A stretch of 32,000 nucleotides of DNA from Zygophlyctis sp. KS116 (taxonomy: Eukaryota > Fungi > Chytridiomycota): NCBI GenBank assembly GCA_054661495.1, contig BAAFSQ010000041.1:1-32000 (forward strand), in the 5' to 3' direction. A model generated the notes under the pieces. That model searched no databases and was not told the DNA's origin. It worked only from the letters and a program-made list of their open reading frames with translations. The position numbers and the translations under genes are program-made. Below are positions 1 to 32,000 of this stretch, piece by piece (position 1 is the first letter of the stretch; each line of letters starts with the position of its first letter).

Positions 1-864
1 AGAGAAAAAGACCAGTTGCCAGTGTAATTCTAGTGATTTTATGTTTTAGAAGAATGAGAGTCCAGGCAAGGAAGAGACTGTTGAGACTGTTGAAGAGACT
101 GTTGAGACTGTTGAAGAGACTGTTGAGACTGTTGAAGAGACTGTCGAGACTATTGAAAAGGAATCTACAAGTGCAAAAGGAATAATTCCTTCTCAACTTG
201 GGAATTTCTCTAAAAATAAAACTCAAGAAACTGTGTCTTTTCAGGATTATTCAAGTAGAAATTCTGATTTTAAAGGTCCAACATTTGGATCTAGCTCACA
301 GTTGTCAATGGGACTTTGGACTTTTCAAAGCAAGGAAGACTCGAAAAACTCTTTTGCTGAAATGTTAAACTCTCCAGTGAAAAAGAGGCCTAAAAAAGAC
401 TCTGAGTCTCAATCGGAATCTGATGAAGAAAAGAATGACGAGGAAGAATGGAGAGGAAATCATGATATTGAACCATGGGATCCGGAATCTTTAAAAACAG
501 GAGAAGAAGAGGAAGTTAACTTATTTACAACTAGGTGCAAATTGTTTACATGGGTAAAGAATGATTCTGATGGGAATTGGAAGGAAAGAGGATTGGGGAA
601 TTTAAAATTAAATACAGATTGTAATAGTAATGCAAGATTAGGTAATCTAAATTTCTAATTATAGTAATGAGAGCTGAAGGAGTGTTTAAAGTAATACTCA
701 ATGTTAGAATATTAAAGAATATGCCGTTAATGCATAGAAAAGATTCAAAATTTGTTGAATTTATTGCTTGTGAAACAGTACCAGATTTTACAAAATTTCT
801 AGTCAAAACAAGTTCAGTAGATGTTGCACAGGATTTGTATCAAGCGATAAAGGATATAATTTAG
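1..864 (+). CDS. Ran-binding domain (RanBP1/RanBD) protein, Nup2/Yrb2-like; 5' end outside window
   Basis: RanBD motifs TGEEEEVNLF..RCKLF, WKERGLGNLKLN. Removing a 23-nt GT-AG intron (642-664) restores ARLVMRAEGVFKVILN. A probable 26-nt intron lies at 24-49. Stop TAG 862-864. Confidence 0.85.
71..154 (+). repeat. 21-bp coding tandem repeat x4 (EETVETV)
   Basis: gaagagactgttgagactgtt three exact copies plus one copy with 2 substitutions, in frame with the RanBD gene. Confidence 0.9.
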
Positions 865-933
865 AGAATTTTTGGAGGTAATAAATCAGAAAATCAAAAT
901 CAAGAGTTGAAAGTAGAATATCTGAGGTGGTAT

Positions 934-1216
934 TTAAAGAGTATTTGATCTTCTCTTGATTGGGCCGATAACAAGATCCAGAGATTTTCTCTTTTTAACA
1001 TTCAAGTCTAATGCAGTTGATGCATCAGATTCACATTCGAGATTGAATGAAACTGATTTCATTCTCTTTCTTTGAACTGATGATGAATACATTTTATAAA
1101 GATTGGATGCCGCATAAACGCCAAACTTTAGCCGCTGTAGGAATTCTAAGAGAGATCAATTCTCTTTCAAGAATGCTGTATTGATGACTATATTCCATTT
1201 GCCAATCATTGTTCAT
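934..1216 (-). CDS. Putative small basic protein (~80 aa), possible Whi5/Nrm1-like motif
   Basis: ATG 1216. One intron ends at an acceptor at 1146 (donor GC at 1176 = 31 nt, or GT at 1188 = 43 nt; both in frame). Product: ...YKFLQRLKFGVYAASNLYKMYSSSVQRKRMKSVSF...VKKRKSLDLVIGPIKRRSNTL*. Not in the ORF track. Confidence 0.4.
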
Positions 1217-1246
1217 TCAGTAAACGTCATCATTTAAATAACCGAA

Positions 1247-2470
1247 ATGGCTCCAAACATTTATGTCGTTTTGGATTCAAATGGGACAGTAGATAACAGC
1301 TATTTACCAGGATCATGGATCAGTGGAAGAGTTATTTTGAATCTATCAAGTCCACAAAAGACAAGAGGATTAAGGCTACAATTTAGGGGGTATGATCATG
1401 TAGAATTTACGGATACTAAAGAACGTCGATCTGGTAATCCTCATCATCGCCATCAGACCAAAGTTCGACGAGAGACTGTTGAATACTTTAATAATGTTAT
1501 AACTCTTTTAGGATATCCTAGAGGCCAATCTGTTTCTGAAAACGAACTCGTAGTGTTAAATCCGGGAAATTCAGAATTCCCATTTAGAATCCAGGTGCCG
1601 AATATGATTCTTCCTACAGCTATTATACTGAATTATGGAAGAACTTGCTATGAGATATCTTCTTATTTAGATATTGTAAACTGGTTTGATACATCCACAC
1701 CGAATTTTCAAATACTTATTAAAAGTTTAGTTGTTGTGAATACACCTGACTTGCTTCGCGGGGTGTCGATAAATCAAGAAAAAATAATGGGATGTTTTTC
1801 TAATCAAGGTGAAATTAGATCTGTAATTTCAATTGAAAAACAAGGATATTTACCAGGAGAAACAATAAATATAACCTGTAAAGTCACAAATATTTCAAAG
1901 AATACAACAATATATTCAATCGAGGCTTCTATTAAGGTTAAAACTGTCTTTTCGGCGATGAGTTCCGAAAGACACCAATCGGATAAAGTTTGTTATATCG
2001 TATATCCTCAAACATTCTCGCCTCAAAGTCCTGCAGCCTTGACAACAGTTGTTCAAATTACTATTCCTAATGATACTCTTTGCTCAAGAAATAATTCACG
2101 GCTCATAAGTATGCAACATTTTCTTAAATTAAAATTAAATTACGGGAAATTTGGAAGTAACATTGAACATGTGCTGCCTATCGTCATTGGTAATAGTCTG
2201 CTAGATACTCAAGCCTCACAAGTACATCATCAACCTCAACAGGGATATCCACAGCCAGCTTATCAGCAACAACAAAATGGATATGATAAACAACAAGATG
2301 GATATCAGCAACAACAACATGGATATGATAAACAACAAGATGAATATCAGAATCAACAAGATGAATATCAGAATCAACAACATGAATATCAGAATCAACA
2401 ACATGGATATCAGGATCAGCAACTACAACATGGATATGATCAGCGAAAAAATGGATATCCAGGCTCATAA
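1247..2470 (+). CDS. Alpha-arrestin (arrestin N and C domains) with Q/Y-rich C-terminal repeats
   Basis: Intronless 407-aa ORF. YLPGSWISGRVILNL, RGLRLQFRG, PGNSEFPFRIQVP, GYLPGETINI and LPIVIG are typical arrestin-domain motifs. Confidence 0.85.
   Translation: MAPNIYVVLDSNGTVDNSYLPGSWISGRVILNLSSPQKTRGLRLQFRGYDHVEFTDTKERRSGNPHHRHQTKVRRETVEYFNNVITLLGYPRGQSVSENELVVLNPGNSEFPFRIQVPNMILPTAIILNYGRTCYEISSYLDIVNWFDTSTPNFQILIKSLVVVNTPDLLRGVSINQEKIMGCFSNQGEIRSVISIEKQGYLPGETINITCKVTNISKNTTIYSIEASIKVKTVFSAMSSERHQSDKVCYIVYPQTFSPQSPAALTTVVQITIPNDTLCSRNNSRLISMQHFLKLKLNYGKFGSNIEHVLPIVIGNSLLDTQASQVHHQPQQGYPQPAYQQQQNGYDKQQDGYQQQQHGYDKQQDEYQNQQDEYQNQQHEYQNQQHGYQDQQLQHGYDQRKNGYPGS
2261..2460 (+). repeat. Degenerate 21-bp coding repeat (7-aa unit, GYDKQQD / EYQNQQH)
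   Basis: About 9 units such as ggatatgataaacaacaagat and gaatatcagaatcaacaacat. The repeat also keeps several other frames open, which explains spurious ORFs here. Confidence 0.85.
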
Positions 2471-2680
2471 CTGATAATAACTCTGATCGTATTTGCAATA
2501 TTCACTTTAATTTCTGATGTCGATAAATTTCATAATGTTAATTTTATTTACTGATAAATTAATAAAGTTATTGAGGAATTTCCGAAGAGAGCATGTTTTT
2601 ATTGAGGTTTCTTAAAAAACTAATTTTTAATTTGTCATTCTTAATTATCAATATGTTTAACCCTGAAAAAGCGGTAATCA

Positions 2681-2763
2681 CCGAACATAGCTCAGTTGGA
2701 AGAGCACGAGACTGTAATACAATAGTTATCTCGGTGTCCCCAGTTCGATCCTGGGTGTTCGGA
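2681..2763 (+). tRNA. tRNA-Tyr(GTA) with 10-nt intron
   Basis: Acceptor stem CCGAACA/TGTTCGG with C1:G72 and discriminator A (eukaryotic Tyr identity). D-arm GCTC-AGTTGGAA-GAGC; anticodon stem CGAGA/TCTCG with GTA at 2714-2716; intron TACAATAGTT 2718-2727 at the canonical 37/38 site; T-loop TTCGATC. Mature length 73 nt. Confidence 0.97.
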
Positions 2764-2771
2764 TTTTTTTT
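2764..2771 (+). terminator. RNA polymerase III oligo-T terminator
   Basis: Run of 8 T immediately after the tRNA discriminator base. Confidence 0.8.
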
Positions 2772-2911
2772 GGGTATTTGTGATTTTTAAATTTTTGGTA
2801 TCGTATATCTGATTTTCCTCGAGAAACTGATTTGTCACCAATTTTTTCATCAATAAACTACGTTTAAAAAACAGCTGCTTGTTTATCAAATCGTAAATAT
2901 TTATGTAGTGA

Positions 2912-3799
2912 CTAAATCTTTAATGCCAAATTACGTGCCATTTTCTTTCTATATTCACAAACTTGATCACTAGAGAAATCCAAAGCCTCTCCCTTTGCAA
3001 TCCTATGAGCAGTTAAACATGTATGAACACCACATGAATTCCCATCAATCTGCAGTGGTGAGTCTCCTGCCTTTATACAAAATTTCAAATCCTCGATTGT
3101 CCTTAAAATCGGAGACTTTATTTGATCAATATTACTTAAATATTGCTCTGCTTCTTTTATCAGTATAGGCAATAATTGAGAGTAAACCTTTTTCAGCTTT
3201 TGAACTGAAGATCCTAAAGAATCATACTGAATGATTTCCATTTTTCCTATATAAATTACACCCAAAGACCAATGCGTATTTCCATGATTAATTGGAAATA
3301 TTACATGATCGTATTCAAATAAATACTTTTTGACTATTGCTTTCCTTAACCAACTTGAAACATTTAGTCCCCTTTCAAGATTTGTAAAAAAGAATGAATT
3401 TAGAAATATCGATTTAGGATATGCAGCTCCTAAAAGTTTGAAAAATGCATTAATCATTTCATCATTGAGCCAAGAGTTTGATTTTTCAAGAGTCTTTAAG
3501 AGCAATCTTGTAATTGGAATATTATCTAAATAAATCTGAACAAAATCCTCGAATAATGTAGATTTTGTATAATATTCTGATCGGATAGAATCTATAATTT
3601 CTTTTGATAGTCGACCTGAATTAAAAGATTGATAATCATCTGCAGAGTCTGTAGAGTCTGAATCAAGCGTTAGATCTATAATTTCCAAATCATCATGCGC
3701 CTTTGATTTTGTATTTACAACAACCATACTTAATTTACTCATTGATTCTGTTAACGGATCCCCATCAAAATCATTATCGCAAATATAAATCTTGTTCAT
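2912..3799 (-). CDS. Ulp1/SENP-family SUMO protease (peptidase C48)
   Basis: WLNDEMINAFF, FLNSFFF, IFPINHGNTHWSL (catalytic His), YDSL (Asp), QIDGNSCGVH (Gln/Cys). N-terminal IIDLT plus acidic tract resembles a SUMO-interacting motif. A short upstream exon (ATG 3857) is possible. Confidence 0.9.
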   Translation of the reverse strand: MNKIYICDNDFDGDPLTESMSKLSMVVVNTKSKAHDDLEIIDLTLDSDSTDSADDYQSFNSGRLSKEIIDSIRSEYYTKSTLFEDFVQIYLDNIPITRLLLKTLEKSNSWLNDEMINAFFKLLGAAYPKSIFLNSFFFTNLERGLNVSSWLRKAIVKKYLFEYDHVIFPINHGNTHWSLGVIYIGKMEIIQYDSLGSSVQKLKKVYSQLLPILIKEAEQYLSNIDQIKSPILRTIEDLKFCIKAGDSPLQIDGNSCGVHTCLTAHRIAKGEALDFSSDQVCEYRKKMARNLALKI

Positions 3800-4000
3800 T
3801 TCTAGTTTGCCCTAAATTCTATAATTCTCTAGCATTGCTTTTTGTTAGTCTGATCATACACTAGAAATATAAGCAAGGCATATCTAAAGATTGTGAGCCA
3901 TGTCACTGAATTCACTGGCGATCCAAAAGATCCAATCAAAGTTGAGGCGTCTGGCGTTTGTTTGTTTGCTGCTCTTTTAAAAAACTAAACCGAAATTCAA

Positions 4001-5248
4001 ATGGAACCTTTGACCGATAGACCAAGCGGATATCCTGGAAATCTTACTCCAGAACAAACCAAAGTTTTTGCGGATTTCAAGACTGCACTCTCTCGCCGAT
4101 TCTCTTCTCCTACATATGATGATATTCCAGTAAGCTAAAGTTTGCATTAATCAAAGATTGCTTTATGGGGTGTTTCTCTTCCAAGAAGAACTGCAAAAGG
4201 TGATATAAATTCTGCTCAAGAAGCAATCTTGCTAAAGTTCTTGAGAGATGCAAGATGGAATCCAAATGAAGCTGCATCAAGAATTGCTGCTACTTTGAAA
4301 TGGAGAGTTGAATTTAAAATTGAAAACCTTAATAAGGAAAAGTGGAGTGAAGAATTAAGCAAGGCTTGTTTTGTGAATGGTGTGGATCGTAATGGTAATC
4401 CAATCATCTATACCAATTATGCTCTCATGTCAAAATTAGGATTATTATCTGATCCTGAAAAGTTTACTAGATGGAGAATTCATGTATTGGAAAAAGCTTT
4501 ACAAAAAGCTGATTTTGCTTCTGGTTGTGAAAAGATCACTCAAGTTTTTGATTGGACTGGAATAGGACTATTCCTTGATTCTAGAATCAATGATTCTAAT
4601 AGTAGATTAGCGTCTATTACTAAACTATATTATCCAGAATGCTTTGAATACAAGGCTCAAATTAATATTTCTGGATTGAAAGAGTTTCTTATCAAACTTG
4701 GAAACTTTTTTACTGGTGACTTGACTAGTAATTTAGCAATTACACCTGCAAATGTTCGTCCAGCATTATTGGAAATTATTTCTCCAGATTCTATTATTCC
4801 AGAATTTGGTGGTTTTGATCCTTTACCACCTGGAACTGAATCTGTAGTATTATGTCAAAGAGTTTTGGCTGGTAAAACATTTTCTCATGAAGCCCCTGCC
4901 AATAAAGGAGATGTTATACATTATTCATATATTTGCAAAGAAGGAGATATTACTGGATCTTATGGCTTTAAAAAAGAAGGAAAGAAATACTTGGATGATA
5001 AGAACCAAATTGCTAAAAAAGACAGTGGAAAAGGAATTTATGAAGTTGATCGTAAAGGTGCATTTGTAATGTCTTTTGCAAATGAAGATCCTACTGGTGA
5101 AAAAACAATTTATTTCCGTGCTTCAGTGGTTGTCAAGGATGACACTAAAGTAGACAAGAAAAAATCTAAAAAAGATAAAAAGGAAAATCGTAAATCTGCA
5201 GCTGTTACATCATCAGAAGCAGTACATGATTCTGAAAAGGAAACTTAA
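4001..5248 (+). CDS. Sec14/CRAL-TRIO lipid-transfer protein with C-terminal GOLD-like domain
   Basis: ATG 4001 MEPLTDRPSGYPGNLTPEQ; 27-nt intron 4130-4156; LLKFLRDARWN, LKWRVEF, GVDRNGNPI, YYPE, IIPEFGG; beta-rich C-terminal domain with a basic tail. Confidence 0.88.
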
Positions 5249-5300
5249 AATTAGAAAACAAAGAGAAACATCAATTTTTATGATTAGAGTTTGATTCTTG

Positions 5301-5354
5301 AGGTGAGCGTTCAGATCCAAAGGTGAGCGTTCAGATCTAAAGGTGAGCGTTCAG
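5301..5354 (+). repeat. 20-bp tandem repeat x2.7 upstream of SUMO
   Basis: aggtgagcgttcagatccaa / aggtgagcgttcagatctaa / aggtgagcgttcag, ending 20 bp before the SUMO ATG. Confidence 0.9.
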
Positions 5355-5374
5355 GTTCCTTACTGTTAAAAAGA

Positions 5375-5684
5375 ATGTCAGAGTCTCAACCAACTGAAGA
5401 GAAAAAAGTCGAACATATTAATCTTAAAGTCGTCGGACCTGATGGAGGAGAAGTCGCATTCAAGATCAAAAAGACTACAAACTTATCTAAACTCATGGAA
5501 GCATATGCTACTAAAACTGGACAAGTAATTTTATCTATTTAATGGAAAGAGAATAGCAGATGTAAGATTTCTTTATGAAGGAGAAAGACTCAAGGGACAT
5601 GAAAATCCGACTGATTTAGATATGGAAGATGGCGATCAAATTCAGGCTTTAATTGAACAACAGGGAGGTCAATACAGGATTTAG
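5375..5684 (+). CDS. SMT3: SUMO (small ubiquitin-like modifier) precursor
   Basis: [50 protein letters not shown] | 25-nt intron 5525-5549 | [44 protein letters not shown]. Diglycine plus 4-aa propeptide. Absent from the ORF track. Confidence 0.95.
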
Positions 5685-5830
5685 TATTGTTTTTAAGAAA
5701 TTCCTTTATTCTTTTATATTTCATTCTTGATGAGGATGGTACATAGCATGTAATGGTTGTTAAAGATCTGCACGTAAATGTGGCACTTTTTAGGCGCAAT
5801 TAAACGACTGAATTTCTCCGGATAACTGAT

Positions 5831-7453
5831 ATGGCAAAGAAGAAAAAGGAAAGGCCGGACAACTCTGATAACGAATCAATCATTGGTGCTTTTGAATTAC
5901 AACCAGAGAGGAGGAAATCATTTACAAGAATTTCACAAACATTCTTCAAGATCTTTAGAAGGATTTCTGTTTGGATTGCAATCATATCAATGTTACAATA
6001 TAGATACTGGACAGGTATTATTTTTTAAATTTTATATCAGGGAGAATTCAATGGCCTCTGACTTGTAATTTGTTTGGGTTAAGATGTCCGGTTTGGCCGG
6101 TATTAGGGACGGTATCAGATGGTTATGAGAGTATTGTAGATGCATTTAAGAGGAATTTTGAAGGTGGGTTTGAAGTCGGTGCTAGTTTTTCTGCATATGG
6201 TATGAAATTTAGGAATTTTTACTAAAGTGGGTCAAGTACCAGTCTGTGAATTATATGGCGGATTTCATAACAAGTATTATAAAAGGCCGTAACTTGAATT
6301 TTTATAATAATTTTAGCTATGATCCTTCAACTTTACAATTGGTGTTTTCTTCGTCAAAATTTGTGGTATTTTTTAAAATCTAAAGAAAAGGAATCTGTTG
6401 TTGTAGCGTATCTTGTAAATAAAGGGGTACTAGATTATGATGAAAAAATATCTACTTATTGGCCAGAGTTTTCTCAAGGAAATAAGGAAAATGTGACTGT
6501 TAAAAATGTTTGTTTTTTCATACCTAAAAAATAGTTGTTGGGGCATAGAGCGGGTGTGACTTATTTAGATAGACCTCCTACATTTCAGGAATTAGCGGAT
6601 TTAGATAGACTTGCGGTATTATTAGCTAAACAACCTCATAATTTTAATGGAACGGATGTTCAAGGCTATCATGCAGTAGGATTTATAATTTTTAAATTTT
6701 TAGATTACTAGAGGTTGGTATTTGAATGAGATTGCAAGAAGAGTTGATCCCATGAATAGGACTCTAGGACAAATTATAAAGGAAGATTTTATGGATATTT
6801 TAGATATTGAATACTATTTAGGACTGCCAGCAGAGTTGGAACATCGCATATCACCCTTGATTGGTTATCCAGCTTTGAGGACTCTAGCAAAAGTTTTAGT
6901 TCCTTCTTATTTTCAAAAAGGAAAAGTTGCATCTGGTATAGCAAAGATTTTAAATGTAAACTCGCTAAGTTATAAGGCGACGGTTGGTACAAATCCAAAA
7001 CAAATTAGAATGTGGCCTCATACACATAACAGAAAAGAAATTTGGTTCTCTGAAGGTCCTAGCTATGGAGGGATAACGAATGCTAAATCACTTGCTCGAT
7101 TTGCTGCATTGATTGCTAATGAAGGTTCATTTGGTTTAGCAAACTTAATTTCTCCTCGTCTAGTTAGAGAGTCACTTGAACATTTACCGTGGATGCCTGA
7201 TGCTGTTGTTTCTAGAAACGTCACTTTTAGTGTTGGAGGATGGGGAATGAATCTCAAATTTCCTGGATCAGATCTAGAGTGGATTGGATGGGGTGGAGTT
7301 GGTGGGAGTATGGTGTTTTTTAATCGTGAAACAAAAATCTCTTTTGCATACGTAATGAATTCGATGACTCTATCTGGTATTGGAGATCATCGTTCTTTTG
7401 CACTCATATCAGAGCTTGTAAGGTGTTATAATGACCTTCAACAGAAATCATAA
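5831..7453 (+). CDS. Beta-lactamase/transpeptidase-like serine hydrolase with N-terminal hydrophobic segment
   Basis: Six introns (6015-6040, 6200-6227, 6289-6316, 6366-6390, 6508-6534, 6676-6703) give a continuous frame with EVGASFSAY, catalytic SxxK (VFSSSK), YWPEF, LLGHRAG, GYHAIT and GWGGVGGS. Confidence 0.88.
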
Positions 7454-7475
7454 AAGAATTAAAATAGTAAATGAA

Positions 7476-9100
7476 TCAATTGATTTTTGACTTGATAGCA
7501 CGATCAGCAATTGGCCCCCATGCTGTAGCTACCGAAACTGGATGATTGAGCATATGTCCCACACCTCTTAATAACAGAGACAATCTAACTGGCATGATCA
7601 AAAAATCTGCGGTCTTGTTCCATGGATCTTTGGCATAGAGTTTATCTATATATTGTTGAATATTCAAACCTTCCGTAATATGTCTACCATCTTGATCCAT
7701 CACCACCTGATTAACTTTAAATATAACATCTCTATCAAAAAACTTGCTTTCATATCCTAATTCTATACTCTTTTGGACAACTGCTTCAATGTCGTGATTG
7801 GCCAAATGAAGAATTAATTCTGCCAAATTCAATCTTTCCTCATCGCTCAGACGTTTCACTTGACCATAATCAATCATACCAATTCTTCCATCCTTGAGAA
7901 GCAAAAAATTACCAGGATGAGGATCTGAATTGAAAACTCCATTAACCAGCAACTGATGCCCATGTGCCTTGAGCAAAGTATCCATAATTTTTGAAGAATT
8001 CAATGGAATAAAAGATTTCGCATAATTAATTCGGTAATTTGTAAACACTGATAACAATAAATTTCCAACCCAAACAAATACATTAATTGTTGTATCTTTT
8101 GCATATAAAGCTTTTCTATAAATTTCTAATTGGAATGCTGATGGACCATTATATGGAGGAGGAAGACCTCATTTAGCTATTTTATCCTTTATTTCCCTTT
8201 CCAGCTGTTTCGGATCCATCCCTTTTATTCGTGCATAATCATTTAATTGTGTTCTTATACCATCAATCAGTTTTGGTCCTTCTAAAAACTCCATTGTCAA
8301 TACATTTTTGGAACAGTAGTTATCAAATGGTTTTGGAACCACTAAAACACTATCAAAACCGGCTTTACTCATATTTCTTCGAACATCATTCAAGTTCTGA
8401 GCCTCGTGTCGATAATCAAATTCCGTTGTAAACATTTTTGAAACTTCATCCATCATCACCAGCTGTTCTGGAGCAAATACTTTACAAAAACGACGGGCCG
8501 CATTTATGTCATTTTTTAAAAGCCTTTCTGACTCTGGAGATTGTACTTTTACTGCAACCGGTACTTTTCTACCATTTTGATAAATATGTGCCTTATGAAC
8601 TTGTCCTATTGAAGCAGATCCTATAGGAGTATCATTAAAATCATGAAAAACAGTCTCAAATTCTTTTAATCCGAGTCCCTCCACTATAATTTCTTTTGCC
8701 TGTTTTCCTGAAAGTGAAGGAGGAACTTGATCTTCCAGAACTCTTAATTTTTCAATATAGACTTCAGGTAAATCATTAGCACGATTTGCCCTATAAAATC
8801 AACTAAAAGTAAAAAATACATAACTTGAGCAACTTTGATATAAAATCCCCTCAAATCCCTTAAAGTCTCCATCACTTTATCAGAATATTTATCATGCAAT
8901 TCCTGCCATTCCGCATCTTCTAAACTTGAATTTTTAGGAAACGTCTTGAGTTTCAATTCTACAAATCTGTAGTGTGAGATGACTGGTCCCAATTCCTTAA
9001 ATAGAGTACATGTTCTCTTAAAATCATCATTATAGTTGTATAAATAAGTTGTTGATCCTGCAGTAGCAGCCAATCCTCCGCCAATTAACCGTCTGATCAT
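7476..9100 (-). CDS. ABC1/ADCK (UbiB family) atypical kinase, interrupted by one in-frame TGA (8169-8171)
   Basis: GFYIKVAQ, 29-nt intron 8791-8819, PIGSASIGQVHKA, VAVKVQ, EFDYRHEA, VLTMEFLEG, FNSDPHPGN, IDYGQVK. The two ORF-track pieces are in the same frame and separated only by one TGA. Possibly a null allele. Confidence 0.85.
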
Positions 9101-9222
9101 TTTCGGACAACAGTGTCTGTCCCATCTTTAAGTCCTGTTCCATCTATTCCGTCTTTATAGCCCATTCAACCATTATCAACCAAAGATAAATTGTCATTTA
9201 AAAGTAGAATATCAAGCATAAA

Positions 9223-11128
9223 ATGAATTTTATAAATACATTCACTAGCAGTTTAATTACGACAAATTCGGACAAACAGGACAATGGAGCAATCAAAGAT
9301 CCTAAAGAGCCTCAACTTATACAAGGATTTTATGTAAATGTAGATTATAATTGCCCCAATGTCAAGTGTTTATTGTTCTCATCAGAATCTGCTCTTCTTC
9401 TCGACTACAGTGGAAATAATCCAAATGATTTTATTTCTACTAAAAGCTATTATGCAATGAATTATGGGGGCTCTCAGTTTGGAGTATGGAATGGACAGTT
9501 AGGAGATGGACGAGTGTTGCATCATGGAGATGTAAGAAATACTAAAGGACAGATTTGGGATATTTCGATCAAGGGAACCGGAAAAACGCCATTTTCACGA
9601 TATGGGGATGGTCTATTAACTCTTAAAAGCGCATTAAGAGAATATTTAGGATTGGAATATCTTTCAGCTCTAGGGATTCCTACAACTAGAGCATTGGCTT
9701 TATACTCGACCGGACAAAATATTTCAAGGAAAAATGGACAAGGAGAAATTGAGTCGATTGGTCCTGGTGGTAATATATTTTAGAATTAATAATAACAGGA
9801 ATTATCGCAAGAATATCTCCTTCTTGGATTAGATTTGGACAATTTCAGCTTTTTTATTTAAGAGGAGATTATCAGAGGTTGTTACAACTAACAGATTATG
9901 TAATCGAAACGTTTTATCCAAATTTATCAAACTATTCAGGAATTGAAGACAATTTAAAGGATGTGACTCCTCAAATCAAAAACAAGTATGCTTTATTGTT
10001 TGAAAATATTGTGAAAGACTCTGCACTATTGGTTGCAAAATGGCAGGCTGCTGGATTCGTTCATGGCGTTTTAAATTCGGAAAACTTGTCTATTCATTCT
10101 CAGTCTTTACATTTAGGACCTTTTGCTTTTTTAGACTTGTATGATCCTAGTTTTTCTCCAAATTTAACTGGTAATTTTAGAATTTAACAAAAATAGATCA
10201 TACAGCACGGTATAAATTTGAATCACAACCATCCGTAATGTATTCTAATCTATTAGCACTTGGAAAAGCTCTTTGTACTTTTTTTGTATCAGAGAATACA
10301 GACAAGGAATTACTATTGAAATGGGTAAAATCATTACCAATACAACTCATATCATCATCAGTAATGACTGTTGGAGGATCTAAATCACTCTTAATAGATC
10401 ATATATCTGTAGCCGACATGATTAACCGATATATTTTATCAGAATTTAATAATCTATTTCTAAACTATTTCATTCAAGAAATGGAAAAGGTATCATTTTC
10501 TAAATTTATAAAATAGAAGCTGGGATTTGAAAAAAGCATTGATTCTGATTATGAAAGTATAATAGTTCCTCTTTTACAGCTTTTAGCTGATTCCAGAGCA
10601 GATTATTCATGTTTTTTCAGACTACTAAACTCATTTTCAACATTAGAAACAAAGTTTAAATCTCAAATTGATTATTCAAACAATACTATTGATGAAAAAA
10701 AATCACCAATCCTCTTTCTTTTAGTGGCCGGACATTCAAATTTTGTTGAAGAATTTCCAAATCACCCAGTTTCAAAAGAAGAAATAGTCCAATCATGGAC
10801 TGAATGGGCTAAACTGTATAGAGATAGACTATTATTAGAGCTTGAACCAGCAAATTCTGATTCAAATTTTGACTCTTGTCGATGTAAAAGAATGAATTTG
10901 GTCAATCCCAAATATTCTCTCAAGAGTTGGATCATGTCTGAAATATGTGACTCTGCAGACGAATCTCTTAAATCTGTATCTAAAATCAAACAAGCGATTC
11001 GTATTCTTATTGATGATATTTGGGGGACACAATCAGACTTTTCTATTGAAGATCGACGTGTTTCTAATGCATGGAGCCGTCCGTGTTATGATAAGCCATC
11101 CAACCAGTTTAACCTCAACTGCCCATAG
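9223..11128 (+). CDS. SelO/YdiU/Fmp40-family AMPylase homologue with substituted catalytic residues
   Basis: YGGSQFGVWNGQLGDGR, KGTGKTPFSRYGDG, REYL, LGIPTTRAL, RISPSWIRFGQF, WQAAGFVHGVLN, MNLVNPKY. Introns 9770-9798, 10171-10196, 10490-10516. Confidence 0.9.
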
Positions 11129-11220
11129 CTACAATACTTCTGCTACGACCGATGCACATGGTTGACTTGAGCAGACTGGGTGGGCAGATATTCTGTAGGT
11201 GCGAGCGTAGGAATCATTAA

Positions 11221-13775
11221 ATGGACTGGAGCAAATCGTCTGGATGGATGGTAATAGACTCAAAGTTTTTAAAGTAAATAAGATATTTTTAATTAAAGCG
11301 AGTCTGACCGATATCTTGCATTGATACATTCTAGCGGATCTCCGTTTGATTTTAGATCGGCCAAGAAATTGAATCTTCCTCCCAATTTATGCAATGATGA
11401 GATTTCTAAAATTCTTTTCAGCACCGATGGAAATATGTTTGCTGTTGTTTTTAGCTCTGATATACTGATCTACGATGATTGTGATTTGATCTTTAAGGAA
11501 TCTTTTAATGATGTAATTACTGATTTTAAATGGATCTCTCAAAGCCATGGATATACTTTTACTGGAAATTTACCTTGCAAAACGGTATCTGAGGATTTTT
11601 CTCGTTCTAAAAGGATTGGACCGGGAGTCAAGGGAGGAGTTGGTTTTGTATACATGCTCAGATCAGGAGAGGTAATTGTTTTATATAATAGTAGCTGTCG
11701 ACAAGGTACACTTTTGGTCAAAATCAATGGAAAAATCTCAATATTCGAATTTTTAATCAGGGACCGCAATTGGCAATCATGGAATTGGCGTTTTTAGAAG
11801 GTACATTTTCTGTAAAGTAAAATTAAATCAAGAGAATTCAGTTACTCTTTGTTATATGTTGCATAAAGACTATCGAATTTTTTTACAAAAAGTAATTGTA
11901 GATTTGAACTTGAATTTGATAAGTCTTGGGACTTGTGAAACACTATATTCTGAAATTAATGGGGGTCAAATGAGTCCTTGTTTATTTAAATTTTTAAGTG
12001 ACTCTATATGTATAATGATTTATGATGCTGGGAATCAAGGATATCCTTTAGCGCTTTGGGAAAGAAATTCTTTAGATTCAACTTCGTCTTTTTTTGATTC
12101 ATTTCAAGATAAGGAAGTAGTGAAATGGAAATTAGCTAATCAATATTATTTTTCTCATAATGTGACAAGTATTAGAAGACGTGAATTATCTATTTGGATT
12201 GGCTTAGAGAATGGAAAGGTTTTTGAATTACAAGTTAAACCATGGAATATTCAAGAAAGAGATTTACAGTCTTATCCATTTTTAGATTCAACTTATTTTA
12301 TGAAGGATTCAAACAACTCTGTCTTTGATAGTCTCTCTGTGGATGGATCAAGTATGGATTCTGATGATTTGCGGTCAGTTGGTCCTGTCAGATTTTTAAT
12401 GGAGTCGCCAAATGAGCTACTTGTTCTTTCTGTTCATCAAGAATCTAGAAGATGGAAGTTTTCAATTAATCATTTTTTGGGAATTATGGATACACAAGGT
12501 AGTTATAAATGATTTACACTCAGTCGATATTATAATTGATCAATTTCACGCAAACTCTATTTTGTCGTGTTTAAATAGAACTGATGAAAAGGATTTGGCA
12601 TATTTTGCTGCTCAATTGACGCAGACCATCCCGTATCCTAGTATAATTTTTGATTCCTAAAAGAATAGATCTGGTTGAAGATGTTCTTGAACGGCTGTTT
12701 GCATCATTTGAAAATAAATTAGGCACACAATTTCCTATAATTAGTCCTGGAAGTTTATTTCAAAGATTATTAAGATTTCAGCTACTTTTATACAGGTTTA
12801 ATATAAATAATTGATTTAATTAGGTATGCGAAAAAGGAAGTGCAATTTGTCAATACTTTTTGTGCATGTCAAATATCTTTTATTCTAGATAGAATTTATT
12901 CCCAGTTTACCAACCCTTTTGGAGTAATGGAAGCTATCGGTGCGATTACTGAATTTTAATTTTATAGGTAATCTTATTACTCCAGAAACTCTATATGCTA
13001 CTTCTGGACTAGAGCTATTAGTTAAAGATCGTAATTTCCAAATGGATAAACGTATATTCTAGTTTGATAATTTATAGAATCTCTTTTAAATATTGGTCCA
13101 TCAATAGCATGGATTCTAGAATTTTCAGTATTTTTACTCCGTCATGTGTATATTACTGATAAACTACAGGGAGAATCTGGACGATACATTTCTTTATTTT
13201 CTACAGAAAATACTAAAGCCAAACCAACGCCTTTAATTTACTTTTTCCATAGTCATCTTTCGAATACTCTGATTAAAGCACTATGGCTAATTCGATTGAT
13301 CAAAATGTATATTCAAATCCAAATGGGGAAAACAAATCTTGAATTTTGTCAAACTATTCTTAATATAATTGGACGTTCTAGAATATCAGAAGACAAGCTA
13401 ATTTCATTCTTGTATGAAACACAAAAGCTCCAATCTACTGAATCGGAATCTTCACTTCGCTCAATGTGGATATCAGGCTTATTACCAAGTAGTTATGAAC
13501 CTAAAATGGACATATTTTTTGATCTCTTTACCAAGTATCTACCCACAATTTTTAAGAATGGAAATGATTTATTTAGAAATTCTGAATTTTTGCAATTTAA
13601 GAAGATGGATCATGAAAGAGATGTAATACGTGATGTGATCTCTAAGCAACGGATATCTCCAGTATACCATTGTGGACACTGTGGAGGATATAGTGGTGGT
13701 GCAAATGAACTTTGTGTATGTGGGGGAAGTTGGGGTTACGTCAAGTTTGTGACTGACGTAAGAACCAACGCATAA
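11221..13775 (+). CDS. MED16: Mediator subunit 16 (Sin4)-like protein
   Basis: N-terminal MDWSKSSGWMV, beta-propeller-like first half, helical middle, C-terminal CGHC...CVCGGSW. Eight introns (11274-11298, 11672-11694, 11801-11832, 12499-12523, 12641-12668, 12796-12823, 12940-12967, 13052-13077) give one frame; a few boundaries have alternatives. Confidence 0.7.
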
Positions 13776-16700
13776 TGTTATTAGCCGAAGATGATGATAC
13801 AGGAATGATCTCTCGGACAATCCATTTCAATGATCCGATTAAGAATAATCTTCAGAAATTTCTCCATAATCGGATAACTACTGGGAAATATAATATTTTT
13901 AGTTTTATATTTTTGTTTTTGTGGGAGCAATTCTCAAAATATGCAAATATATTCTTTTTATCAATTGCATTAATCCAGGTATGTAATATATTATTAATAA
14001 TAGCAAATCCCTGATCTTTCGCCGACCAATCGGTTTGGCACTGTGATTCCATTGTCGATTGTTGTTATTATTTCCGCTGTCAAGGAAATCATGGAAGATC
14101 TTAAGCGTCACAAGGCAGATGCTGAAGTTAATGCTAGATTTGTCAATGCTCTTCATGGATCAACATTTGTGCCGAAACGATGGCGGGAAGTTGTAGTCGG
14201 AGATATTGTTCGCATTGAAAACGGGCAATTCTTTCCTGCAGACTTGATTCTATTAAGTTCGAGTGAACCAGATGGCTTATGTTATATTGAAACATCTAAT
14301 TTGGATGGGTAATTTAATACTATTTTACATTTTAGTGAAACTAATTTGAAAATTAGGCAGGCATTATCAGAAACAAGTGAATTGGTCTCTCCTGAACAGA
14401 TATCATTAGTTGATGGTAAGGCATTTTAGTCTATAATACTTTAGGTTTAATTAAATCAGAATTACCAAATAATAGCTTGTATACTTTTGAAGGAACTCTA
14501 CGATTAAGGGGAAAAGAAGTTCCATTAAATCCAGATCAGTTGCTGCTTAGAGTATGATGTTAGATATTAAAGATTAGGGAGCCCAATTAAGAAATAGTAG
14601 ATGGGTATATGGTATTGTTGTTTTCACTGGACATGAAACAAAGTTAATGAAGAATTCAACGTAAGACATGATTAAATTAAGATTTAAGAAAAACTCCTGC
14701 TAAATCCACAAAAGTTGATAAAATGGTGAATCATCATATTTCATTTTTGTTTTTTATTTTATTGGCAATGGCATTCTTTTGTGCTTCTGGGCTTTTAGTT
14801 AGACAAGTAAGGTTTCTTGCCTGATTATCTAGTTAAACCACTCATTTGAATCAAACATTCTTTTTCAAGATCCATCTGGAGCATGGGGGCGTTTCTTTTT
14901 TAGTATCTTGACATTTATCATCCTTTACAATAATTTAATTCCTCTAAGGTAGTTATTTCTATTTAAATTTTCTAGTTTGATTGTTACTATGGAAATAGTA
15001 AAATATTTTGTTGGGATGTTGATAAATTCTGACATGGATATGTATCATGAAGAATCAAATACCCCTGCTGCTGCTCGAACATCTTCTCTTGTTGAGGAAC
15101 TTGGTCAGGTGGATTATGTTTTTTCAGATAAAACTGGGACATTGACTTGTAATGTCATGGAATTTAAAATGGTTTCTATTGCTGGTGTTGCTTATGCTGA
15201 GGTTGTTCCTGATGAAAAAAAGCCAAGAATAGACGAGAACGGAAAACAAGTGGTAATTATTTTGATCCTGACGTGAAAGGGCTGGTATGATTTTGAAAGG
15301 CTTAAAAGTTTTGAAACCTCACATCCTACTGGACACATTATTCAAGAGTTTTTACAGCTTTTGTCTGTTTGCCATACTGTTATTCCCGAAGAAAGTGAGG
15401 ATGAACCTGGAAAGATTATCTTTCAGGCATCTTCACCTGATGAAGCCGCTCTAGTAAAAGGAGCACAATCTTTGGGATATATTTTTACAACCAGAAGACC
15501 CCGCTCAGTTTCTATTCTTCATAATGGAATTGCTCAAGAGTGGGAAATTTTGAATATTTGTGAATTTAATTCTACAAGGAAAAGAATGTCTGCGGTAGTA
15601 CGAGATCCGCAAGGCAAAATTAAGCTTTATATCAAAGGAGCGGACACTGTGATTCTGGAACGACTAAAGCCTGATAATCCTTATATTGATGCCACATTAG
15701 TACATTTGGAGGTATATATATGAATCTTACTTTTAAGGAATATGCCAGTGATGGTTTAAGAACACTTTGCATTGCTTACAGAGATGTTTCTGATGAAGAG
15801 TACGCGGAATGGTCGACTATTTATGATAAAGCTGCAAATACTATCAATAATCGCTCATCAGAATTAGATAAAGCTGCCGAACTCATTGAGAAAGACTTAT
15901 TTTTATTAGGAGCTACTGCAATTGAGGACAAACTCCAAAATGGTGTCCCTGAAACAATTCATACTTTGGCTACAGCTGGAATTAAAATTTGGGTGTTAAC
16001 TGGTGATCGTCAAGAAACTGCTATCAATATTGGATATTCATGTAAATTGTTAACGGAAGAAATGACGTTGATTGTTTGCAACGAAAAGACACATTTTGAA
16101 ACCAAAGAATTCTTGGAGAAGAAGCTGCTGGCTGTAAAAACTGGGCTAATGGGATTGGGAATTGAAAATGAGACTGCAGAAAAGAATGGTAAATACAGTT
16201 TTCTTGGATTTGGGATTTCAAGAAAGCCAATTATGAGCAAAAATCAGGATGTTGATATTGAAGTAATTCTTATTTTCTTAAAGTTAGCCCCTTGCTTTAA
16301 TCATTGATGGACGATCTCTTGGATTTGCTCTAGAAGATGACATCAAACTGATATTTTTAGAACTGGCTACCCTCTGCAAAGCTGTAGTATGCTGCAGAGT
16401 ATCTCCTCTTCAAAAGGCATTAGTAGTTAAACTAGTCAAGAAGAATATACGAGAATCTGTGACTCTTGCAATCGGTGATGGTGCAAACGATGTAGGAATG
16501 ATTCAAGCTGCGCATGTCGGGGTTGGTATTTCTGGAATGGAAGGACTTCAAGCTGCTCGTTCAGCTGATTTTGCGATCGCGCAGTTCCGTTATCTTCAAA
16601 AGCTGCTTCTAGTTCATGGTGGTTGGTCATACGCTAAAATGAGTAAATTAGTTTTGTATAGTTTCTATAAAAACATTACTCTATATCTCATACAGCTATG

Positions 16701-17543
16701 GTTTGCGATTGACAATGGATTTTCTGGCCAAGTAATTATTTTTACCTTTAATATTAGACTCTTTTTGAAACTTGGACTCAATCTTGCTACAATATTGTAT
16801 TTGCATTTTTCCAGCCAATGGCGATTGGAATATTTGATCAATATGTAAACTCTAGGATGGTTTATAGATATCCTCAACTTTATAGGCTTGGTCAAGATTC
16901 CTTTTTTTATAATTCTAAAACATTTTGGGGCATGATTGGAACCTGTTTTTTACAATCCTTGATAATATATTATGGCTTATCACTAGCATATGGAGAATCT
17001 GCAATAAACACATCTGGCTATTCATCCAACAATTGGGTATTAGGAGAGATGGTTTTTACAGCTGATCTTATATCTATTACAATACGTGCTGCATTAGTAG
17101 TAACAATCTGGAACAAGTTTACAATATTTGCAGTCATTGGAAGTATTGTATTATGGTTTATTCTATTCCCAATCTATGGAGTTGTTGGACCCATGATTCG
17201 CCTTGGTCCTGAACTCCAAGGCATGGTTCCTATATTATTTTCATCTGCAGTATTTTGGTTTGGAATTTTCCTTATTCCTATTGCGGCCAATCTCCGTGAC
17301 TATACATGGAAACATATTCAGAGAATATATTACCCCTCTAGTTACCATATTGTACAAGAAATACAAAAATACAACATCCCAGACTACCGACCTAGAATGG
17401 AACTTTTCCGTAAAGCAGTTCATAAAGTACGATTGGTAGCAAGACAAAAACGTAGTCGTGGATTTGCATTTTCTCAAGGGGATTCTGGCCAGGCTAATTT
17501 AATACGCATCTATGATACAACAAGAAGAAAGCCCAAGGGATAA
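13775..17543 (+). CDS. DRS2: P4-type ATPase, phospholipid flippase (Drs2/ATP8A clade)
   Basis: [75 protein letters not shown]-terminal RGFAFSQ and YDTT. Eleven introns of 25-29 nt (13979-14003, 14309-14335, 14416-14444, 14552-14577, 14661-14688, 14807-14832, 14949-14975, 15253-15279, 15712-15737, 16263-16287, 16732-16757). Confidence 0.95.
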
Positions 17544-17638
17544 AACAACAATATTATCATTTTTTGGAATTTAGATTTTTCAAATACTTTATGAGTATCC
17601 CACCACCATCTTAGTATAACACCTACTGGGAAGGTTTT

Positions 17639-17717
17639 ACCATAGGTTAGCATGGACATAACCATGGACACTGGATACTAACCATAGATAAACCATGGAT
17701 ACTAACCATGGACACTG
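17639..17717. repeat. Degenerate tandem array of (TA)ACCATGGA(C/T)A units upstream of RPB1
   Basis: About six accat(g/a)g-like units at roughly 11-20 bp spacing, containing the palindrome CCATGG. Confidence 0.75.
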
Positions 17718-17776
17718 AGAATTTAGGACTTTTTCTAGGAAAAACAACTGAAAAAACCTAAAATTGTTAAAAAAAT

Positions 17777-20700
17777 ATGAGTGGATTGTATGGATTCAGT
17801 CATTCCTCTGCTCCTACAAAACTAGTGTCGTCTGTCCAGTTCTCAATTCTCTCTCCTGAAGAAATTGTATTTTACTCTATTTTTAAATTTAGAAATCAAT
17901 TTCTGTTGCTAAAATTACAACTTATGAAACAATGGATGGAGATAAACCGAAAATGGGAGGACTGCTAGACCCAAGGTTGGGAACAATAGATAGAAACTAC
18001 AAATGTTTAACTTGTGGTGAAAATATGACTGAATGTCCTGGGCATTTTGGTCATTTAGAACTCTCAAAACCAGTATATCATGGTGGTTACATCTCTAAAG
18101 TAAAGAAAATATTAGAGTCGGTTTGCTTTAATTGTTCAAAGCTAAAGGTATGTTTTAAAATATTTTAAATAAAGGTGGATGTTTCAAATGAGAAATTTAA
18201 AAAGGCCAAGAATTACAAGGATAAAAAAATGAGATTTCAGGCAGTTTGGGAAATTGCAAAAGTGAAAAATATATGTGAAGAAGATTCTGAAAAATGTAAA
18301 CATGGAGGTTGTGGTCAAAGGCAACCAATTTTTAGAAAAGAAGGTTTTAGAATTAATGCACATTTTAAAAGTTATACAGACTCTGAACAAGGTGCAGTAG
18401 AGGCTAGAGTTGTAAATTTGTCACCAGATTCGGTTTTAAAGATTTTAAGAGCTATTTCTGACAAGGATATTGTAGATTTGGGTTTAGATCCTAAATTTGC
18501 AAGGCCTGAATGGATGATTTTGACAGCTTTAGGGATTCCTCCAATGACTGTTAGACCTTCTATTTCTGTTGATGGACTATCAAGAGGTGAAGATGATTTG
18601 ACTCATAAGTTGATGGATGTAATAAAGGCTAATAATGCTTTACAAAGGTTTGAAACTGAAGTAAGAATTGTTTGAATTCTAATTCTTTTAGGGTGTTAAT
18701 GATTTGGTTCTTTCTGAATTTGAAGATTTATTACAATTTCATATTGCTACTTACATGGATAATGATATTGCTGGATTACCACAAGCTTTGCAAAAGAGTG
18801 GTCGTCCCGTAAGATTGATATTGTTAAAATTAGATAAAATCAATTCGTGCAAGATTAAAGGGTAAAGAAGGGAGATTAAGAGGAAATTTAATGGGTAAAA
18901 GAGTAGATTTCTCGGCTCGTACAGTTATTACTGGTGATCCTAATTTATCAATTGATGAAGTTGGGGTTCCAAGATCTATTGCTCGAAATTTGACTTTTCC
19001 TGAATCCGTTACTCCTTACAATATTGAAAGATTGCAAGAAGCGGTTCGTAATGGTCCCTCTGAACATCCAGGTGCTAAATATGTCATTAGAGATAATGGG
19101 GAACGAATAGATTTAAGATATTCGAAAAGAGGAGGTGATATTCCTCTCCAATTTGGCTACAAGGTTGAAAGGCACTTAGTTGACGGCGATTTGGTTATTT
19201 TCAATCGTCAACCTTCTCTTCACAAAATGTCTATGATGGGTCATAAGATAAGGGTAATGCCATACTCTACATTTAGACTTAATCTGTCTGTTACTTCCCC
19301 TTACAATGCCGATTTCGATGGAGATGAAATGAATCTTCATGTTCCACAGTCATATGAAACAAGAGCGGAAATTCAAGAACTCTGTATGGTTCCAAAACAA
19401 ATCATTTCTCCTCAAAAGAATGCACCTGTAATGGGTATAGTCCAGGATACTCTATGTGGAATCCGTAAGTTCACAAAGCGTGACAATTTCATCACCAAAC
19501 CACTGCTTATGAATCTGCTGATGTGGCTACCGGACTGGGACGGTGTAATTCCAACACCAGCCATACTTAAGCCAGTTCCTATGTGGACAGGAAAACAAGT
19601 CGTTACGCTTCTTATTCCCCGGATCAATTTGATTGGATTTCATTCATCTCATCCTGATAATGAGGATACTGATATTTCTCCCGGAGACACCAAAGTTATA
19701 ATTGAGGACGGCGATTTACTTGCCGGAATTCTTTGTAAAAGAACTGTTGGATCCTCTGCAAACGGTATAATTCATACGATTATGAATGAGCATGGCCCTG
19801 AGCTTGCAAAAGGTTTCTTTAATGGAAGTCAGTTGGTGGTCAACTACTGGCTACTACAGAATGGATTTTCTATTGGAATTGGTGACACTATTGCAGATAG
19901 ATCTACTATGGATACCATTAATGACACAATCGCTCAAGCCAAACGTGAAGTGAATAAAATCATAGACAAGGCTCAGAAAGACACTCTGGAAGTTTTGCCT
20001 GGAATGACAATCCGGGAATCATTTGAGTCATTAGTGAATAAGGAACTGAATCGTGCTCGTGATAATGCTGGGAAATCTGCTGAAAAGTCTCTTAAAGAAT
20101 ATAATAATGTCAAACAAATGGTAGTTTCTGGTTCAAAAGGCTCATTTATCAATATTTCTCAAATGACTGCTTGTGTCGGTCAGCAGAATGTAGAAGGTAA
20201 ACGAATTCCATTTGGATTCAAGGATCGCACACTTCCTCACTTTACAAAAGATGACCACTCTCCAGAATCTCGTGGTTTTGTGGAGAATTCCTATCTAAGA
20301 GGTCTCACACCTCAAGAATTCTTCTTCCATGCAATGGGTGGAAGAGAAGGTCTAATTGATACTGCAGTAAAAACTGCAGAAACAGGATATATACAACGTC
20401 GTTTAGTTAAAGCTCTTGAAGATGTTATGGTAAACTATGACGGGACTGTTAGGAACTCTTTGGGAGATGTTGTACAGTTTGCATATGGTGAGGATGGTAT
20501 GGACGGTGCACGTGTGGAACGTCAGCTTTTAAGAAGTTTTATCACTTCCAAGGAAGATTTCTATAGAAGATATTTCATCGATTTGACATCTCCTCAGCCT
20601 TTCAAGCATAATTCTTTAGAATATCGGATAATGGAAGATATCTCTCAAAATAAAGAGAAGCAAGATATATTGATACAGGAGTTTGAACAGCTAATTATTG

Positions 20701-23274
20701 ATCGTAGCACTCTTCGGAATGAAATTTTTAAAGGAACCAATGTTGACCGATGGCCTCTTCCCGTCAACATTGAGAGGCTTATCTGGAATGCCAAGAATAT
20801 GTTCAAGATTGATAGAAAAAAGCCTTCAGATTTATGTCCTTGTGAAGTAGTTGCAGGAGTTCACGAATTATTCCAAAATTTAGTTGTGGTTAGAGGTACC
20901 GACAATCTTTCTTTGGAAGCACAAAGCAATGCTACCCTTCTGTTTGGCATTCTTCTACGATCTGTTCTCTCATCCAAACGAGTTATTGAAGAATTTCATT
21001 TGACAAAACAAGCGTTTGTTTGGTTATTGGGTGAAATTGATGCAAGGTTTAATCAGGCCATAGCCCATGCTGGAGAGATGGTTGGAACTATTGCCGCTCA
21101 GTCTATCGGAGAGCCTGCCACACAGATGACTTTAAATACTTTCCATTATGCGGGAGTCTCATCAAAAAATGTTACATTAGGTGTTCCTAGATTGAAGGAA
21201 TTGATGAATGTTGCAAAAAGTATTAAAACACCCCGACTGGAAATATATCTTGAACCAGAGTACAGGCGGTCAATGGATATGGCACGAAAAATTTATGCGT
21301 CGATTGAACATACAACGCTCAAGAAGCTGGCCGCAGTCACAGAGATAGTATATGATCCTGATCCAGTGAATTCAATTATAGAAGAAGACCGAGAAATAAT
21401 GCAGATGTATGCAGAAATGGAAGAAGATGACATGAGCCGTTATTCACCATGGGTGTTAAGAATTCTTCTAAACTTTCAAAAGAAGATGGCTAAGCAGATT
21501 CCCATGGAAAATATTTGCTCAAAGATTATGGAAGAGTTTCAAGGAGATCTTAAATGCTGGCATTCTGATGATAATGCTGAGAATCTAATAATTTTAGTTC
21601 GAATTGTTGCCGAGGATAAAGATGATATGGACATTGAAAATAGAATCGAAGAAGATATCTTTCTTCGGCGTATAGAACATAATATTCTCAACGATATTGT
21701 ATTGTGTGGGATTAAAGGAATATCGAGAGTATTTATTTCTGAAGCCAAGCTAACTGGGATTGATCCGGTGACGGACGTCTTACGGGCTGAAAATCCAGAA
21801 TATTTTTTGGAAACAGATGGAACAAATCTTGTAGAAATATTGTCCCATCTAGGAGTTGACAGCTATAGGACTTACTCAAATTGCAGCAACGAAATTTACT
21901 CAGTCTTGGGGATAGAAGCCGCTAGAGCAGCACTTTTAAAGGAAATGCGTAAAGTCATTGAATTTGACGGTTCTTATGTAAATTATCGACATTTGGCTCT
22001 TTTGATTGATATAATGACTACCAGGGGTTATCTGATGGCGATTTCTAGACATGGGATCAACCGGACAGAAGTTGGTGCATTGGCAAGATCTTCTTTTGAA
22101 GAGACAGTTGAACTACTCTTGGAAGCTGCGGGAAGTGGTGAAGTGGATAACTGTCGTGGTGTTTCAGAGAGTGTTATGCTTGGTCAGGTACCGCATTTAG
22201 GAACAGGAGGTTTCGGGGTACTCTTGGATGAAGAAGCTCTCTTGAAAGCACCTTTATCTCAAGTGTTTGAACAGCAGCAAGGAGTAATGTTTATGGACCG
22301 ATCTTTTGCCATGACACCAGCACATACACCCTTTATGGATCATTTGGCAAGCCCGATGGATAGTCCAATGCTATCCCCGTTCAATATGTACCAAGTAGAA
22401 TTCTCTCCAATTGGTGCAGACGGAAGATTGGCGCGACCAGGAAGCCCAGCATATGGTGCGGGATCTCCCTCTAGTCCAGGTTATAGGTATATTTTTTAAG
22501 CTAAATATCTAGTCCAACAGCTGGCCATTCTCCCACTTCGCCTAGTTACTCACCAACTTCACCGAGCTATTCTCCTACCTCTCCAAGTTACTCACCAACG
22601 TCACCAAGCTACTCTCCTACTTCGCCTAGCTACTCACCAACTTCACCGAGCTATTCTCCTACCTCTCCAAGTTACTCTCCAACTTCACCGAGTTATTCAC
22701 CAACGTCTCCCAGTTATTCACCAACTTCTCCAAGCTATTCACCAACGTCTCCCAGTTATTCACCGACTTCTCCAAATTACTCTCCTACATCTCCAAGTTA
22801 CTCGCCAACATCTCCCAATTACTCTCCCACTTCACCAAACTATAGCCCGACGTCTCCAAATTACTCTCCCACTTCACCAAACTATAGCCCGACGTCTCCA
22901 AACTACTCTCCTACGTCGCCAAACTATAGCCCCACCTCTCCAAACTACTCTCCTACGTCGCCAAACTATAGCCCCACCTCGCCAAATTACTCTCCTACTT
23001 CACCAGGATTTTCAGCAACTTCCCCGCACTATTCTCCAACATCACCAACTTATAGTGCGTCTCCGGCGTATTCTACCACGTCAAAAGGAGCCTCACCTGG
23101 TTATGGTGCAATGTAATTCAAAAATTGCTAATTTCATAGAAATGGAAATCATTCTCCGGCTCCTCAAACTTCTGTCTCTGAGAATCAACCTGATAGGTAT
23201 ATTGAATTAATTTTTAAAAGCAAAGAGATGAACAATCGTACTCGGGAGATGGAAATTCCCAAAACTTAAAGTAA
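17777..23274 (+). CDS. RPB1: RNA polymerase II largest subunit
   Basis: CPGHFGH, NADFDGD active site, bridge helix [16 protein letters not shown], heptad CTD. Introns 17867-17892, 18148-18174, 18661-18691, 18809-18833, 22487-22512 and probably 23113-23139 and 23197-23225. The 3' end is uncertain (alternative stop at 23116). Confidence 0.98.
22526..23050 (+). repeat. RPB1 CTD heptad array
   Basis: HSPTSPS, then 21 heptads from 22547 (11 YSPTSPS, 10 YSPTSPN), then [21 protein letters not shown]. Confidence 0.97.
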
Positions 23275-23689
23275 TTCGCCATCTCATTCTAAAAAATAGG
23301 AAATCACCAGATTCTTCCAAGAGCTGATCGTTAATTGCCCTGATATTTCATCAATGGAATTTCATTGTTTGATTTGAACAGCGAATAAAGTTTTTTCTGT
23401 TTTTTGAATTACTTTACTGAAAGTCTGATCAAAGATGGGATCTACGAGTTCTCTTTCATAGTCTGCAATATCCATCATCTTATTCTGCTGCAGTCTGTAA
23501 TTAAAGAGTCATAAATCTAAGATATTTTGAATTTGTCCGATAAGTGCCACATACCAAGTATACCATTGGTCTAAAATTGGAAAATGATTTCTGTTGGAAC
23601 AAATGTTTGTTATATAGAATCAACAATTTCAGCAATGTCGGACGAGCTCTTTACTGTCAGTATATCTGCAGATAGTTTTAAAAACAATA
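23266..23689 (-). pseudogene. Mosaic gene relic related to the neighbouring giant gene
   Basis: 23616-23689 matches 28289-28362 at 68/74 nt. 23266-23619 is a 118-codon frame interrupted only by three TGAs. Confidence 0.65.
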
Positions 23690-23977
23690 GAATGCATCTC
23701 AAGGAAGACGCATAGAGAGAATTCTTAGATCGTTGCTTCTATTACAAAACTTACGAGACGATAGTCCAAATGTTAACTAGAGTTCTTAGTCATCATTTTA
23801 AAACTTTAATTCATAAACCATTTTTATTTTTGTCGATATCAATTTAGATTCAAGATTCTGTTCTTTTACGTTTTTTTGTTGTTTTCCTGGAGATTTTATA
23901 GTTTTTTTGTTGTTTTCTTGAGATTTTTTTGTTTTTTTAGAGTTTTTTGTAATGGTTTATCATGAAATGATTTGAAT

Positions 23978-25297
23978 TCACGCTATGACAGCCCAAAGAC
24001 CTGTGTTCACAGAGTCAATAAAAGGATCATCGACATATTGCTTACTGGTATCTGGTAGAATATAGAAGGCAGACTTTAATGCATTGTTTGCATTGATGCA
24101 GTTTGTAGAAGTCACTGAACCAATACGACCATCAAAAGACCACTTGCCACAGTTTTTGCGAACATTCTTCCAAAGTGTTGATAAACCTTTAGTAATGGTG
24201 TCAACAGCATTCTTGCATTCGGTTATACGAGTGGAATTTCTTGAAATGTATGATGGGTTACATAGTGCAGCCTGAGCATTCAAACAATCTTGATACGGAT
24301 TACCCAATGCATCATTGTTGCAAGTGAACTTGAAATCTCCAATGTTTTGGAAAATATTTGAATTCTTTTCGCCAAAGGTGTAGCTGGTCCAGTAGAAAGA
24401 CAAGCTAGGGAAGTCCCTGCAGGAGGGAAAAGAACAGCAGGAGTTACAGTGGATGCACATCCACAACTTATCACTTGAGTACTAGCGATATCTCTATTTA
24501 TCAAAACTTGAAATTATTACATGATCATTCCACATCTTGGATTAAAAGTGCCATTCAGACGAGTATTTCTGTCAATTTTACTGACATTTAAATTTAGAAA
24601 ATAATTACAGATCTCTTAAATTGATCAAATTTCCAATCGACGCAGGAATTGAACCAGAGAGTTTATTGTAGTTGAGCCATCTTTAAGTTGAATTAAGAAA
24701 ATAATTACAATCTCCCCAAATCTTTCATTTTTCCAATTTCTGCAGGGATTGGGCCATTGAGTTGATTCTTCTCAAGCTTACTTGAATTTTAATTTAAGCA
24801 ACTACTTACAAAACTTTCAAATTTATCAGATTTCCTAATTCTGGAGGAATAGTCCCATTGAGTCTATTGGAGCCAAGAGCACTTACATTTTAAATTTAGA
24901 AAATAGTTACAAAAAGGTCAAACTTGTTAAATTTCCAATCGAAGCAGGGATAGATCCATTGAGTTGATTTTGGCTTAGATCACTTACATAATTACAGCCG
25001 TTGAAAATTTATCAAATTTCCCAGTTCTGATGGAATAGAGCCTGAAAGGCTTAAAGGTACCCAGGTTATCTGAGTAACCTTGGTTTTCGTAGAATCGCAA
25101 GTAACACCAGCCATTGGTAAAGTGCAGCAGCTGCTATCAGTTGATGATATATTCGTTGGAATAAGTTTCCCCATCAATTGCCATGATCGGACAACCCAAC
25201 AGCAATCAGGAGAAGTTGAGGTGCAAGTAGAAATCTGAGACTCTACCCGTAAAATAAAGGCAGCTAAAGTCAATGCCAAGATCTTGTTGTTTAGCAT
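23978..25297 (-). pseudogene. Secreted plant-type LRR protein with Cys-rich caps, probably inactivated
   Basis: Signal-peptide-like start, Cys-rich N-cap, four exact 72-nt exons (24911-24982, 24810-24881, 24709-24780, 24609-24680), each encoding LxLxxNxLxGxIPxxxGNL. Introns of 13, 29, 29, 28, 28 and 27 nt. An apparent 1-nt deletion near 24343 separates ...KRIQIFSKT from IGDFKFTCNND... Confidence 0.75.
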
Positions 25298-25465
25298 TTG
25301 TTTTATTTTTTTGAAAGAGAATAGTGGATCGGACGCCCTCTTACAGTTATATTTGGGGGTGGAAAGTCTCGTGAAGAGGCGCTCGAGATCTTTTGAATCG
25401 ATGCATTAATGATTGTATCGGATCAGATGATATTTCAAAAAATCTCATAATTATGAATTTTGTCT

Positions 25466-28400
25466 TTATTCTCTATATCGAATCACAATAACTTGTCCGA
25501 ATCCTGCGATGTAAATCAATGAGTCGTTTACAGGGAGATCCAGTGATGAGAGTGAGAGATGAGAAGGTATTGGAAAAATGCCAGTCAATGTTGGATTTTC
25601 TATCAATCTACCAGCTTCCCTTAATTTCCATACTCGTAATAAATTATCCGCAGTTAATGTTACTAAATTTAGCCCATTGTGTGATATTTTCCAGAATCTT
25701 ATTATTGAGCCTTCATGCGGTAATGAGCAGAGACGTTTTCTAGTGGGAGATAAAGCAAGTATATTTATGAAGCCGTTTTTTACATCAATCATACGTTCGC
25801 TTAAATGATCTATTGCACTCCTTGTAGTACTTCCATCGTAAAAAAGATACTGAGTTTCCTTATCTATCCAAAAACTACTCAAGTTTTCGGCAGACTTAAA
25901 ACCAACTTTAGATGACCAATACATGTTATCAACTATAATAGAATCTGATAAGAGCAGCGCACAGGATATTTTACTATTTCGTTCAAAGATTAGCATATCT
26001 TGTAGTGCGTCCCTCTTACTATCATGTAAAAATAACTCTCTTCCAGTCCAGCAGTTTAAGACAACAGCAGACTTGTCAATTCTAATACAAACTCTTTCAA
26101 AATCGGTAAATATTGGGTTTCGGGGTATAAATGAAACTTGTGCCTTTGAATATAGCTCAGTCAGTTCCCATGTTCCATTAGCGTTTGTAAATTTCCAACA
26201 TGTAAACATATCGTCCGAAATCGCACCAAGCCAATAGAGTTTTCGTGCCTTACAATACTGTATCCATATCTGACTATATACGTTTGAATCTGGGTTTTTC
26301 AAAAGAATCTTTTGCAAGTATAAAGAGTACACTACCAAGTTTGAATCAGAAATCCCAAAAATAATCGCTTCATTTGGATCAAAAGCACAAATATCAAATT
26401 TGAATTCCAAAGACAGAGATTGTGTTACTTCTCCCCCCTTCCACAATACAATATTCCCTTTCTCGTCCAATGACAGTGCATCATATATTGTAGAATCATC
26501 CTTTAAAATTCTGGTCGAATTACAGTATAGTAATATAATATTTGATCCATTATGAGGATTGACTGAATGCTTCTTGTTCTTTTTAGCCATAATTGATGAA
26601 TTTATATCACACATCATAATTGTTGTTTCGGCCGCTAAGAAAATTCTTTCTTTGCCCCTTGAGCTTGCAGTACATATTGAACTCAATTTTTGGCCCATTG
26701 AAGCGGTTGGAATCTTGTCGATAAGTCTTCCGCTATGAATATGAAATACATATATTTCTCCATTTAGAGACGTGCAGTAAAGCATGGATTCATCAATGGA
26801 GAATGAAATATCCTCAAAATGCAGGCCATCTGTTTTGATCAAGGAAATCCGCGAATGATTGTCGATTTTCCAAATCATAATATTCAAATCAGCCAAACTA
26901 GCAGCAAACATATCCTTGCTGACGGAAAAACAGGCTGTGGAATTTTCTTTCAGATCATTGCATTTAAAACGACAAATTTCGGACATTGTGAAAGCGCCGA
27001 GGATAATCGCACCACCAAAACTCTCGGAAAGAATCGCAACTTTGATACCATCATTTGATTTAGCCAAAATCCGATCGCATCTATGAAGCCTTTGAAATGT
27101 TTTTGATGAGCCTATTGACTTGTTTTCCTTTTCAGTGAATCCAGAAAAGGAGACAAACTCTAGAGCCTTATTGTCGAGGTTATTTCTCCAAAGTCCGGAT
27201 TTATCATTTGAAAAAAATATATCGGATACGAATCCTGAACCCGGGATTCTTACAATAAGCTTTTTGGATAAGAGAGAAAAGATTGTTATTTCACCCGATG
27301 CACTGGAGTACGCAATCTTGTCAGAAGGAGGCAAATTAAATGCGCAATGTGCTATTTCACCTACAGGAAATTGAGACCCCAGGATCACATCAATTTTATG
27401 GTATGAATCAATATCCCACGCATTCACAGATCCATCATCTGAAACGGATATACAGCATTTACCCAAGGCTCTTAATGGCAACGCTGTTACAAAGATGATT
27501 CTGGAAGAATGATTTCCCATAGTTAGCCTATCAGGAGTATCGGATTGCAAAGATGTAGTAATGATTGAAGAGGTAATGATGTCTGTATGCCTTTGAAACT
27601 CCATTGCATATTCTTTAACTAAAGAACATGAACTATCCGGCAAACTGATTGCTAGACAAAACGATAGATCAGGAAAACGGCGAAAAATATCATAGTTTCT
27701 TTCGACAAATAAAGAAAAATGATTGAGTCGGTTTCGAGATATTTCATCAGCTTGTATGGCAGCGATCTTTCTTGATTGTGAAAAGAAAAACTTGAGATAG
27801 CTTCCAGAACCATTTTTAAACATCAACTGAATAAACGACAAAGAGCATAAGACTTGAGTAAGTGTGCTAGCTTTGACTTCAGTATCTAGAAAATGAAATA
27901 ATATGTCTTGAGCGCGATTTAAGTCCGATCCATTCCACACATCTAGTTTACTTGGATCACATTGACCCCAAAAAAAGTTTGCTATTCGTTCATTGAACCG
28001 TTTAGCTAAATGATCTTCCATCAAGTAGCGGTTTTTGATGTACTCAGCAAGCACGTTACTGAACAATACGAGCCTTCCAGATGGCTTGCGAATCAGCAAA
28101 TATTCAATTTTGTGATATATAAAGATCCATTCCATCTGATCAATCTTGAGTATATTCACGATTTCGCTTTCTAGAGTACCATTTTTTGAAAAATAAATAA
28201 GAAGAAATATTTCGCTCAAAATTTTGTTAAAGCGGCAAGATATACCACTTATGCAGTAATCTAAAAGTCCAAAAGTTGTGTCTGGTAGAGAATCAACAAT
28301 TTCAGCAATATCAGACGAGCTCTTTGCTGCCAATATAGCTGCAGATAGTTTTAAAAACAATATTTGATCCCCCTGCTTATTTGAAACAATTCTGGAAAGT

Positions 28401-31400
28401 TGGGTTTCCTCAGCTTGCGGAACCTTTGTTGACAAAAATTCCATACTTTCCTGTCTATTTAAACTTTGAATGGGCATAAATATGGAGTTTTCAAATCGTG
28501 CTTCCATATCCCGATAAAATGCTTCTTTGGAACTAGATGAGACAACAAAGCATATATTTTTCCAAGTTTCACTATTGAGATCTCTGACCTGTGGGATCCA
28601 TGAGTAAATGGGTCCTTCAATACATTGTAATTTGTGAATATCATCGATAATTATCAGTATCCTAAAGCCCAAAAATGAAACTTTTTCTAAAAGATGTAAA
28701 TAGTCATCCCAATAATTATTTCCCATTTTTCCAAAATGTATTTGCCGATCTTGCAGGTTCTGTAATAGTTGATAACAAAAAGTTTGCGCAATCCCCGAAA
28801 CATCATTAGAATCATATGAAGCATCCATTAAATTATTCAACACAATGTACTTTCCAGAATATTTTTGAATAAGAGTTTTCAAAATTGTCGTTTTGCCTTT
28901 CCCAATCTCTTCGCTAAACAAACAAAATATCTTTGATGGATTGGGATGGTGATGGTATTCTTGGGAGTCCAAAAAGTCATCGATTTGTTCCAGAATTTTT
29001 TTAGAAGATGGCAAACAAACGATAGAGGAATCTTCGACCATTTTACATTTTGAATTCAATTGCATCCACTGTCTTAATTCATTCATAAGTTTAGTCCCAA
29101 ATGCATCCATTTTGTTTAGGATCACTTTATTATCTTCAATATGGGAAAAACTGCATGTATATTGAATATTCTTGAAAGACAAAGCCCGGACTTCATTTTT
29201 GAGAACTAAAAGATTTCTATCTTCGATTTCATCAGTATTTTCAAAAACCCATTGATAAGCCTTTGGCACTGAACGAAGAAATGAATTATCACGTATAAAC
29301 ACTAGTGGCTGCACATTCATATTTTCCAAGGTTTGAATTAATCTTCTCCATAGTAACAGACTATTCTTATCGTTTTTCTCCAACACGCCGCCAAAAATTA
29401 ATATATGTAAATTAGAGCGCCGAATAAGATTGTCCAGAGTGGAGTGAATATCTTCGTCATCCAAGGCTGTAAGTTTTTCAAATGAGATTTCATATAACTG
29501 AGCACTTATACCCCGCTCTTCTAATTCCGTCCTTAATTTAGGGAACTCCAACATAATCCAATTTTTCTCATTATAAGTGTCAATCGTAGAAAACACTGTT
29601 ATAGTGAAAAATGTAGATATTCCTTGCGAAGAATTATTCTGCTTTTGAGCAGTAACGTTTTGTGAAATACCCAAGATATTTTTGGGGGATAATCTTAATC
29701 CCATCTCGACTGCAGAATCAATTGAGGCTGCTGGTACTTCAATTCGAGACATAGAATCATCAGTGATAGAATTGCCAAAAACAATTTCTCGGATATTCTG
29801 GTAAGTGTCCGAAGTGGAAAATCGAACATTCTCTCCATTCACTGATGTTTTAAGATTTGTAGGCTTGAAATAAATGAACACAGATGGTATATTTAGAGAT
29901 GGAATCAGACCATTTCCAAGTACCATATTCCTTATCTCTAGAATAGTTTTATTCCTATCAAATGATTGTGTATAAAAGCATTGAATCGAATCTGCCGAAA
30001 TCTTATGCTGTAGTACATTATCAATTTGCGAACAGTGCAAAAGCGTTTTAAAATCGAATAGTCCCGCATCAAAGGACTTACAAAGGCGAGAATCGGTGCA
30101 TAAGAATAACTCTAAAGATTGTAGATTTTTCGAATCAGTGAAGTAGTGATCAGCCCTTAATGGATGCAGCATTCCTAGTATTTCTTGCCGTTTTGTTTTA
30201 TTTTGAAGTGTTAATAACCCAAGCCAATATTCGCATGACACTTTATTCATTAATATAGACCAAAAGTAATCAGATAAAATGATTTCGTCTTCTTTTAAAT
30301 GCCGAGCGTCTACATATTGCAATTCTTTAATGAGTGTTAAATATGTAGAGAAGGGTATTTTATAATCTGATCTACAGCTAGCGGCCCAATTTTCCTGCGG
30401 GATAGCTGATGACCGTAGATGAAGTTTTAGTGTATTTTTCCAGAGATCCAAATATGTGGTCTTTGTAATTCTGTCAGCCGAAATGTTTAAATTTTGCAAG
30501 GTGTTAATAAATTTTTTCCAGTTACTTTCGAATACAGCATCTATTTCTTCTTCAATCAAGGAGTTGCTTATTTGACGAGTATAAATTCCGGAAATGATCA
30601 TTTTTTTAATGTGTGGGAACGTGAGCTTCTTTTTACTACACTCTACGTATAATCGATGAACCAAAGATAAATCAAATTCATCATAGCTTATATTCCCTTC
30701 AGAAATTTTGAGCATAGAAGACAAAATATCAAAATGGGATTTTAAAATGACCCCAAAAAATAAAGCATTTCCTTCCTTCGCCTCTGGTGAGTTAGATAAC
30801 TGCTCAAGATGCTTTTCGTAATTGTCACTAGTATTTAGAGTATAATAAATTACGTTTCCATATCCTCAAGAAAATCATTTGAGCATATAATATTAGCAAA
30901 TATGTCATTTGAAAGTAGATACTGCATTTGATATGGGCATATAAACCAAATTTTACATTGACCGCTGATATTTCGAAACCTTCGTACTAGAGTGGGAATT
31001 ATATTAATCCATTGGCTATCTACCAAGACATATACCCAATCACCACTCACTATAGCAGATTCAATTTTTTCAATCCATTTCCCTAAAGAATTATTTAATT
31101 TAATTACCATGCTTGTCTTCATCAGTTAAGCTGATCAGCATAACGTGATCTTCCTCTTTCATTTTAAAAACAGCATTTAAAAATGAAATAATCCCCATCG
31201 GCCTAAAAGTAACTATTAATATAATGCTTTGAGAACGATCTGATAAAAACTGCATCCAGCTTTCAACAGTACCCCGCTTTACCAAAGAATTTGATATTAA
31301 ATCAGATACATGATTAAAAGACTTTTGATCACACTTTCCCATCGAAAAAAATTGAAATAATGCTTTTTCAAAATTAGTAAATTTACGATTGAGCTTTTCA

Positions 31401-32000
31401 ATCGCAGTAGCATATTTTTTAGGATTTTCCAAATATAATTTCAGTGCAAGAATAAGAGGGAACTCCTGATGCTTATTAGGTAGGCATTTTAAAATCTGAG
31501 ATTTAAAAATTAAGAGAGCTCACCTGAGCGTATTCTTCTTTAGGCGTATTGGTTCGACGCCTTAGGACTGTTAATAGAGCACCTTCGTAATCTGTTGTTA
31601 TAAAACCATCAAACAAAAGTTTTCGTATCCCAATCACCAGCGAAATATATTGAAAATCAAAAGAAGTAAACCTATTAACCAGTTCCTTTAAAATAATAGC
31701 GAGGGATTCAAGGAGAATATTATCGATATTTTGATCTATTGTAGTCAGTGATTTTTGTAAAGATTCATCAAAAATCTTTAGTAAATACCCAATTTGTATC
31801 TGATTTAGTTTTTTTAGGTCCTTCATATCACTTATATCCCTAAAAACAGATGCAAAGAATTTTGTTAATTTAATGAAAGAATCATGCATATATTTGCTTT
31901 CCACCTCCAGATTTACAAGAGTCGACAGTTGACTATCTTTCTGAAATGTCCTTCTGTTTAAACGAATAATTTCATGACGCAATTCATCCTTTATATTTTG
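25466..32000 (-). CDS. Giant multidomain protein: degenerate dynein-heavy-chain-like region + DUF4062-like + NACHT/STAND ATPase + WD40-like repeats; 5' end outside window
   Basis: Three introns (31496-31523, 31083-31107, 30828-30853) join four ORF-track pieces into one frame. P-loop GKGKTT, Walker B ILIIIDD, TEP1-like VFST..NEK...FPKLR..RG and FIRDNSFLRSVP, WD-like units (HSSRI..SVSDDGSVNAWD, LVTLTADNLLRVWK). Confidence 0.8.

Follow-up and report, generated by a model that had tools for sequence, protein, structure and literature searches.

The end of the window (the whole 32,000-nt stretch analyzed here, positions 1 to 32,000 of contig C41 of Zygophlyctis sp. KS116) raises the question of whether one gene runs from a dynein into an ATPase with WD40 propellers and, if so, what kind of protein it encodes. 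A first-pass annotation, made from the letters alone, had proposed the fusion of a degenerate dynein C-terminal part to a TEP1-like STAND-WD40 module. The single gene was substantiated, and its module has TEP1/TROVE relatives and an Apaf-1-like fold. The dynein identity also held, but the extent did not: the gene encodes a whole heavy chain that begins 11 kb upstream and carries an F-box and a dead AAA1 site. Its orthologues are the class-10 dynein heavy chains (DHCs) of chytrids.

One gene of 14 exons

On the minus strand, the table-11 listing of open reading frames contained a frame of 1,752 codons (25466–30724) as well as three shorter ones reaching up to 32000. These had been read as one frame of more than 2,100 codons after the removal of three introns of 25–28 nt, and in-phase GT..AG junctions bear this out, giving a coding sequence within the window of 6,456 nt (2,152 codons, stop included). 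When the model was extended upstream, the frame continued to contig position 43352, approximately 11 kb beyond the window, which therefore holds the 3′ third of the gene. The complete gene (C41:43352–25466, minus strand) has 14 exons and 13 introns of 23–29 nt, with an in-phase GT..AG intron at each exon junction, and its coding total of 17,541 nt is divisible by three. The choice of a short in-phase intron was unique at most junctions, and more than one choice existed at four; for example, 33986–33949 or 33986–33964, and 34388–34361 or 34385–34361, are alternatives that both stay in frame. All searches and folds were run on single exons rather than on a joined protein. The parts of the gene within the window are, in the order of translation:

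31524–32000, minus strand: exon 11 as far as it lies in the window (it extends to contig position 32083), AAA5–AAA6 intervening ring region; open frame with correct phase
31496–31523, minus strand: intron of 28 nt, GTGAG..CAG; the sole short in-phase GT..AG link, three other candidates being 40–58 nt
31108–31495, minus strand: exon 12, N-terminal half of the AAA6 large domain; alignments, hhalign against canonical dyneins, RNA contigs
31083–31107, minus strand: intron of 25 nt, GTAAT..TTTAG; spliced form found in RNA
30854–31082, minus strand: exon 13, AAA6 core; BLASTP to four orthologues (E 3e−6 to 3e−13), profile (E 5e−18), hhalign
30828–30853, minus strand: intron of 26 nt, GTAAT..ACTAG; in-phase link of open frames
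30437–30827, minus strand: start of exon 14, helical AAA6 lid; FFH / FNxSDF / YGGR column pairs in hhalign, helices in AF2
29615–30436, minus strand: divergent segment at the place of the Dynein C-terminal domain of the orthologues; assigned by position
approximately 29042–29614, minus strand: DUF4062-like alpha/beta domain; beta-alpha-beta units in AF2, Pfam matches of homologues
27512–29041, minus strand: STAND NTPase with nucleotide-binding, helical, and winged-helix domains; AF2, Foldseek, conserved Walker motifs
25469–27514, minus strand: WD40 beta-propellers, approximately 680 aa, enough for two; many Pfam propeller families
25466–25468, minus strand: stop codon of the 5,846-codon gene; end of the open frame

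Transcript evidence was obtained for the intron at 31083–31107 from two 151-nt contigs of a lake-water metatranscriptome, which were 100% identical to the gene and ended at the intron borders. The first record stops at the border at 31083, and the contig over 31107–31246 carries 11 extra letters identical, in reverse complement, to the beginning of exon 13; the intron had thus been spliced. Within exon 12, contigs of RNA libraries matched with 100% identity at 31107–31246 and 31273–31422. The RNA contigs did not extend into 25466–30800, and given this gap, a separate STAND-WD40 product may arise from an internal promoter.

The same gap, together with the poor conservation and low-confidence fold of segment 29615–30436, would be compatible with two neighboring genes having been read as one or with a decaying pseudogene. 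We consider such an artifact very improbable. The AAA6 lid, the entire STAND-WD40 region, and the stop codon lie in one uninterrupted exon of 1,786 codons (exon 14), all 5,846 codons of the gene are open, spliced RNA was found, and the same order recurs in five independently annotated genomes. Kollmar likewise used a single-exon argument, and in all class-10 genes reported there the region from AAA5 to the C-terminus lies in one exon, although this does not define the class (PMC5100056); in the window gene, four tiny introns, from exon 10 to exon 14, interrupt this region.

A divergent dynein heavy chain of class 10

The encoded protein is a complete, divergent dynein heavy chain with the order short tail, linker, AAA1–AAA4, stalk with microtubule-binding domain, an F-box-bearing insert specific to the lineage, AAA5, a probable AAA6 and lid, DUF4062-like domain, STAND ATPase, and WD40 propellers. 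The exons upstream of the window matched dynein families in Pfam (AAA_6, 3e−29; AAA_7, 2e−17; AAA_5; Dynein_AAA_lid; MT stalk, 2e−9), and the motor exons matched axonemal dyneins in the PDB with E-values down to 7e−30. For AAA1, the best PDB matches were single-headed inner-arm types (DNAH6 at 9e−17, versus 3e−8 for cytoplasmic dynein). The stalk exon matched canonical dynein stalks of its own genome (1e−17), where only canonical dyneins were hit, and exon 4 aligned to the DHC_N2 region of the orthologues. A profile of the orthologues past the F-box found AAA5 and the C-terminal domain of PDB dyneins (2.9e−13 and 6e−12). In the PDB, neither the tail exon nor the tail profile matched anything beyond the start of the linker, and the tail profile hit no solved dynein tail.

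Pfam searches with the single exons of the window matched no dynein family, phmmer searches of exons 10 and 12 against the PDB gave no dynein match, and a family profile restricted to AAA6 found nothing relevant there. Furthermore, a six-frame search of the genome with PF03028 (Dynein_heavy) gave 14 matches on 12 contigs, with C41 not among them even at E 10. Meanwhile, the window part of exon 11 matched positions 447–557 of a four-orthologue profile (E 1.5e−9), exon 12 matched positions 666–760 (E 1.2e−3, weak but colinear), and only hhalign succeeded in aligning AAA6 and its lid with the canonical dyneins of the same genome, over 207 colinear columns (Prob 85.4, E 5.8e−6). Three of the four motif correspondences previously noticed by eye were recovered in the hhalign comparison with canonical dyneins. 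GDWVYVLVD (31018–31044) pairs with GxWxxLxNxHL, CKIWFICP (30934–30957) pairs with FRLWLT through KIWFICP, and the block of an FFH-like motif (30731–30763), YDEFDL (30668–30691), and IYTRQ (30563–30598) pairs with FFH..FNxSDF..YGGR of the AAA6 lid. The fourth, IVTFRPMG as the equivalent of LRPDR, was a misassignment: it aligns to the FILSPGxDP strand of AAA6, the IILIVT strand (31193–31225) being the counterpart of FILSPG and ISLTDEDK (31112–31135) that of ISLGQGQ. The lid region has 48% identity to a metagenome fragment (P0002), and exon 14 residues 1–130 were modeled by AF2 as helices (pLDDT 55–83).

Between the lid and the DUF4062-like domain, neither Pfam nor the orthologue profile detected a Dynein_C domain in the window copy (29615–30436). 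At this place, two orthologues match Dynein_C in Pfam (P0004, 8e−9; P0005, 3e−4), with PDB matches as well. The AF2 confidence over the segment was below 50, and the mean pLDDT of exon 14 residues 1–400 was 42.6.

The same fusion, when sought in other proteomes, was found as full-length orthologues of 6,161–6,579 aa in five chytrids (Spizellomyces, Batrachochytrium, Gorgonomyces, Phlyctochytrium, and Borealophlyctis; the Spizellomyces punctatus member, SPPG_06767, is full-length) and as fragments in two further chytrids. All giant matches were chytrid proteins, with one orthologue per species, and they share one Pfam order, with DHC_N2, Dynein_C, NACHT, and WD40. Exons 3 to 14, where big enough to score, were colinear with the orthologues in BLASTP at 19–40% identity by exon. 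Conservation of exons 7–10 (approximately 720 aa) is limited to the family, recognizable AAA5 similarity begins approximately 200 profile positions past the F-box, and the WD40-bearing C-terminal tail spans exon 14 residues ~400 to 1786.

This layout had been put forward as one not previously described, and the presence of the architecture in an existing catalogue had been named beforehand as an outcome that would speak against that claim. The combination of dynein and WD40 is in fact already catalogued: class-10 DHCs were defined by a region of their own at AAA5 and a WD40 tail of 1,500 aa at the C-terminus (Kollmar 2016, Mol Biol Evol 33:3249, PMC5100056) and are confined to flagellated fungi, Chytridiomycota and Neocallimastigomycota (PMC5100056). 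Matched to this description by layout and taxa, the window gene is a class-10 DHC, with which it shares the dynein motor, the long unique region at the AAA5 position, the WD40 tail of approximately 1,500 aa, and the flagellated fungal host; it differs in its four tiny introns, its strong divergence, and the additional loss of the AAA1 P-loop. The terms F-box, NACHT, and P-loop occur zero times in the class-10 paper (PMC5100056), and we found no paper describing these features in the class. In the Mnemiopsis genome preprint, DHC_N is named among the partner domains of NACHT in the legend to Fig. 3B; no ctenophore protein was among the 76 matches in our homologue search.

DNHD1 and other “ghost” dyneins are likewise divergent, taxonomically restricted heavy chains with degenerate ATP sites. 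Dyneins of the DNHD1 type are not known to have an F-box or STAND-WD40 extension. In Kollmar's scheme, they are placed in classes 11 to 13 (PMC5100056).

The DUF4062–STAND–WD40 module

The P-loop and the propellers were located where the first-pass annotation had placed them. In the DUF4062-like region (approximately 29042–29614), AF2 predicted beta-alpha-beta units over residues 10–200 of the model (pLDDT 76–93), and 6 of 17 aligned homologues match DUF4062 (PF13271), with no match for the window copy itself. The STAND region follows, with Walker A (GKGKT) at 28886–28903 and Walker B (IIIDD) at 28637–28657. The 17 homologues all share the Walker A residues Gly248 and Gly250 and the Walker B Asp, and the Walker A Lys251 is nearly invariant (at least 90%). 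In the Pfam search for NACHT (PF05729), the window copy fell below the gathering score and matched only AAA_22 at 5e−5, which was also below the cut-off; 13 of the 17 aligned homologues match NACHT, and the orthologues P0005, P0006, P0008, and P0001 pass. The AF2 model of this region (pLDDT 81, pTM 0.79) had ADP-bound Apaf-1 (1z6t) as its top Foldseek match (E 1.3e−10, TM 0.46/0.56, 14% identity), the next matches being plant NLRs and bacterial Avs proteins (RPP1, NRC proteins, and Avs3; E 1e−10 to 1e−6 for the whole set including Apaf-1). Between exon 14 residues 1105 and 1747, Pfam beta-propeller families were matched with E-values down to 7e−10.

Outside the dyneins, the module is most closely related to proteins annotated as telomerase protein component 1 or as TROVE-domain proteins. 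STAND proteins of the TEP1, NWD1, and NPHP3 type have the same order of DUF4062-like domain, NACHT-type NTPase, helical/winged-helix region, and WD40. Unlike the TEP1 group, the window gene has no vault or telomerase context and carries the module at the C-terminus of a dynein; no TROVE domain was matched in a scan of 12 exons (1, 3, and 5–14). From these comparisons, the module is best described as a relative of the C-terminal half of TEP1, not as TEP1 proper. Apaf-1 likewise has a STAND unit followed by WD40 propellers, and its NBD-HD1-WHD-HD2 arrangement is the closest structural match to the model; in contrast to Apaf-1, with which it shares only the 14% identity given above, the window protein lacks a CARD domain.

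The similarity of the fold to Apaf-1, plant NLRs, and bacterial Avs, and the layout of NACHT with repeats that is usual for sensors, would also suit an NLR-like innate immune or non-self sensor (the first-pass annotation had suggested non-self recognition or flagellar signaling as possible roles), in which the STAND-WD40 part detects a pathogen or damage and the dynein and F-box parts serve as an effector or transport platform. This reading seems unlikely to us, because the gene is single-copy, with no paralogue of the STAND module found in the assembly, and because each species has one orthologue rather than a variable, expanded family. Moreover, the nearest relatives are of the TEP1 type, not immune NLRs, and in a quick tree the chytrid dynein-linked STAND modules formed one group apart from the TEP1-like ones.

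F-box, nucleotide sites, and proposed function

The insert that follows the stalk contains an F-box (PF12937, 45.4 bits against a cut-off of 24.3, E 6.6e−12; PF00646, 40.9 bits against 20.5). Its LP and W positions are kept in all aligned sequences (five orthologues), P0008 being without the stretch that holds the first W, and a Pfam F-box match is on record for three of the five full-length orthologues. Elsewhere in the genome, the F-box exon gave only weak matches at the level of the F-box, on contigs C92, C48, and C11. SCF receptors of the FBXW7/Cdc4 type likewise combine an F-box motif and WD40 propellers in one polypeptide, and the window F-box presumably resembles that of FBXW7; unlike in these classical receptors, it is buried in the dynein ring, approximately 2,000 residues upstream of the propellers. 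A complex prediction of the F-box with Skp1 lent weak support to binding, scoring 0.47 (best of three controls, 0.00) with only the 74-residue C-terminal exon 2 of the genome's Skp1 as the partner, in a range (0.60 or below) that held only 5 of 78 solved complexes and 4 of the 4 mismatches that passed. In the calibration, 51 of the 78 solved complexes passed the mark, as did 2 of 108 mismatched pairs. The Skp1 runs agreed in at least 86% of contacts, with a partner pLDDT of at least 67, and F-box/Skp1 complexes are present in the training memory of the structure model.

In all five sequences compared, other residues (QN, TH, RN, RQ, and QN) stand in place of the AAA1 Walker B Asp-Glu (DE of FDEFNR); in the alignment of the window copy with DNAH6, RFQNLDL stands opposite FDEFNRI. 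The AAA1 Walker A (GPAGTGKT) is lost in the window copy, and its GKT is kept in the four orthologues. The AAA4 P-loop is lost in all five sequences, the AAA2 P-loop is kept, and AAA3 keeps both its P-loop and its Walker B (DD), the latter as FVDDIQF, or FVDDLNM in the Gorgonomyces orthologue. Because AAA1 lacks the catalytic Walker B residues in every sequence compared, the class-10 protein is probably not a motor. Given the kept AAA3 site and the AAA1 P-loop of the four orthologues, some nucleotide-driven movement may nevertheless occur.

A working axonemal dynein arm whose WD40 tail replaces an intermediate chain was the idea of Kollmar (2016); the STAND and F-box parts would then be minor regulatory additions. 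FVDDIQF is a form of the AAA3 Walker B that we take to be usual in axonemal dyneins, and axonemal dyneins are also the top matches in the PDB, those for AAA1 being single-headed inner-arm types. Class 10 is confined to flagellated fungi, and all new dynein classes were proposed to be axonemal from tail homology (PMC5100056). Against this stands the replacement in all five sequences of the AAA1 Asp-Glu pair, which is needed for the power stroke, together with the loss of Walker A in the window copy. The WD40 region has no homology to intermediate chains (PMC5100056), it is part of a TEP1/Apaf-1-type STAND unit, and the tail profile matched no solved dynein tail. We therefore regard a working arm as improbable.

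Our best guess, which we hold at about even chances, is a microtubule-docked scaffold that recruits an SCF ubiquitin ligase under the control of a nucleotide switch. Such a protein would no longer walk, and its dynein body and stalk would anchor it to microtubules or the axoneme. Skp1-Cul1 (SCF ubiquitin ligase) would be recruited by the F-box, and the C-terminal STAND-WD40 part would receive a ligand or substrate under nucleotide gating, in the manner of Apaf-1 and other STAND proteins. The protein could plausibly tag proteins of the axoneme or microtubules for removal by the proteasome as the zoospore draws in its flagellum; the proteasome contributes to degradation of the chytrid axoneme (Venard et al. 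2020, as cited in PMC11772885). The further proposition that class-10 dyneins at large are non-motor, axoneme- or microtubule-docked SCF receptors with an Apaf-1-like switch, in which a dead inner-arm dynein was reused as an address label for the programmed, proteasome-dependent dismantling of the retracted flagellum, is a speculation to which we give little probability.

The dynein-WD40 fusion is not a discovery, because the class was catalogued in 2016 (PMC5100056), and the gene adds one more, strongly diverged member to class 10. What is added for the whole class is a conserved F-box inside the “unique region,” the identification of the “WD40 tail” as a full TEP1/Apaf-1-type STAND ATPase with its propellers, and a main motor catalytic site that is dead in each member examined. 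Spizellomyces punctatus, one of the hosts of a full-length member, is transformable. Together, the F-box, the STAND switch, and the dead AAA1 lead to the testable hypothesis that these proteins may act as microtubule-anchored, switchable ubiquitin-ligase adaptors.

Gene model and splicing

On the minus strand of 25466–32000, the open frames listed with translation table 11 comprise a 1,752-codon ORF at 25466–30724 and three shorter ones. When all GT..AG pairs were tested at every frame change, these frames were joined by three introns:

31523–31496, minus strand, 28-nt GT..AG intron
31107–31083, minus strand, 25-nt GT..AG intron
30853–30828, minus strand, 26-nt GT..AG intron

With these introns taken out, the open reading frame within the window spans 2,152 codons, stop included, in agreement with the three introns and the frame of more than 2,100 codons proposed in the first-pass annotation. 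Extension of the gene model upstream, also proposed there, showed that on this 56-kb contig (assembly, 12.7 Mb) the chain of open frames continues as far as an ATG at 43352. The N-terminal MKWEEA is similar to a conserved RWEQAE close to the N-termini of the orthologues, which makes this ATG a plausible gene start. The whole gene (25466–43352) has 13 introns of 23–29 nt, in phase at each junction, most starting with GTA and all ending in AG, and splicing leaves 17,541 nt, made up of 5,846 codons and a stop. Fungal introns of such small size are unusual. Two splice choices are ambiguous (33964/33949 and 34385/34388), with every option in frame. The model was searched exon by exon, and the joined protein entered no search or fold.

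Two lake-water metatranscriptome runs, each belonging to a different study, contained 151-nt contigs with 100% identity to stretches of exons 12 and 13. One RNA contig stops matching at an intron edge, and its 11 remaining letters are the first bases of exon 13; therefore, the intron at 31083–31107 is spliced out as predicted, on the thin evidence of contigs of RNA libraries. Another contig, of 263 nt (run X2, record 3), touches the window at 30871–30891 and 28817–28839, but its matching stretches are only 21–23 nt each with unrelated flanks, and these are most likely chance matches rather than a joint.

Dynein identity and class-10 membership

Upstream of the window, exon 5 matched the Pfam domains AAA_6 (3e−29), AAA_7 (2e−17), AAA_5, and Dynein_AAA_lid, and exon 6 matched the dynein stalk (2e−9). 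Exon 5 also matched solved dyneins at values as low as 7e−30, its AAA1 part best matching single-headed inner-arm dyneins (DNAH6, 9e−17; cytoplasmic dynein 1, 3e−8), and the stalk exon matched stalk regions at nine canonical dynein loci of this genome (best value, 1e−17). For the window exons, single-sequence searches (Pfam, PDB, and six-frame Dynein_heavy) and a search of the AAA6 family profile against the PDB detected no dynein. A profile of four orthologues was colinear with exons 10 (positions 12–320), 11 (447–557), 12 (666–760), and 13 (764–829) and the start of exon 14 (871–943), and matched PDB dyneins in AAA5 (2.9e−13) and the C-terminal domain (6e−12). Furthermore, a family profile of AAA6 and its lid, in which exon 13 and the last part of exon 12 were included, aligned over its full length with a profile built from four canonical dyneins of this genome (hhalign Prob 85.4, E 5.8e−6, 207 columns). 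Together, these three lines of sequence comparison strongly support the window part as dynein. Three of the motif pairs recognized in the first-pass annotation recur in the hhalign alignment; its IVTFRPMG, likened to LRPDR, pairs instead with the FILSPGxDP strand.

An exhaustive HMMER search with residues 1–1100 of exon 14 returned 76 proteins, four of which are giants (6,161–6,579 aa) that match at their residues ~4,900–5,800, from Gorgonomyces haynaldii, Phlyctochytrium arcticum, Spizellomyces sp. 'palustris', and Borealophlyctis nickersoniae. S. punctatus SPPG_06767, to which UniRef gives the name "F-box domain-containing protein", is the fifth; the models from Batrachochytrium dendrobatidis and Rhizophlyctis rosea are fragmented. 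The same fusion, sought in other proteomes, was found in five chytrid giants with a matching Pfam order (DHC_N2, AAA_6, AAA_7, AAA_8, MT, F-box, Dynein_C, NACHT/NPHP3_N, and WD40 propellers; the F-box hit is recorded for three of the five), and the exons large enough to score (3–6, 8–11, 13, and 14) align to them in the same order.

[quoted passage not shown] The gene is a highly divergent further member of this class. An artefactual fusion is a very improbable rival explanation. Contigs of the metatranscriptome libraries give no coverage of 25466–30800. Against an artefact, Kollmar 2016 reports that a single exon encodes class-10 dyneins from AAA5 to the C-terminus, and that annotation artefacts are thereby excluded. 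That paper mentions no F-box, NACHT domain, or P-loop, and a full-text literature search found no paper linking chytrid dyneins with F-box, NACHT, or DUF4062; one figure legend in a Mnemiopsis genome preprint includes DHC_N among domains occurring with NACHT. The domain re-annotation of class 10 beyond WD40 appears to be unpublished.

Elsewhere in the genome, C123:26100–27650 (stretch L019) encodes a second divergent dynein (44.6 bits, above the Pfam Dynein_heavy cut-off) with a degenerate AAA6, in which LILTGCDRNS replaces the WVxLQNCHL motif and YGGR is absent; it may belong to class 17 of Kollmar 2016, the other chytrid-specific class. An open frame of 1,547 codons that contains a weak, sub-threshold Dynein_heavy match (24.9 bits) at C134:10751–11002 may encode a further aberrant dynein.

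Motor ring, F-box, and STAND module

An improbable rival reading is that the gene encodes an active axonemal arm that brings its own WD40 region. The AAA2 P-loop is retained, as are the P-loop and DD Walker B of AAA3 (FVDDIQF here; FVDDLNM in the Gorgonomyces orthologue). In all five sequences, the AAA1 Walker B Asp-Glu is substituted and the AAA4 P-loop is gone; the AAA1 Walker A is gone from the window copy and retained as GKT in the four orthologues. In the place of the orthologues' Dynein_C, 29615–30436 had no recognizable match to the four-orthologue profile, and AF2 gave a low-confidence fold for the stretch containing it (pLDDT 42.6 overall).

Exon 9 contains an F-box (PF12937, 45 bits, cut-off 24; PF00646, 41 bits, cut-off 20.5) between the stalk and AAA5. 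Its LP and W positions are kept in all aligned sequences, save that the B. nickersoniae protein (KAJ3292987.1) lacks the stretch carrying the first W; at residues ~3760–3790 of this public model, the latter half of the F-box is absent while the flanks align, which suggests that an intron was mispredicted when the deposited gene was annotated. When the F-box was modelled in complex with the product of the C-terminal exon of Skp1 from this genome, the prediction weakly supported binding (0.47 versus 0.00 for the best control; at least 86% contact agreement between runs; partner pLDDT at least 67); in calibration, 51 of 78 solved complexes and 2 of 108 mismatches reached the mark, and scores of 0.60 or below occurred in only 5 of the 78 solved complexes and in all 4 passing mismatches. 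The short Skp1 gene (C139, L025:852–1299, minus strand; ~140 aa) consists of two exons separated by a 25-nt intron like those of the dynein gene, and C126 carries a second Skp1-like locus with its C-terminal domain split across two frames.

The P-loop and DUF4062-like domain of exon 14 had been placed correctly in the first-pass annotation, as re-reading showed. Among 17 aligned homologues, neither the STAND Walker A glycines nor the Walker B Asp vary, the Walker A Lys is nearly invariant, and Pfam detected NACHT in 13, NPHP3_N in 13, HTH_NWD1 in 9, DUF4062 in 6, and APAF1_C in 4. The AF2 model of exon 14 residues 395–1105 (pLDDT 81, pTM 0.79) is closest to ADP-bound Apaf-1 (E 1.3e−10), followed by plant NLRs and Avs3. 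An NLR-like sensor is a further, improbable rival reading of the gene. The nearest non-dynein relatives of the chytrid module are TEP1/TROVE proteins, from which a fully supported branch parts it in a quick tree (midpoint root only; window row long-branched), fitting a single acquisition.

Putative function

One gene joins a stalk-bearing dynein body, in which the main ATP site is dead, to an F-box and to a STAND switch that looks intact and has propellers; the first-pass observation is confirmed, and its interpretation partly supported. The product would be a scaffold that does not walk but stays docked on the axoneme or on microtubules, uniting an SCF ligase and a nucleotide-gated receptor, a reading to which we give about an even chance. 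In chytrids, the proteasome contributes to breakdown of the internalised axoneme (Venard et al. 2020, as cited in PMC11772885), which makes axoneme disposal a candidate role, albeit an improbable one. The domain re-annotation of class-10 dyneins makes their function testable.
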